Shown here: piece by piece, positions 1-11,130 of the stretch
How positions within the stretch are numbered: the first letter of the stretch is position 1
Layout of the letters: each line of letters opens with the position of its first letter
DNA from: a virus
Length of the DNA stretch: 11,130 nucleotides
UHGV virus genome: UHGV-0057427
Reading direction: 5' to 3' (one strand)
Program-made: the position numbers and the translations under genes
Notes under the pieces: generated by a model
Database searches by the model: none
Told to the model about the DNA's origin: nothing
Seen by the model: only the letters and a program-made list of their open reading frames with translations

Positions 1-747
1 GTACATCTCGCAGATTTGTTTATGAGTACGACCATCCTGCACACACATCAGGCGAATTTCGTTTGCCCAGGCTGCCCAGTTCGGTTCTTTGGGACGAACC
101 ACCTCGCCGTCACATTCGGCGGCATGCTCGTACAGGGCGATGATTTTTTTCCAGAGCCACTGTGCGCAGGTCAAATCATCCTGCGTCCCCCACTGGCGCT
201 TTTTAGGGCTGAATACAACCGCATCAGGATGGCAAGTTAAAAAATCCTGTTCAGCCGTCTGCGTGTCCGGTTGCGAAGCGTCCGGACGAGAAGTTTTTTT
301 ATCTGACGGATCATGTTTTGATTTTACTGACGGATCCCCACCAGATTCTGACGGGTGAAAACCCGCTTTTTTGCCAGATTTCGACGCATCAAATTTTGAC
401 GGGTCAGATTTTGATGCGTCAGATTTTGACGGGTCAGAATCTGACAGTTGAGAAAATGCCGCTGCCTGAAGCTTCGCAACGTTAAGCTGATAAACATTCG
501 ACGCATTGCGGTTACCCTGGCGACGCGCCCTACGCGTTAACCAGCCTTCTGCTTCCAGCCGTGCGATAGCCGTTCTGACGGTACTCATCCCCGCGCCAAT
601 CTGGCGGGCAATGGTTTCAATTGATGGCCAGCACACACCTTCGTCATTACTGAAATCAGCCAGGCGGGCCATAATTGCCACGCTGGATAATTTCATGCCT
701 GATGCAGCGCAACCATCCCATACATAGCCGGTTAATTTAGTGCTCAT
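1..747 (-). CDS. Phage replication initiation protein, lambda O-like (N-terminal 249 codons; C-terminus off the left edge)
   Basis: Not in the ORF track because no stop lies in the window. I translated the minus strand by hand from ATG at 747-745 and found no stop through nt 1: MSTKLTGYVWDGCAASGMKLSSVAIMARLADFSNDEGVCWPSIETIARQIGAGMSTVRTAIARLEAEGWLTRR..., an HTH-like N-terminal domain followed by an S/D/P/K pentapeptide-repeat linker encoded by the 15-bp iterons. SD-like AGAGGT lies 4 nt upstream. The position after cro and cII matches lambda O. Confidence 0.6.
   Translation of the reverse strand, partial: MSTKLTGYVWDGCAASGMKLSSVAIMARLADFSNDEGVCWPSIETIARQIGAGMSTVRTAIARLEAEGWLTRRARRQGNRNASNVYQLNVAKLQAAAFSQLSDSDPSKSDASKSDPSKFDASKSGKKAGFHPSESGGDPSVKSKHDPSDKKTSRPDASQPDTQTAEQDFLTCHPDAVVFSPKKRQWGTQDDLTCAQWLWKKIIALYEHAAECDGEVVRPKEPNWAAWANEIRLMCVQDGRTHKQICEMY
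301..450. repeat. Candidate replication origin iterons: five contiguous 15-bp direct repeats (376-450) plus three degenerate copies (301-360), inside the O-like gene
   Basis: Units 376-390 agatttcgacgcatc, 391-405 aaattttgacgggtc, 406-420 agattttgatgcgtc, 421-435 agattttgacgggtc, 436-450 agaatctgacagttg; degenerate copies around 301-315, 320-336 and 344-358. In lambda the ori iterons lie inside the O gene (established knowledge). Confidence 0.6.
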
Positions 748-756
748 GACCGACCT

Positions 757-1095
757 CTATTTCCCTGAATTTACGACGAAACTGTTCGAGCGGGCTGAAG
801 CACTCATGCTCATAGCCTTCGCGGAGGTAGATAACACGTTGTGTTTCCGGCTCCCAACGAATGACTCTGACGGGCACTCCGTAGTGATCTTTGAACCAGC
901 GGTTAACTTGTCGCAAAGGACTGTCTCCTTCTGCCGGTTGAAATCACCCACAGCCCACTCTGCAAAGCTGTGGGTTACAATTTCCCTGTCACCTGGTACA
1001 TTTACTGCATAGCAATACTCCACCTTCGCTTTTCCACCCGGTACAGGAAGCGCAATCAGTTGCGAGCGACGGTAGTGTGTTGTTAAACTGTTCAT
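757..1095 (-). CDS. Hypothetical protein (112 aa) between the CII-like and O-like genes
   Basis: ATG at 1095-1093 overlaps the TGA stop of the upstream CII-like ORF (ATGA coupling), same strand as the cro-cII-O operon. Composition is unremarkable and S/T-rich at the C-terminus; no motif recognised. An antisense plus-strand ORF (740-1012) also exists, so coding status is uncertain. Confidence 0.35.
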
Positions 1096-1655
1096 GCGTT
1101 AGTTTCTCCACAGTCACGACACGCCACGGCGCCCGGAGCTGCACACTCGCGGGCGTCATTACTTTCTGAAATGCAAAAAATTTTGTAGACCAGTGCTGCA
1201 TGCTCCTGCAGCTTCGAAATTGAGAGGTACAGCTCGTCGTTAATTGCTGTCTTCTCATGCGGTTCCACTACACCGTCTTCAATTGCTGAACGAATCTGTT
1301 TTGAATAACTGCCGATCTGTTCAATGACTTCCAGCAGGCGCTGGTTAATATCGGCGTTGTCCACATCCTCGACGTCAGGAAGAGACACAAAGACGCCATT
1401 TGCAGACTGCGCCACAGCATCAGCAATGAAGTGAGTGCCACCAGCACGCTGTAAAACCATTGCCCATCCCAGCGGGAAAATCTGATCGCCATCTGCACGA
1501 AGGCGGTTGAATAAAGCGTTTTCTGTTACATCGAGCCAATCAGCCGCTTCAGCGTAACCACCCGGCAACGCCGCGATAGTTTTTCTGACAGCTTTCACGT
1601 ACCACTCAGGCTGTTTTTCTATTTTCCAGTGATGCTTACCCACGATTAGCCTCAT
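1092..1655 (-). CDS. Phage regulatory protein at the CII position (CII-like/YdaT-like), 187 aa
   Basis: Intact ORF directly downstream of the cro-like gene and upstream of the replication gene, same strand, stop overlapping the next start. Assignment is positional; I cannot confirm family membership without an HMM search. Confidence 0.45.
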
Positions 1656-1686
1656 CGTTCTGTGGTTAAAAATTGAAAGTGTTCTG

Positions 1687-1887
1687 CTAATCTTTCGGAT
1701 AGATATCCGGTCTTAAGTCAGATTTCGTAATTGCACCTGACGTGCATTGCTCAAGTTTTTTAGCCAGCACAAAACTGGCTTTTTTATAGCCATTGAAAAC
1801 CAGCCGTAAGTAGCCAGGTGTTGAGCCAACTTTTCCGGCCAACTCGCCCTGCTGTTCTTTGGTTAAAGAGTCCCAATACGCTTTCAT
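1687..1887 (-). CDS. cro: Cro-like HTH transcriptional regulator (66 aa)
   Basis: The track ORF 1687-2190 has a long low-quality N-terminal extension; the internal ATG at 1887-1885 is preceded by GGAGGT at good spacing and gives MKAYWDSLTKEQQGELAGKVGSTPGYLRLVFNGYKKASFVLAKKLEQCTSGAITKSDLRPDIYPKD, a typical small Cro/YdaS-type HTH. It is divergent from the CI gene across an operator-containing intergenic region. Confidence 0.65.
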   Translation of the reverse strand: MKAYWDSLTKEQQGELAGKVGSTPGYLRLVFNGYKKASFVLAKKLEQCTSGAITKSDLRPDIYPKD

Positions 1888-1977
1888 ACAATATGTACCT
1901 CCGATGTACATATTACATGATTGAAATGAACCTTCAAGATACTTGTACCTTAACGGTACAAGGGTTTTAATTTCGTT
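1888..1977. promoter_or_regulatory. Divergent cI/cro promoter-operator region with two 21-bp palindromic operators (1892-1912 and 1942-1962)
   Basis: 1892-1912 TATGTAC-N7-GTACATA and 1942-1962 CTTGTACC-N5-GGTACAAG are perfect inverted repeats; both put two GTAC cores 11 bp apart (one helical turn). They lie between divergent repressor and cro-like genes, as OR does in lambda. Confidence 0.6.
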
Positions 1978-2652
1978 ATGAAAACAATCCATGACATCCG
2001 GCGGTCTAACGCCAGAAAACTGAGAGATGGTGTTGGCGGGAATTCTTCCTTTGCCACTATGATTGATCGCGAGCCAACCCAGACCAGCAGGTTTATGGGA
2101 GATGGTGCTACTAAAAATATCGGTGACAGCATGGCACGACACATAGAAAAATGTTTCGACCTGCCTGTCGGATGGCTCGATCAAGAACACCAGACAACGA
2201 ACATCACAAAAAAACCTGATGTTTCAATCACTAATAAACAAATCACATTAGTCCCTGTCATATCATGGGTACAGGCCGGAGCATGGAAAGAAGTTGGATA
2301 TTCTGAGGTTGATTTGAGCACAGCAGAAACGTATCCCTGCCCTGTACCCTGTGGGGAAATGACTTATATCTTGCGGGTGATAGGTGATTCAATGATTGAT
2401 GAGTACCGCCCGGGAGACATGATTTTTGTCGATCCTGAAGTACCTGCCTGCCACGGTGACGACGTTATTGCATTGATGCACGATACAGGTGAAACCACCT
2501 TCAAAAGGTTGATAGAAGATGGGACACAGCGTTATCTCAAAGCGTTAAACCCAAACTGGCCTGAGCCTTACATTAAGATCAACGGTAATTGCTCTATAAT
2601 TGGAACTGTGATTTTCTCAGGAAAACCAAGAAGATACAAAATCAAAGCTTAA
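1978..2652 (+). CDS. cI: CI-type phage repressor, N-terminal HTH plus C-terminal S24 (LexA-like) autopeptidase domain, 224 aa
   Basis: C-terminal half aligns by eye with lambda CI (TFKRLIEDGTQRYLKALNPNWPEPYIKINGNCSIIGTVI versus lambda [36 protein letters not shown]), with the GDSM serine motif and a downstream Lys. No SD precedes the ATG at 1978, consistent with a leaderless PRM-type transcript. Confidence 0.88.
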   Translation: MKTIHDIRRSNARKLRDGVGGNSSFATMIDREPTQTSRFMGDGATKNIGDSMARHIEKCFDLPVGWLDQEHQTTNITKKPDVSITNKQITLVPVISWVQAGAWKEVGYSEVDLSTAETYPCPVPCGEMTYILRVIGDSMIDEYRPGDMIFVDPEVPACHGDDVIALMHDTGETTFKRLIEDGTQRYLKALNPNWPEPYIKINGNCSIIGTVIFSGKPRRYKIKA

Positions 2653-2666
2653 TCAATGTTTATGAA

Positions 2667-2687
2667 CCTGCTTCGGCAGGTTTTTTT
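2667..2687 (+). terminator. Rho-independent terminator after the CI gene
   Basis: CCTGC-ttcg-GCAGG hairpin (2667-2680, UUCG tetraloop) followed by seven T (2681-2687), 15 nt after the cI stop at 2650-2652. Confidence 0.8.
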
Positions 2688-2691
2688 ATAC

Positions 2692-2724
2692 TTGACAATG
2701 TACCTTTGAGATACATAATGTACC
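2692..2724 (+). promoter_or_regulatory. Sigma70-type promoter (TTGACA-16-CATAAT) overlapped by GTAC-core operator-like sites, reading rightward
   Basis: TTGACA at 2692-2697, CATAAT at 2714-2719. The palindrome ATGTA...TACAT (2698-2716) and a second AATGTACC (2717-2724) share the GTAC core of the cI/cro operators. No plus-strand ORF follows; the downstream gene is on the opposite strand. Confidence 0.45.
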
Positions 2725-2802
2725 CAAGAGAAACAACAAACAGGCAGGACGCCCACGAAGTATCCGCCTGGGGCATATGAAGTCCAGGATGATTCGTTAG
2801 CA

Positions 2803-2830
2803 ACAAAAAAGCGCCCTACAGGACGCTTAG
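2803..2830 (-). terminator. Rho-independent terminator of the minus-strand zinc-ribbon gene (possibly bidirectional)
   Basis: On the minus strand: AAGCGUCC-UGUA-GGGCGCUU stem-loop (one G-U pair) followed by UUUUGUUG, about 40 nt after the TAG stop at 2867-2869. Confidence 0.65.
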
Positions 2831-2866
2831 CTCTTTAACAATCTGGATATCCACAACAGTAGTAAT

Positions 2867-3358
2867 CTACAGATTGCCGTTAAGTTTTCTGGACAACTCC
2901 TCAATGGATGGAGGCGATACGTAATCCGGATTTTTATTCATCAGAAACTTATTTTCACAGTGGAGGCACCTGCTTTTATGAAAAAGCTCATCTTCGCTAA
3001 CCGGGAATGGTTGAAGTATCGATACTATCTTTTGTCCAAAACATTTTGGGCAAAGATGCATGGTTATGCTGCCACCGTTCACGATTACCTCCTTCGAGTA
3101 TACAAAAGTACCCGACTCAAGTTGGTTAAGGATATAGCCTTCCGTCTGAGCCTCAAAGTTTTCGAATTCTGCAATTTTAGCTTTGAGAGAAGCATTTATT
3201 TCTTGATAAGAGCCCACCAGTTCAACGAGAGACACGCATTCGCGCTGAATAGACGCAAGCTTTGAGTTTAGCTCACCAATAGCCGCATTTACTTCAGCTT
3301 GAGTTTTTGCCTCGTTCATTAGTTTTGCAATCTGGGCTGTTTCACGAATAGCCGTCAT
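2867..3358 (-). CDS. Coiled-coil protein with C-terminal CxxC...CxxC zinc ribbon (163 aa), unknown function
   Basis: The track ORF 2867-3646 begins with a P/R/G-rich artefactual extension. ATG at 3358-3356 gives MTAIRETAQIAKLMNEAKTQAEVNAAIGELNSKLASIQRE... (heptad-like helical N-half) then HLCPKC-x27-CLHC. A terminator follows. SD is weak and a GTG at 3382 is an alternative start. It sits in the slot between repressor and early-left operon, on the opposite strand to both. Confidence 0.55.
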   Translation of the reverse strand: MTAIRETAQIAKLMNEAKTQAEVNAAIGELNSKLASIQRECVSLVELVGSYQEINASLKAKIAEFENFEAQTEGYILNQLESGTFVYSKEVIVNGGSITMHLCPKCFGQKIVSILQPFPVSEDELFHKSRCLHCENKFLMNKNPDYVSPPSIEELSRKLNGNL

Positions 3359-3851
3359 TGCTGCCGTTAATTCAGCGATCACATTGAATACTCTTATTGT
3401 TGTTGGGGATATCCAGATTAACCGAATCCTTGTTGTTGGGGAATAACCAGGTCCACCTCGCCTGATGTGGCTAAAAGCAGGCACATAACAGCTAAGTATT
3501 TTCAACCAGAGAGAATCCTTAGCGTTGTGGTGAATGCGGCTCAGCGCACGCGGGTTAAGGTTGAGGCTGACAGTCGACCTTCTGTGGATACCCACCCGCC
3601 CGGGGTGCAACCTTCGCCAGGCACCGGGAGGCACCCGGCACCACAACTTTATGCTGTGTGTAGTCCTGGCGGTACCAGCTTGTACCCTTGCTTCCGGCTG
3701 GTACCGTCCTTTTTACAAAACAGAGAAGAGCATCACCGGACGACGGGCTCATAACCCAATCCATCCGGGCGGCTGCCACCGCAGGTGTTCTTCTCTGTTT
3801 TGTGGAGAAACCAACCGACCTTGCAGGGTCGATATGATGAGGAGCAGCAAA
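3359..3851. promoter_or_regulatory. Long GC-rich structured noncoding region between the divergent zinc-ribbon gene and the early operon (direct repeats, terminator-like hairpin, 15-bp long-range inverted repeat)
   Basis: Direct repeats ATTGTTGTTGGGGATATCCAG (3396-3416) and CTTGTTGTTGGGGAATAACCAG (3429-3450), with a third degenerate copy near 3512-3533. Hairpin GGTACCAGC (3671-3679) / GCTGGTACC (3697-3705) followed by T5 (3710-3714). Perfect 15-bp inverted repeat ACAAAACAGAGAAGA (3715-3729) / TCTTCTCTGTTTTGT (3789-3803) enclosing 59 nt. ORFs here translate to low-complexity P/G/R-rich sequence. Confidence 0.5.
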
Positions 3852-4214
3852 ATGGCTAGCGAACGCAGTACTGATGTGCAGGCATTTATCGGGGAGCTGG
3901 ACGGCGGCGTATTTGAAACCAAAATCGGCGCAGTTCTCAGTGAAGTCGCTTCCGGTGTGATGAACACGAAAACCAAAGGGAAGGTCTCACTCAATCTGGA
4001 AATCGAACCGTTTGATGAGAACCGTGTGAAAATCAAACACAAACTCTCATATGTTCGCCCGACTAACCGCGGGAAAATTTCCGAAGAAGACACCACCGAA
4101 ACGCCGATGTATGTCAATCGCGGTGGTCGCCTGACTATTCTGCAGGAAGACTATGGACAAATACTGACTCTTGCCGGTGAACCTGACGGAAAACTACGCG
4201 CAGCAGGTCATTAA
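3852..4214 (+). CDS. Phage early protein, 120 aa (yfdP-like by position and size), unknown function
   Basis: The track ORF 3534-4214 is extended through the noncoding region; ATG at 3852 has GAGGAG 7 nt upstream and gives MASERSTDVQAFIGELDGGVFETKIGAVLSEVASGVMNTK.... It is the first gene of a co-directional operon. Confidence 0.55.
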   Translation: MASERSTDVQAFIGELDGGVFETKIGAVLSEVASGVMNTKTKGKVSLNLEIEPFDENRVKIKHKLSYVRPTNRGKISEEDTTETPMYVNRGGRLTILQEDYGQILTLAGEPDGKLRAAGH

Positions 4215-4279
4215 TATCGTTCTTAATAAACTGATTATTTATCTCATCACTGAATATCTTTATATAGTGAGGACTTATT

Positions 4280-5104
4280 ATGTCTCAGAACTTAGACGCA
4301 ACCGCAATTAATCAAATCCATGCCCTTATTTCTGCTCAGGGTGTTAATGAAATTATCAGTAAGATTGGTGCCGATGCTGTGGCATTGCCTGAGAATTTCC
4401 GCATTCATGATCTGGAAAAATTTAATTTAAATCGCTTCCGTTTCCGTGGTGCGCTTTCCACTGCCAGCATCGATGACTTTACCCGTTATTCTAAAGATCT
4501 TGCAGATGAAGGCACCCGCTGCTTTATCGATGCTGATAATATGCGTGCCGTCAGTGTGCTTAACCTGGGTACTATTGATGAACCAGGTCACGCAGATAAC
4601 ACCGCCACTCTCAAACTGAAAAAGACAGCACCGTTCTCTGCCCTGTTGTCTGTTAACGGCGAGCGTAACTCCCAGAAGTCACTGGCAGAATGGATTGAAG
4701 ACTGGGCCGACTACCTTGTGGGCTTTGATGCTAATGGTGACGCCATTCAGGCAACCAAAGCGGCTGCGGCGATCCGTAAAATCACAATTGAAGCGAACCA
4801 GACCGCTGATTTTGAAGATAATGACTTCAGCGGCAAACGCTCCCTGATGGAGTCTGTCGAAGCGAAGACCAAAGACATTATGCCAGTGGCATTTGAATTT
4901 AAATGCGTTCCGTTTGAAGGTCTGAAAGAACGTCCGTTTAAATTACGCCTCAGCATTATCACTGGCGATCGTCCTGTACTGGTACTACGCATTATTCAGC
5001 TGGAAGCAGTGCAGGAGGAAATGGCTAACGAATTTCGTGATCTGCTTGTTGAGAAGTTCAAAGACAGCAAAGTAGAAACCTTTATTGGTACTTTCACCGC
5101 CTGA
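4280..5104 (+). CDS. yfdQ: YfdQ-like prophage protein (274 aa)
   Basis: ATG with GAGGA SD; length equals my recollection of K-12 CPS-53 YfdQ (274 aa) and it is followed by an HD-domain protein of YfdR size. The assignment is by size and synteny, not by alignment. Confidence 0.6.
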
Positions 5105-5231
5105 TTTCATTACTGCAAATGCCCCTGCGGGGGCATTTATGGAAACGTAATTAACTCAATAATCACCGGATGGTGAGGGCATCCTTTTACCAGAATTCAG
5201 CGCGGTGCAGTGCATATACGTGGAGAACAAA

Positions 5232-5768
5232 ATGTCATTTATTAAAACTTTTTCCGGGAAGCATTTTTATTATGACAGGATAAATAAAGACAACATCGAT
5301 ATTAACGATATCGCGGTTTCCCTTTCAAATATCTGTCGCTTTGCAGGACATCTTTCACACTTCTACAGCGTCGCCCAACATGCGGTGCTTTGCAGCCAGC
5401 TGGTACCGCAGGAATTTGCTTTTGAAGCGTTAATGCATGATGCAACAGAAGCTTATTGTCAGGACATCCCCGCGCCACTGAAACGCCTTCTTCCTGACTA
5501 TAAACGGATGGAAGAAAAAATAGACGCCGTAATCCGTGAGAAATACGGGTTACCCCCGGTTATGAGTACACCCGTGAAATATGCCGATCTCATCATGCTG
5601 GCAACCGAACGCCGCGATCTCGGGCTTGATGATGGCTCTTTCTGGCCTGTACTGGAAGGCATCCCGGCAACAGAGATGTTCAACGTGATTCCACTGGCAC
5701 CGGGCCATGCCTACGGGATGTTTATGGAACGTTTTAACGAGTTATCGGAGTTACGCAAATGCGCATGA
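5232..5768 (+). CDS. yfdR: HD-domain phosphohydrolase, YfdR-like (178 aa)
   Basis: ATG at 5232 preceded by GGAGAA; protein contains H...HD motifs (AQHAVLCSQL...EALMHDATEAY) typical of HD-domain 5'-deoxynucleotidase-like proteins; length 178 aa matches my recollection of K-12 YfdR. The track start at 5205 lacks an SD. Confidence 0.7.
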   Translation: MSFIKTFSGKHFYYDRINKDNIDINDIAVSLSNICRFAGHLSHFYSVAQHAVLCSQLVPQEFAFEALMHDATEAYCQDIPAPLKRLLPDYKRMEEKIDAVIREKYGLPPVMSTPVKYADLIMLATERRDLGLDDGSFWPVLEGIPATEMFNVIPLAPGHAYGMFMERFNELSELRKCA

Positions 5769-6121
5769 ATGTTTTCGAAATGGAAGGGTTTCTTCGTGGG
5801 AGATGTGTACCGCGAGATCTCAAAGTGAATGAAACAGATGCTGAATACCTGGTGCGCAAATTCGATGCGCTTGAAGCTAAATGTGCGGCACTGGAAAACA
5901 AAATAATACCAGTGTCAGCTGAACTGCCACCAGCAAATGAAAGTGTTCTGTTATTTGATGCTAATGGAGAAGGCTGGCTGATTGGCTGGCGTTCTCTCTG
6001 GTACACCTGGGGACAAAAAGAAACCGGAGAATGGCAGTGGACATTTCAGGTCGGGGACCTTGAAAACGTCAATATCACTCACTGGGCAGTAATGCCAAAA
6101 GCACCGGAGGCTGGAGCATAA
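5759..6121 (+). CDS. Hypothetical prophage protein, 120 aa (yfdS-like by size and position)
   Basis: ATG at 5759 overlaps the yfdR-like stop by 10 nt, with GGAG 8 nt upstream; compact operon organisation. Confidence 0.5.
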   Translation: MRMNVFEMEGFLRGRCVPRDLKVNETDAEYLVRKFDALEAKCAALENKIIPVSAELPPANESVLLFDANGEGWLIGWRSLWYTWGQKETGEWQWTFQVGDLENVNITHWAVMPKAPEAGA

Positions 6122-6345
6122 TGACCACATTTACCAATAAAGAACTGATTAAAGAAATTAAAGAGCGTATCAGCAGCCTTGACGTGCGAGACGATATTGA
6201 GCGCCGTGCTTATGAAATCGCACTTGTATCTCTGGAAGTAGAGCCAGATGAACGCGAAGCCTATGAATTATTCATGGAAAAGCGTTTCGGTGACTTAGTA
6301 GATCGTCGGAAAGCAAAAAACGGCGATAACGAATACATGGCATGA
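6121..6345 (+). CDS. Small acidic hypothetical protein, 74 aa
   Basis: ATG overlaps the previous stop (TAATG); sequence MTTFTNKELIKEIKERISSLDVRDDIERRAYEIALVSLEVEPDEREAYELF is charged and helical with no recognised motif. Confidence 0.45.
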   Translation: MTTFTNKELIKEIKERISSLDVRDDIERRAYEIALVSLEVEPDEREAYELFMEKRFGDLVDRRKAKNGDNEYMA

Positions 6346-6425
6346 GATATGACTCTCAGCTGGGTTGTCTGTCAGCAACGCACTGGAATGAGTCTTTAAA
6401 CTGTACAACCGCTGGAGGGTCAGCA

Positions 6426-6620
6426 ATGAACAACTTAATGACAACTAAACAAGTCGCCGACTTCTGTGGCGTTTCAGTATCAACAGTACTTCGCTGGAAC
6501 AGCGTAAACAGGAGGACAGGCCAGAAATACAGGCCAGATTTTCCAGATCCTGATATTAAATCCTGCCCAAATAAATGGGCATCACGCAAGATTTATAGGT
6601 TTGCGGGAATTATTGAGTAA
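6426..6620 (+). CDS. Excisionase/AlpA-family HTH DNA-binding protein (64 aa)
   Basis: ATG at 6426 has GGAGGG 6 nt upstream. N-terminus MNNLMTTKQVADFCGVSVSTVLRW is the typical excisionase-family HTH (T-x-Q-V-A...G-V-S...T-V-x-R-W). It is the last gene of the early operon, near the integrase. The track start at 6342 adds an unlikely extension. Confidence 0.55.
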   Translation: MNNLMTTKQVADFCGVSVSTVLRWNSVNRRTGQKYRPDFPDPDIKSCPNKWASRKIYRFAGIIE

Positions 6621-6629
6621 CGTGTATTA

Positions 6630-6659
6630 GTCACAGATGTGAACAGACACATCTGTGAC
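6630..6659. repeat. Perfect 12-bp inverted repeat (hairpin or protein-binding dyad) immediately after the excisionase-like gene
   Basis: GTCACAGATGTG (6630-6641), 6-nt loop aacaga, CACATCTGTGAC (6648-6659); no U tract follows, so it is not a canonical intrinsic terminator. Confidence 0.5.
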
Positions 6660-6983
6660 ACAGAACCAAATCTAATCTGAGTGTCCACTTTGTGGTGTGA
6701 GTTCAACCGATGGATGCAACACACAGGCGGAAGCTGAATGCATACTCACCTTTGTATCCCAGCGTGCTGTAACAATGAACAACAACACTCTGGTGATTTG
6801 ACGAGTGCTTAAATTCTTTCAGTAACAATGTATTGTTAGTTTACATAGTTGTAAATAAATATAGTTTATTGTAACATTTTGCTTGCAATGTCATTTAAGC
6901 AACCTGCTTACTTTGAGGGCTTTGATGATAGATGAATCCTTACTAAAATTATCATTTTTATGTATTGATTGAAGAGAAGATTA

Positions 6984-8984
6984 ATGATAGATAAATCAAT
7001 TACTAACCCTGGTTTCCATAAGCAGTTTCTATTAGAAAGGTTCAATGCTGATGAACAAAAAATATTAAAGTTATTATCAAAAGGATGGTATTTAACTAAT
7101 TCTGGCGAGGAGTTACAAATTGCTCAATCCAGATATAATTATTTTCTGATGAAACCTACACCAAAAACCTCTGAAATGTTCAACATTGAGAGAGAGATTG
7201 TTTGTGTATTTAGTAACTACGATTATTTTGAACCAAGAACATTAGATTTTTTCGAACAAGTTTACATGCGTCTTCCAAAGATGCGCACAGAGATGGTTTG
7301 TGCTGTTCTAATTGGCAGAGCTCCTGATACAGAAGAAAAGGTTGAACAGCTTCTTAAAGCTGATCCAGAGCATCAAATCATTGTACCTGTTAGTTATACT
7401 GAAATGATGTGCACAGATGCACTTCGAACACTTGAAAATAGATTTAGAAAACATTTCTACTCTCGAGATTTATTCTCCTTTTTATCTCCACTTAAAAAAG
7501 ATACATACTTTTTTGGTCGTTCAAATCTTATCAATGAGATTGTAAATCGATTCCAATCTGGGGAGCACACTAGCCTTTTTGGTCTTAGGAAAAGCGGAAA
7601 AACATCGATTGTATATGCAATCCAGAGACGTTTAGAGGCAAAAGGAGATTGTTTTGTATCATTAGATTGCGAAAGCCCATCAATACATGGCCTTCGCTGG
7701 TATGAATTACTTGAGAAACTAGTATTATTATATCTAGAGGCAAAAAAATCTAAAGTTAAAATTAACACATCTGGTAGATATGATGTTAAGAATGCTGCAG
7801 AGAGCTTTGAAACAGATATATTAAAAATTTACAACTCAAAAAAAACAGCAAGTGCTATATTTATTTTCGATGAAATTGAAAGAATTACACCGACAACGGG
7901 AGCTTCGATTCACTGGAGAGAAGAAACCGATTTTATATACTTTTGGCAGACAATGCGCGGTTTTTACCAGAAACATCCGTCTGTTTTCTGTTATATGTTA
8001 GTTGGCACAAACCCAAGTTGTATAGAAACACCATCATTATTGGGGCATGACAATCCAATTTATGCTTCAATTCAAAGCCAATATGTTCCTCCTTTTACTG
8101 TTGATCAAGTTAGTCAAATGGTTACACGTTTAGGTGATTATATGGGATTAAAATTTGACAATTTGATCACTGCAAAACTGGCAGAAGACTATGGCGGACA
8201 TCCATTTTTAATTCGCCAAGCTTGCAGCCAAATTAACAAGCTAATCCCTTCAGATAGACCTGTAACAATTGATAAATCTCTATATAATAAGTCTAAGATC
8301 GAGTTTAGGAACAACTCTCAGGAGTATTTAGCAATGATGATTCAGGTATTGTCGGAATGGTATCCTGATGAGTACGAAATGCTATGTTTACTCGCTCAAG
8401 GGGATATGGATAGTTTCAATTCATTTGCTCAGGATCATACATCTTATACTCGACATTTAATTGGCTATGGGCTTATTCAAAAAGGCACATCTGGTTATTC
8501 CTTTAACCTTGAGGAAATTTCTGATTTGCTTAGAAAAAAACATCAACATGAAAGATTAAACCTGACAGATGAAGAAAAGGTTCAAGAGATTTCAATTAGA
8601 AGAAATCGCTTAGAAAAAGGTTTGCGGATACTTGTCAGGAACACATTAAAAATATATAAGGGTTCAAATAAAGCAAAAGATGCTGTTATTTCTGCAGTTC
8701 CTGATGGGCGAAAATCAACATTACAAAATTACGATTTATCCAAACTATTAGATCCTGATTCATCTCCATTATTCTTTCTCGAATTAATTAACATAATTAC
8801 GAGAGAGTGGGTGATTTTTGATAATGTTTTTGGGATTAATAAAGAAAAAATAAAAATTATGCTTGAGGAAATTAACACTAAAGGACGTCCAGATGCACAT
8901 GCAAAATGTATTGACGAAGATGATTTTCAGCAATTAAGGCTTTACTTCAAAAAGCTTGAGTTAATACTTCAAGAGTGGTTATAA
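6984..8984 (+). CDS. P-loop NTPase with STAND/ORC-Cdc6-type AAA+ motif order, unknown N- and C-terminal domains (666 aa); candidate defense cargo
   Basis: Walker A GLRKSGKTS (nt 7581-7607) preceded by FFGRSNLINEIVNRF, Walker B IFIFDE (nt 7860-7874), sensor-1-like MLVGTN, GxP-like YGGHPFLIRQ. Codon usage is visibly AT-rich compared with neighbours. First ATG at 6984 with purine-rich SD; track start 6969 is TTG. Stands alone between xis-like and int. Confidence 0.8.
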   Translation: MIDKSITNPGFHKQFLLERFNADEQKILKLLSKGWYLTNSGEELQIAQSRYNYFLMKPTPKTSEMFNIEREIVCVFSNYDYFEPRTLDFFEQVYMRLPKMRTEMVCAVLIGRAPDTEEKVEQLLKADPEHQIIVPVSYTEMMCTDALRTLENRFRKHFYSRDLFSFLSPLKKDTYFFGRSNLINEIVNRFQSGEHTSLFGLRKSGKTSIVYAIQRRLEAKGDCFVSLDCESPSIHGLRWYELLEKLVLLYLEAKKSKVKINTSGRYDVKNAAESFETDILKIYNSKKTASAIFIFDEIERITPTTGASIHWREETDFIYFWQTMRGFYQKHPSVFCYMLVGTNPSCIETPSLLGHDNPIYASIQSQYVPPFTVDQVSQMVTRLGDYMGLKFDNLITAKLAEDYGGHPFLIRQACSQINKLIPSDRPVTIDKSLYNKSKIEFRNNSQEYLAMMIQVLSEWYPDEYEMLCLLAQGDMDSFNSFAQDHTSYTRHLIGYGLIQKGTSGYSFNLEEISDLLRKKHQHERLNLTDEEKVQEISIRRNRLEKGLRILVRNTLKIYKGSNKAKDAVISAVPDGRKSTLQNYDLSKLLDPDSSPLFFLELINIITREWVIFDNVFGINKEKIKIMLEEINTKGRPDAHAKCIDEDDFQQLRLYFKKLELILQEWL

Positions 8985-9081
8985 GTGAACGCAATAAATT
9001 AGTGTCATTTACCAATTAAATTTTATACCTAGCCCTACTTCGTTGTGGCAGGTATATGATTAAGCACTTAAATCAGCCCGC

Positions 9082-10356
9082 TTATCGTTCAAAGCGGGCT
9101 GTCAGATTTGATTGAGTCCTACTAAGCAAACTATCAGTTGTGTCCGCACTAGTACAAGTAATGATCGATTCAACTCTCTCCCACCATGCCTGGTAGGCTT
9201 TACGCTGTTCTTCTAGATAATCGCTCTTGTCATAAACTTGCCATACCCCTGGCAGTTTATGACCTAGCATTATTTCTGCAATATGAGGCGCAGTAAGATC
9301 AGAAAAGTTTGTTCGTGCTGTTCGCCTCAAATCATGAAGAGACCAATGAGGGAATTGATACCCCAAACGCCGCCATGCGTACTGCATTAAATTGTAAGGC
9401 AGCGACTGCAATGATGTCCGACCAACGGGTTCCCTGCTTCCTTCCTTAGTAAAAAGCATATCGGAACCATTATTCATAGAAATAGCGTACTTTATAAGCT
9501 CTTCAACCGGTTCAATAATGGGCCGCTTTAGCGGTTCGCCCGTTATCTCCCCAGTCTTATGTCGTTCTGGTGGTACAGTCCATACTTTATTAATGAAATC
9601 AAAATCGTCCACCCTGGCGGTAATTAGCTCTGAACTACGGCAGCCAAAATGCAGCAATAGTTTAATGAAGGCCCGGTATTTAGGAACCATTCGAGAACCA
9701 TCGATCGCAGCATAAAGGATTTTAATTTCATCATGTGTCAGAAACCGTTTCTTCTGACCTTTACGGATATCCATATCTTTACCCGTGATATCCGACAACG
9801 GGCGAGTTTCAATGAGCTTTCTCTTATACGCCCAGACATGGGCCTGCTTTGCGTTAATTAGCAATCGGTCTGCTATTGCTGGAGTCTTAGTGCTAAGAGG
9901 CTCCAGGACTTCTAACCAATCATGCAATGTAGCTGCATCGTGAGGGATATTCCCGATTTTAGAGAACAGGTGCAGCTCAAACGAGCGGAGTATCTGTTCA
10001 GAACCTTTTTTATTTTTTACACAATATGCTTCATACCAGGCACGGATCACAGACTCTACCGTCATGGCTTCAGTAGCTTTTCGTTTTTCAGCCTGCTTGA
10101 CCAATCGTGGATTACGGTTTGACTCGAGTTCACCACGGAGACGGGTAACTTCTTCTCTGGCCTCTTTTAATCCAGTTGCCGGGTAAGTTCCGATATCAAG
10201 ACGCTCACCTTTCCCTGCCCATTGATAACGATATTGGAACACTACGCGACCTTTCGGTGATACTCTGACAGACAGACCATCACGATCGGATTTAACCAAA
10301 ACCTTATCACGTTCCTTTCCAACGACTGAACGCAACCACGCATCAGACAGCGCCAT
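9082..10356 (-). CDS. int: Phage integrase, tyrosine recombinase (424 aa)
   Basis: N-terminal arm-binding-type region (GLSVRVSPKGRVVFQYRYQWAGKGERLDIGTYPATGLKEAREE), C-terminal catalytic signatures HDLRRTART and conserved Tyr region (LGHKLPGVWQVYDKSDY). It lies adjacent to the host junction. Confidence 0.9.
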   Translation of the reverse strand: MALSDAWLRSVVGKERDKVLVKSDRDGLSVRVSPKGRVVFQYRYQWAGKGERLDIGTYPATGLKEAREEVTRLRGELESNRNPRLVKQAEKRKATEAMTVESVIRAWYEAYCVKNKKGSEQILRSFELHLFSKIGNIPHDAATLHDWLEVLEPLSTKTPAIADRLLINAKQAHVWAYKRKLIETRPLSDITGKDMDIRKGQKKRFLTHDEIKILYAAIDGSRMVPKYRAFIKLLLHFGCRSSELITARVDDFDFINKVWTVPPERHKTGEITGEPLKRPIIEPVEELIKYAISMNNGSDMLFTKEGSREPVGRTSLQSLPYNLMQYAWRRLGYQFPHWSLHDLRRTARTNFSDLTAPHIAEIMLGHKLPGVWQVYDKSDYLEEQRKAYQAWWERVESIITCTSADTTDSLLSRTQSNLTARFER

Positions 10357-10585
10357 TACTCACCTTGTACAAATCGCAAAACACCTCTGCTGCTTTGTAC
10401 ATTATGTACAAGAATATGTACAGATTTTTGATGAAAGCAAGCTGATCGATTTAAAGTTACATGAAAGAATCTTCAATTAAAGAAGCCACATAACTAAATG
10501 TATTTAAATGAGTTATATAGCTCAACCTCAATTAACTGAAAGGATTTTGAAAGAGTAAAAGAGCTTTAATTTGGGCTTAATTATT
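10357..10585. promoter_or_regulatory. attL phage arm / integrase upstream region with clustered TGTACA motifs
   Basis: AT-rich; TTGTACAA (10365-10372), TTTGTACATTATGTACAAG (10394-10412), ATGTACAG (10416-10423) share the GTAC core of the cI/cro operators. The region ends where the prfC reading frame begins to match the host. Confidence 0.45.
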
Positions 10586-10651
10586 GGGGTGAGAAATAAT
10601 GGCAAAAGTGCGGCGCTTCGCCACCTCTTGCAAATAAGGAGACAACGTCAT
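10586..10651 (-). pseudogene. prfC: prfC 5' fragment (first 22 codons of peptide chain release factor 3) interrupted by the prophage
   Basis: Minus-strand ATG at 10651-10649 translates to [22 protein letters not shown], which matches my recollection of the E. coli RF3 N-terminus, then NN-stop where host sequence would continue DAGKTT. A 90-bp spacer separates it from the yjjG stop. Confidence 0.6.
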
Positions 10652-10741
10652 AATTCTTTCTTCTTGAGTAAGCGGCATCGCGCCGCGCTTGTTGAAAACG
10701 AAAAATTGCGGCTATTTTACCCATCAACGGGGGGGAGGCAA

Positions 10742-11130
10742 TCAGTGTTTACACAGGAGCTGCTCCAGTTCGTGCAACGAAGAAACGGTCCAGGTGGGCG
10801 CGATGCCTTCTGGTTGCTCGCGATGGTGCGCATTCAGCCAGCAGGTCGCAAGCCCGGCGTTGATGCCACCGAGAATATCGGACTCGGCAGTGTCGCCAAC
10901 CATCAGCACGCGTGAACGGTCAGGATTGCCCGCCTGTTCCAGCGCATAATCGAAAATTTTCTTATTCGGTTTGGCAACGCCAACTTCTTCGGAAATCACC
11001 AGCAAATCGAAGTAATCACGCAGGCCCGTGCGTTCCAGACGCACTTGCTGCAAGGCGCTAAAGCCGTTGGTGATGATGCCGATTTTGGCGTTGCCACGAA
11101 TGGCGTTAAGCAGAGAAACCGCGCCCGGCA
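10742..11130 (-). CDS. yjjG: Pyrimidine 5'-nucleotidase YjjG (HAD family), C-terminal part; N-terminus beyond window end
   Basis: Minus-strand translation ...[117 protein letters not shown] matches the E. coli YjjG C-terminus as I recall it; TGA stop at 10744-10742. Confidence 0.9.

What the first reader, a model, noticed from the sequence alone, without database searches (positions are those of the whole stretch)
301..450. Replication-origin iterons embedded in the O-like gene and translated as a pentapeptide-repeat linker
Five contiguous 15-bp direct repeats (376-450) and three degenerate upstream copies lie inside the O-like initiator ORF, with an AT-rich stretch nearby. Because the unit is 15 bp, the repeats are translated in-frame as SDPSK/SDASK-type pentapeptides linking the N-terminal HTH domain to the rest of the protein. 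This matches the lambda arrangement (ori inside O, established knowledge) but with a different repeat unit, and gives a directly testable origin.
Basis: partly seen in the sequence, partly recalled or inferred. Interest (0 to 1): 0.4.

Follow-up and report, generated by a model that had tools for sequence, protein, structure and literature searches.

The report
Probable phage replication origin inside initiator gene
A run of short palindromic DNA repeats in the middle of a prophage's replication-initiator gene is conserved as DNA, not as protein, across many gut-bacterial genera, which marks it as the probable, still untested, replication origin of a common lambda-like phage group.

Summary
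Window 1-747 (minus strand) is the 5' part of an O-like initiator gene of an SfII/SfIV/e14-type lambdoid prophage. Codons 100-124 are five 15-bp units read as SDPSK/SDASK. Three degenerate copies and a moderately AT-rich stretch follow.

The repeat core is an 11-bp palindrome, TCArAwTCTGr. It occurs six times in 341-444 and nowhere else in the 11 kb.

The main new evidence is comparative. In about 75 homologues from Escherichia to Providencia, synonymous codon choice is nearly saturated in the HTH domain (0.79) and in the C-terminal domain. It collapses to 0.25 (median 0.11) in codons 98-161 (p=4e-20). Saturated positions sit between the frozen ones. K/E and S/F replacements are tolerated, but AAA to AAG is not (250:1). 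Selection therefore acts on the DNA.

No alternative frame is conserved, and there is no Rfam or promoter signal. Unit number varies from 2 to 11 in steps of 15 bp.

The element always lies inside this Rep gene, once per contig. The C-terminal domain is homologous to lambda O (E=1e-25). The N-terminal domain is HTH_36, not Phage_rep_O, and close relatives carry no P-like gene.

Verdict: a lambda-style origin embedded in the initiator gene, supported by comparison but untested. It is a new member of a known kind, of moderate interest.

The parts
1..747 (-). 5' part (249 codons) of the O-like replication initiator gene. It is truncated by the window edge; the full length is 313 aa in Shigella phage SfIV.
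   Evidence: Translation. 98.7-99.2% DNA identity to SfIV/SfII/E. coli phages annotated as replication protein O or primosomal protein. phrog_391 'replication initiation O-like', E=1.6e-135. C-terminal domain homologous to lambda O, E=1e-25.
538..681 (-). Winged helix-turn-helix DNA-binding domain (Pfam HTH_36, aa 23-70), the presumed iteron reader.
   Evidence: PF13730 E=3e-11. Weaker matches to DnaD_N and RepC N-terminal domain. AF2 topology H-H-H-H-strand-strand-H. Recognition helix and wing residues are invariant in all relatives.
374..450 (.). Tandem array of five 15-bp units, TCTGACnnnTCAAAA on the gene strand. Each junction forms the 11-bp palindrome TCArAwTCTGr, with sites at 374-384, 389-399, 404-414, 419-429 and 434-444. 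These are the candidate iterons. They encode SDxSK pentapeptides.
   Evidence: Codon table of 385 units from 77 loci: TCT 232/271 Ser, GAC 249/303 Asp, TCA 317/366 Ser, AAA 250 vs AAG 1, GAA 80 vs GAG 0, middle codon free. Unit number is 2-11 per locus.
352..373 (.). Variable spacer (GGCAAAAAAGCGGGTTTTCACCCG on the gene strand) between the array and the solitary sixth site.
   Evidence: Per-position conservation is only 48-77% at positions -25 to -15, rising to >93% from about -13.
341..351 (.). Sixth, solitary palindromic site, TCAGAATCTGG. It is the most conserved copy.
   Evidence: Positions 0 to +7 are 93-100% identical in 73 loci. The Proteus/Providencia clade at 51-54% protein identity keeps the same core CCAGAATCTGG inside 33-bp repeats.
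289..336 (.). Two 24-bp A/T-rich direct repeats, each headed by GATC: GATCCGTCAGTAAAATCAAAACAT and GATCCGTCAGATAAAAAAACTTCT on the gene strand. This is the candidate DNA-unwinding element and possible Dam/SeqA target.
   Evidence: It overlaps the least stable 20-40-mers of the gene (296-327, 70-75% A+T) and carries GATC at 309 and 333. Nucleotides are 85-99% conserved. Asp codons here are GAT in 100% of loci, whereas Asp in the array is mostly GAC. GATCCGTCAG x2 is kept even in a 47%-identity relative.
265..456 (.). Full zone of suppressed synonymous variation (codons 98-161): the cis-acting element as delimited by comparative analysis.
   Evidence: Normalised synonymous entropy is 0.25 (median 0.11) here versus 0.79 in codons 1-97, Mann-Whitney p=3.8e-20. 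The trough is 0.11-0.28, flanked by 0.6-0.8 on both sides, in 36 full-length loci.

Best explanation
Window about 265-456 is the replication origin of this lambdoid prophage, embedded in its own initiator gene at the junction of the two protein domains.

Inferred mechanism:
1. The initiator's N-terminal winged-HTH domain binds, probably as dimers, to the 11-bp palindromes TCArAwTCTGr. There are five in a 15-bp tandem array plus one solitary high-conservation site.
2. The resulting nucleoprotein complex destabilises the adjacent A/T-rich pair of GATC-headed 24-bp repeats (289-336).
3. The lambda-O-like C-terminal domain recruits the host helicase machinery without a phage P protein.
4. Transcription of the gene from the early rightward promoter passes through the origin, as in lambda.

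Because the unit is 15 bp (5 codons), the array can expand or contract without breaking the reading frame. The encoded SDxSK linker is largely a passenger of the DNA motif.

Shown: the repeats, their palindromic core, DNA-level purifying selection, co-inheritance with the HTH domain, and copy-number variation. Inferred: Rep binding, unwinding site and origin activity.
For: 1) DNA-level, not protein-level, constraint.
- Across 75-77 homologues from different species, synonymous codon entropy is 0.79 in the HTH domain and 0.25 (median 0.11) in codons 98-161, p=3.8e-20.
- Codons with identical amino acids differ in 58% of comparisons in the HTH domain and 17% in the linker.
- The C-terminal domain is again 0.6-0.8.

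2) Frozen and saturated positions interleave.
- The middle codon of each unit (entropy 1.05-1.55 bits, 3-4 codons) and Gly136 (1.71 bits) are saturated.
- Neighbouring Ser, Lys and Asp codons use a single codon.
- This excludes a recent sweep of the whole segment.

3) Non-conservative replacements are tolerated where they are transitions at the degenerate positions of TyTGA/TCArA: K/E (AAA/GAA) and S/F (TCT/TTT). Silent AAA to AAG (1 of 251) and GAA to GAG (0 of 80) are not.

4) The conserved nucleotides form 11-bp palindromes with a 1-nt centre. That suits a dimeric dsDNA-binding protein and is too tight for an RNA hairpin. They occur at 6 sites clustered in 104 bp, against 0.79 strand-matches expected in 11 kb.

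5) Modular co-inheritance.
- The HTH domain plus repeat region is found with at least two unrelated C-terminal domains, lambda-O-like and Phg_2220_C.
- The exact 29-mer core occurs once per contig. It lies in frame behind the Rep N-terminus in 75 of 76 evaluable IMG/VR contigs; the exception is an IS66 insertion.

6) Layout matches ori-lambda: binding sites, then an A/T-rich tract, in the direction of transcription, in the inter-domain linker of an O protein (PMC7466680). The C-domain is homologous to lambda O, E=1e-25.

7) Site number varies from 2 to 11 in steps of 15 bp, as iteron number varies among lambdoid origins (4 in lambda, 6 in Stx phages; PMC7466680).

8) Divergent clades keep the architecture with altered units. 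Examples are 33-bp repeats around CCAGAATCTGG and 15-bp TTGACCCGTCAA units.
Against: - There is no experiment. Neither binding nor origin activity is shown for this or any close relative. O-only lambdoid modules are stated to be unstudied (PMC12315714).
- The A/T-rich tract is modest (70% over 40 bp), and no DnaA box lies nearby.
- The 15-bp spacing puts successive sites on nearly opposite faces of the helix. That is unusual for iteron arrays, which are typically about two helical turns apart.
- The array is palindromic in two registers (TCArA-N-TyTGA and TyTGA-N4-TCArA), so the true binding register is undetermined.
- The entropy statistics are not corrected for phylogeny.
- The positive control on the lambda O family could not be done, because the scan returned only loci 99-100% identical to lambda.
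Confidence: 0.7

Rival explanations
1. The repeats are Rep-binding sites used for control rather than initiation. Examples would be autoregulatory roadblock, titration or 'handcuffing' sites inside the gene, with the true start of replication elsewhere in the phage genome.
For: Palindromic sites under DNA-level selection that are co-inherited with the HTH domain fit any Rep-binding function. Plasmid iterons are known to serve in both initiation and control (PMC3401445).
Against: No second cluster of the motif exists in the 11 kb window, and the core occurs once per viral contig. The sites abut a conserved A/T-rich, GATC-bearing repeat pair, as origins do. The position is the same as ori-lambda in a protein with a lambda-O C-domain.
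Confidence: 0.1
2. It is another cis-acting DNA site that is not read by Rep. Candidates are a host-factor or SeqA/Dam-controlled site, or a conserved recombination joint that mediates exchange of initiator domains between lambdoid phages.
For: The constrained zone ends exactly where C-terminal domains are swapped. Two GATC sites are fixed, with Asp codons GAT in 100% of loci there. Methylase genes lie next to rep in KpF5 and phiNP.
Against: A recombination joint needs homology, not palindromes. It would not explain nucleotide-by-nucleotide interleaving of frozen and saturated positions, or tandem units of variable number. The co-inheritance is with the HTH domain specifically.
Confidence: 0.08
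3. The segment is only a low-complexity, disordered protein linker made by replication slippage. On this view, nucleotide uniformity reflects concerted evolution or codon preference rather than a DNA function.
For: The linker is predicted to be disordered. Unit number changes by slippage-like steps of 15 bp. A database variant, P0032, reads part of the array in another frame.
Against: The fixed codons are maintained between genera whose flanking domains have saturated synonymous sites. The same amino acid uses different fixed codons at different places: Asp is GAC in the array and GAT at the GATC sites. Charge-reversing K/E changes are tolerated but silent AAA/AAG changes are not. The non-repeated block 301-361 is the most conserved part, so homogenisation among repeats cannot explain it.
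Confidence: 0.05
4. An overlapping gene or a structured or antisense RNA constrains the nucleotides.
For: ORFs are open in the window on both strands across the array: 324-506 minus (60 aa) and 318-485 plus (55 aa). The repeats can pair with each other (inverted repeats I1-I8). There is a weak Rfam hit (mir-5880, 30.7 bits against a gathering score of 97).
Against: No alternative frame is open in all loci. The best antisense frame is open in 34 of 75 and the others in 0-1 of 75. The ATG of the 60-aa ORF depends on Asn81 being AAT, which holds in only 53% of loci. The Rfam hit is far below threshold and belongs to a eukaryotic miRNA family. No promoter-like site was found. The 11-bp palindromes leave a 1-nt loop, which cannot fold as RNA.
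Confidence: 0.04

Closest known systems
Bacteriophage lambda O protein with ori-lambda, and its Stx-phage variants
   Same: - The origin sits in the middle of the initiator gene, in the linker between the DNA-binding N-domain and the C-domain.
- It has dyad-symmetric repeated binding sites, followed in the direction of transcription by an A/T-rich tract (PMC7466680).
- The number of sites varies between phages (4 in lambda, 6 in Stx phages).
- The C-terminal domain here is homologous to that of lambda O (30% identity, E=1e-25).
- The gene order is the same: cI, cro, cII, then the initiator.
   Different: - The N-terminal domain is Pfam HTH_36, not Phage_rep_O.
- The sites are 11-bp palindromes on a strict 15-bp in-frame period, not 18-19-bp iterons spaced 20-24 bp apart.
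- Copy number varies from 2 to 11, even among close relatives.
- The A/T-rich part is two GATC-headed 24-bp repeats and is only 70% A+T.
- Close relatives have no P gene.
- One initiator and site specificity is shared from Escherichia to Providencia.
'O-only' lambdoid replication modules (phage LLS and 34 of 314 Enterobacterales lambdoid phages; PMC12315714)
   Same: These are single-gene replication modules with an O homologue and no helicase or helicase loader. SfIV, KpF5 and phiNP show the same: rep is followed by PerC-like and LexA-like genes or by methylase genes.
   Different: That paper describes the gene content and states that replication of this type is not understood. The passages I retrieved from it (a term search, not a full read) do not describe an origin. 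I did not test whether the LLS O protein belongs to this HTH_36 clade.
Iteron-type plasmid origins with winged-helix Rep initiators (pPS10, R6K, RepC-type)
   Same: A winged-HTH initiator is combined with repeated binding sites and an adjacent A/T-rich unwinding element. There are weak Pfam matches of the N-domain to RepC N-terminal (RP-C) and DnaD_N.
   Different: Plasmid iterons are usually 17-22-bp direct repeats bound by monomers, and they lie outside the rep gene. Here the sites are palindromic, spaced 15 bp apart, and inside the coding sequence.
HTH_36 + Phg_2220_C 'O-like' proteins, the DnaT C-terminal motif, and DopC (PMC5509034)
   Same: The domain architecture HTH_36 ... Phg_2220_C is treated there as lambda-O-like. 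Many relatives of this Rep have exactly that architecture.
   Different: DopC is a domesticated chromosomal gene in which the authors found no iteron-like sequences. The phage genes here keep a strongly conserved repeat element.

Membership tests
Lambda-type origin embedded in the O initiator gene (ori-lambda kind) | Repeated initiator-binding sites (iterons) located inside the initiator's coding sequence, between its two domains | tested here: met
   Six palindromic sites lie at 341-444 within codons 102-136 of the Rep gene. Flanking domains are defined by Pfam, AF2 and BLASTP. That they are binding sites is inferred.
Lambda-type origin embedded in the O initiator gene (ori-lambda kind) | A/T-rich unwinding tract next to the iterons, on the promoter-distal side | tested here: inconclusive
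   Window 288-327 is 70% A+T, the least stable 40-mer in the gene, and lies on the correct side. It is only in the top 10% of the 11 kb window.
Lambda-type origin embedded in the O initiator gene (ori-lambda kind) | Sequence conserved as DNA (cis-acting) independently of the protein code | tested here: met
   Synonymous entropy is 0.25 versus 0.79, p=3.8e-20. The trough is flanked by both domains. AAA:AAG is 250:1.
Lambda-type origin embedded in the O initiator gene (ori-lambda kind) | Initiator binds the repeats and the fragment supports initiator-dependent replication | not testable with these tools
   This needs EMSA or footprinting and a conditional-plasmid replication assay. No report was found in the searched literature.
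Lambda O protein family | N-terminal Phage_rep_O (PF04492) DNA-binding domain | tested here: not met
   Lambda O hits PF04492 at E=5.7e-36. This Rep hits HTH_36 (E=3e-11) and does not hit PF04492 at E<=0.01. BLASTP aligns only residues 70-277 of Rep with lambda O.
Lambda O protein family | C-terminal domain homologous to the lambda O C-domain | tested here: met
   BLASTP E=1e-25, 30% identity over 216 residues. The strongest stretch is aa 182-277 (WGTxxDLT...NVLSPxKLRxKW).
Lambda O protein family | Partner P-type helicase loader encoded immediately downstream | tested here: not met
   In SfIV the next genes are PerC-like and LexA_DNA_bind-like. In KpF5 and phiNP they are methylases. The window itself ends inside rep, so this was tested on relatives with 98.7% to 76-80% DNA identity. 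A 47%-identity relative (L083) does have a DnaC-like gene.
Pfam HTH_36 (PF13730) phage/plasmid initiator N-domains | Match above the Pfam gathering score | tested here: met
   43.4 bits against a cut-off of 25, residues 23-70.

The most novel reading that the evidence does not exclude
The initiator's linker sequence is dictated by the origin rather than by the protein. An in-frame 15-bp iteron array would let slippage change the number of binding sites and the length of the initiator's tether in one step, giving a built-in way to tune origin strength.

In addition, the fixed pair of GATC sites in the unwinding element would couple firing to Dam/SeqA state. The conserved DnaT-like ...IPxGFRG tail would let this 'O-only' initiator load DnaB through host primosome or loader proteins without any phage P.

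This would define how the unstudied O-only lambdoid replicons work.
Probability: 0.2. Interest if true: 0.6.

Novelty: new member of a known kind. Interest (0 to 1): 0.38.

Why it matters
It gives a precise, testable origin (about 190 bp, with defined sites) for a very common family of enterobacterial prophages: SfII/SfIV/SfV, e14-like elements, and many prophages in Salmonella, Citrobacter, Klebsiella and other enterobacterial genomes.

The close relatives examined (SfIV, KpF5, phiNP) carry single-gene 'O-only' replication modules. A 2025 survey states that this type has not been studied experimentally (PMC12315714).

It is also a clean example of a coding segment whose sequence is set by a DNA function. 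Silent changes are forbidden, while charge-reversing amino-acid changes are allowed.

That has two practical consequences. Such segments should not be recoded when engineering these phages. A synonymous-site trough can also be used to find embedded origins in other initiator genes.

Tried and rejected
1) Positive control on lambda O. A scan of viral contigs with lambda O returned 80 loci that were 99-100% identical to lambda. There was no divergence to measure a synonymous trough at the known ori-lambda, so the control was abandoned.

2) Second specificity group. A scan with the 47%-identity Rep of L083 returned only 100%-identical loci. Covariation of the recognition helix with the half-site could be described but not tested statistically.

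3) Plasmid evidence for an autonomous replicon. The plasmid hits were prophages in megaplasmids or mislabelled chromosomes. One was a 16-kb fragment of a Stx-like prophage. They were not informative.

4) Overlapping gene. Rejected, because no alternative frame is consistently open.

5) Known RNA family or internal promoter. Rejected.

6) Solved-structure relatives. Only weak MarR-type wHTH matches were found. The AF2 model has low confidence (mean pLDDT 52), so I ran no fold search on it.

7) Ori-only copies in satellites. The single Rep-less instance, L239, is an IS66 insertion into the array, not a satellite.

8) Literature. I found no description of this origin in the SfIV genome paper (PMC3851460) or in searches for SfV, ST64B, Gifsy or e14. 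The SfV paper is not held, so prior mention there cannot be excluded.

9) NCBIfam gave no specific family for the protein.
Full report
**Context**

The window is the early/left arm of a lambdoid prophage of the SfII/SfIV/e14 type. Bases 1-1200 are 98.4-99.2% identical to Shigella phages SfIV and SfII and to several E. coli phages.

Gene content:
- integrase, 9082-10356, minus strand
- a STAND-type NTPase, 6969-8984
- DUF2303, 4280-5104
- S24 cI repressor, 1978-2652
- a cro-like gene
- CII/YmfL-like, 1092-1655, minus strand
- YmfM-like, 757-1095, minus strand
- the initiator gene, from ATG 747-745 on the minus strand, running off the window start

The full initiator protein is 313 aa in SfIV.

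Tandem Repeats Finder reports 375-438 with period 15 (4.3 copies, 81%) and period 30 (88%). The repeat finder shows the 15-bp register and degenerate copies at 327-356 and 304-322.

On the gene strand the unit is TCTGACnnnTCAAAA. It reads SDPSK, SDASK, SDPSK, FDASK (codons 104-123), preceded by QLSD. It is followed by a spacer, another unit FHPSE, and then SGGDPSVKSKHDPSDKK.

The information-rich core spans the unit junction. It is the 11-bp palindrome TCArAwTCTGr. The pattern YCRRAWTYTGR hits six sites, all between 341 and 444. That is 11 strand-matches against 0.79 expected in the 11,130 bases, and 0 of 200 shuffles reach that number.

The 'AT-rich stretch' is real but modest. Window 288-327 is 70% A+T and is the least stable 40-mer in the gene, yet about 10% of the window's 40-mers are less stable.

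**What the protein is**

- The N-terminus is a winged HTH: Pfam HTH_36, E=3e-11, with weak DnaD_N and RepC-N matches.
- PHROGs assigns the whole protein to 'replication initiation O-like' (phrog_391, E=1.6e-135).
- The C-terminal domain is homologous to that of lambda O (30% identity, E=1e-25).
- The N-domain is not the lambda Phage_rep_O family.
- AlphaFold (26-sequence alignment, low overall confidence) gives a wHTH fold for residues 5-102. It gives pLDDT below 50 with no secondary structure for 102-187, so the repeat-encoded part is a disordered tether.
- In SfIV, KpF5 and phiNP no P-like or DnaC-like gene follows rep. This is the 'O-only' module type that PMC12315714 reports in 34 of 314 lambdoid phages and calls experimentally unstudied.

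**The decisive comparative result**

A scan of one genome per species returned 79 loci from Escherichia, Salmonella relatives, Citrobacter, Enterobacter, Klebsiella/Kluyvera, Pantoea, Erwinia, Yersinia, Rahnella, Proteus and Providencia. Their protein identity to the window is 51-98%.

In a codon alignment of 75 of these loci plus phage genes and the window:
- Conserved residues of the HTH domain use nearly all available synonymous codons (normalised entropy 0.79; 91 columns).
- From codon 98 to 161 the entropy falls to 0.25 (median 0.11; 64 columns). Mann-Whitney p=3.8e-20.
- Codons with the same amino acid differ in 58% of pairwise comparisons in the HTH domain and in 17% in the linker.
- In 36 loci sharing one C-terminal domain type, the profile is high (0.6-0.8), then a trough (0.11-0.28, codons 101-160), then high again (0.5-0.8).

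The trough is not a young, recently spread segment, because saturated positions sit between frozen ones. The middle codon of each unit has 3-4 codons (1.05-1.55 bits) and Gly136 has 1.71 bits. Adjacent Ser, Asp and Lys codons are fixed.

In 385 units:
- position 1 is TCT (232 of 271 Ser) or TTT (Phe)
- position 2 is GAC (249 of 303 Asp)
- position 4 is TCA (317 of 366 Ser)
- position 5 is AAA (250) versus AAG (1), or GAA (80) versus GAG (0)

Lys/Glu and Ser/Phe replacements are therefore tolerated, because they are transitions at the r/y positions of TyTGA...TCArA, while silent changes are not.

Asp is GAC in the array but GAT in 100% of loci where it forms GATC (codons 138 and 146).

The most conserved piece is not the tandem array. 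It is the 60-nt block TTTTsACCCGTCAGAATCTGGnGGGGATCCGTCAGTAAAwTCAAA....GATCCrTCAG (window 361-301), which is mostly 93-100% identical per position (lowest positions about 52-56%) in 73 loci.

**Linkage to the initiator**

The HTH domain plus repeat zone occurs with at least two unrelated C-terminal domains, lambda-O-like and Phg_2220_C. The nucleotide conservation stops where the domains are exchanged.

The exact 29-mer TCAGAATCTGGnGGGGATCCGTCAGTAAA was found in at least 120 IMG/VR contigs, always once. Of the 80 examined:
- 75 have the Rep N-terminus upstream (73 in frame, one variant of the HTH motif, one frameshifted copy)
- 4 are at contig ends
- 1 is an IS66 insertion into the array

Unit number varies in steps of 15 bp: 2-11 across species, 3-8 in viral contigs, and 3-7 among proteins at least 80% identical.

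Divergent clades keep the plan with modified units. Proteus/Providencia loci have 33-bp repeats around CCAGAATCTGG. Trabulsiella has TCAGAwTCyGAAsGT. A 47%-identity E. coli relative has TTGACCCGTCAAnnn units and still has GATCCGTCAG twice.

**Rivals**

- An overlapping gene is unlikely. No alternative frame is open in all loci (best 34 of 75), and the start codon of the 60-aa minus-strand ORF depends on a synonymous choice present in 53% of loci.
- No Rfam family reaches threshold, and no promoter-like site is present. An 11-bp palindrome with a 1-nt centre cannot be an RNA hairpin.
- A pure slippage-made linker is contradicted by the synonymous data and by the non-repeated conserved block.
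- A Rep-binding control site that is not the origin, or a site for another factor, remains possible. However, there is only one such cluster per genome, and it abuts a conserved A/T-rich, GATC-bearing repeat pair.

**Mechanism proposed (inferred)**

1. Rep dimers bind the palindromes through the wHTH domain.
2. The complex opens the adjacent 24-bp repeats (289-336).
3. The lambda-O-like C-domain recruits the host helicase.

The polarity, sites then A/T tract in the direction of transcription, is that of ori-lambda (PMC7466680).

Open points:
- which of the two palindromic registers is read
- how dimers fit on a 15-bp period (about 1.4 helical turns)
- whether the two fixed GATC sites matter
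- how DnaB is loaded without P

**Comparison and novelty**

This works like ori-lambda. It is a partial member of the O family: the C-domain criterion is met, while the N-domain and the P-partner criteria are not.

The arrangement is textbook for lambdoid phages. HTH_36 'O-like' proteins are already recognised (PMC5509034). I found no description of this particular origin in the accessible literature, but the SfV genome paper could not be read.

I rate it a new member of a known kind. Its interesting features are an in-frame, expandable site array, extreme DNA-level conservation across genera, and its place in an unstudied O-only replicon class. Interest 0.38.

Confidence that the segment is a cis-acting DNA element is about 0.95. 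Confidence that it is the origin is about 0.7.

Noticed in passing
L001:2806-2835 (SfIV rep 3' end; outside the window): The initiator ends in ...SQIPAGFRG. This tail is kept (IPxGFRG / SGFRS) across three different C-terminal domain types. PMC5509034 also notes a DnaT C-terminal motif in O-derived proteins. It may be how these initiators reach the host helicase-loading machinery.
   Followed up: partly
window 309-312 and 333-336; L002:1494-2303; L003:1229-2110: Two GATC sites are fixed in the conserved block. In KpF5 and phiNP, and in SfII/SfV according to PMC3851460, a DNA methylase gene lies immediately downstream of rep. This suggests a possible methylation link to origin control.
   Followed up: no
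L075 and L081 (E. coli chromosomes), match 2501-2737: In e14-like elements only the first 79 codons of this Rep survive. They are fused to an unrelated 455-aa ORF that I did not identify; from memory it looks like K-12 YmfN. The repeat/origin segment is deleted there, consistent with a defective prophage.
   Followed up: partly
L239:1-1200: An IS66-family transposase is inserted into the repeat array of one prophage copy. It leaves only the downstream half of the element and a truncated Rep.
   Followed up: yes
Protein P0032: One database variant reads part of the array in the +1 frame (SNLTHQNLTRQNLMRRNLAK) and then returns to frame. It is either a sequencing error or a sign that the linker's amino-acid sequence is dispensable.
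   Followed up: no
window 6969-8984 (+): A 671-aa STAND-type NTPase lies between the integrase and the early genes. Its matches are below threshold (nSTAND1, AAA_16; a weak PADLOC PDC-S01 hit, E=1e-4). It is a possible prophage-borne defence gene.
   Followed up: partly
window 2697-2735: A 20-bp direct repeat (2 copies, 78%) lies just downstream of the cI gene. Its function was not examined.
   Followed up: no
L020/L024, L025/L030, L019/L027, L059/L061/L071: Several genomes (Kluyvera sichuanensis, Enterobacter sp. ENT03, Kosakonia quasisacchari, Providencia sp. PAZ2) carry two or three prophages with this same initiator and site type. This raises the question of how co-resident copies avoid cross-activation or incompatibility.
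   Followed up: no
L084:858-895 (lambda 39157-39194): Just past its A/T-rich tract, lambda's own ori region contains TCGTCAGAGAATTCTGGCGAATCCTCTGACC. This superficially resembles the TCAGAATCTGG core here. It sits at a different relative position, so homology is doubtful.
   Followed up: no

Follow-up and report, generated by a model that had tools for sequence, protein, structure and literature searches.

Short sequences with a GTAC core recur at four places in this prophage DNA, namely in the spacer between cro and cI, behind cI, in a hairpin ahead of the early-left operon and directly upstream of int, and their recurrence raises the question of whether one repressor acts on all of them. The original prediction favoured such a shared repressor, with operators reused in all four places, and offered as a fallback that the sites beside int are integrase arm-type sites sharing the core by chance. 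We found every sequence element that it described in place in the window (the whole stretch of DNA analysed, 11,130 nt). Comparison of the clusters with those of related phages indicated, with a probability that we put at roughly 85%, that they belong to three independent modules of a mosaic phage: operators at the early promoters, an RNA hairpin, and integrase arm sites. One repressor family reused at four places, int included, was not borne out, as the clusters track different modules. All three features are ordinary prophage features of well-known kinds.

Based on open reading frames, Pfam matches and similarity searches, the window reads as the int-side end of a lambdoid prophage that has integrated into the 5' end of prfC. 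In window coordinates it carries an O-like replication gene that contains an array of 15-bp iterons (375-438), a YmfM-like ORF (757-1095, minus strand), a cII-like gene (1092-1655, minus strand), the cro-cI immunity region, a reverse-strand ORF of 168 aa (2867-3373), a structured stretch of RNA (3494-3850) downstream of PL and ahead of the first early-left gene (ATG at 3852), and the early-left operon itself (3852-6620), composed of yfdP/Q/R/S/T-like genes and a small HTH excisionase-like gene that is a candidate recombination directionality factor (RDF; 6426-6620). A STAND-like ATPase of 671 aa (6969-8984) and the tyrosine integrase gene int (9082-10356, minus strand) follow, and beyond int lie the att region and then host genes, a prfC 5' remnant and yjjG. 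The array at 375-438 consists of about four copies of the 15-bp unit CAGATTTTGACGGGT, which are probably origin iterons.

The immunity region is of the e14 type. The cI repressor gene (1978-2652, plus strand) encodes a protein 100% identical to E. coli K-12 e14 YmfK, called the SOS-sensitive e14 repressor in literature listings, with an N-terminal DNA-binding region weakly matching a phage repressor (PDB 5d50, E=0.0018) and a C-terminal S24 LexA-like autocleavage domain (Peptidase_S24, 92.8 bits) that matches the C-terminal domain of lambda cI (E=1.9e-9). The cro gene (1687-1887, minus strand) encodes a YmfT/CroE-type protein of 66 aa that is identical to K-12 e14 YmfT at 65 of 66 residues and has weak HTH_3/YdaS matches in Pfam. 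Within the literature searched, listings for YmfK and YmfT carried no operator data, and no binding study turned up for the proteins or sites described here.

Between the two genes, we infer a best PR candidate on the minus strand, TTGAAG(1937-1932)-N16-TAATAT(1915-1910), and a weak PRM candidate, TGTACC(1944)-N18-TAATTT(1973). The -10 element of the latter lies 5 nt before the cI ATG at 1978, and no Shine-Dalgarno sequence precedes that ATG, which together suggest a leaderless mRNA; the cI message is thus probably leaderless, as in lambda. Behind cI, an intrinsic terminator on the plus strand (2664-2690, GAACCTGCTTCGGCAGGTTT followed by a T-run), annotated in the SfV and Ayreon records, is followed by a PL-like promoter on the same strand (2692-2719, TTGACA-N16-CATAAT). 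This candidate matches the consensus at 11/12 positions, the best in the scanned region, is invariant in the six aligned phages and carries a promoter annotation in the Ayreon record. We saw no N-like gene after it.

To evaluate the operators, we derived a weight matrix for the half-site from the strong dyads and used it, with the dyad geometry fixed at 21 bp, to scan the window, a scan in which shuffled sequences gave maxima of 10.0 ± 2.4 bits with a highest value of 16.4 bits. The operator takes the form of a 17-bp dyad, TGTACC-N5-GGTACA, with GTAC cores 11 bp apart. The top score in the window, 22.5 bits, was obtained for operator A (OR1-like, 1892-1912, TATGTACC-TCCGA-TGTACATA), which reads TATGTAC-CTCCGAT-GTACATA, lies over the -10 element and start region of the PR candidate and holds the cro Shine-Dalgarno sequence (GGAGG, minus strand) inside its spacer. 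Operator B (OR3-like, 1942-1962, CTTGTACC-TTAAC-GGTACAAG) scored 20.8 bits and overlaps the -35 and spacer of the weak PRM candidate. Between them, a tentative operator M (OR2-like, 1925-1945, AATGAACC-TTCAA-GATACTTG) scored 12.7-16.3 bits, borderline against the shuffles; it overlaps the PR -35 and abuts site B. Site M is nearly invariant in all six aligned phages, a conservation that could equally stem from the PR -35.

The same dyad recurs at PL, where GTAC stands at 2700 and 2720, inside or at the promoter. Operator OL1 (2697-2717, AATGTACC-TTTGA-GATACATA), at 22.3 bits, fills the spacer between the PL -35 and -10, and a weaker, borderline OL2 (2717-2737, AATGTACC-CAAGA-GAAACAAC, 11.6 bits) covers the edge of the -10 and the start region at a conserved position. 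The promoter behind cI had thus been rightly assigned to the operator family, but the direct-repeat units proposed for it gave way to the two dyads as the real units. Shuffled sequence also reaches the scores of M and OL2, and these two sites may be conserved as parts of promoters and not as targets of the repressor. Operators are spaced centre to centre by 33 and 17 bp at OR and by 20 bp at OL. Half-site matches at 2341, 6827 and 7380 (9.2-9.6 bits) were rejected as operators, being in the shuffle range and inside genes or AT-rich DNA.

We aligned OR and OL with those of e14, Ayreon, SfV, Hafnia phage yong2 (73% identity) and Edwardsiella phage EPP-1 (70%). The half-sites TGTACC and (G/A)TACA are invariant or nearly so at all five operator positions in the six phages, and the 11-bp core spacing is kept in all five operators of all six, while the central N5 spacers drift. 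Site B illustrates this pattern: TGTACC and GGTAC are invariant and the spacer is TTAAC, TTATC, CTATC, AACGC or AATTT across the relatives. The half-sites of A are kept in all five relatives, and in EPP-1 both OL operators form better dyads than in the window, OL1 with a perfect GGTACA right half and OL2 as AATGTACT-TATAA-GATACACG. The operators co-vary with the repressor type, being kept down to about 70% identity in the six phages with a YmfK-type repressor; in loci with a PhiR63-type repressor the cI spacer carries TTGCG..GCAA repeats and no GTAC dyads. These sequence comparisons support the assignment of A, B and M together with OL1 and OL2 to one operator family for the cI/Cro pair. The two cro/cI dyads were therefore correctly predicted as operators, with one geometry, promoter overlap and half-sites conserved to about 70% identity. 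This part of the prediction is not new in kind, because the equivalent of about 1893-1961 is already labelled a "putative operator region" in the SfV entry in GenBank.

A dimer of the YmfK-type cI would recognise these 17-bp dyads, and the YmfT-type Cro presumably likewise. At OR, site A would block the PR -10 and start region, M would lie over the PR -35, and B over the PRM -35 and spacer; at OL, the two adjacent dyads would occupy the strong PL-like promoter, which points into the early-left (yfdP/Q/R/S/T-xis) operon. With operators over both promoters, repressor occupancy would shut PR and PL in the lysogen, and RecA-stimulated self-cleavage of the S24 domain would relieve this repression.

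This arrangement resembles lambda in its divergent cI and cro, in several dyads over PR and PRM with a second set at a PL-type promoter after cI, in the S24 autocleavage repressor and in the probable leaderless cI mRNA. Unlike in lambda OR/OL, the operator sequence is unrelated and the spacing between operators differs, two rather than three OL sites are evident, and no N gene is visible after PL. Closest in kind are the immunity regions of e14 (ymfK/cohE - ymfT/croE), SfV and SfIV; from e14 the OR spacer of the window differs at one base and the OL region not at all. In comparison with e14, SfV and SfIV, the immunity region is here joined to a prfC integration module instead of one for icd or tRNA-Thr, extra genes lie between PL and the early-left operon, and the half-site definition and OL dyads given here are not annotated in those records.

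One such extra gene is the 168-aa reverse-strand ORF, which lies between PL and the early-left operon, is convergent with PL and has its own terminator (2809-2828). Its product is coiled-coil-like in the N-terminal half and carries CxxC...CxxC motifs in the C-terminal part; the ORF is absent or different in e14, Ayreon and PhiR63_1. In Hafnia phage yong2, a tRNA-Gly(CCC) gene (2582-2655 of that locus) downstream of PL takes the position held in the window by this ORF and the small-RNA-like element described below.

The hairpin ahead of the early-left operon (3668-3714, plus strand) has a 13-bp stem, 3668-3680 paired with 3696-3708, followed by CUUUUU. GGTACC at 3671 and 3700 lies in the two arms and TTGTACC at 3680-3686 in the loop, and the GTACs of the stem are there because they pair with each other. 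With a G+C-rich stem directly before a U-run, the structure has the pattern of an intrinsic (Rho-independent) terminator, a predicted function; it escaped a simple terminator scan limited to loops of 3-8, probably on account of its 15-nt loop. Folding of the RNA at 3655-3855 gave -88.3 kcal/mol (z=-5.2).

The hairpin closes a match to a known prophage small RNA. An Rfam scan of the full window at E<=1 returned a sub-threshold match to STnc100 (RF02076) at 3494-3717 on the plus strand, which covers the full model length at 35.0 bits (E=1.1e-4), and two microRNA families. The microRNA matches fall on the iterons (375-438) and on a hairpin within the int gene, and we discount both as spurious. 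As 35.0 bits falls short of the gathering score of 47, the element resembles the STnc100 family without being filed as a member. The match includes the conserved CACCGGGAGGCACCCGGCACCA block, and the alignment places the GGTACC stem on the STnc100 terminator stem, although the stem sequence of the window differs from the consensus. STnc100/PasD have been described as prophage-borne sRNAs (bioRxiv 10.64898/2026.05.13.724894).

The stem is kept in more than 70 loci, including those with the unrelated PhiR63-type repressor, and its variants are compatible with G-U pairing (GGTATCAG; C to T at 3679). Two genomes that encode the identical repressor do not keep the loop sequence TTGTACC: in e14 it is replaced, and in locus L023 it is mutated. 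As a DNA operator the hairpin scored 2.4 bits on the dyad scan. The proposal that the repressor also binds here was consequently abandoned, given a stem that persists as RNA beside heterologous repressors and a loop GTAC that is lost where the repressor is the same. Instead, the hairpin reads as the terminator-like 3' end of an STnc100/PasD-like RNA, and would at the same time open the structured leader that precedes the early-left genes. Behind it, another long hairpin (3715-3807, AAAACAGAGAAGA...TCTTCTCTGTTTT) likewise has a U-run at its end, and homology in many related loci starts exactly at 3667. Two U-run hairpins ahead of the early-left operon and no N-like gene suggest that read-through into the operon needs some antitermination or processing mechanism.

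Upstream of int, whose start codon is at 10356 on the minus strand, four sites with the consensus ATGTACAA lie at 10365-10372, 10395-10402 (inverted), 10404-10411 and 10416-10423, with GTAC at 10367, 10397, 10406 and 10418. Taken singly, these sites score 8-10 bits on the operator half-site matrix, equal to genuine operator half-sites. Weak recognition of them by cI monomers is conceivable from the sequence, though very unlikely. Their cores are spaced by 30, 9 and 12 bp, never by 11, and the best operator dyad upstream of int scored 0.5 bits, whereas the strong operators reach 20.8-22.5. At its N-terminus the integrase carries an Arm-DNA-bind_3 domain (PF13356, residues 3-90, 61.4 bits vs a cut-off of 27), followed by Phage_int_M and Phage_integrase (64.7 bits) domains, and is 95-99% identical to the integrases of Ayreon, cdtI, 2H10, PhiR63_1 and Stx1a/Stx2c phages. 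In the phage collection the integrase identities jump from 95% to 41%, with no intermediate homologues for covariation between arm motif and N-domain.

We located the att core as 14 bp on the minus strand (10587-10600, ATTATTTCTCACCC) inside the first codons of prfC. It is annotated as "duplication due to insertion" at both ends of the Stx1a phage LC727891 and likewise as the insertion duplication in Stx2c phage records, and homology to the free phage Ayreon ends at it. The intact attP of Ayreon carries TGTACA on the int side at 11423, 11453, 11462 and 11474 and beyond the core at 11726, 11738, 11766, 11835 and 11881; the extended motif ATGTACAA is present in both orientations and on both attP arms. 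Four TGTACA copies each were counted in the attR regions of PhiR63_1, of a Stx1a phage and of the prophage in E. coli F1053, which shares 97% identity with the window. Among 80 IMG/VR loci with this integrase, 26 include DNA upstream of int, and all 26 have the four TGTACA copies across at least three repressor types (10 with YmfK-type cI, 11 with the unrelated PhiR63-type cI and 2 with a third type). Conversely, e14 and SfIV, with the same repressor and other integrases, showed no TGTACA array in the stretches examined.

Because the int-side sites are kept with any repressor, are missing, in the stretches examined, from phages with the same repressor and another integrase, and never show the 11-bp spacing, they are best read as arm-type sites of the prfC-specific integrase. 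The fallback of the original prediction thus matches the comparative data, and control of int by the repressor falls with the dyad score of 0.5 bits and with sites unchanged beside heterologous repressors. The ATGTAC shared by the operator half-site (ATGTACC) and the arm site is most likely a coincidence. The N-terminal Arm-DNA-binding domain of Int would bind the four P'-arm sites in the window, and four or five more P-arm sites would lie at the far end of the prophage. As in lambda (P1, P2, P'1-3), a short non-core motif stands on both attP arms and Int has a dedicated N-terminal arm-binding domain; unlike in lambda, the motif is ATGTACAA, in eight or nine copies, and the P' sites lie against the int start codon.

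How far the clusters might be products of chance or composition depends on the motif counted. Bare GTAC is a weak marker, with 44 copies (about one in every 256 bases of the window) vs 23 expected from dinucleotide shuffles, and its frequency is what speaks for chance, together with the hairpin. There, a single stem accounts for two of the three GTACs, one per arm, and GTAC is self-complementary, so that this cluster has no statistical weight. Against chance, GTAC-N7-GTAC occurs twice, both times in the 90-bp cro-cI spacer, with 0.04 expected from shuffles, and four of the six TGTACA copies in the window fall within 57 bp directly upstream of int, where just 109 of 2000 shuffles placed two or more TGTACA within 60 bp; position-specific conservation in divergent relatives points the same way. 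Chance is refuted for the OR, OL and int clusters and stands solely for the GTAC of the hairpin loop; as an account of the clusters as a whole we give it almost no credence. The expectation of clusters conserved and above background accordingly held for OR, OL and int, which are non-random and conserved, and not for the loop.

A single regulon, in which the TGTACA sites at int and possibly the hairpin DNA are further targets of the YmfK-type cI or of Cro, so that int expression or excision is repressed together with immunity and the early-left operon, would draw on the ATGTAC that the arm sites share with the operator half-site, on their half-site scores and on their position over the int 5'UTR and a candidate promoter. 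We consider it very unlikely, since the core spacings and the dyad score at int are not those of an operator, the four sites persist in the 11 loci with an unrelated repressor and the 2 with a third type, e14 and SfIV lack the array in the stretches examined despite having the same repressor, and more copies stand on the far attP arm, where there is nothing to repress; the hairpin stem, too, is kept beside heterologous repressors and its loop GTAC is dispensable. A narrower form, confined to recombinant prophages that unite an e14-type repressor with the prfC integrase, in which cI or Cro weakly binds the paired arm sites with cores 12 bp apart (10406/10418) via ATGTAC, appears from the sequences just as improbable. 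If true, it would tie int expression, or assembly of the intasome, to the immunity state, and the cross-talk would be an accidental product of module shuffling. Somewhat less remote, though still improbable, is that the TGTACA repeats are sites of the RDF, the small HTH protein encoded at 6426-6620, rather than of the Int N-domain. The comparative data do not separate the two because RDF and int travel in one module, which is also a point in favour of the RDF. However, a motif in eight or nine copies on both arms and in both orientations is the pattern of Int arm sites, the RDF sites characterised so far (those of lambda Xis and TorI) lie on one arm only, and the integrase has a well-scoring arm-binding domain that needs such sites. 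A 20-nt direct repeat between the arm sites and the core is, moreover, available as an RDF or IHF candidate.

Returning to the reading as integrase arm sites, int would have a promoter of its own within attL and be read in the direction away from att, and the arm sites would therefore overlap the int promoter and 5'UTR. The first arm site is 9 bp from the int ATG, the P' sites are 165-235 bp from the core, and the arm sites overlap the 5'UTR and the candidate int promoters. These candidates, at 10401-10440, are weak (7/12 consensus), and a standard scan found none. By analogy with KplE1 intS, where arm sites within attL mediate negative int autoregulation (Panis et al. 2010, PMC2951348), the arm sites here probably mediate negative autoregulation of int. 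As in KplE1 (CPS-53), int adjoins attL in a fitting orientation and is uncoupled from the RDF gene; a promoter of its own in the recombination region, overlapped by arm-type sites, would be a further common trait and is here weakly predicted. Unlike KplE1, the integrase is in a class of about 30% identity to it, the target is the prfC 5' end instead of tRNA argW, and the arm motif is another.

These results matter mainly for annotation and leave the understanding of such systems unchanged. They provide an operator definition, TGTACC-N5-GGTACA with three OR and two OL sites, for the e14/SfV/SfIV/cdtI immunity group, to which a K-12 cryptic prophage, Shigella phages that convert serotype and Stx2c phages belong, and an arm motif (ATGTACAA) and core (ATTATTTCTCACCC) for prfC-integrating phages, Stx1a and Stx2c converters among them. 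They also advise caution, in that a hexamer common to parts of a mosaic prophage does not amount to a common regulator, a matter that module-swap comparisons decide cheaply.

Several further observations concern the att region and its surroundings. Between the arm sites and the core lie the 20-nt direct repeat, TTACATGAAAGAATCTTCAA / TTAACTGAAAGGATTTTGAA at 10457-10476 / 10532-10551, with its copies 75 bp apart and also present in Ayreon, and a 12-bp inverted repeat at 10484-10522, both of them candidate RDF or IHF sites. The phage integrates within the first prfC codons and brings its own replacement 5' end, which restores the gene at attR; this integration pattern was read from 10587-10660 of the window, at the ends of two further loci (L005 and L006) and at 8150-8240 of the F1053 locus. 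The displaced native prfC 5' fragment and its promoter candidate (10714-10741) remain beside yjjG at the int end.

The ATPase at 6969-8984 is STAND/AAA-like, with Pfam and PADLOC matches all below cut-off, and neither search gave a confident family for it or for the 168-aa reverse-strand ORF. It occupies a slot between the excisionase-like gene and int that is filled in near-identical prophages by a dGTPase, a CHAT protein, a dCTP deaminase, Dsr1, an HNH nuclease or an AIPR protein, and this slot has the look of a variable hotspot for anti-phage defence. At the far end of the F1053 prophage (9052-11457 of that locus), just inside attR, genes for a reverse-transcriptase-domain protein and a TIR-domain protein with an IS1 between them may constitute a disrupted retron-like defence system.

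Follow-up and report, generated by a model that had tools for sequence, protein, structure and literature searches.

A putative early-left promoter of an SfV/SfIV/e14-type lambdoid prophage precedes a conserved, structured leader RNA

Introduction

What is transcribed from a near-consensus promoter that lies under repressor-type operators and has no open reading frame directly behind it? The question arose for a stretch of 11,130 nt from virus genome UHGV-0057427 (hereafter the window), in which such a promoter follows the terminator of a cI-like gene on the plus strand. The initial annotation of this stretch proposed that the promoter yields a CI-regulated RNA of roughly 100 nt, ending in a hairpin at 2803-2830, or that it exerts antisense control over a convergent zinc-ribbon gene. 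In lambda and P22, the early-left promoter and operator (PL/OL) follow cI and its terminator and are oriented like cI, and the early-left region is ordered cI, terminator, OL/PL, nutL, and N. Here, we compared the window with related prophages and analyzed the promoter, its operators, and the RNA that would be transcribed from it.

Results

The window belongs to a lambdoid prophage and covers its immunity and early-left region

Judged by its sequence, the window corresponds to the immunity and early-left part of a lambdoid prophage of the SfV/SfIV/e14 type. Positions 1600 to 4300 were 99% identical to Escherichia phage PhiR49_1 and, over the shared parts, 98% identical to the Shigella phages SfIV and SfV, and the segment comprising the end of cI, the promoter, the convergent (moron) gene, and the start of yfdP was present in thousands of E. 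coli genomes. A cro-like gene of the ymfT/croE type (1687-1890, minus strand) was assigned from its ORF and the Cro/ymfT annotation in 99%-identical records, its Pfam matches (HTH_3/YdaS) being weak. The cI repressor gene (1978-2652, plus strand; ymfK/cohE type) encodes a LexA-like S24 peptidase (Pfam Peptidase_S24, E=1.5e-26) and is annotated as cI or ymfK in relatives, ymfK being the e14 repressor. Two exact TGTAC-N7-GTACA palindromes in the cro/cI intergenic region (1894-1910 and 1944-1960) represent OR-type operators, and the SfV record labels the matching interval (1894-1960) "putative operator region." The intrinsic terminator of cI (2664-2690, plus strand; hairpin 2664-2683 plus a T run) is annotated as a terminator in the SfV and Ayreon records.

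Outside this core, units resembling TCAAAATCTGAC are repeated on both strands at 318-506, inside or adjoining the replication gene, and look like replication-origin iterons; they were the source of a spurious miRNA Rfam match, and both miRNA-family Rfam matches in the window were dismissed as chance. No tRNA genes were found in the window. Between the xis-like gene and the integrase, a 671-aa ORF (6969-8984, plus strand) with weak STAND-NTPase/AAA matches (nSTAND1, PADLOC PDC-S01) is possibly a prophage-borne defence gene. The integrase gene (9082-10356, minus strand) is convergent with the early-left operon, whereas int is co-oriented with PL in e14 and PhiR49_1, and it abuts a host HAD-type hydrolase gene (10742-11053, minus strand), so that the integration module differs from that of e14 and PhiR49_1. 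Within the PR-side "immunity region" of SfV and Ayreon, positions 448-636 (minus strand of each locus) matched the C4 antisense RNA as well as an isrK-like RNA, with scores that exceeded the Rfam gathering cutoffs; no Rfam matches to these two RNAs were obtained in the window.

Operator sequences of the cI/cro type lie over a near-consensus promoter

Directly behind the cI terminator, the plus strand carries a promoter at 2692-2719, with a -35 element TTGACA (2692-2697), a 16-nt spacer, and a -10 element CATAAT (2714-2719), from which we infer a transcription start near 2726. In a scan of positions 1500 to 4400, this was the best site, with matches at 11 of 12 positions. The number of promoter-like sites in that region was not above chance (3 found, 4.6 expected from shuffles), and the case for the promoter therefore rests on its quality, position, and conservation. 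More than 120 IMG/VR contigs matched a 28-base pattern built on the promoter, its sequence was identical in the e14 element of E. coli K-12 (L005), and the record of phage Ayreon annotates the same site as "promoter."

Allowing at most one mismatch, TGTAC-N7-GTACA occurred three times in the 11 kb, at 1894, 1944, and 2699, a number reached in 0 of 200 shuffles. The third site, OL1 (ATGTACCTTTGAGATACAT; 2698-2716, core 2699-2715), differs from the OR palindrome at one position; it takes up the promoter spacer and reaches into both hexamers. The half-site AATGTACC at 2697 recurs at 2717, as part of a 19-nt direct repeat with copies 20 nt apart. The region over the -10 element and the start (2718-2736) may hold a second, degenerate operator, with an intact left half-site (ATGTACC) and a poor right half; this copy (2719-2735) departs from the operator pattern at two positions and is a 79% direct repeat of OL1. 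These checks of terminator, promoter, and operators indicate that the sequence features listed in the initial annotation are real and non-random, the copy around the second half-site being the weaker one. A strong promoter under operators of the cI/cro family makes repressor control very likely, as had been proposed. Consistent with this, published data show that expression of two e14 genes, ymfJ (which lies behind the identical promoter) and intE, goes up at a late stage of the SOS response, a behavior ascribed in that study to a CI-like repressor (PMC11002266).

The promoter lies where PL is expected, at the head of the early-left genes

From its sequence context, we interpret the promoter as the early-left promoter of an SfV/SfIV/e14-type prophage, the analogue of lambda PL/OL. 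It lies downstream of cI in the same orientation and diverges from cro/PR, it is a sigma-70 promoter overlapped by OR-family operators, and it heads an operon of early accessory and recombination genes that extends to xis/int. The order cro (minus), cI (plus), terminator, promoter, and plus-strand genes up to xis/int was found in e14, SfV, Ayreon, PhiR49_1, and E. coli 2013C-3181. In K-12 e14, ymfJ comes next after the promoter, with xisE and intE further along that strand; the genes behind the promoter are orf33 and orf32 in SfV and yfdP, yfdQ, yfdR, yfdT, and the integrase gene in E. coli 2013C-3181 and PhiR49_1. It was at the PL position, heading the early-left operon, in every relative examined.

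The earlier statement that nothing codes downstream is accurate for the first 1.1 kb, with no supported plus-strand ORF between 2726 and 3852, and fails beyond that point. There, the early-left operon (3852-6620, plus strand) starts with yfdP (3852-4214) and continues with yfdQ (DUF2303; 4280-5104), the HD hydrolase gene yfdR (5205-5768), several small ORFs, and a gene for a xis-like HTH protein (6342-6620). The ORF-free stretch exists because a moron cassette has been inserted in reverse orientation, pushing yfdP to 3852. The downstream early-left genes could have promoters of their own.

The transcript begins with a conserved RNA motif supported by covariation

Shortly behind the start, a covariation alignment and the covariance model derived for it (R1) define a conserved leader motif (2733-2802, plus strand), predicted to fold as a three-way junction. 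Its outer helix P0 (2735-2740/2793-2798, with an A.C mismatch at 2738/2795 in the window's copy) encloses the GGC/GCC helix P1 (2743-2745/2751-2753) and the helix P2 (2767-2772/2783-2788). P1 and P2 are linked by the near-invariant joiner CACGAAGTAGCYG (2754-2766; consensus CACGAAGUAGCYG), the loop of P2 (GGCATAYGAAGN) belongs to a conserved 10- to 12-nt loop with the consensus GGCAUAYGAAGN, and an AUGA (2789-2792) separates P2 from the 3' strand of P0. P0 pairs the 5' flank with the 3' tail of the motif and occurs as AACGAA/UUCGUU, AGCGAA/UUCGCU, CCACC/GGUGG, and GUCAUC/GAUGAC. With distant phages included in the alignment, compensatory changes were found in 11 of the 15 pairs, and 90.9% of cells were paired, compared to 76.7% in shuffles (0 of 500) and 23 to 48% when the partners were slid. 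Folding of single sequences was no better than for shuffles (z of -0.6 to -1.1), and the structure therefore rests on covariation among related sequences. A first RNAalifold consensus, derived from E. coli sequences only, had paired the internal ACGAA with the 3' UUCGU; this helix was replaced by P0 because, with distant phages, the 5' flank pairs and covaries with the tail (CCACC/GGUGG, GUCAUC/GAUGAC, and AGCGAA/UUCGCU).

When IMG/VR loci were aligned downstream of the promoter, the conserved block ended in ATGATTCGTT and the sequences then diverged, placing a mosaic junction right after the 3' helix of the motif. The motif was found behind at least six unrelated operator/promoter types, beginning about 6 to 25 nt past the inferred start in most of them and later in the L130-type loci (hexamers read by eye). 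A 65-nt query located the motif in 45 phage records, from Escherichia, Shigella, Salmonella, Klebsiella, Citrobacter, Yersinia, Pantoea, and Pectobacterium, and a Kosakonia genome also carried it, giving nine genera in all. None of the 45 records had a matching non-coding annotation, and four listed only a "hypothetical protein" CDS. In most phage records inspected, the motif lay 100 to 220 nt after a cI-type repressor gene, and it was followed by varied early-left genes, including homologues of kil, recE, gam, and yfdP.

Model R1 gave 74 to 95 bits on every member and 91.4 bits in the window. The complete PhiR49_1 genome and each locus yielded a single copy, invariably at PL, and no match came from the PR side or from HK022, Ayreon, or the Rac-like locus. 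When a looser pattern (GAATCATN{18,40}ASTTCGTGG) was run over genome contigs, 2 of 120 loci were real by nhmmer, namely L208 (Kosakonia) and L310 (E. coli). A search of Rfam at E values up to 1 gave no match at the motif, and searches of the literature brought up no description of such a leader; the RNA appears to have gone undescribed so far.

Behind an identical PL, a different, also conserved leader (type 2) replaced the R1 motif in Ayreon (L002, 2620-2760) and in 49 of the 120 IMG/VR loci, and L130-type loci carry a type-2-like piece ahead of the R1 motif. With roughly 40% of the loci that have the same promoter carrying another leader, the R1 motif is not obligatory for this promoter. Between the type-2 leader and HK022 putL, a 15-nt near-match (CATGCGTCG..AGCG) was seen, which was not significant (E of about 0.1).

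A reverse-oriented moron and its terminator lie directly behind the leader

Phage morons are autonomous genes with a promoter and terminator of their own that are inserted in phage operons. The zinc-ribbon gene of the initial annotation is taken to be a moron and encodes a 171-aa protein (2867-3382, minus strand; phrog_1244) with a coiled coil and a C-terminal CxxC...CxxC motif, for which Pfam, PADLOC, and PHROGs gave no function. The cassette (2830-3490) was absent from SfV, e14, and Ayreon and was found with 93.5% identity in an unrelated Rac-like prophage of O157:H7, where it lies just downstream of the repressor-proximal gene and antisense to it. The moron gene is flanked by the arms of a 26-nt imperfect inverted repeat (2840-2865 and 3394-3419), each with a GGATATCC palindrome, which are kept in cassettes with 55 to 68% protein identity; they could be a recombination or mobility site or binding sites for a regulator.

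The hairpin at 2803-2830, previously described as "shared," does exist, and it turned out to be the intrinsic terminator of the moron gene (2809-2828, minus strand). Its minus-strand form has 8 pairs and ends in U6 (dG of -14.1 kcal/mol), compared to a C.A mismatch, no U tract, and a dG of -7.5 on the plus strand, where it is weak. Hairpin variants keep a U.G pair on the minus strand, which is the C.A mismatch on the plus strand.

These observations bear on two other explanations of the locus. Dismissing the promoter-like sequence as a chance match or a decayed, inactive relic would agree with a site count that does not exceed that of shuffles; it is hardly credible for an 11/12 match with an operator in its spacer, a sequence matched in more than 120 contigs and identical in e14, where the genes behind it are SOS-induced. 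The proposed short RNA (about 100 nt, CI-regulated, ending at 2803-2830, and acting in trans or as a dedicated antisense RNA of the zinc-ribbon gene) is very unlikely, even though 1.1 kb without a plus-strand ORF, a hairpin some 85 to 100 nt downstream, a conserved and structured leader, and, in many E. coli prophages, a reversed terminator directly after that leader would all suit it. The weakness of the hairpin on the plus strand, together with an asymmetry that is kept in the variants, makes a discrete 100-nt plus-strand RNA improbable, and the sequence after the leader differs between relatives, so that promoter, leader, and hairpin do not make up the single conserved unit that would be expected for a stand-alone trans-acting sRNA; in YeP1, AH07, Kosakonia, SfV, and e14, coding genes directly follow the leader. 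A promoter at the PL position with a whole early-left operon downstream likewise argues against a dedicated short RNA. Antisense transcription across the zinc-ribbon gene is plausible as a by-product of convergent transcription after induction, which would silence the moron as a side effect, rather than an established regulatory design. Hence, the small-RNA or antisense-gene reading is largely replaced by that of a PL/OL displaced from its operon by a reverse-oriented moron.

A boxA and an STnc100-like element lie on the path to yfdP

Exactly where the PL transcript would enter the antisense moron, the plus strand (PL sense) carries the boxA-consensus sequence GCTCTTTAACAA (2830-2841), the single exact match in the window to the gamma-proteobacterial consensus GYTCTTTAANA (PMC5725501). 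Of 80 moron cassettes, 74 retained the boxA, even where protein identity was as low as 55 to 68%, with one common substitution (C to T at position 2) that the consensus allows; in the Rac-like O157 prophage it reads TGCTCTTTAACAA. It is thus situated on the early transcript, as in a nut site, and upstream of a long untranslated RNA (plus strand, 2726-3852), as are the BoxA elements of rrn operons and CRISPR arrays, whose boxA/Nus-factor antitermination protects them from Rho (PMC7665894). A search for a lambda-type boxB and N gave, 3' of the boxA, only a 7-bp stem (CAATCTG/CAGATTG) with a loop of about 24 nt in the moron inverted repeat (by eye) and no N-like ORF. By analogy, the boxA could protect the untranslated stretch from Rho; GC skew gave no clear Rho-loading signature antisense to the moron. 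Alternatively, the boxA may be left over from an ancestral nut site or may belong to the 3' UTR of the moron.

Further downstream, the transcript would cross an STnc100-like structured element (3494-3717, plus strand) before reaching yfdP. It scored 35 bits with Rfam RF02076 (STnc100), below the gathering score of 47, and a sub-threshold RF02076 match was found at the same place in SfV, mEp460, ST64B, and e14. The element ends in a strong hairpin (3668-3708, followed by U5 up to 3714; dG of -28, z of -4), and the SfV record annotates a terminator at this place. The e14 annotation treats the STnc100-like stretch as a coding sequence, ymfH; this ORF is probably spurious and overlies the RNA element.

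The leader occurs in phages that apparently lack N

The put RNAs of HK022 allow read-through of terminators by binding the RNA polymerase beta' zinc-binding domain, and copies lie after both PL and PR. The RNA of about 70 nt that is transcribed right after PL in HK022, described as two stem-loops, makes RNA polymerase terminator-resistant without a phage protein (PMC9378689). The leader motif is likewise transcribed right after PL in phages apparently without N. SfII, SfIV, and SfV, which have been reported to lack N, cII, and cIII, carry the motif, whereas SfI, Sf6, and SfX, which have these genes (PMC3851460), were absent from the 45 motif records. In PhiR49_1, Q is annotated and N is not. 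Among eleven phages, the first ORFs after the motif were mutually unrelated and not arginine-rich and gave no N-family Pfam match.

We also considered whether the leader is itself a member of the put family, which was rejected given the lack of significant similarity, the other architecture, and the absence of a PR-side copy; a shared GUyCArGGAUGA is a lead only. Searching with putL by blastn returned HK022, HK75, O276, phiEt88, HK639, and others and none of the motif-bearing phages, and a local blastn comparison of leader and put gave only an 11-nt match (E of about 0.3 in a tiny search space).

Discussion

Taken together, the locus is probably best described as a CI-repressed PL/OL analogue followed by a covariation-supported leader, most likely a cis-acting processivity device. 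In the lysogen, CI encoded just upstream would bind the operator in the promoter spacer and keep the promoter off, as suggested by the identity of the operators and the published e14 data, and inactivation of CI would permit transcription from near 2726. About the first 70 nt of that transcript (2733-2802) are predicted to fold into the conserved three-helix RNA. The polymerase would then cross, in turn, the reversed moron terminator, the boxA (2830-2841), some 500 nt antisense to the moron gene, and the STnc100-like element with its strong hairpin and U5, before arriving at yfdP-yfdQ-yfdR...xis. We propose that the leader RNA acts in cis and independently of protein to keep early-left transcription processive over this variable, terminator-containing, and partly untranslated stretch, and that the moron-borne boxA probably recruits NusB/NusE and other Nus factors, shielding the untranslated antisense part from Rho.

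For the leader itself, a role as a cis-acting antitermination or anti-polarity element analogous to HK022 putL is the most likely single function, at somewhat less than an even chance; it ranks first because N is apparently absent, barriers precede yfdP, and HK022 offers a precedent. A nut-like site for an RNA-binding protein of phage or host origin (an N analogue encoded elsewhere, or a host factor) would account for a joiner and P2 loop that are almost invariant while the helices covary, as for a specifically recognised RNA, and the GAAG-containing P2 loop recalls the loops of lambda boxB. We hold it to be unlikely, although a host factor is conceivable: the motif travels with no conserved gene, the ORFs nearest to PL bear no relation to one another, are not rich in arginine, and gave no N-family Pfam match, SfII, SfIV, and SfV are reported to be N-less, and there is no second copy on the PR side. 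It is quite unlikely that the leader has no part in elongation and instead stabilises the 5' end of the early-left mRNA, marks a processing site, or senses a ligand or a condition: its place near the 5' end of the transcript and a three-way junction with an invariant core, resembling riboswitch aptamers, would fit such roles, set against a sequence that changes right after P0 with no conserved expression platform or ribosome-binding site following, the lack of an Rfam riboswitch match, and some 26 invariant nucleotides that a plain stabiliser would not need.

The promoter in itself is ordinary, being the PL of a common prophage family with the same sequence in E. coli K-12 e14, and the interest lies in the RNA that is transcribed first. 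In many lambdoid phages, namely SfII, SfIV, SfV, e14, ST64B, and the mEp group, N cannot be recognised, which raises the question of how transcription of the early-left operon gets past terminators and inserted morons. One concrete and mutable candidate is the covariation-supported RNA, present once per phage right behind the PLs of many immunity types in nine genera, and a boxA tied to an antisense moron suggests how morons can sit in operons without polarity. For annotation, the leader motif and the STnc100-like element are elements that are currently unannotated or called small "hypothetical proteins," such as e14 ymfH.

Compared to the early-left regions of lambda and P22, the window has the same arrangement relative to cI and cro, a strong sigma-70 promoter under OR-family operators, an operon ending in xis/int, and a boxA consensus on the transcript. 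It differs in lacking N and in a promoter that is not directly followed by a boxA-boxB nut site; its first transcribed element is instead the 70-nt three-helix RNA, and its boxA is part of the moron cassette and not of the leader. Close parallels are the immunity regions of e14 and SfV/SfIV, which share the identical promoter and operator, cI and cro annotated as the same genes (ymfK, ymfT), and the same leader motif. In e14 and SfV, however, a plus-strand ORF (ymfJ, orf33) stands straight after the leader, where the window has the reverse moron cassette with its boxA. As in other morons, the 2867-3382 gene comes with a terminator of its own, is missing from close relatives, and recurs in another prophage type at an equivalent place, but it is antisense to the host operon, is flanked by 26-nt inverted repeats, and has a boxA on the opposite strand. 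This boxA resembles those of rrn operons and CRISPR arrays in matching the gamma-proteobacterial consensus exactly and in being placed where a long untranslated stretch begins; in rrn leaders, a hairpin precedes boxA, as it does in the window. Its setting is different, namely a phage early operon and a mobile antisense moron to which it is tied.

With HK022 putL/putR and the putL-like element of HK639, the leader shares a size of about 70 nt, a structured nature, and a location right after PL in lambdoid phages without N. It is predicted to form a three-way junction in which P0 encloses P1 and P2, in contrast to the two stem-loops of put, and it is found in another set of phages as a single copy per genome or locus, with no PR-side partner. 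It is conceivable, and we advance it with considerable reserve, that the leader is a third early antitermination device of lambdoid phages beside N/nut and put, one that is protein-independent and serves N-less phages of Enterobacterales, in which reverse morons bring their own boxA against polarity.

Follow-up and report, generated by a model that had tools for sequence, protein, structure and literature searches.

I found that a minus-strand gene of a lambdoid prophage, lying between the cI repressor gene and the first early-left gene, probably belongs, as a divergent member, to the ring interacting pore 1 (Rip1) family and would encode, by homology in sequence and modelled fold, a single-protein, prophage-encoded abortive-infection defence. 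The Rip1 family has been characterised since February 2026 (PDB 9oox), and the gene adds a divergent relative to a kind of defence gene that is already known. What may be new is the upstream module, which this gene shares with the sieB genes of phages lambda and P22.

The window is the whole stretch of DNA that was analysed, 11,130 nucleotides of the UHGV virus genome UHGV-0057427. It covers the immunity region and the early-left end of a prophage of the SfV/SfIV/PhiR49_1 type. Its genes are those for a CII-like protein, Cro and CI, then the yfdP/Q/R-like early-left genes, an excisionase-like gene, an ORF for a 671-aa putative NTPase, the integrase gene and, at the right end, a host yjjG-like gene.

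Gene model of the rip1-like gene

Between cI and the first early-left gene, there is a single minus-strand ORF. In a preliminary description made from the letters of the window, the gene was placed at 2867-3358, a 163-aa reading from an ATG that is included in this ORF. Its stop at 2867 was retained, but the start was not: the true start is almost certainly the GTG at 3382, since the N-terminal sequence MIAELxAAM is kept in all homologues, including HK620 HkaP and JBD30 gp30. The CDS then occupies 2867..3382 on the minus strand (171 aa, with the stop codon counted in the coordinates). The ATG at 3358 becomes codon 9, and the eight added residues are MIAELTAA. In a library search, residue 1 of the shorter reading aligned to about residue 9 of its matches. 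A Shine-Dalgarno sequence, AAGAG, lies 8 nucleotides before the GTG (3391..3395, minus strand). It is kept in a 15-locus alignment, and AAGAG precedes the GTG in 16 of 17 related loci. The ATG start was rejected because the N-terminus is conserved throughout the family and the GTG in those 16 loci.

A longer ORF of 259 aa starting from TTG 3646 (annotated as 243 aa in PhiR49_1) was also rejected, as an over-extension, because its upstream part is conserved as DNA and not as protein, and because one related locus (L012) has an in-frame TGA 12 nucleotides upstream of the GTG. The public annotation is inconsistent in this respect. PhiR49_1 (L001, PV340568) carries the over-extended 243-aa CDS at 4237-4965, and the clusters in protein collections range from 171 to 186 aa.

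The preliminary description had assigned the gene to a rex/sieB-type slot, on the strand opposite to the repressor gene, with its own terminator and facing an operator-bearing promoter. All of this was borne out, and the placement is strengthened by a 32-nucleotide upstream box that the gene has in common with lambda and P22 sieB. A terminator scan placed a predicted intrinsic terminator at 2809..2828 on the minus strand (AAGCGTCCTGTAGGGCGCTT followed by TTTTGTT), and a homologous hairpin is also found 3' of the gene in the related locus L009. The gene is indeed convergent with cI: the repressor gene and its terminator occupy 1978..2683 on the plus strand (cI, with a Peptidase_S24 domain, at 1978-2652; terminator at 2664-2683). 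Facing the rip1-like gene, a PL-type early-left promoter with two operator-like 17-mers lies at 2692..2735 on the plus strand. The promoter itself (2692-2719) is near-consensus, TTGACA-16-CATAAT, with 11 of 12 matches, and the record of phage Ayreon has an annotated promoter at the equivalent position. The operator motif TGTAC-N7-GTACA overlaps it at 2699-2715 (one mismatch) and follows at 2719-2735 (two mismatches). Two perfect copies of this motif lie between cI and cro (1894 and 1944), and the window has nine matches to it against 3.2 expected. A plus-strand transcript from 2692 onwards runs antisense through the rip1-like gene and its leader.

An exchangeable cassette

The gene is a classical moron cassette. 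In pairwise blastn comparisons, window positions 2799..3452, which hold the terminator, the gene and the leader, are replaced by other DNA in SfV, a phage otherwise 95-97% identical. Ayreon differs from the window over 2750-3666. In all the genomes examined (the window, PhiR49_1, HK620, HK629, HK446, JBD30, and Rac-like and Citrobacter-type prophages), the rip1-like gene is a lone opposite-strand insert inside the lytic operon. Its exact place varies. It adjoins cI in the window, PhiR49_1 and the Citrobacter-type prophage, lies in the early-left operon of the Rac-like prophage, and lies within the PL operon in HK620, HK629 and HK446. The HK446 gene sits between N and a ral-like gene, which is the position of sieB in lambda.

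The cassette is common. At least 80% of 2799-3490 was found in 686 of 5426 complete E. coli genomes (about one in eight), and the RefSeq name of the gene is 'hypothetical protein' in all listed E. coli genomes. It is also found in E. coli phages of the PhiR49/PhiR29 type, and diverged relatives occur in Salmonella, Citrobacter and Klebsiella prophages. The Rip1 assignment gives a testable function to this common prophage gene.

Membership in the Rip1 family

The profile and structure searches that the preliminary description had called for were run, and both returned Rip1 (PDB 9oox). A profile of 60 homologues matched chain 9oox_L, 'ring interacting pore 1 (Rip1)', with an E-value of 1.5e-24 (query residues 5-152 against chain residues 15-160). 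The single sequence matched the same chain at 2.7e-7. Alignment with HK446 Rip1 by hhalign gave a probability of 99.05% and an E-value of 1.9e-18 over 146 columns. Identity to HK446 Rip1 is 25-28%. In PHROGs, the window protein falls into phrog_1244, 'unknown function' (E-values 2.4e-58 to 9e-60), and HK446 Rip1, JBD30 gp30, HK620 HkaP and the window protein all match this family end to end. Enterobacterial 'hypothetical proteins', nearly all of 150-180 aa, form one group of homologues (415 cluster representatives at 50% identity, with E-values up to 1e-3). HK620 HkaP and HK629 gp43 are 29% identical to the window protein, and the Casadabanvirus homologues of Pseudomonas (JBD30 gp30, D3112 orf25) are 30% identical.

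The fold agrees with the sequence. An AlphaFold2 model built on the family alignment (pLDDT 91.2) has N-terminal helices at residues 2-24 and 28-79, a beta domain at 84-150 with two CxxC knuckles, and a short C-terminal helix. Foldseek against the PDB found only 9oox_L and 9oox_M below an E-value of 1e-3, with a probability of 1.00, target-normalised TM-scores of 0.53 and 0.75, and 120 aligned columns. The title of this entry, released on 2026-02-04, is 'Cryo-EM structure of the Escherichia phage HK446 Rip1 in complex with the Enterobacteria phage T6 small terminase'. The window protein thus has the Rip1 architecture of about 160-170 aa with long N-terminal helices and a C-terminal beta domain bearing two CxxC knuckles. 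The helical N-half and the zinc ribbon had both been seen in the preliminary description; the spacing given there, CPKC-x27-CLHC, is in fact CPKC-x24-CLHC. The four cysteines (C111, C114, C139 and C142) are invariant in 60 homologues and are also present in HkaP and gp30. A (S/T)ILQP motif is likewise common to the family. In the N-terminal 80 residues, the mean hydrophobic moment is 0.27 against 0.20 +/- 0.04 in shuffled sequences, a marginal excess that about 5% of the shuffles reach, and the maximum moment is not above that of the shuffles. There is no transmembrane segment and no hydrophobic stretch of 10 or more residues in the window protein.

The protein itself had not been recognised in the preliminary description. 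This is fair for Pfam, NCBIfam and PADLOC, which have no model of the Rip1 family and whose scans gave nothing above curated cut-offs, but not for the literature since February 2026. Sub-threshold matches to TMF_TATA_bd, MobC, RpoP and ECs_2282 were discarded as coiled-coil or zinc-ribbon noise. SieB (PF14163) was absent from the protein in a Pfam scan up to an E-value of 10.

The closest characterised system is HK446 Rip1 (F846_gp37). The two proteins share phrog_1244, full-length profile homology, the predicted fold, a similar length (164 and 171 aa), and the order of a long N-terminal helical region followed by a beta domain with CxxC...CxxC and (S/T)ILQP. Both genes are single opposite-strand prophage morons with a 32-nucleotide box upstream. 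They differ in that the window subclade starts with GTG and carries an additional C-terminal tail that includes a short helix (residues ~150-171). The window gene lies directly between cI/PL and the first early-left genes, whereas HK446 rip1 is downstream of the N gene. The leader repeats are CCCCAACAAC in the window and CCCCTACAG in HK446. A subclade this far from the solved Rip1 is useful for mapping variation in ring recognition.

The upstream module

The common sieB-type module upstream of the rip1-like gene is about 100 nucleotides long (3383-3484, minus strand) and more conserved than the genes behind it. This was also found at loci L002, L003, L005, L007-L009, L012-L025 and L027-L148. 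Over the 110 nucleotides before the start, 15 of 16 related loci show 72-88% identity (60% in the outlier L015), whereas the CDSs of these loci are only 62-75% identical to that of the window, and the DNA further upstream is unrelated. From its sharp outer edge, the block consists of a 32-nucleotide box, two CCCCAACAAC repeats with TAATCT between them, AAGAG and the GTG. The box, TGCCTG(T)CTTTTnnCCACnTCAGGCknGGTGG (3453..3484, minus strand), is also present in SfV. It stands almost letter for letter before HK446 rip1, HK620 hkaP, lambda sieB and P22 sieB, and is followed there by two CCCCTACAG repeats.

Direct repeats had been reported at 3396-3450, and they do exist, at 3424-3441 and 3391-3408, 33 nucleotides apart according to a repeat finder. 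The first copy (TTATTCCCCAACAACAAGGATTC on the minus strand, 3424..3441) overlaps the predicted -35 region, and in plus-strand RNA it would form a 6-bp stem around a GGGG loop. The second copy (ATATCCCCAACAACAATAAGAG on the minus strand, 3391..3408) is conserved. In the P22 record, a sieB promoter is annotated with the -10 sequence TAAACT, and the RNA starts immediately before the second CCCCTACAG copy. By alignment with this promoter and RNA start, TAATCT at 3415..3420 (minus strand) would be the -10-like hexamer, and the mRNA of the rip1-like gene is predicted to start near 3408. A promoter scan found no canonical sigma-70 promoter upstream of the gene or of three homologues. No fit to the sigma-54, sigma-32 or sigma-E consensus was seen by eye upstream of the gene, and no Rfam family covers the box and leader. 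The box was rejected as an intrinsic terminator on either strand because no U-run follows it. The CA-rich repeats were considered as Hfq (ARN)n or CsrA GGA sites. This reading was dropped because their alignment partners are the sieB promoter and RNA start of P22 and, in other leader types, hairpins.

What else stands behind this box? A scan of viral contigs gave at least 120 loci, and the first ORFs behind the box belong to at least 27 unrelated families. Among the matches listed, SieB (Pfam E-value 1e-27) was found 27 times and Rip1 10 times, and the other cargo genes are without Pfam matches. Thus, the box precedes two abortive-infection genes, sieB and rip1, together with some 25 families of unknown function among the matches listed, and offers a sequence handle for new prophage defence genes. 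As the repeats are conserved before unrelated cargo genes, they would be part of a portable promoter and antisense-target module rather than a private binding site of the encoded protein.

The cargo slot of SfV (L005, NC_003444) is a separate observation. Behind the box at 3230-3253 of this locus lies an unannotated 81-aa ORF (MTFDEKELDNAINK...; ~2940-3185, minus strand); the annotated orf33 is on the other strand. The family of this ORF, with 14 loci among the matches listed, ranks second in frequency among the cargo. The deposited annotation of the slot is probably on the wrong strand.

Two types of leader, short and long, were found behind the box. The short type has an extended -10 sequence, TGGTATnCT, inside the box and then one hairpin, whose stem shows compensatory changes (UUCUUGG/CCAAGAA, UACUGG/CCAGUA, UGCUGG/CCAGCA, UCCUUUUA/UAAAAGGA and UCCUCU/GGAGGA). 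The long type, to which the window and sieB belong, looks like a duplication of the short-type unit. In 30 unique leaders of the window's type, 97% pairing on the plus (PL) strand and 68% on the mRNA strand was counted for the six pairs around the first CCCC, a difference due to G-U pairs. As most of those pairs never vary, this is suggestive but not decisive of pairing that favours the antisense strand in this leader type.

An antisense RNA is known from P22. The 105-nt cis-antisense RNA sas switches off SieB synthesis during the phage's own growth. The conserved block, of about 102 nucleotides, is near this reported size, and the PL-type promoter at 2692 reads through it in the antisense direction; a sas feature is not annotated in three P22 records. 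I tentatively propose a generalisation of P22 sieB/sas, which I consider possible but somewhat short of probable. The leader of about 100 nucleotides, with its near-invariant box and one or two hairpins or repeats, would be a portable expression and self-immunity module. It would supply a promoter active in the prophage and an mRNA 5' end targeted by a structured antisense RNA, made when the carrier's own PL fires, so that the defence is off only in the carrier's lytic growth. The box would be a cargo-exchange hotspot in enterobacterial lambdoid prophages, and the approximately 25 uncharacterised small-protein families among the matches listed would be antiphage genes. Such a module suggests how prophages avoid triggering their own defences.

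Proposed mechanism and alternative explanations

For homologues, antiphage activity, the ring triggers, the 12:11 complex and pore formation have been established by others, and are taken here from secondary sources. In the account that a review (PMC13434031) gives of Patel et al. (2026, Nature 651:1060), the gene for Rip1 belongs to a P. aeruginosa prophage, where it is flanked by the terminase genes. According to the same account, Rip1 alone is harmless to cells, and escape mutations fall in the portal gene for phages of Pseudomonas and in the gene of the small terminase for those of E. coli. By cryo-EM, an 11-mer ring of small terminase is surrounded by 12 Rip1 subunits, whose C-terminal half touches the ring and whose N-terminal part is an amphipathic helix. 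The review further describes dye release from liposomes, holes in cells and premature lysis of infected cells, and calls Rip1 homologues widespread in proteobacterial prophages (PMC13434031). What is said of Rip1 in a conference report and in a 2026 terminase-sensing paper (PMC13601566) agrees with this account.

By analogy, during repression of the lytic genes, the prophage would express the 171-aa protein from a promoter belonging to the gene itself, and the protein alone would be harmless. When a superinfecting phage reaches late expression, its portal or small-terminase protein would assemble into a ring. The C-terminal beta/zinc-ribbon half would bind around this ring and gather about 12 of the long N-terminal helices, which would insert into the inner membrane as a pore. 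The cell would die or lyse before progeny are complete, and sister lysogens would be protected. On induction of the prophage, antisense transcription from PL (2692 onwards, plus strand) may keep the protein from being made, in the way that sas acts on P22 sieB. Since identity to the characterised HK446 Rip1 is so low, trigger specificity, stoichiometry and even activity are extrapolated in this scheme. The earlier suggestion of an exclusion or abortive-infection factor is supported by the homology and the fold match to Rip1.

Instead of forming a late-acting pore, the protein may exclude superinfecting phages early, for instance by keeping the incoming genome out of the cell. JBD30 gp30, of 164 aa, is listed as a phage-resistance moron, and the JBD30 structure paper with its Appendix Table S1 has an entry that gp30 'blocks phage genome injection', credited to Tsao et al. 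(2018), which is a different mechanism. HK620 HkaP carries the label 'putative superinfection exclusion protein', but this label rests on position only, and a literature search for 'hkaP' gave only unrelated matches. The lack of a transmembrane or hydrophobic segment in the window protein also speaks against early exclusion, as does the later structural and genetic work on the Rip1 family, which, as far as the secondary accounts go, points to late-protein triggers and a pore. I consider early exclusion unlikely.

It is more doubtful still that the gene has its role in the carrier phage's own cycle, for example by acting on that phage's terminase or portal or on when lysis occurs, with any defence phenotype being secondary. 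The binding of terminase and portal rings that the review describes for the Rip1 family (PMC13434031) would suit such a role. However, the gene is always on the strand opposite to the lytic operon and is followed by a terminator of its own; of near-identical phages, some have it and others lack it, and the slot holds SieB or other cargo in relatives. In lambdoid phages, moreover, the packaging genes are distant from its early-left location.

A zinc-ribbon DNA-binding regulator or an antirepressor-type protein, acting on the direct repeats at 3391-3441 upstream of its own gene, as the preliminary description had also offered, is very improbable: a zinc ribbon with a coiled coil fits nucleic-acid binding in general and the repeats do exist, but Pfam, NCBIfam and PHROGs show no DNA-binding, HTH, regulator or Ant/KilAC-type domain in the window protein, its sole structural relative is Rip1 bound to a protein ring, and identical repeats with the box precede unrelated cargo genes, as analogous repeats precede sieB, so that they are not specific to this protein.

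The proposed late-acting Rip1-type defence can be set beside other prophage systems. The Casadabanvirus morons (JBD30 gp30, D3112 orf25 and the DMS3 homologue) are alike in sequence, at ~30% identity over ~88% of the length, and in lying on the opposite strand inside the lytic operon, but a sieB-type box and repeats are missing upstream of them. The sieB system of lambda and P22 (PF14163; Esc and the antisense RNA sas belong to it) shares with the window gene the opposite-strand position inside the PL operon, the upstream box, a two-repeat architecture of the leader and the promoter (predicted in the window), and, by homology for the window protein, probably an abortive-infection type of outcome. 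The proteins have no relationship in sequence or fold. SieB is a membrane protein with hydrophobic segments, whereas the window protein has none, and no Esc-like internal product is evident in the window gene. Tab (tail assembly blocker) of JBD26 is likewise a prophage moron on the minus strand; it has its own promoter and lies in the terminase-flanked slot that Rip1 homologues use in sister phages. It is set apart by its description, as a protein of 83 residues unrelated to known proteins that targets the tape-measure protein and has an anti-Tab partner gene. RexAB of lambda is a repressor-linked abortive-infection system, expressed in the lysogen, that depolarises the membrane. Its two genes are unrelated in sequence and are co-transcribed with cI on the same strand, whereas the window has a single convergent gene.

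Other features of the window

Directly after the box in the PL direction, there is a GC-rich non-coding stretch (3494-3717, plus strand) that matches Rfam STnc100 (RF02076). The score in the window is 35 bits, below the 47-bit threshold, and two related loci score 49 bits (L028, 3043-3265) and 43 bits (L027, 3445-3667) at an equal relative position. It looks like a conserved RNA element heading the early-left transcript of this phage type.

At 375-438, there are 4.3 tandem copies of a 15-nucleotide unit, CAGATTTTGACGGGT. They resemble iterons and may be the sign of a replication origin; in the window's first 500 bases, all the listed ORFs are short and overlap. A weak Rfam match to 'mir-5880' there was regarded as spurious.

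At the other end, positions 9082-11053 hold the integrase gene (424 aa; Arm-DNA-bind_3 and Phage_integrase domains) and then a fragment of a host yjjG-like HAD hydrolase gene (10742-11053, minus strand). ARAGORN found no tRNA gene in the window, which excludes an intact tRNA gene within it as the attachment site.

Between the excisionase-like gene and the integrase gene lies the 671-aa ORF (6969-8984, plus strand), with weak matches to STAND/AAA NTPases (nSTAND1, E-value 1.7e-5; PADLOC PDC-S01, E-value 1e-4). Its GC content is 32-36%, compared with 42-53% elsewhere in the window. PhiR49_1, whose homology to the window ends at 6389, does not have it. This ORF is a candidate for a second, horizontally acquired defence gene.

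Follow-up and report, generated by a model that had tools for sequence, protein, structure and literature searches.

A conserved folded leader with a built-in terminator ahead of the early-left genes of SfV/ST64B/CPS-53-type prophages

How phages of the SfV/ST64B/CPS-53 group reach their early-left genes (recombination, kil, xis/int) has, to our knowledge, not been worked out. The group takes in serotype-converting Shigella phages, Stx2c and cdt phages, and a Salmonella prophage. We analyzed an 11,130-nt stretch of the virus genome UHGV-0057427 (hereafter the window), a lambdoid prophage of this type. Its genes are arranged in the order cro-like gene, operators, cI-like gene, terminator, a promoter with the same operators, a long gap, and yfdP to yfdT. 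An unannotated gap of 0.6-1 kb likewise separates cI, or a small ORF that follows it closely, from the first early-left gene in SfV, ST64B, phiNP, cdtI and phiES15. We asked what this gap contains. The group carries a conserved folded leader of a few hundred nucleotides, with a built-in terminator, ahead of its early-left genes (Table 1). The analysis shows that the leader is non-coding and conserved, that its helices covary, where its modules are bounded, to which strand the RNA belongs, and how it lies with respect to the promoter and the first gene; its function is proposed from these features.

Table 1. Features of the leader region, in positions of the window
Feature	Position	Strand	Basis
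Early-left promoter TTGACA-16-CATAAT with two overlapping repressor operators	2692..2735	+	Consensus scan and operator search
Module A, leader segment directly 3' of the promoter, with covarying hairpin CCUGG/CCAGG	2732..2798	+	Conservation, covariation
Two direct-repeat copies TTGTTGTTGGGGAWAWCCAG	3391..3450	.	Repeat search; cassette boundary
B0, conserved segment CCACC..CCUGAUGUGG.UAAAAGCAGGCACA	3453..3493	+	Sequence conservation
B1 5' flank, boxA-like, family consensus AGUGCUCUYWNC	3512..3523	+	Position matrix, 29 distinct flanks
B1, multi-branch domain with four-way junction (closing helix 3524-3532 / 3639-3647, GGUGAAU, first hairpin, long middle arm)	3524..3647	+	STnc100-like covariance match, shared consensus pairs
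B1 hairpin CCGGG-AGGCA-CCCGG	3624-3638	+	Stacks on 3' strand
GU-rich conserved single strand, with UGCUGUGUGUAGUC at 3652-3665	3648..3667	+	Conservation across genera
B2, intrinsic terminator (13-bp stem 3668-3680 / 3696-3708, U5 3710-3714)	3668..3714	+	Fold, structural conservation
B3 (outer helix 3715-3734 / 3784-3803)	3715..3803	+	Fold, covariation, model R1
B3 hairpin 1, with GGGCUCAUAACCC at 3745-3757, closed by the outer helix	3736-3768
B3 hairpin 2, closed by the outer helix	3769-3782
B4	3804..3851
B4 conserved GGAGAAAC	3804-3811	+	Kept in variants
B4 small covarying hairpin	3816-3831	+	Stems GACC/GGUC, GGCGG/CCGCC, GGCUG/CAGCC
B4 Shine-Dalgarno GAGGAG	3839-3844	+	Ahead of yfdP ATG

The gap and its promoter

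The long gap described in the first-pass annotation is present, but its left edge had been placed at an ATG at 3358, while the minus-strand gene there (171 aa) starts with a GTG at 3382; on the right the gap is closed by the yfdP ATG at 3852. Its GC content is 0.57 over 3451-3900 compared to 0.42-0.45 in both flanks. Two observations speak for a decayed protein gene at this site, namely long frames without stops (up to 110 codons) and a PGAP (NCBI) call in a genome of 99.7% identity, where 3527-3837 is annotated as a 'frameshifted hypothetical protein'. However, alignment of the gap with ST64B (73% identity) revealed seven frame-breaking indels of 1-2 nt, and the substitutions are distributed as 22/22/23 over the three codon phases. 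Because of these indels and the lack of any codon-phase bias, we conclude from the sequence comparison that the GC-rich gap (3383-3851 in the window) is non-coding, as the first-pass annotation had it, and the coding reading was rejected together with the PGAP call. Frameshifted-pseudogene calls at this site are a recurrent mis-annotation.

The promoter at 2692-2719 matches the sigma-70 hexamers at 11 of 12 positions and was the sole match in 2600-4300; it is also the only consensus sigma-70 promoter on the plus strand from cI (ymfK) to yfdP. The repressor palindrome TGTACC-N5-GGTACA was found at 1894, 1927, 1944, 2699 and 2719, so that the two operators at the promoter share it with 1894-1960, the region between the cI-like and cro-like genes. 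These matches, with the promoter itself called from a consensus scan, point to a CI-controlled early-left promoter. The same palindrome has no copy in 3359-3851, and the GGTACC/TTGTACC cores of the gap, once described as operator-like, are not operators. Directly downstream of the promoter, module A is 86-98% identical in SfV, ST64B and phiNP despite their differing promoters and operators, and its hairpin carries two compensatory pairs among four sequences. Module A is the best-placed candidate for a cis antiterminator in these phages, yet it is present upstream of B3 in just 62 of 118 loci.

The direct repeats at the left side of the gap have a different origin. Imperfect copies, which the first-pass annotation had counted into the structured element, do exist (3391-3408, 3424-3441 and 3513-3530, close to where it had put them; identity 72-78%), but they lie outside the folded RNA core. 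Copy 1 also serves as the right arm of a 26-nt inverted repeat whose left arm is 2840-2865, a pairing missed in the first pass; because this inverted repeat brackets the minus-strand 171-aa gene, we take 3391..3450 as a cassette boundary. In SfV, orf33 replaces window positions 2799-3452; a Kosakonia locus (L269) has the same gene start and repeats as the window; and 3389-3491 adjoins other inserted genes in Klebsiella and Hafnia phages. We thus assign the direct repeats, by sequence comparison, to an inserted gene cassette. The adjacent segment B0 is 97% identical to phiES15 over 38 nt and is also found in Kosakonia and Mangrovibacter; its folding z-score of -0.09 indicates no stable fold. 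The view of the gap as a single element does not hold; the region is a mosaic of modules that are exchangeable independently.

The terminator B2 and the domain B1

The GC-rich hairpin followed by T5 that had been noticed in the first pass is real, but its stem has 13 bp rather than 9. The B2 hairpin folds at -23.9 kcal/mol (z = -4.5), and in 69 of 70 distinct upstream variants a hairpin is followed by at least T4, with a median of -21.4 kcal/mol and 24 different stem-base sequences; ST64B and phiES15, for example, have B2 hairpins of different sequence. B2 thus combines the properties of an intrinsic (Rho-independent) terminator, which are a GC-rich hairpin, an adjoining U-tract, and a structure kept as the sequence changes. 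A simple terminator scan missed it solely due to its loop of more than 8 nt. The earlier suggestion of an attenuator is unsupported, because a search for an alternative antiterminator pairing found none. The GU-rich tract that leads into B2 persists in 10 loci in which the search for the exact B1 motifs gave no match, and it could be an sRNA seed, an Hfq site, or a boxC-like tract. A search of the window for targets complementary to this tract and to the B3 loop block returned only self sites and chance-level matches.

An Rfam search, which the first-pass annotation had called for, gave no match in the window at gathering thresholds, but it did return a sub-cutoff match of the B1 region to STnc100 (RF02076; cmscan, 35.0 bits, E = 6.8e-6, against a curated gathering cutoff of 47 bits that it does not reach). 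Relatives of the window score 39.5 (SfV), 40.6 (phiES15), 35.1 (ST64B) and 36.9 bits (a Buttiauxella locus, L252). B1 has the core fold of STnc100, which consists of the closing helix, GGUGAAU, the 5' hairpin, and CCGGG-AGGCA-CCCGG beside the 3' strand, and 7 of 16 consensus pairs of this shared core are compensatory among window-type, L266-type and true STnc100 sequences. These similarities support the reading of the segment that ends at the terminator as sRNA-like and as a probable distant relative of STnc100. The interior of B1 is variable, with at least six unrelated fillings among the loci. One of them is a tRNA: in Phytobacter, and only there, the B1 slot holds a true tRNA, called by ARAGORN and with an encoded CCA, whose acceptor stem is the B1 closing helix. 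B1 is missing from the Kosakonia locus L269, which keeps B2 and B3.

STnc100 and PasD are Hfq-bound prophage sRNAs (10.64898/2026.05.13.724894), and B1 plus B2 could accordingly be an independent gene for a trans-acting, Hfq-dependent sRNA, a divergent branch of STnc100/PasD with its own promoter near B0 and the status of an accessory gene, which would leave B3 as an unrelated 5'-UTR structure belonging to the operon downstream. The sub-threshold yet significant STnc100 match covers the whole length of the segment and breaks off right at the terminator, and the compensatory changes in the common core fold fit this reading. So do the single-stranded tract beside a U-tailed terminator, the usual Hfq module, which is kept where the B1 core is swapped, and phiES15, which carries B1 and the terminator without B3. 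Against it, the plus strand has no sigma-70-like promoter in 2720-3852 and the B0 alignments show none either, the STnc100 score is under the Rfam cutoff, and no tract-complementary target lies inside the window. The context also differs, as STnc100 and PasD are found in the late region near Q, stx and lysis genes, whereas B1 is located in an early-left operon leader. Finally, a transcriptome survey of ST64B lysogens mentions no abundant ncRNA at the site, which is weak evidence against a constitutive sRNA and compatible with expression from a repressed promoter. Taken together, we regard an independent sRNA gene as rather doubtful, and prefer to read B1 and B2 as parts of one leader.

The 5' flank of B1 raises another alternative. 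In 24 of the 29 distinct flanks, the B1 helix is immediately preceded by the motif AGUGCUCUYWNC (as AGUGCKCU). Since boxA reads C/UGCUCUUUA, the family consensus fits boxA, whereas AGAAUCCUUAGC, the copy in the window, departs furthest of all from that consensus and is a poor boxA. The boxA-like motif, B1, and the GU-rich tract might then form a nut- or put-like site for processive antitermination, at which RNA polymerase is modified with host Nus factors, and possibly a phage protein, and reads past B2 and later terminators. The order of boxA-like motif, structure, GU-rich tract, long hairpin and first gene resembles that of the lambda nutL/N leader, and a strong terminator stands ahead of all early-left genes, yet the first gene is not N-like. 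In the search for an N-like protein, SfV Orf33 and the 171-aa protein of the window proved not to be arginine-rich; Pfam has no family for YfdP and gave nothing useful for the 171-aa protein. These phages have an HK022-like repressor and operators. Since phages of this type lack N, an RNA-only route past terminators would be needed, and antitermination in HK022 is RNA-only (PMC9378689). On the other hand, neither a 15-nt boxB nor a likeness to putL/putR in sequence or fold was found, and the many unrelated B1 interiors, the tRNA among them, are hard to reconcile with a specific polymerase-binding fold. Retention of B2 and B3 without B1 in Kosakonia L269 also argues against such a site, as does the fact that Nus-factor/boxA antitermination is mainly directed against Rho and not aimed at intrinsic terminators. 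We therefore consider antitermination at B1 unlikely, and continue with B2 as a terminator that ends or gates the leader.

The long helix B3 and the start of yfdP

The perfect 15-nt inverted repeat at 3715-3729 / 3789-3803, reported in the first pass, was confirmed, and it extends to 25 nt at 84% identity. RNA of positions 3712-3806 folds at -48.3 kcal/mol compared to a shuffle mean of -24.2 (z = -7.3), and none of 200 shuffles was as good. The outer helix covaries over 20 bp and has 23 bp in the minimum-energy fold of the window, where it can be extended onto the U-tract and GGAGA. Across the related loci, 95.4% of cells are paired compared to 39-49% in shifted controls. Compensatory double changes in 9 of 34 pairs bear out the expectation that this large stem would covary in related prophages, and the stem is present in many genera. 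U·G is kept in 31 of 34. Since model R1 scores 115 bits on the plus strand and 43 on the minus strand, and since the U·G wobble is conserved, B3 is a plus-strand RNA. This also bears on a DNA-level element (a cruciform, or a recombination or replication site), for which the perfection of the 15-bp inverted repeat speaks: conserved U·G and G·U pairs would become C·A mismatches on the opposite strand, the two strands score very differently, and the position and orientation of the element are always fixed relative to the terminator and the first gene. Together with the decayed gene discussed above, this explanation is already largely refuted, and we give it next to no credence.

B3 follows B2 closely and is independent of the identity of the first gene. 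It abuts the terminator U-run directly in 68 of 70 variants, and among 28 yfdP loci from other species, which were located through the protein alone, 20 carry B3 about 40 nt upstream of the yfdP homologue. Because the first genes that follow it differ (yfdP, yfdR-like, RdgC-like), B3 appears to act at the level of the operon. In 838 kb of late-region STnc100 loci it was found only once, there beside another early-left leader. B3 has no Rfam family and is a newly defined covarying RNA motif outside that database.

The outer helix has 20-26 bp with at most two interruptions in 56 of 72 variants, which is the nearly unbroken double strand of about two turns (at least 20 bp) seen at RNase III sites of the lambda N leader and T7 early-RNA type. 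We know of no method that reliably predicts RNase III recognition from sequence. RNase III cleavage maps exist for E. coli K-12, and K-12 is of no use as a data source here because the leader is gone from its CPS-53. Between yfdO and yfdP, SrsR boxes have been reported (PMC9181523); these lie in K-12-specific sequence and were rejected as relevant to the leader. In Providencia, an unrelated sequence has the same layout of terminator, ACA, a helix of ~20-25 bp, and then GUGGAGUAA, which makes the long helix look like the part that stays constant. Sequence conservation within B3 (ACGGGCUCAUAACCCAAUC) goes beyond what RNase III would need and hints at a further function.

One such function would be tRNA mimicry. 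Conservation within B3 is highest in a 14-nt block, CGGGCUCAUAACCC, that is identical to part of the anticodon arm of E. coli metY (a hand count over the whole arm gives 17 of 25), and the Phytobacter B1 closing helix is a tRNA acceptor stem. B3, and perhaps B1, might thus be tRNA-derived modules that make up the first early-left RNA, with hairpin 1 as a mimic or decoy that presents an exact copy of the initiator tRNA anticodon stem-loop to a tRNA-fMet-binding partner. If so, the partner could be the ribosomal P site (30S) with IF3, MetRS, or a tRNA-fMet-cleaving toxin such as VapC, and early phage expression would be coupled to the state of host translation initiation or to defence. The likeness was noticed after the fact, however, and ARAGORN found no tRNA gene in the window, where the Rfam tRNA model also gave no match at E up to 10. 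The loop reads CUCAUUC in Mangrovibacter, Atlantibacter and Phytobacter, and Scandinavium has lost it; in Kosakonia the stem has shrunk to no more than two G-C pairs, and the long helix of Providencia comes without such a hairpin. We judge the mimic to be very improbable, and retain for B3 the proposed role of a processing helix. Downstream of B3, in B4, GGAGAA is kept in nearly all variants, with GGAGUAA in Providencia.

The proposed leader and its relation to known systems

With about even confidence, we interpret the region as an early-operon leader that is gated by a terminator and contains an RNase III-type processing helix. In the window, 3453-3851 would encode the conserved RNA leader of the early-left operon, extensively folded and not translated. 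Transcription probably starts at the CI-repressed promoter and would run antisense through the inserted gene, and then in turn through B1, the GU-rich single strand, and B2. Polymerases that stop at B2 would release a terminated, sRNA-like leader, whereas read-through would add B3, GGAGAAAC, the small hairpin, and the first early gene, so that B2 would gate or insulate the early-left genes from yfdP through xis/int. B3 would serve as a double-strand-specific site for processing or stability, at which cleavage would part the leader from the mRNA, much as the RNase III hairpin of the lambda N leader does. This keeps the core of the first-pass proposal (a leader or ncRNA with structure, in which a large stem comes after a terminator-like hairpin), supported by the conserved fold of B2 and the covariation of B3, but not the attenuator, the operators, or the repeats. 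These phages, which lack N, may thus control their early-left genes through RNA, and in pathogenic E. coli, Shigella and Salmonella the leader sites bear on the control of prophage induction and possibly on sRNA production.

Comparison with known RNAs suggests a link of the first leader domain to the STnc100/PasD prophage sRNAs and, via one lineage, to tRNA genes. B1 shares with STnc100 and PasD a core in which the closing helix is followed by GGUGAAU, a first hairpin and a middle part that varies; CCGGGAGGCACCCGG then stacks on the 3' strand, and the tail ends in an intrinsic terminator. The closing helix and first hairpin of B1 are of other sequence and its middle arm is much longer, and it is followed by B3, whereas true STnc100 loci have none. 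HnrS, a late-region sRNA of 66 nt (PMC13502914), was considered as a relative and found to be unrelated. StxS, from the pR' leader of Stx phages (cited in PMC13502914), and IsrK of Gifsy-1 (PMC4825925) are sRNAs that arise by termination within phage operon leaders. In both, as proposed here, a leader-internal terminator makes a short RNA and read-through carries the downstream genes; they have no sequence relationship to our leader, whose expression is a prediction. The Rfam families C4 (RF01695) and isrK (RF01394) had no match in the window; in SfV, both match inside orf37, which lies across the immunity region, towards cro. Roberts et al. (2007) reportedly described termination-based immunity in SfV, and we rejected it as an account of this locus, since the C4/isrK RNAs in orf37 belong to a different one.

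Lambda passes its early terminators via N at nut sites, and HK022 does so via put RNA. With HK022, the phages studied here share their general type (HK022-like repressor and operators, no N) and a module A in the position of putL, after the promoter. The two-stem putL/putR RNAs of ~70 nt, however, have only a GGAUGA hexamer in common with module A and differ from it in fold, and B1-B3, ~800 nt from the promoter, are unlike putL/putR. The E. coli metY-rimP-nusA leader, in which a tRNA, terminators and an RNase III hairpin precede the first ORF, offers a parallel. In lambda, an RNase III hairpin stands between nutL and the N gene. Our leader resembles the lambda N leader in its location between promoter and first gene and in the order of boxA-like motif, structure, GU-rich tract, and a long helix a short way ahead of the ribosome-binding site. 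It differs in that an N gene, a 15-nt boxB with a GNRA-like pentaloop, and any sequence similarity are lacking, in that an efficient-looking intrinsic terminator lies inside the leader, and in that RNase III cleavage is here a prediction.

Setting and modules of the leader

The window derives from an E. coli lambdoid prophage, and the region spanning the gap between the minus-strand 171-aa gene and yfdP is matched by 3090 of 5426 complete E. coli genomes using a 601-nt query, 880 of which align across 80% or more of the query. BLAST against phages identified the same region in the functional phages PhiR49_1 (98.9% identity), SfIV (97.6%), and SfV (96.5%). In a 99.7%-identical genome, the cro-like gene ymfT (minus strand) and the LexA/CI-like repressor gene ymfK (plus strand) are followed by a 171-aa hypothetical gene (minus strand), a "frameshifted hypothetical" pseudogene, yfdP, yfdQ, yfdR, a phage protein gene, yfdT, and an integrase gene. 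The end of the window, with a low-GC (0.30-0.35) 671-aa ORF followed by a tyrosine integrase gene (Arm-DNA-bind_3 domain), differs from the yfdT-intD-tRNA-Arg end of the closest genome; this ORF, possibly a defence gene, matches STAND/AAA NTPase families below threshold.

Features of the window (plus strand, +; minus strand, -)
Feature	Position	Strand	Remark
Cro-like gene	1687-1887	-	
Repressor gene	1978-2652	+	own terminator 2664-2690
Promoter TTGACA-16-CATAAT	2692-2719	+	consensus scan
Module A	2732-2798		
Cassette, apparently exchangeable	2799-3452		SfV counterpart: orf33 + terminator
Inverted repeat, 26 nt	2840-2865 / 3394-3419		85%, core GGATATCC
171-aa gene	2867-3382	-	
Second direct copy of repeat	3424-3450		
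B0	3453-3493		kept across genera; stable fold absent
BoxA-like motif	3512-3523		AGAAUCCUUAGC
B1	3524-3647		multi-branch domain, closing helix GUUGUGGUG / CACCACAAC
GU-rich single strand	3652-3665		UGCUGUGUGUAGUC; conserved, after B1
B2	3668-3714		terminator; stem 3668-3680 / 3696-3708
B3	3715-3803		large closed stem
B4	3804-3851		GGAGAAAC, small hairpin, ribosome-binding site
yfdP	3852-4214	+	
671-aa ORF	6969-8984		low GC
Tyrosine integrase	9082-10356	-	

The promoter upstream of the gap, which agrees with the consensus at 11 of 12 positions, was the sole promoter-like site when both strands of 2600-4300 were scanned. The palindrome TGTACC-N5-GGTACA, with nine matches in the window against 2.8 expected, occurs in three copies between the cro-like and cI-like genes (1894, 1927, 1944) and in two over this promoter (2699, 2719). 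Because the promoter and the same palindrome coincide there, 2692-2735 reads as the counterpart of lambda pL/OL, which places the gap in the leader of the early-left operon. A palindrome scan of the whole window found no copy in the gap itself. The GGTACC motifs there, taken for operator-like cores in the first-pass annotation, were ruled out as operators because they are part of a B2 stem conserved in phages with different immunity regions.

As first noted, the gap is GC-rich (0.57 in 3451-3900; about 0.42-0.45 in the flanking sequence) and non-coding: compared with ST64B (73% identity) it carries seven indels of 1-2 nt, with 22/22/23 substitutions per codon phase, and frame-breaking indels are much more numerous in more distant homologues. 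The PGAP "frameshifted hypothetical protein" at 3527-3837 (L001, the RefSeq record, 6228-6538) was therefore rejected as a gene, the coding signature being absent; the most likely origin of the call is a family of spurious ORFs arising in structured, GC-rich DNA, and pseudogene annotation over structured RNA is probably a recurrent mis-annotation.

The region is not the single element originally described, since phage BLAST searches and pairwise comparisons resolve it into modules found in varied combinations. The 171-aa gene, coiled-coil/zinc-ribbon-like and transcribed antisense to the early-left leader, is flanked by the 26-nt inverted repeat. The direct repeats reported in the first pass are present, but they mark a cassette boundary rather than a folded RNA, because one copy is the right arm of the inverted repeat around a swapped gene, and because the repeats recur with the same gene start in a Kosakonia prophage and, with B0, lie next to different inserted genes in phages of Klebsiella and Hafnia. 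Gene and repeats together look like an exchangeable or invertible cassette. Module A, about 65 nt directly 3' of the operator-controlled promoter, is 86-98% identical in SfV, ST64B, and phiNP although promoters and operators differ there; its hairpin covaries (CCUGG/CCAGG, CCGGU/ACCGG, CCCGG/CCGGG), and in 62 of 118 loci it precedes B3.

The B3 helix

The 15-nt inverted repeat noted in the first pass is free of mismatches and can be lengthened to 25 nt at 84%, and 3712-3806 folds at -48.3 kcal/mol (z = -7.3). An exact pattern from the B3 interior collected at least 120 loci from viral contigs, with 59-67 distinct variants. Covariation was assessed on 34 distinct sequences using the structure derived from the minimum-energy fold of the window: 95.4% of cells were paired, compared to 39-49% with partners shifted by 1-3 columns, and both sides had changed in 9 of 34 pairs, six of these within the 20-bp outer helix. 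The covariation score of 0.178 (0.093 in shuffles) was reached by none of 500 shuffles. One U·G pair persists in 31 of the 34 sequences, and other positions switch between G-C and G·U; read from the opposite strand, these would be mismatches. Likewise, R1, the covariance model built from the B3 alignment, scored 115 bits on the plus and 43 bits on the minus strand.

Since the viral-contig set had been gathered by a pattern from B3 itself, loci were also sampled independently through the YfdP protein, one genome per species, and searched with R1. B3 ended about 40 nt before the gene in 20 of 28 usable loci. B3-positive genera include Leclercia, Kosakonia, Enterobacter, Phytobacter, Mangrovibacter, Atlantibacter, Pseudocitrobacter, Superficieibacter, and Scandinavium, and the first gene behind B3 is yfdP-like, YfdR-like, or RdgC-like. 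B3 abuts the terminator U-run in 68 of 70 variants, and it occurred once in 838 kb of late-region loci of STnc100 (Rfam RF02076, a prophage sRNA family), there beside another early-left leader. No Rfam family matched B3 even at E up to 10. Judged by Rfam 15 and the literature searched, B3 is a covarying RNA motif not described before, and it is widespread in enterobacterial prophages.

Some loci lack B3. In Buttiauxella, GUGGAGAAC, the small hairpin, and the gene come immediately after B1, and a contig labelled Martelella alba has B1 and B2 directly against the ribosome-binding site. Upstream of the yfdP homologue in Providencia (L273 2387-2500, L274 2399-2500), a terminator, ACA, a long helix of about 20-25 bp, and GUGGAGUAA / GUGGAGUAAUAA reproduce the B2-B3-B4 layout with a helix unrelated in sequence to B3; the long helix is the only feature kept even there. 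K-12 CPS-53 (L280) has lost the leader including B3 and retains only the roughly 25 nt next to the yfdP start codon, which makes data from K-12 uninformative for the leader; its yfdO-yfdP spacer instead carries TCAGATTTTG repeats, reported as SrsR boxes (PMC9181523).

Hairpin 1 of B3 contains GGG-CUCAUAA-CCC, and its 14-mer CGGGCUCAUAACCC reappears unchanged in the anticodon arm of E. coli metY; within the metY region, R1 matches this arm alone. Across the loci sampled through YfdP, B3 is most strongly conserved in the block ACGG(G)CUCAU..CCCAAUC. The loop is CUCAUUC in three genera and lost in Scandinavium, the stem is shorter in Kosakonia, and Providencia has no counterpart of hairpin 1. Mimicry of initiator tRNA by B3 is regarded as a low-probability lead.

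The terminator and the STnc100-related domain

The hairpin before T5 is present (-23.9 kcal/mol, z = -4.5), with a stem of 13 bp rather than the 9 bp first given. A hairpin (median -21.4 kcal/mol) followed by at least four T was found in 69 of 70 distinct sequences upstream of B3, with 24 different stem-base sequences, and the hairpin at this place differs in sequence in ST64B and phiES15. Conservation of structure despite replacement of sequence is the pattern expected of a functional intrinsic terminator.

The Rfam scan of the window reached no family at gathering cutoffs, while an E-value scan gave a full-length match to STnc100 at 3494-3717 (35.0 bits, cutoff 47, E = 6.8e-6) that stops exactly at the U-run. 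Scores were likewise sub-cutoff in SfV (39.5 bits), phiES15 (40.6), ST64B (35.1), and a Buttiauxella prophage (36.9). STnc100 is a late-region prophage sRNA, found for example 75 nt after stx2B (PMC12370729), and a link with PasD sRNAs, which are Hfq-bound, has been drawn (preprint 10.64898/2026.05.13.724894). Aligning true STnc100 copies with two B1 types gave a shared consensus in which a closing helix of 8 bp is followed by GGU(G)AAU and a 5' hairpin, and a further hairpin (5 bp, loop AGGCA) stacks on the 3' strand; compensatory changes occur at 7 of its 16 pairs (e.g., CCGGG/CCCGG vs GGUGG/CCACC). This shared fold argues that B1 is a structural relative of the STnc100 core, and B1/B2 a divergent relative of a known sRNA family, although B1 misses the curated threshold and sits in an early-left leader rather than a late region.

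A domain closed by the B1 helix is present in 114 of 140 B3-bearing loci, and what fills this domain varies, with six or more unrelated fillings. In Phytobacter ursingii (L262 2222-2300, L267 1186-1264), ARAGORN identified the filling as tRNA-Ile(AAU) with encoded CCA, whose acceptor stem GUUGUGG/CCGCAAC is the helix closing B1 elsewhere. This exact fit suggests that B1/STnc100-type domains descend from, or interchange with, phage tRNA genes. Directly 5' of the B1 helix, AGUGCKCU..., resembling boxA, occurs in 24 of 29 distinct flanks (consensus AGUGCUCUYWNC, flanks from about 110 loci); the copy in the window is the weakest. A string resembling this motif, GUGCUCUUC...GUUGUGUGGAGAA, also forms the B3 3' arm plus B4, and the cassette direct repeats resemble it as well.

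Termination-based immunity has been reported for SfV (Roberts et al. 2007, as cited in PMC3475682). The gap was ruled out as that locus: Rfam C4 (82 bits) and isrK (64 bits) match inside SfV orf37, which is annotated "immunity region" and lies on the cro side (L002 1226-1414), and isrK also occurs in ST64B and phage cdtI (L003 21-97; L006 26-102), whereas the Rfam scan found neither in the window.

Proposed mechanism and known systems

The gap encodes a non-coding, plus-strand, multi-domain RNA leader, conserved across genera, that lies between a repressor-controlled promoter and whichever gene heads the early-left operon and holds a conserved intrinsic terminator with a conserved long helix immediately after it. 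The core of the first-pass annotation, a structured leader or ncRNA with a terminator and then a large closed stem, was thus right; its function we infer as follows. Upon repressor inactivation, transcripts would start at 2692-2719. Part of them would stop at B2, yielding an sRNA-like 3' module made up of a structured domain, a single-stranded tract, and a terminator with its U-tail, and the remainder would read through. Candidates for promoting read-through are module A, conserved and covarying yet present in about half of the loci, and the boxA-like motif with B1. The long helix may then serve for processing or stability, as an RNase III-type site specific for dsRNA that precedes the ribosome-binding site.

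An N-like gene was not found among SfV Orf33, the 171-aa protein of the window, or the Pfam results for YfdP and the 171-aa protein. Module A occupies the position of putL, one of the antiterminator RNAs of HK022, but comparison of module A and of B1-B3 with putL and putR in sequence and fold revealed no real likeness. RNase III-type sites ahead of a gene are present in the lambda N leader and the metY-nusA leader, and it is by analogy with these that a dsRNA processing site is proposed for the B3 helix.

Follow-up and report, generated by a model that had tools for sequence, protein, structure and literature searches.

This locus raises the question of whether a yfdP-yfdQ-yfdR-yfdS-yfdT-like early operon, known from the defective CPS-53 (KplE1) prophage of Escherichia coli K-12, is complete and in its intact setting here, and whether it might act as a host-takeover module early after induction. 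A sequence-only reading had proposed this for positions 3852-6620 of the window (the whole analysed stretch of 11,130 nt from virus genome UHGV-0057427). Our analysis makes it fairly probable, with some room for doubt, that a lambdoid prophage of the SfV/SfIV/e14 type has integrated beside yjjG and that the block is its early-left (pL-type) operon, in which orthologues of yfdP, yfdQ, yfdR and yfdS precede a truncated yfdT and xis.

Gene content of the block

Four consecutive plus-strand genes, with products of 120, 274, 178 and 120 aa just as had been claimed, occupy 3852-6121: yfdP (3852-4214), yfdQ (4280-5104), yfdR (5232-5768) and yfdS (5759-6121). In BLASTP against K-12 MG1655, the products were 98-99% identical to the CPS-53 proteins YfdP (b2359; 117 of 120 residues), YfdQ (b2360; 273/274), YfdR (b2361; 174/178) and YfdS (b2362; 118/120) and equal to them in length, a similarity far above chance level. 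All yfd genes lie on one strand, with overlaps of 10 nt between yfdR and yfdS and 1 nt between yfdS and yfdT, and Shine-Dalgarno sequences precede yfdP (GAGGAG, 7 nt 5' of the ATG), yfdR and xis (GGAGGG at 6414-6419). The 127-nt gap between yfdQ and yfdR holds a GC-rich hairpin, AAAUGCCCC-UGCG-GGGGCAUUU (5117-5138, plus strand; read directly), which could serve as a stabiliser or terminate transcription in part.

Of 5,426 complete E. coli genomes, 3,069 have the yfdPQRS block, and the isolated phages PhiR49_1, PhiR29, SfIV and SfV carry the yfd block at 97-98% identity. RefSeq names the same block elsewhere as yfdP, YfdQ family and yfdR 5'-deoxynucleotidase, and the early-left position of the yfd cluster has been described as common in lambdoid phages (PMC12315714). 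Databases and papers already cover the genes with their names, the DnaA link (see below) and the usual early-left place. Likeness to SfV (orf29-31), SfIV, PhiR49_1/PhiR29 and ST64B (sb35-37) extends over cI, the leader, yfdP, yfdQ, the HD protein, yfdS-like and yfdT-like genes and xis or int, with an identity to the window of 97-98% in the E. coli and Shigella phages and of 77% in the leader for ST64B. What varies among them is the gene separating cI from the leader, the C-terminal halves of the proteins of yfdS and yfdT type and the xis/int module; in F1053, for instance, the yfdT slot is taken by a 206-aa DUF551 protein, and PhiR49_1 has a full-length YfdT.

YfdP (PHROG 204) belongs to a family, Pfam PF27127 ("YfdP"), carried by 120 of 120 homologues among the matches listed, and YfdQ is a DUF2303 protein (Pfam PF10065, 311.4 bits with a cut-off of 26.6, residues 7-272). 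A solved relative of the latter exists (PDB 9o7m, "YfdQ Protein", 36 chains, E 8e-45), for which no publication was found, and this entry was absent among the Foldseek matches of the YfdQ structure model to the PDB library. Neither the YfdQ model (pLDDT 77) nor that of YfdP (pLDDT 70) matched an informative fold. The PADLOC defence-system models gave zero matches to YfdP, YfdQ and YfdS, and NCBIfam gave zero family-level matches to YfdP, YfdQ, YfdS and YfdT. The order cI, leader, YfdP and YfdQ, xis/int recurs in ST64B and in Xenorhabdus and Yersinia ruckeri prophages, and the conserved core of the module is the pair YfdP and YfdQ. Since the HD gene is missing from the Xenorhabdus version, this pair can work without the HD protein.

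The distal part did not bear out the description of the operon as complete through yfdT. The gene at 6121-6345 (plus strand) encodes 74 aa, 72 of them (97%) identical to residues 1-74 of the 101-aa K-12 YfdT; in the DNA alignment codon 75 is TGA here and TGG in K-12 and strain XD35, and a further in-frame stop, TAA, interrupts the decayed tail (6346-6425). PGAP calls the allele, found unchanged in strain AREA_497, a yfdT pseudogene without its C-terminus, and the truncated allele is rare, with 100% matches in 2 of 5,426 genomes. Nor was the whole range yfd-like: its last ORF, at 6426-6620 (plus strand), is neither YfdT nor TorI-like. It is the last operon gene, xis, for a 64-aa excisionase (PHROG 1553, E 2.3e-35, full length) with an HTH_17/MerR-type match at its N-terminus. 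The stretch matching SfV and SfIV spans genes annotated there as xis or excisionase, whereas comparison with YfdT revealed no similarity and BLASTP with K-12 TorI no meaningful alignment (E 0.68). Judging by this family membership, Xis made from the same transcript would direct excision. A 92-aa ORF at 6342-6620 is a mechanical extension of the 64-aa one, and a 12-bp perfect hairpin follows xis at 6629-6658.

Control region and the deletion in K-12

The yfd genes had also been placed in an intact setting, under a structured leader and presumably repressor control. This view was supported by the predicted promoter and operators, the folded leader and the presence of a segment missing in K-12, but the promoter is not adjacent to yfdP: it lies 1.1 kb upstream. 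A cI-type LexA-family repressor is encoded at 1978-2652 on the plus strand (Pfam Peptidase_S24, E 1.5e-26; PHROG 4 repressor; annotated ymfK/cI in relatives) and is followed by a terminator at 2664-2683 in the terminator scan. On the opposite strand, the first gene of the early-right operon encodes a cro-like repressor (1687-1887; Pfam YdaS_toxin and HTH_3 matches), whose counterpart is annotated Cro or YdaS-family in PhiR49_1 and F1053. Three operator-like sites make up the OR region (1892-1960) between cro and cI, namely 1892-1910, 1927-1943 and 1944-1960, the last a perfect palindrome. The 3' two-thirds of a replication-initiator-like gene (1-747, minus strand; Pfam HTH_36, E 3e-11) contains 4.3 copies of an internal 15-nt iteron at 375-438, as found by tandem repeat analysis.

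The predicted pL-equivalent promoter, TTGACA-16-CATAAT, lies 3' of cI at 2692-2719 on the plus strand, directed toward the yfd genes, and matches 11 of the 12 consensus positions. It is overlapped by operators of the OR type, as expected of a lambdoid early-left operon, the promoter-operator region spanning 2692-2735: OL1 (2699-2715) and OL2 (2719-2735) match the operators at 1927-1960, and the pattern TGWACC-N5-RRWACW, counted over both strands, occurs 5 times, at 4 sites, with 0.01 expected. Between this promoter and yfdP runs an opposite-strand gene (2867-3388, 173 aa; PHROG 1244), coding for a coiled coil and two CxxC pairs. It stands in the path of the pL transcript, with its own terminator at 2828-2809, and is flanked by 26-nt inverted repeats (2840-2865 and 3394-3419). 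No plus-strand promoter nearer to yfdP was found, though a weak one could be closer. Nor was an N-type antiterminator gene or nut site detected after the promoter: 2726-3852 has no plausible plus-strand gene, and no such Rfam or Pfam match was obtained.

In the lysogen, the S24 repressor would occupy the operators overlapping the 2692-2719 promoter. SOS-induced cleavage of the repressor would then allow rightward transcription, antisense over the opposite-strand gene, through an STnc100-like core with its terminator (3668-3714) and a long hairpin (3712-3806), into yfdP-yfdQ-yfdR-yfdS-yfdT'-xis. The promoter, the read-through of the terminator and the co-transcription are predictions of this scheme.

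The K-12 prophage has the same yfd genes in the same order and spacing, with proteins 97-99% identical, and its DNA homology to the window begins 17 bp before the yfdP ATG and extends into the tail of yfdT. CPS-53 also shares window positions 1-514, on the yfdO side, at about 98% identity to K-12 2473073-2473586. Exactly the segment 515-3834 is without counterpart there: 3.32 kb with a 2-bp TA microhomology at the junction, where K-12 passes from ...CATTGCGGTTA straight into TGATGAGGAGCAGCAAAATG with the yfdP ribosome-binding site and start. This segment holds the N-terminus of the initiator, a DUF4222 gene, a cII-like gene, cro, cI, pL/OL, the opposite-strand gene and the leader; CPS-53 therefore has the yfd genes but no control region. 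The window shows the native control region which K-12 CPS-53 lost through a clean 3.3-kb deletion. The two also differ distally: K-12 has a full-length yfdT followed by ypdJ and torI and integrates at argW with IntS, whereas the window has the truncated yfdT, an excisionase unrelated to TorI and a 424-aa integrase, on the opposite strand, by yjjG.

The leader RNA

The region between the pL-equivalent promoter and yfdP is strongly structured (fold z -5.9) and consists of two parts. The first (3494-3717, plus strand) is an STnc100-like core with the conserved stretch GUGGUGAAUGCGGCU...CACCGGGAGGCACCCGGCACCAC...UGCUGUGUGUAGUC and an intrinsic terminator (stem 3668-3708, U-run 3709-3714). It scored 35 bits (E 5.8e-6) with Rfam RF02076, below the gathering score of 47, and thus resembles the STnc100 family without being a curated member. 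The likeness to this prophage-borne small RNA of Salmonella and E. coli includes alignment to the full-length model, GGUGAAU...CACCGGGAGGCACCCGGCACCA and a terminal hairpin with a U-run. Canonical STnc100 copies occur in late regions, e.g. downstream of stx2 (PMC12370729), whereas the window element heads the early-left operon, with same-strand genes next to it; it could also be a separate small-RNA gene.

The second part, at 3712-3806 on the plus strand, is a long hairpin in which a 24-bp stem closes two small stem-loops (dG -48.3 kcal/mol, z -7.3). Situated just 5' of the ribosome-binding site of yfdP, it is a candidate for processing by RNase III. Both ST64B and e14 keep it, the stem showing one GC-to-AU compensatory pair and wobble changes.

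Sub-threshold RF02076 matches (29-41 bits) at the same operon position were obtained in PhiR49_1, phiES15, ST64B and e14. The STnc100-like core heads the early-left operon in SfV, ST64B, e14, phiES15 and the window prophage, with a phage-specific terminator next to it, whose stem sequence differs from phage to phage while the hairpin and U-run are always kept. The 24-bp hairpin follows this terminator in SfV, ST64B, e14 and the window prophage, but not in phiES15. The leader is a conserved, unannotated RNA element, mislabelled in the NCBI pipeline as a frameshifted protein or YmfH. A protein-coding identity (YmfH or the PGAP "frameshifted hypothetical protein") was rejected: the alignment with e14 YmfH covers only 40 residues, and the reading frame is disrupted by single-base indels. 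Two Klebsiella phage matches to the leader are labelled tRNA, and in the one inspected, vB_Kpn_Chronis, the match starts at the end of a tRNA gene and continues downstream; a tRNA or tRNA remnant was likewise discarded, ARAGORN finding no tRNA in the leader even at relaxed thresholds.

The terminator would permit partial transcription into the yfd genes or their transcription by modified polymerase only. The put RNAs of HK022, protein-independent antitermination elements after PL and PR, are comparable in being structured RNAs that follow an early promoter and precede the first terminator, at a place with no recognisable N gene. However, BLAST of the leader against HK022 20-36 kb (20000-36000) was empty, and the leader is single-copy in the window, with no second copy after the rightward promoter, so that homology was abandoned and put kept as an analogy only. 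We regard it as a speculative and rather improbable reading that the core is a cis-acting device letting RNA polymerase pass terminators without N, by put-like logic in an unrelated sequence, and thereby gating xis and YfdQ/R/S, with the terminated product doubling as an STnc100-type small RNA.

YfdR, replication control and competing explanations

The presence of HD-domain motifs in the 178-aa product, a YfdR-type HD-domain 5'-deoxynucleotidase, was borne out; phosphatase activity on dNMPs is known from biochemistry of the K-12 protein (PMC4776307). VAQH(50) and ALMH(69)D(70)ATE(73)AYCQD(78)IPAPLK of YfdR align with the HD phosphohydrolase Atu1052 (PDB 2gz4, E 1e-13), and with H50, H69-D70, E73 and D78 all aligned the catalytic HD motif is intact. 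The protein scored under the family cut-offs of Pfam YfbR-like (24.4 bits vs 25.9), HD_3 (17.0 vs 22.5) and NCBIfam NF003009 (19.9 vs 122) and is therefore a distant YfbR relative outside that equivalog. YfdS combines an EaE/Ea22-type N-terminal segment with a C-terminal DUF551 (Pfam PF04448, residues 50-117, 22.1 bits vs a cut-off of 22; PHROG 583).

What the sequence-only reading said of K-12 agrees with the literature. K-12 YfdR binds DnaA in a Phe46-dependent manner, the binding of the purified protein being specific, and multicopy yfdQ and yfdR together with yfdS or yfdT inhibit initiation at oriC, yfdP being dispensable (PMC4776307; Noguchi and Katayama, 2016). The K-12 counterpart contacts DnaA domain I around Phe46, competing with DiaA and DnaB, and oversupply of YfdR, YfdQ and YfdS lowers initiation at oriC in K-12. 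Because the proteins are 98-99% identical, this behaviour may be carried over to the window, and because yfdQ, yfdR and yfdS are intact at this identity, the gene set sufficient for inhibition is present despite the truncation of yfdT. By analogy with K-12 overexpression, the window YfdQ, YfdR and YfdS would thus be expected to inhibit replication. A host-takeover module is plausible and draws solely on overexpression data; it is not new, since a phage takeover role was already suggested, with the SfV homologues orf29-31 cited (PMC4776307). Owing to the CPS-53 deletion, the K-12 yfdQRST experiments used genes without their own repressor, promoter and leader. The right system for the question of whether YfdR really blocks host initiation after induction is a prophage of the window type that is intact, or SfV, SfIV or PhiR49_1.

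The strongest competing explanation, which we still consider unlikely, is that the genes serve nucleotide-pool handling or counter-defence in lytic growth, YfdR being a dNMP phosphatase with YfdP and YfdQ as partners and DnaA binding a side effect of overproduction. The intact catalytic motif speaks for it, as do the match to PHROG 318, "deoxyribonucleoside 5' monophosphate phosphatase" (E 9e-110), and the RefSeq product name, 5'-deoxynucleotidase. YfdR would in this respect resemble Dmp, the early 5'-deoxynucleotidase of phage T5. Moreover, initiation in K-12 was unaffected when yfdQRST was deleted, and the authors concede that the initiation effect may be an overexpression artefact (PMC4776307). 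The same paper also points the other way: it cites a nucleotide affinity of YfdR far below that of YfbR, the specific, Phe46-dependent binding of DnaA was obtained with purified YfdR, and suppression needed yfdQ together with yfdS or yfdT, for which a simple phosphatase effect does not account.

It is quite improbable that the lysogen, and not the phage, benefits from the yfd genes, their low-level expression from the prophage raising tolerance of oxidative, acid or alkylation stress. K-12 kept the block though its control region was deleted, and deletion of yfdQ or yfdS in K-12 gave more sensitivity to H2O2, and that of yfdQ more sensitivity to MMS (cited in PMC4776307). However, an operator-covered promoter followed by a terminator would predict silence in the lysogen, the genes share the orientation of xis, which a stable lysogen must keep off, and they have the same location in lytically competent phages. 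Finally, YfdP and YfdQ as an unrecognised recombination or replication-support module, in the slot of exo/bet/gam or erf/abc of other lambdoid phages, is a very improbable reading: although the pair comes first in the early-left operon right after the leader, phiES15 has the same leader ahead of kil/gam/AAA genes and the 36-chain entry of the YfdQ homologue suggests a large oligomer, typical of annealing proteins, folds resembling Rad52, RecT, Erf or Gam were not found, and phages that have a whole Rec module elsewhere also carry the cluster, a recombination role being judged unlikely (PMC12315714).

The yfd genes and the decay of yfdT

The sequence-only reading recognised the yfd block of the window correctly; this set of phage genes is very common and has been described before, and it has one decayed member (yfdT) and one misassigned ORF, 6426-6620, which is xis. 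Identities were taken from an ORF listing combined with pairwise BLASTP against the CPS-53 proteins of K-12 MG1655. On the plus strand lie yfdP (3852-4214, 120 aa, 117/120 residues identical to the K-12 protein), yfdQ (4280-5104, 274 aa, 273/274), yfdR (5232-5768, 178 aa, 174/178) and yfdS (5759-6121, 120 aa, 118/120). In the family scan, YfdQ corresponded to DUF2303 (311 bits), the match of YfdS to DUF551 was marginal, and YfdR matched PHROG 318, 'deoxyribonucleoside 5' monophosphate phosphatase', with an E-value of 9e-110. The HD motif of YfdR (VAQH50, MH69D70ATE73AYCQD78) aligned with that of the HD phosphohydrolase Atu1052 (PDB 2gz4). Since BLASTP, family scans and the motif alignment agree, the sequence-only reading was right both in its product sizes (120, 274, 178 and 120 aa) and in calling the 178-aa product an HD-domain protein. 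Its expected likeness to the K-12 proteins held over the full length for YfdP, YfdQ, YfdR and YfdS, but for YfdT over 74 residues only.

The segment 6121-6345 codes for just residues 1-74 of YfdT, 72/74 of them matching the K-12 protein, which has 101 aa. In the DNA alignment, codon 75 has changed from TGG to TGA, and a further in-frame TAA follows downstream with several missense changes between the two stops, so the 3' end of the gene is decaying. The identical allele is rare (2/5,426 complete E. coli genomes), and its copy in AREA_497 was annotated by PGAP as a yfdT pseudogene without the C-terminus. Because of the stop at codon 75 and this pseudogene call, the operon cannot be regarded as complete through yfdT, as had been proposed. 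The last ORF in the range proposed for the operon, 6426-6620 (plus strand), encodes a 64-aa excisionase (PHROG 1553, E 2e-35) with a GGAGGG ribosome-binding site; pairwise comparison found no relationship to YfdT or to the K-12 excisionase TorI.

Several smaller features accompany these genes. The 127-nt gap between yfdQ and yfdR holds two hairpins (5117-5138 and 5168-5184), the first being GC-rich with A and U runs on its flanks and resembling a weak two-way terminator; they might lower the expression of yfdR-xis relative to yfdP-yfdQ. Residues 1-49 of YfdS are common to EaE/Ea22-type families, and the N-terminal segment of YfdT (MTTFTNKELIKEIKERISSL...) is fused to varying C-terminal domains among prophages: in strain F1053, the counterpart (6622-7242 of locus L005) of window 6121-6345 is a 206-aa DUF551 protein. 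Both YfdS and YfdT are mosaic proteins in which the head is constant and the tail varies. Starting 9 nt past the xis stop, a perfect 12-bp inverted repeat (GTCACAGATGTG-N6-CACATCTGTGAC, 6629-6658) has no U-run after it; it may serve in processing or stability as a hairpin, or bind a protein near the attachment region.

Prophage layout and the control segment absent from K-12

The window represents one end of a lambdoid prophage, next to the host gene yjjG, and other strains have closely related prophages at this site. First, on the minus strand, come a replication-initiator-like gene (1-747) that contains iterons, DUF4222, ymfL, which is cII-like, and a cro-like gene. They are followed by a cI-type S24 repressor gene (1978-2652, plus; 224 aa). 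Then come an opposite-strand gene of 173 aa (2867-3388, minus; coiled coil and two CxxC pairs, PHROG 1244), a non-coding stretch of 460 bp, the yfd genes, xis, a low-GC gene for a STAND-like NTPase of 671 aa (6969-8984, plus) and the integrase gene (9082-10356, minus), with yjjG next. Among isolated phages, PhiR49_1, PhiR29, SfIV and SfV carry the block from cI to yfdT at 97-98% identity, and the yfd block is present in 3,069 of the 5,426 complete E. coli genomes. YfdP and YfdQ are the conserved pair; prophages of Xenorhabdus and Yersinia ruckeri also have them after the repressor gene, and the Xenorhabdus version of the module is without the HD gene.

Counting both strands, a 17-bp operator type, TGWACC-N5-RRWACW, has five matches at four sites, where chance would give 0.01. 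Two sites, plus a looser third copy, lie between cro and cI, and two lie directly after the cI terminator, where they overlap the best promoter match of the region (TTGACA-16-CATAAT, 2692-2719, rightward), an arrangement that corresponds to the lambda-type pL/OL layout. This shared operator type lends support to the presumed repressor control of the yfd genes. Since no plus-strand promoter closer to yfdP passed the scan, the transcript most likely starts near 2726 and would run antisense across the opposite-strand gene and then into the leader.

Window positions 1-514 are about 98% identical to the K-12 sequence just upstream of yfdP, and K-12 passes from there straight to the homologue of window 3835 onwards. 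CPS-53 is therefore the architecture of the window minus 515-3834, the two sides of the junction sharing the 2 bases TA. With this deletion K-12 lost the beginning of the initiator gene along with DUF4222, cro, cI and the cII-like gene, and also pL/OL, the gene on the opposite strand and the entire leader. This supports the earlier view that the cluster stands here in its native, intact setting. On the right side, K-12 homology stops within the yfdT tail; farther on, K-12 carries ypdJ and torI, and its integrase, at argW, is a different one. The value of the window is that it shows the control region missing from K-12, together with a conserved leader RNA.

Two sets of repeats were also observed. 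The iterons at 375-438, inside the minus-strand initiator-like gene, repeat a 15-nt unit (CAGATTTTGACGGGT) 4.3 times, in the pattern seen when a lambda-type origin lies within the initiator gene, and they are kept in K-12 just upstream of yfdP. The gene at 2867-3388 is flanked by 26-nt inverted repeats (2840-2865 and 3394-3419, 85% complementary), with a third, direct copy (TTGTTGTTGGGGA, 3430-3445) lying 33 nt farther along; these could be moron insertion scars, long-range RNA pairing in the pL transcript, or binding sites.

The leader RNA

The leader folds far better than shuffled sequence (z -5.9), which bears out its description as structured. Its first part, 3494-3717, matches Rfam STnc100 along its whole length at 35 bits, below the gathering score of 47 (E 5.8e-6), and the STnc100-like core spans 3524-3662. 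Comparable sub-threshold matches occur in PhiR49_1, Cronobacter phage phiES15, Salmonella phage ST64B and e14 of K-12, in all four downstream of the repressor gene and before the first early-left genes. In the second part, a conserved core terminates in UGCUGUGUGUAGUC and is followed by a hairpin and U-run in every phage compared; the hairpin sequence varies from phage to phage with the hairpin and U-run kept, as expected for a functional intrinsic terminator, which in the window occupies 3668-3714. The third part, 3712-3806, folds into a hairpin whose stem has 24 bp (dG -48.3, z -7.3); ST64B and e14 keep it, their stems differing by wobble changes and one compensatory GC-to-AU change. Since a stem of such length directly precedes the ribosome-binding site, we infer that it suggests RNase III processing.

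RefSeq calls the leader a 'frameshifted hypothetical protein' or, in e14, YmfH (window 3527-3837; comparison loci L001 6028-6338, L005 4027-4337 and L010 1576-1887). As the reading frame is not conserved as a protein and the RNA structure is, this annotation is probably an error repeated in thousands of genomes. The reading as a homologue of the HK022 put RNAs was rejected, as comparison with the early region of HK022 gave no sequence relationship, and a tRNA was ruled out by a tRNA search and examination of the Klebsiella phage match. No second leader copy was found within the window. The GUGGUGAAUGCGGCU... segment recurs in the upl-tciA spacer of phage P1 (L007 70077-70108), and the inner portion of the long hairpin just downstream of a tRNA-Asn gene in Klebsiella phage Chronis (L006 42636-42686). 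Such short pieces recur in unrelated phages, and the leader may have been assembled from mobile RNA modules.

Function of the cluster and the slot beyond xis

In multicopy, yfdQ + yfdR + (yfdS or yfdT) suppresses mutants that over-initiate and, in wild-type cells, inhibits initiation; yfdP is dispensable here, and purified YfdR binds DnaA in a Phe46-dependent manner (Noguchi and Katayama, 2016; PMC4776307). Deletion of yfdQRST gave no initiation phenotype in the same study, which states that the effect seen on overexpression might be an artefact, proposes a role favouring phage replication and notes the SfV homologues. The host-takeover interpretation of the sequence-only reading therefore seems reasonable and was already in print. 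Since yfdQ, yfdR and yfdS are intact here, the inhibitory effect should persist without the yfdT tail.

PDB 9o7m is a solved structure of a YfdQ homologue (E 8e-45, alignment over residues 16-273), and its 36 chains hint at a large oligomer. A literature search found no paper on this entry; the structure could show what DUF2303 does. Moderate-confidence AlphaFold models of YfdQ and YfdP gave no informative fold match.

The NTPase gene at 6969-8984 (plus), in the xis-int interval, has 30-37% GC; its 671-aa product had weak nSTAND1 and AAA matches and no convincing PADLOC system match. In sister prophages at yjjG the same slot carries a dGTPase-family, CHAT, anti-phage dCTP deaminase, Dsr1, HNH endonuclease or AIPR protein, and the interval looks like a swappable defence-gene slot.

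Follow-up and report, generated by a model that had tools for sequence, protein, structure and literature searches.

A horizontally mobile STAND-type NTPase gene in a prophage cargo slot as a candidate single-gene abortive-infection system

Results

The window, that is, the whole stretch of DNA that was analyzed (11,130 nt of the virus genome UHGV-0057427), was found to contain a 666-aa ORF located between an xis/AlpA-like ORF and a tyrosine integrase gene, int (Table 1). The ORF was solitary and convergent with int, as stated in a preliminary description made from the sequence without database searches. An alternative in-frame start codon, TTG 6969, was present upstream of the ATG and would yield a protein of 671 aa. 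The PGAP product for the same 666 aa was WP_097318268.1, annotated only as 'ATP-binding protein'. The low G+C content of the gene, which had been judged by eye, was borne out by computation: it was 0.338 (GC3 0.257) for the ORF versus 0.451 (GC3 0.395) for int, and the remaining genes of the prophage had values of 0.42-0.50. Considering that this 2-kb ORF of 34% G+C was intact and that it occurred at full length in more than 1,000 sequence clusters, its preservation was far beyond chance.

Table 1. Positions of the NTPase gene, its flanking DNA and the parts of the encoded protein in the window.
Feature	Position	Strand	Remarks
xis/AlpA-like HTH ORF	6426..6620	+	Prophage backbone, left slot border; sub-threshold matches to HTH_17, HTH_23 and MerR
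Variable cargo slot of the prophage family	6686..9077	.	Between the conserved xis-like ORF with a hairpin and the 3' end of int
Mobile cassette, ~2.4 kb	6739..9120	+	Gene with 245 bp of 5' flank and ~135 bp of 3' flank
AT-rich 5' region moving with the gene	6739..6983	+	Presumed own promoter; conserved in the Klebsiella and IMG/VR copies
Candidate -10 element TAAAAT	6944-6949	+	Part of the promoter-like site 6922-6949
Purine-rich RBS	6971-6980	+	
666-aa ORF	6984-8984	+	From ATG 6984 to the stop at 8984; N-domain, STAND-type NTPase and putative HEPN domain
N-terminal domain, aa 1-166	6984..7481	+	Probably a restriction-endonuclease-like alpha/beta fold; canonical catalytic residues lacking
STAND/ORC-Cdc6-type NTPase module, aa 175-520	7506..8543	+	P-loop core, helical lid, winged helix (predicted)
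Walker A GLRKSGKTS, aa 200-208	7581..7607	+	K206
Walker B IFIFDE, aa 292-297	7857..7874	+	D296 and E297; conserved in 43 close and 70 distant relatives
Lid GxP motif G404 G405 H406 P407	8193..8204	+	Followed by invariant R411
H491, winged-helix recognition helix	8454..8456	+	Invariant in 70/70 distant relatives; helix 486-494 of the predicted winged helix
Putative Swt1-like HEPN domain, aa 527-666	8562..8981	+	Predicted RNase effector
Putative HEPN catalytic motif R635-P-D-A-H639	8886..8900	+	Preceded by N631
G+C-rich hairpin	9074..9101	.	Perfect 10-bp stem, 8-nt loop; between the convergent genes, overlaps the int stop codon
Tyrosine integrase	9082..10356	-	Right slot border; Phage_integrase, Arm-DNA-bind_3, Phage_int_M

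The noncoding DNA upstream of the gene (6621-6983) was 363 bp long with a G+C content of 0.36, falling to 0.31 in its 3' 245 bp, in agreement with the approximately 360 bp of AT-rich DNA noted earlier. This DNA had also been called full of short dyads; two inverted repeats of at least 9 nt did exist, but only those two were found, and the best of them (6630-6659) belonged to the conserved prophage backbone outside the cargo. The label 'excisionase' for the ORF on the left is likewise less secure than the preliminary description had it: the only matches, of the HTH_17/MerR type, were sub-threshold (E ~1e-4), and PGAP had no annotation there.

The borders of the slot were determined by comparing the window by megablast with four sister prophages integrated at the same yjjG site. 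Backbone homology ended at 6669-6685 on the left and restarted at 9078-9151 on the right, and the xis/AlpA-like ORF was kept at 86-90% in all four prophages. The same xis-int slot was occupied in the sister prophages by Dsr1, AbiU/AIPR or hypothetical genes; PADLOC identified two of the occupants, Dsr1 (E=0) and AbiU (E=2.6e-111), in related E. coli prophages. The cargo position proposed for the NTPase gene was thereby confirmed as one that holds proven defense genes in sister prophages. The integrase was found in 700 of 5,426 complete E. coli genomes. The slot of this common prophage family is marked as a site of defense-gene exchange, several of whose occupants are still uncharacterized. The NTPase gene was present in just 2 of these 700 genomes and in 2 of all 5,426. 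Two E. coli strains that are unrelated carried copies with 100% identity across the NTPase region. The host prophage was degraded; in strain MB06234 it contained pseudogenes of tail genes and of yfdP.

A cassette larger than the gene itself was shared with other elements. In blastn searches, positions 6739-9120 and 6774-9095 were 83-85% identical to a copy in a Klebsiella P2-like prophage and to an IMG/VR contig, respectively, and the column identity of the cassette flanks in these alignments was 79-83%. Hence, the gene is horizontally mobile, and the cassette travels with its own 5' region. Judging by its conservation, this region presumably carries the gene's own promoter. A promoter scan gave one promoter-like site there, 6922-6949; the number of such sites was not above the shuffled expectation, and the -35 element of this one was not conserved. 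A 15-codon upstream ORF and a direct repeat (6922-6938 / 6981-6997) duplicating the gene start were considered as a leader and rejected, since neither was conserved in the Klebsiella and IMG/VR copies. The hairpin downstream of the gene was partly conserved in the Klebsiella copy and may be a bidirectional terminator. A clear T-run was lacking, and the hairpin went unflagged in a terminator scan, the results of which were themselves not above the shuffled expectation.

The AF2 model of the protein had a mean pLDDT of 86.9. All motifs quoted in the preliminary description were found in the order given, with LVGTN at aa 339-343 and YGGHPF at aa 403-408 following the Walker motifs, and so were the three quoted N-terminal strands. 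Walker A was invariant in 43 close homologs, and its conservation among 70 distant ones was 90% or higher; G404, G405, P407 and R411 were among nine invariant columns in the alignment of the 70 relatives (30-46% identity). Walker A, Walker B, the GxP motif, R411 and H491 were kept across relatives of 30-91% identity. In the AF2 model, the helical lid was followed by a helix-turn-helix and a beta-hairpin at aa 475-507, and the structural neighbors of the central module were PF01637-type archaeal ATPases (the closest), NB-ARC, CED-4, ORC/Cdc6, MalT, Avs3, TnsC and MuB. The Pfam STAND models scored below their gathering thresholds (nSTAND1, 25.1 vs 27.1 bits; nSTAND6, 20.1 vs 27.7 bits), and no Pfam match to NACHT or NB-ARC was obtained for the window protein. 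The motifs and the modeled structure indicate that the central module is a STAND/ORC-type NTPase, the clade of which may be either STAND or ORC/Cdc6-like AAA+. By analogy, H491 is a candidate equivalent of the nucleotide-contacting histidine of STAND proteins (the 'MHD' histidine).

Only approximately 140 aa followed the winged helix, and in the model they formed a HEPN-like helical bundle; residues 529-665 were wholly helical, with pLDDT values mostly of 85-94. The only recurrent Pfam match on the C-terminal domains of relatives was PF18731 (HEPN_Swt1), obtained for 14 of 29 domains at E <= 0.1 (best 1.5e-6) and for 9 of 70 full-length relatives at E <= 0.01. All these matches were under the 27.5-bit cut-off, yet they spanned nearly the whole profile. 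No Pfam HEPN match was obtained for the C-terminal domain of the window protein itself, and no relative was revealed among PDB sequences when the full-length and C-domain alignments served as search profiles. R635 and H639 were invariant, as were R540, E544 and R548 in helix 1. The spacing of the motif was Rx3H in the clade of the window protein and Rx4H in 9 of 29 relatives, the canonical form being Rx4-6H. Taken together, the alignments and the model suggest that the C-terminal 140 aa are probably a divergent Swt1-like HEPN domain, a putative RNase.

Relatives that shared aa ~10-520 were found to bear other C-termini, namely, TIR_2 (E from 5e-12 to 7e-17, exceeding the gathering score) or SLFN_AlbA_2 (E ~1e-13), the point of exchange being residue ~520. 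Because exactly this domain is exchanged for TIR or Schlafen/AlbA_2, the C-terminus is probably a swappable effector.

The N-terminal domain was common to all variants of the family (HEPN, TIR and Schlafen). Its best Foldseek match was the non-catalytic N-domain of RPB5. The catalytic D...(D/E)xK of PD-(D/E)xK nucleases was not found in it: strand 2 had no conserved acidic residue, and strand 3 carried LxK in the close clade, K57 not being conserved across the wider family. Some distant relatives had N-terminal extensions, CSD in 8 of 70 and OST-HTH in 4 of 70. Because the fold appears restriction-endonuclease-like and the catalytic residues are lacking, the N-domain is more likely a putative sensor or regulator than an effector. 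The layout proposed earlier, with an N-terminal effector, the NTPase and a C-terminal sensor, is thus probably reversed, since the C-domain is HEPN-like and exchanged in relatives and the N-domain is without catalytic residues. For both terminal domains, which the preliminary description could not name, a fold can now be proposed: restriction-endonuclease-like at the N-terminus and Swt1-like HEPN at the C-terminus.

The family comprised 1,747 clusters at 50% identity when matches with E <= 0.001 were counted and 428 at E <= 1e-30, and it was spread over many bacterial phyla. Homologs from Klebsiella, Limnobacter, Shewanella and Pseudomonas were 74-91% identical. Family members were often located in accessory slots of prophages. 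The copy with the 91%-identical protein lay in a late-gene slot of a P2-like prophage of Klebsiella, with gpV on one side and gpS on the other; P2 late-gene hotspots that host defense genes have been described (10.64898/2026.02.27.708500). Further copies were seen at the end of a lambdoid prophage, in an islet with an integrase in P. aeruginosa, beside a restriction-modification pair of type II, and in a neighborhood of Mrr-like, Fic and IS genes. No copy was found by megablast in 50,697 deposited phage genomes.

No partner gene was common to the 13 contexts examined. Restriction-modification genes adjoined a family member in only one of the 13, about half were plain chromosomal insertions without defense neighbors, and replication, packaging or transposition genes were not consistently adjacent. 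Three possible partners, a 150-aa ORF upstream of the P. aeruginosa copy, an MtlR-like ORF in a metagenome and an Mrr-like ORF in Competibacter, were rejected, each having been seen once and having no PADLOC match.

No full-length profile match was obtained in PADLOC-DB v2.0.0, PHROGs v4 or NCBIfam 20, no related PHROGs family was found, and no PDB family matched. With the window protein and 70 relatives as queries, the Avs and bNACHT models of PADLOC gave no match; weak PADLOC matches to PDC-S01 and mad8 spanned the P-loop only, and membership in these families was rejected. The earlier expectation of a system outside the described defense families was therefore upheld as far as PADLOC-DB v2 is concerned. 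WP_097318268 was not found in those parts of the DefensePredictor supplements that were searched. No paper naming the family was found in the literature searched, which dealt with STAND, HEPN, TIR and Schlafen defense, the Swt1 HEPN, nSTAND1/6 and P2 hotspots.

Discussion

These data support the view of the locus as a solitary STAND/ORC-type NTPase that was acquired horizontally and occupies the cargo slot of a prophage. We put at roughly 60% the probability that the gene, as prophage cargo, forms a mobile and self-contained module for immunity or abortive infection that consists of a single protein. The family is large and unnamed, and it is a credible candidate for a single-gene abortive-infection system with a presumed defense function. 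The NTPase-plus-effector kind of system is already known, and the family would be a novel form of it.

For such a module, the following course of events may be inferred. The resting STAND-type NTPase would be a closed, probably ADP-bound monomer in which H491 would act like the MHD histidine. The N-domain would recognize an infection cue, most likely phage nucleic acid or nucleoprotein; such a cue seems the most likely because of the fold of the N-domain and the cold-shock and OST-HTH domains present in some relatives. Nucleotide exchange and ATP binding (K206, D296/E297) would lead to oligomerization, which would bring the C-terminal HEPN domains together and form composite active sites (R635, H639). 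The active RNase would cut tRNA, rRNA or mRNA, and translation and phage production would stop. In sister clades, the same switch may fire a TIR or Schlafen/AlbA_2 effector.

A broader generalization can be offered only tentatively. The family may represent a compact class of bacterial NLR-like immune receptors in which a degenerate N-domain of the restriction-endonuclease fold, sometimes accompanied by cold-shock/LOTUS domains, takes the place of a repeat-type sensor of proteins and senses phage nucleic acid. A minimal STAND switch with kinship to the archaeal PF01637 ATPases would then fire interchangeable C-terminal HEPN, TIR or Schlafen effectors, the domain order being the reverse of that in Avs. 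If validated, the family would add one more widespread single-gene immune system found across many bacterial phyla. The architecture is unusual: a single sensor-switch chassis that drives three effectors would provide a natural experiment, the size of 666 aa would make the protein a tractable model for STAND activation, and it may exemplify the sensing of nucleic acid rather than protein by an NLR-like protein.

Several other explanations were weighed. A selfish role is unlikely, whether as a toxic or addiction module or as a weapon that one mobile element, such as a prophage, uses against another, such as a plasmid or satellite. This explanation would fit a solitary gene that probably encodes a toxic RNase and rides diverse mobile elements and IS-rich regions; it would also fit the lack of an antitoxin-like partner in the contexts seen and the isolated insertion of about half of the copies. 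However, a regulated NTPase switch with a swappable effector, in a slot shared with Dsr1 and AbiU, is typical of phage defense, and a toxin that was constitutively active and had no antitoxin would not persist. The selfish and the anti-phage readings can both hold. The orientation given in the preliminary description appears quite improbable. Under it, the N-domain would be the effector, presumably a nuclease like that of Avs3/Avs4, and the helical C-terminus would be the sensor. However, no D...(D/E)xK is conserved in strands 2 and 3, K57 is not conserved in the wider family, the best structural match of the domain is non-catalytic, and a C-domain of ~140 aa that bears putative HEPN catalytic residues and gives way to TIR or Schlafen in relatives behaves as an effector.

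A housekeeping role for the cell or the phage (replication initiation, packaging, transposition targeting or RNA processing), unrelated to conflict, could be suspected from the structural neighbors ORC/Cdc6, TnsC and MuB and from the plain source annotation. This role is very improbable in view of the sporadic spread (2/5,426 E. coli genomes), the foreign G+C content, the shifting location, the lack of a conserved operon partner or of consistently adjacent replication, packaging and transposition genes, and C-termini (TIR, HEPN, Schlafen) that are effector domains. We likewise give very little credence to an inactive relic, that is, an intact but silent or non-functional cargo gene of a decaying prophage. 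The degradation of the host prophage and a number of promoter-like sites no higher than chance would agree with it; the reading frame is intact, however, every catalytic and structural motif is preserved, the region is 100% identical between two E. coli strains that are unrelated, and the Klebsiella copy with the 91%-identical protein has kept the 5' region. The reading as a defense module is preferred.

The protein is not a member of Avs. As noted earlier, it is much shorter (666 aa vs 2,028 residues for SeAvs3 and 1,534 for Avs4). Avs proteins, which with bNACHT form the bacterial NLR-like group (Avs1-21), have a large C-terminal sensor of TPR-like repeats by which they bind a conserved phage protein, whereas no TPR, WD40 or other repeat match was found here; the catalytic effector of Avs is N-terminal, whereas here the effector is apparently C-terminal and the putative sensor is the 166-aa N-domain. 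The NTPase is also nearer to the PF01637-type archaeal ATPases than to the NACHT or Avs clades. Two of these archaeal proteins, PAB2304 and SSO1545 (PF01637 ATPase_2; PDB 2qen, 2fna), are chains of only ~350 residues; they are 15% identical to the window protein, align to the central ATPase module alone and have no counterpart of the N-domain or HEPN domain.

PrrC/RloC may be the nearest functional analogy for a suicide RNase of the NTPase-to-HEPN type. According to PMC3710099 and general knowledge, these proteins combine an N-terminal NTPase with a C-terminal HEPN-class RNase that is latent, unleashed by phage and cuts tRNA. Their NTPase is of the ABC/Rad50 type, in contrast to the AAA+/STAND type found here, and there is no sequence match; moreover, PrrC lies within a restriction-modification system of type Ic, which keeps it silent, whereas the window protein is solo and has an extra N-domain. 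Fusions of Swt1-like HEPN domains with AAA+ or STAND NTPases, such as Ava_2192 and Npun_F6454 (STAND-TPR-S1-HEPN), have been predicted to be conflict systems (Anantharaman et al. 2013, PMC3710099). They share with the present family the HEPN subfamily (Swt1/Abi2 clade) and OB-fold accessories (cold-shock or S1). They differ from it in that HEPN is N-terminal, some contain TPR or S1, and the NTPases are different (DUF499-type AAA+ in Ava_2192). The order of a restriction-endonuclease-like N-domain, an NTPase and a C-terminal HEPN is not described in that paper.

Dsr1 and AbiU have no homology to the window protein, AbiU/AIPR being unrelated to it and Dsr1 being a SIR2 NADase with a TPR sensor. 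The likeness lies in their genomic position, which is the same in the sister prophages, and in their being single-gene systems on acquired, exchangeable cargo.

Position of the NTPase gene in a variable prophage slot

The prophage in the window is lambdoid and CPS-53/KpLE1-like; it is degraded and lies integrated beside yjjG. Its backbone was homologous to four sister prophages at the same site up to a limit just past the xis-like ORF and a hairpin, and again from inside the 3' end of int; judged by these limits, the segment between them is a variable cargo slot. Its occupants in the sister prophages were Dsr1 (PADLOC E=0), an AIPR/AbiU protein (E 2.6e-111) or uncharacterised ORFs. Therefore, at least two of the occupants are recognised defence genes. 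Because the same slot elsewhere carries Dsr1 and AbiU, the proteins encoded there in the prophage loci L014 (413 aa) and L016 (160 and 150 aa), for which PADLOC gave no match, are further, uncharacterised defence candidates. The integrase was found in 700 of 5,426 complete E. coli genomes and the NTPase gene in only 2 of them.

The NTPase ORF was intact; mechanical ORF calling began at an in-frame TTG ahead of the ATG. An identical 666-aa product is deposited in RefSeq as WP_097318268.1, labelled 'ATP-binding protein'. The preliminary description had placed the gene alone and convergent with int, with a G+C content below that of its neighbours, and both points were borne out: the G+C of the ORF was 0.338 (GC3 0.257), whereas that of the integrase was 0.451 (GC3 0.395) and that of the other prophage genes 0.42-0.50. 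All of the protein motifs quoted there were also found at their places in the ORF. The DNA upstream was indeed AT-rich (G+C 0.36); its description as full of short dyads is softer, with only two inverted repeats of at least 9 nt present. The ORF taken for an excisionase exists; its identity is soft, with only sub-threshold HTH_17/MerR matches.

Coordinates of features in the window and, where indicated, in other prophage loci
Feature	Position	Strand	Remark
Iteron array	327-449		related copies at 298-336
Second variable slot	2747-3666		beside cI-like repressor
163-aa coiled-coil protein	2867-3358	minus	two CxxC pairs; in second variable slot
ORF next to xis-like ORF	6121-6345
xis/AlpA-like HTH ORF	6426-6620
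Spacer upstream of NTPase gene	6621-6983		363 bp
12-bp perfect inverted repeat	6630-6659		arms GTCACAGATGTG / CACATCTGTGAC, 6-nt loop
Left limit of sister homology	6669-6685
Match to Klebsiella variicola	6739-9120		83% DNA identity
17-nt direct repeat	6922-6938 and 6981-6997
15-codon upstream ORF	6925-6972		MIDESLLKLSFLCID
In-frame TTG	6969		start of mechanical ORF
NTPase ORF	6984-8984	plus	666 aa
Right restart of sister homology	9078-9151		starting points differ
int	9082-10356	minus
413-aa protein (L014)	4632-5873	minus	same xis-int slot
160-aa and 150-aa proteins (L016)	4931-5413 and 5455-5907	minus	same xis-int slot

Architecture of the NTPase protein

In the AlphaFold2 model of the protein (43 sequences, mean pLDDT 86.9), three parts were separated by two linkers, one disordered (aa 167-174) and the other short (near aa 520). 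For the central NTPase, the structural-neighbour table listed PAB2304 (2qen; 20.0), SSO1545 (2fna; 18.6), plant NLR NB-ARC domains and CED-4 (about 17), ORC/Cdc6 (14-16), TnsC (14-15), MalT (14.1) and SeAvs3 (12.4). The Pfam match to nSTAND1 was sub-threshold (25.1 bits vs a cut-off of 27.1), as were those to AAA_14, AAA_16, nSTAND6, AAA_35 and ATPase_2. Walker A K206, Walker B D296/E297 and sensor-1-like N343 were conserved in at least 90% of relatives, and the lid GxP (G404, G405, P407), R411 and winged-helix H491 belonged to a set of only nine columns that did not vary in 70 relatives (30-46% identity). By analogy, H491 may parallel the 'MHD' histidine with which STAND switches bind nucleotide.

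The C-terminal domain (aa 527-666) was wholly helical in the model, and Pfam gave no match for the window protein's own C-terminal sequence. In relatives, PF18731 (Swt1-like HEPN) was matched over nearly the whole profile length, always below the gathering cut-off: in three of four close homologues (E 7e-4 to 0.04), in 9 of 70 distant full-length relatives (best 2.4e-5) and in 14 of 29 isolated C-domains (best 1.5e-6), where no other Pfam family recurred in more than two. R540, E544, R548, R635 and H639 were invariant in the C-domain alignment. The window protein carries N631-x3-R635-x3-H639 (Rx3H), and the canonical Rx4H was found in 9 of 29 relatives.

Several relatives aligned with the query over aa ~10-520 only and then diverged. 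In the relatives P0160 and P0174, TIR_2 stood in place of the C-terminus (E 5e-12 and 7e-17; both exceeded the gathering score), and in P0198 and P0239 SLFN_AlbA_2 did so (about 1e-13); a Pfam census of 70 diverse members counted HEPN_Swt1 in 9, TIR in 4 and Schlafen in 1. Exchange of one terminal domain on a constant chassis is typical of effector modules in defence systems. Because HEPN, TIR or Schlafen alternate at the C-terminus on such a chassis, this domain is probably a swappable effector, a predicted HEPN RNase, and not a sensor. The order first proposed, with an N-terminal effector and a C-terminal sensor, is probably the reverse of the true one. The N-domain was kept in all of the variants. 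In one relative, P0172 (848 aa), similarity to the query was lost past aa ~418; Pfam recognised no family in the remainder.

The N-domain was modelled separately (aa 1-166; pLDDT 85, pTM 0.83) and had the topology alpha-beta-beta-beta-alpha-beta-alpha-beta-alpha-beta-alpha. Its best Foldseek matches were to the N-terminal domain of RPB5 (E >= 8e-3), which adopts the restriction-endonuclease-like fold and is non-catalytic. E24, E71, R85, D88, R101, E140, R161 and D162 were conserved family-wide, and the catalytic D...(D/E)xK signature was absent from the domain in the same conservation check. The N-domain was preceded by a cold-shock domain in 8 of 70 members and by OST-HTH/LOTUS in 4 of 70; both are nucleic-acid-binding domains. 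Their presence suggests nucleic-acid recognition at this end of the protein, and the N-domain is the probable sensor. In five relatives (P0143, P0147, P0155, P0180 and P0188), N-terminal extensions with cold-shock and OST-HTH/LOTUS domains spanned 90-380 aa.

Family size and mobility

Full-length homologues of about 664-669 aa were abundant. A word-indexed search gave more than 1,000 clusters (90% identity) at E <= 1e-3, and an exhaustive search gave 1,747 representatives (50% identity) at E <= 1e-3, of which 428 reached E <= 1e-30. They were found in Gammaproteobacteria, Betaproteobacteria, Alphaproteobacteria, Planctomycetota (Phycisphaerales) and Acidobacteriota (Thermoanaerobaculia), labelled only 'ATP-binding' or 'hypothetical', apart from one 'adenylyl-sulfate kinase' and one 'AAA-like domain'. 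Identities of 74-91% among homologues of distant genera indicated recent horizontal transfer.

A P2-like prophage of Klebsiella variicola matched the window at the DNA level over the NTPase gene and its flanks (245 bp on the 5' side, about 135 bp on the 3' side); on this match, the gene is a mobile cassette. The Klebsiella copy (91% protein identity) has the baseplate gene gpV on one side and the tail gene gpS on the other, and defence hotspots within P2 late genes were reported in a 2026 preprint (10.64898/2026.02.27.708500). Other homologues were located behind dinI at the end of a lambdoid prophage in Citrobacter, at an Aliivibrio prophage end adjoining a type II restriction-modification pair (enzyme and methylase), in P. 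aeruginosa within a small integrase islet, amid Mrr-like, Fic and IS genes in Competibacter, and, in Rhizobium, Shewanella, Serratia, Rhodanobacter and two further assemblies, as lone insertions amid housekeeping genes. No neighbour gene was shared across the 13 contexts compared; therefore, it may be concluded that the NTPase gene acts alone.

Proposed mechanism and relation to known systems

Context and architecture support well the view of this lone NTPase as a candidate defence gene in prophage cargo. A latent, nucleotide-locked monomer would detect an infection cue through the N-domain, exchange its nucleotide and oligomerise through the STAND module; HEPN domains brought together in this way would form active RNase sites, and cleavage of RNA targets would halt translation, leading to abortive infection. 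We consider this sequence of events fairly probable (about 0.6).

The protein resembles Avs and NLR-like proteins in joining an NTPase switch to an effector, but, unlike Avs, it lacks a repeat sensor and a catalytic N-terminal effector, and it matched none of the Avs HMMs. With PrrC/RloC it shares the fusion, here predicted, of an NTPase to a C-terminal HEPN suicide RNase; however, its NTPase is not of the ABC type and there is no conserved linkage to restriction-modification. Judged on these features, it belongs to neither group. Swt1-like HEPN fused to AAA+ and STAND ATPases was listed by Anantharaman et al. 2013 (PMC3710099), but in arrangements that differ from that of the window protein. 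The system had been put forward as a candidate undescribed one, and in the sources searched this held: no family-covering model was present in PADLOC-DB v2, PHROG or NCBIfam, no PDB sequence matched, and a literature search found no paper naming it. It could be among the 589 STAND clades, 198 of them defence-associated and some prophage-encoded, of Lee et al. 2026 (PMC12803255). What makes the protein interesting is its compact architecture in reversed order, the exchange of effectors of three kinds and how large the family is.

Margins of the slot and other features

The 12-bp perfect inverted repeat is part of the conserved prophage backbone. It lies 10 bp past the xis-like ORF, is kept in the sister prophages as the final backbone element before the slot and lacks a T-run. 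Instead of a terminator, it could be a site of protein binding or a boundary of recombination. The xis-like ORF was 86-90% conserved in the sister prophages and had no PGAP annotation in strain MB06234, where the neighbouring ORF is annotated as a truncated pseudogene. In the 17-nt direct repeat, the opening codons of the NTPase gene occur a second time, which gives rise to the 15-codon upstream ORF. Because neither was conserved in the Klebsiella copy or in an IMG/VR contig carrying about the same cassette, the repeat is probably a local duplication scar.

The integrase was 424 aa long in the window vs 407 aa in the sister prophages. Since sister homology began at differing points within the 3' end of int and the Klebsiella homology reached into its last ~13 codons, the C-terminal tail seems to be encoded by cargo-derived DNA, with a cargo-swap junction inside int.

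The second variable slot was missing from the sister prophages L014 and L017. The coiled-coil protein encoded in it had counterparts of 100% identity in two temperate phages, PhiR49_1 and PhiR29, and of ~48% identity in Klebsiella phages. It was labelled hypothetical everywhere and could be the product of another accessory or exclusion gene. The iteron array, of about five 15-bp units with the consensus CAGATTTTGACGGGT, looks like phage replication-origin or operator iterons.

Follow-up and report, generated by a model that had tools for sequence, protein, structure and literature searches.

What happens to a host gene when a temperate phage integrates into its first codons, and can the promoter of the interrupted gene serve the phage? 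Both questions are raised by one end of the 11,130-nt stretch of DNA analysed here in full (the window; UHGV virus genome UHGV-0057427), where the start of prfC, the gene for release factor 3 (RF3), runs into phage sequence ahead of an integrase gene, int. An earlier note, made from the letters alone, had placed a prophage inside the 5′ coding region of prfC and asked whether the other prophage end rebuilds the gene and whether int is read from the host prfC promoter. The arrangement is real and already known: it was described for an Stx1 phage (Ogura 2007), for phage cdtI (Asakura 2007) and for the SXT element (Hochhut & Waldor 1999), and the note was correct in naming prfC as a prophage integration locus of E. 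coli (PMC2323221, PMC10132054, PMC5764929). What we add are a map of core and arms to exact positions, the prevalence of the junction, a synonymous-only signature in the phage-borne prfC segment, the repeat architecture of the arms, a geometry shared across the integrase family and a sister group of integrases which targets lepA. We are highly confident that the region is the attL of a lambda-like temperate phage which carries a surrogate prfC 5′ end in its attP and attR, and that the chimeric open reading frame is intact.

The junction within prfC

Read along the minus strand, the host side of the junction begins with the 3′ part of yjjG, the gene of a pyrimidine 5′-nucleotidase (10742..11130; annotated as yjjG at an identical locus), whose stop codon TGA lies at 10744-10742. 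It is followed by the yjjG–prfC spacer of 90 bp (10741-10652, minus strand) and by a truncated prfC open reading frame (10577..10651, minus strand), which starts with the ATG at 10651, keeps 22 host codons, as seen from its translation and the alignment with K-12, and closes after 24 codons with a phage-encoded Asn-Asn-stop (stop codon at 10579-10577). Direct reading and translation bear out the figures of the earlier note, which had put the intergenic region at 90 bp, the prfC part at about 66 bp and the stop two codons after it. In genomes sharing the junction, PGAP marks this fragment, prfC′, as an incomplete pseudogene ("hypothetical protein, incomplete"). The spacer holds a candidate host prfC promoter, TTGCCT-16-TAAAAT (10714..10741, minus strand), which was recognized by its match to the consensus, is identical to the K-12 sequence and was the sole sigma-70-like match in a promoter scan of positions 10250-10800. 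As this promoter-like site is kept upstream of the truncated prfC, it faces int on the same strand, in the orientation that the note had claimed.

When the window was aligned with the uninterrupted yjjG–prfC locus of K-12, the check proposed in the note, host identity ran to position 10587, the second base of Pro22, and the sequence beyond was unrelated; over these 65 nt of prfC, and over the spacer upstream, the window is identical to K-12. Together with alignments of the att sites this delimits a 14-bp core, ATTATTTCTCACCC (10587..10600, minus strand), which covers prfC nt 52-65 (codons Ile18-Pro22) and is the only stretch common to attB, attL, attR and attP. The prophage does lie inside the 5′ coding region of prfC, and its attL junction at codon 22 with this core is a feature of the prfC lambdoid phages. 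A repeat search found no second copy of the core within the 11,130-nt window; attR lies beyond it. The att region contains no exact match to the IHF consensus WATCAANNNNTTR. Attachment at a tRNA-type site, against which the note had also spoken, was rejected, since there is no tRNA or tmRNA gene in the 11-kb window and the core lies within protein-coding sequence.

Could the junction be an assembly artefact, as the note had considered, or a chance likeness to the N-terminus of RF3? A 391-bp query spanning the junction was covered over at least 80% of its length in 700 of 5,426 complete E. coli genomes (about 13%), and the other complete E. coli genomes matched just its first 134 nt, the host part; position 134 of the query is position 10587 of the window. 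The recurrence of an identical junction in 700 complete genomes means that it is due neither to chance nor to assembly, and with the identity of prfC and spacer to K-12 it refutes this explanation, which retains practically no probability.

The element and its integrase

Leftward from the junction the window covers the early-left arm of a lambdoid prophage, and the 10.5 kb of the element inside it contain lambdoid phage genes only. These encode a CII-like protein (1092-1655, minus strand), an S24-peptidase repressor (1978-2652, plus strand) and, all on the plus strand, YfdQ (DUF2303; 4280-5104), a YfdR-like protein (5205-5768), a DUF551 protein (5759-6121), the excisionase Xis (6426..6620), an HTH_17 protein 95% identical to the annotated excisionase of 2H10, and a STAND-like NTPase of 671 aa (6969-8984), which has weak nSTAND1/AAA matches and a weak PADLOC match to PDC-S01. 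The last gene, int (9082..10356, minus strand), is convergent with xis across a cargo slot and so stands outside the early-left operon. At 373-449 a unit of 15 bp (consensus about CAGATTTTGACGGGT) with internal inverted symmetry also stands five times in tandem; these iteron-like repeats may mark the replication-origin region of the prophage.

Int is a P4-type tyrosine integrase of 424 aa with the domains Arm-DNA-bind_3, Phage_int_M and Phage_integrase, all above the Pfam cut-offs (PF13356, 61.4 bits; PF22022, 32.2 bits; PF00589, 64.7 bits). Its residues R240, K267, R344, H366 and Y375 are invariant, and H341 is nearly so, among 14 homologues of 51-84% identity; by their positions they are candidates for the catalytic R-K-H-R-H/W-Y residues. 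The protein is 98% identical to a cluster which comprises 2,139 sequences and bears the source name of an E. coli integrase. Between the core and the start of int lies the phage P′ arm (10357..10586, minus strand; 69% A+T), and int and P′ arm together (9082-10600) show 95-98% nucleotide identity over 95-99% of their length to 33 phage records, which include Ayreon, cdtI, 2H10, PhiR63_1 and 27 records of Stx1a- or Stx2c-converting prophages. The same degree of identity is found with the Stx1 phage of O103 and the Stx1a and Stx2c phages of CC119. Stx1a and Stx2c phages at prfC have been described (PMC10132054), and the RF-3 gene is also the reported integration site of cdtI (Asakura 2007) and of Ayreon (PMC5764929).

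Might the element instead be an integrative conjugative element of the SXT/R391 type, or a small satellite? SXT/R391 elements use the same prfC codons, ...TFAIISHP(D) (Hochhut & Waldor 1999), and IntSXT is homologous to Int. The best 120 of 1,197 Int homologues did not include IntSXT, nor was it found through cluster names or among 80 genome loci, and it was obtained by scanning metagenome contigs with the published SXT int primer. The Int on these primer-found contigs shares 39.5% identity with ours over 405 aa (E = 1e-83), whereas the members of SXT/R391 are defined by Int proteins about 99% identical (PMC2791158). They are, moreover, conjugative elements and not phages, and neither tra genes nor the setCD/setR backbone was found within the 10.5 kb present here. 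At SXT-type loci the prfC homology extends further (CACCCTGATGCC) than in the window, and int is convergent with prfC′ at a distance of 0.9-2.8 kb, while here int is co-oriented with prfC′ and starts 220 nt past its stop codon. In SXT, xis is placed between attL and int (PMC5122569), and expression of int needs SetCD (PMC4344509); its geometry differs from the one described here. With the lambdoid gene content, the near identity to sequenced phage genomes and an Int so distant from IntSXT, membership in the SXT family was rejected, and a conjugative element or satellite is extremely improbable.

The far prophage end and the rebuilt prfC

Does the other prophage end supply a new promoter and 5′ end, so that RF3 can still be made? 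No complete genome covering at least 80% of the window was found, and the far end was read in relatives. The closest genome, strain MB06234, has an attL 100% identical to that of the window and matches positions 4063-11130 at 99.4%. At its attR, ATGACAAGCCTTTTGGCCGCAGAGGTAGCGAAAAGAAGAACCTTTGCA leads into the core and the core into GGATGCCGGTAAG (in the fuller reading ...caattATGACAAGCCTTTTGGCCGCAGAGGTAGCGAAAAGAAGAACCTTTGCA-ATTATTTCTCACCC-GGATGCCGGTAAG...), and the prfC gene at this junction is annotated as intact, with 528 aa. The reconstitution of prfC is thus seen in relatives with an identical attL; the window ends before attR. An attR with the surrogate 5′ end is present in 684 genomes, and the overlapping gene is annotated as prfC or release factor 3 in the records listed. 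The MB06234 prophage at prfC (L001 20001-33014) is a 12.5-kb remnant with several pseudogenes, in which the early region is joined to fragments of the tail tip. This decay has spared the chimeric prfC and the two att junctions, which are still intact.

In the phage, the surrogate is an ATG followed by 16 codons upstream of the core, in MB06234 as well as in the attP of 2H10, cdtI and Ayreon. The 2H10 record holds an uninterrupted attP, in the order dinI-like gene, about 220 bp, the mini-ORF which forms the surrogate, 230 bp and int, and in the cdtI and Ayreon records the surrogate ORF, 230 bp and int are contiguous in the same way. The P arm of about 155 bp is nearly invariant, even in Ayreon, where the upstream flank is unrelated. 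As the phage start codon is joined in frame to the body of prfC, the lysogen encodes a full-length RF3 of 528 aa in which the first 8 host residues are replaced by 7 phage-encoded ones. Natural RF3 N-termini also differ in the replaced stretch, as the examples of Pantoea (MSNPFLEEVARRR) and Pseudomonas (MTNQAAEVAKRR) show. An altered N-terminus of RF-3 was reported for the Stx1 phage of O103, together with the loss of the native ribosome-binding site and promoter, and expression of the gene was called unknown (Ogura 2007; PMC2323221). On the attR side of MB06234 (L001 32546-32860) a divergent dinI-like gene stands beside the surrogate prfC start. Near it we found by eye two LexA-box-like sequences (CTGT-N8-ACAG), CTGTGTTTGTATACAG and CTGTATGAATAAACAG, and the same dinI-like block of L001 contains a promoter-like site, TTGACA-18-AAAAAT, on the opposite strand; the block is absent from Ayreon.

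The nine codons before the core (EVAKRRTFA) differ between phage and host at 8 of 27 nucleotides, and all of these changes are synonymous. When 8 substitutions were drawn at random 200,000 times, the peptide was never retained, from which it follows that the surrogate segment evolved as coding prfC sequence. Did this happen in the phage? The synonymous-only pattern could predate the capture of the segment and have arisen in the prfC of another host, rather than reflect continuing selection; the present-day surrogate copies are 97.8-100% alike, which is too little variation for a test of continuing selection.

A standard sigma-70 scan of the phage P arm found no promoter toward prfC. In a lenient scan the best candidates were TTTTCT-17-CATAAT and TACACC-17-TATGCT, each with 8 of 12 consensus matches and the latter also with an extended -10 TG. 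At the same prfC site, the SXT element reportedly brings with it a functional promoter and an N-terminus (PMC8409611, citing Hochhut & Waldor 1999), and from this analogy we infer that the phage arm supplies the promoter for the chimeric prfC. The question of the earlier note can be answered in part, from related sequences: in relatives the far end provides a new start codon, 16 codons and a prfC of 528 aa, and for the new promoter there are weak matches in the arm and the likeness to SXT.

The P′ arm and transcription of int

No terminator-like site was found in a scan of the 220-nt gap between prfC′ and int. An AU-rich hairpin of 13 bp with a 15-nt loop, followed by UUCUUUAAUU (10483..10523, minus strand), was predicted by folding and is below the criteria for a terminator, and the fold of the whole prfC′–int region was not significant (z-score -1.9). 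The standard scan detected no promoter toward int in the P′ arm either, and the lenient scan gave own-promoter candidates for int with 7-8 of 12 matches. With the host promoter-like site retained, no terminator in the gap and such weak candidates in the arm, transcription which starts at the host prfC promoter and reads through into int appears plausible from the sequence.

Just upstream of int the P′ arm carries four TGTACA palindromes (10366, 10396, 10405 and 10417; span 10366..10422), of which the one nearest to int lies 9 nt before its ATG. These 57 bp hold four of the six copies in the window, and 2.3 copies would be expected per 11 kb. The attP of 2H10 has four copies in each arm around the core, eight of its ten in all. 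The distribution suggests that the repeats are arm-type binding sites of Int, and since they overlap the regions just upstream of int and of the surrogate prfC start, autoregulation would be possible.

Relatives of the integrase

Species-representative genomes were scanned with an alignment of Int homologues, and the sequence upstream of int was inspected. With the exception of Xenorhabdus japonica, the examined loci which encode Int relatives of at least 50% identity and have enough upstream sequence carry a truncated prfC on the int strand, 221-255 bp upstream. They belong to Pantoea, Serratia, Pseudomonas, Marinobacterium, Methylomonas, Methylibium, Variovorax and Microbulbifer and to a Burkholderiaceae MAG. 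Two loci in the 52-53% range stand apart: that of Agitococcus has just 91 bp upstream of int, and in that of Xenorhabdus japonica no prfC fragment was found upstream of int. The same truncated-prfC arrangement occurs in two loci at 45-47% Int identity. Overall, the geometry of prfC′ and int is fixed in 16 of 16 prfC-linked loci, from at least 11 genera and several MAGs.

Other relatives, 44-49% identical to Int, stand behind a different truncated 5′ ORF, which ends in ...IRNFSIIAHID, at the position homologous to ...TFAIISHP of prfC. In these loci (L018, L020, L021, L024, L033, L042 and L043) the ORF lies about 210-245 bp upstream of int, which is at 4001. From its ending, ...NFSIIAHID, we take it to be lepA (EF4), whose N-terminus it resembles. 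These sequences suggest that the integrase clade has been retargeted between paralogous genes of translational GTPases, at the codons which precede the P-loop. If so, a shared DNA motif ahead of the P-loop would be what these integrases recognize.

The layout also has parallels outside this clade. IntB of K-12 at leuX and IntA of CP4-57 have the same three-domain architecture as Int, and their genes are likewise co-oriented, about 200-260 bp downstream of the att site in the target gene. The layout may thus be a trait of the family and not an adaptation specific to prfC. At tRNA and tmRNA genes, however, P4-family elements duplicate the 3′ end of an RNA gene, while here the 5′ end of a protein gene is concerned, and a surrogate promoter and start are needed. 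The strategy is the same in the dusA-specific integrative elements (Farrugia 2015; PMC8409611), which differ in the target gene and in the recombination directionality factor (RdfN).

Discussion

According to the model we favour, the P4-type integrase would recombine the 14-bp core of attP with its identical counterpart in codons 18-22 of the host prfC, just before the GTPase P-loop of the protein. Integration leaves at attL the promoter and ribosome-binding site of the host gene together with its first 22 codons, which there form a dead-end ORF of 24 codons facing int. The body of prfC would be joined at attR to the phage-borne surrogate, with an RBS-like stretch, an ATG and 16 codons, so that the expected order at attR is dinI-like or P-arm sequence, ATGACAAGCCTTTTGGCC...GCA, the core, GGATGCCGGTAAG and an intact prfC. 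In this arrangement int would receive some transcription from an upstream prfC-type promoter, the host's in the lysogen and the phage surrogate's in the circular form.

Is RF3 really made in the lysogen, or is the phage 5′ segment an in-frame relic without transcription, and prfC lost? Bobay et al. (PMC3603311) count prfC among the genes "disrupted" by prophages, Ogura (2007) left the expression undecided, and both the standard and the lenient scan of the P arm failed to give a strong promoter. The essential genes listed for E. coli reportedly do not include prfC (PMC2323221), so that a lysogen which failed to express it would still be viable. Against this, the start codon and the frame are kept and EVAKRRTFA has been preserved through its 8 synonymous changes, the attR junction recurs in the 684 genomes with prfC annotated as intact in the rows listed, the P arm stays the same in phages whose flanks differ, and SXT is described as supplying both promoter and N-terminus at this very site (PMC8409611). 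This evidence from sequence argues that prfC is rebuilt and not lost, contrary to the "disrupted" listing, and we regard its inactivation as improbable.

Could integration, beyond the rebuilding of prfC, be an exchange of promoters? On this account int would have no adequate promoter of its own and would be fed by the host prfC promoter in the lysogen and by the surrogate promoter in the circle. The retained host promoter-like site facing int, the gap free of intrinsic terminators, the weak candidates (7-8 of 12) in the P′ arm, the position of int outside the early-left operon and its constant distance from prfC′ in all 16 prfC-linked loci are consistent with such an exchange. On the other hand, the int of P4 has its own autoregulated promoter, adjoining attP, the layout recurs at leuX-intB of K-12 and at intA of CP4-57 and is maybe general to the family, and an untranslated, AT-rich leader of 220 nt could permit Rho-dependent termination. 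Promoter exchange is therefore a possibility which we consider rather unlikely, and slightly more doubtful still is the joint proposal that integration is a promoter exchange and that the integrases have been retargeted between prfC and lepA. If the exchange did hold, the host prfC promoter, a constitutive one, would feed int in the lysogen, Int would always be present there and directionality would rest on Xis alone, and the outward phage promoter which expresses the chimeric prfC would be the promoter of int in the circular phage.

Returning to the reading in which the phage end rebuilds prfC, the 700 of 5,426 complete E. coli genomes with the junction (about 13%) would encode an RF3 with a phage-derived ribosome-binding site and first residues, and with a promoter which, by inference, also comes from the phage. 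If this surrogate promoter alters the level of RF3, lysogeny could change translation termination and quality control. With the core and both arms as a marker, this prophage family, to which Stx1a-, Stx2c- and Cdt-I-converting phages belong, can be detected and its limits drawn precisely.

The element shares its integration site and an attP with a surrogate prfC 5′ ORF with the other prfC lambdoid phages and differs from them in its cargo, the 671-aa STAND-like NTPase standing where they carry Stx, Cdt, Dsr1 or dGTPase genes. The slot between int and xis appears to be a variable cargo position: similar prfC prophages carry Dsr1 or a dGTPase-family gene there (comparison loci L102 2681-6508 and L103 2869-4095), and other matches are annotated as dCTP deaminase, AIPR, CHAT and HNH proteins. 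Int itself has 424 aa in the window, and its counterparts in 2H10 and in the closest protein cluster have 407 aa; the cluster spans 95% of the query. The difference is C-terminal (window 9082-9135), which suggests that recombination at the cargo slot has its boundary within the 3′ end of int.
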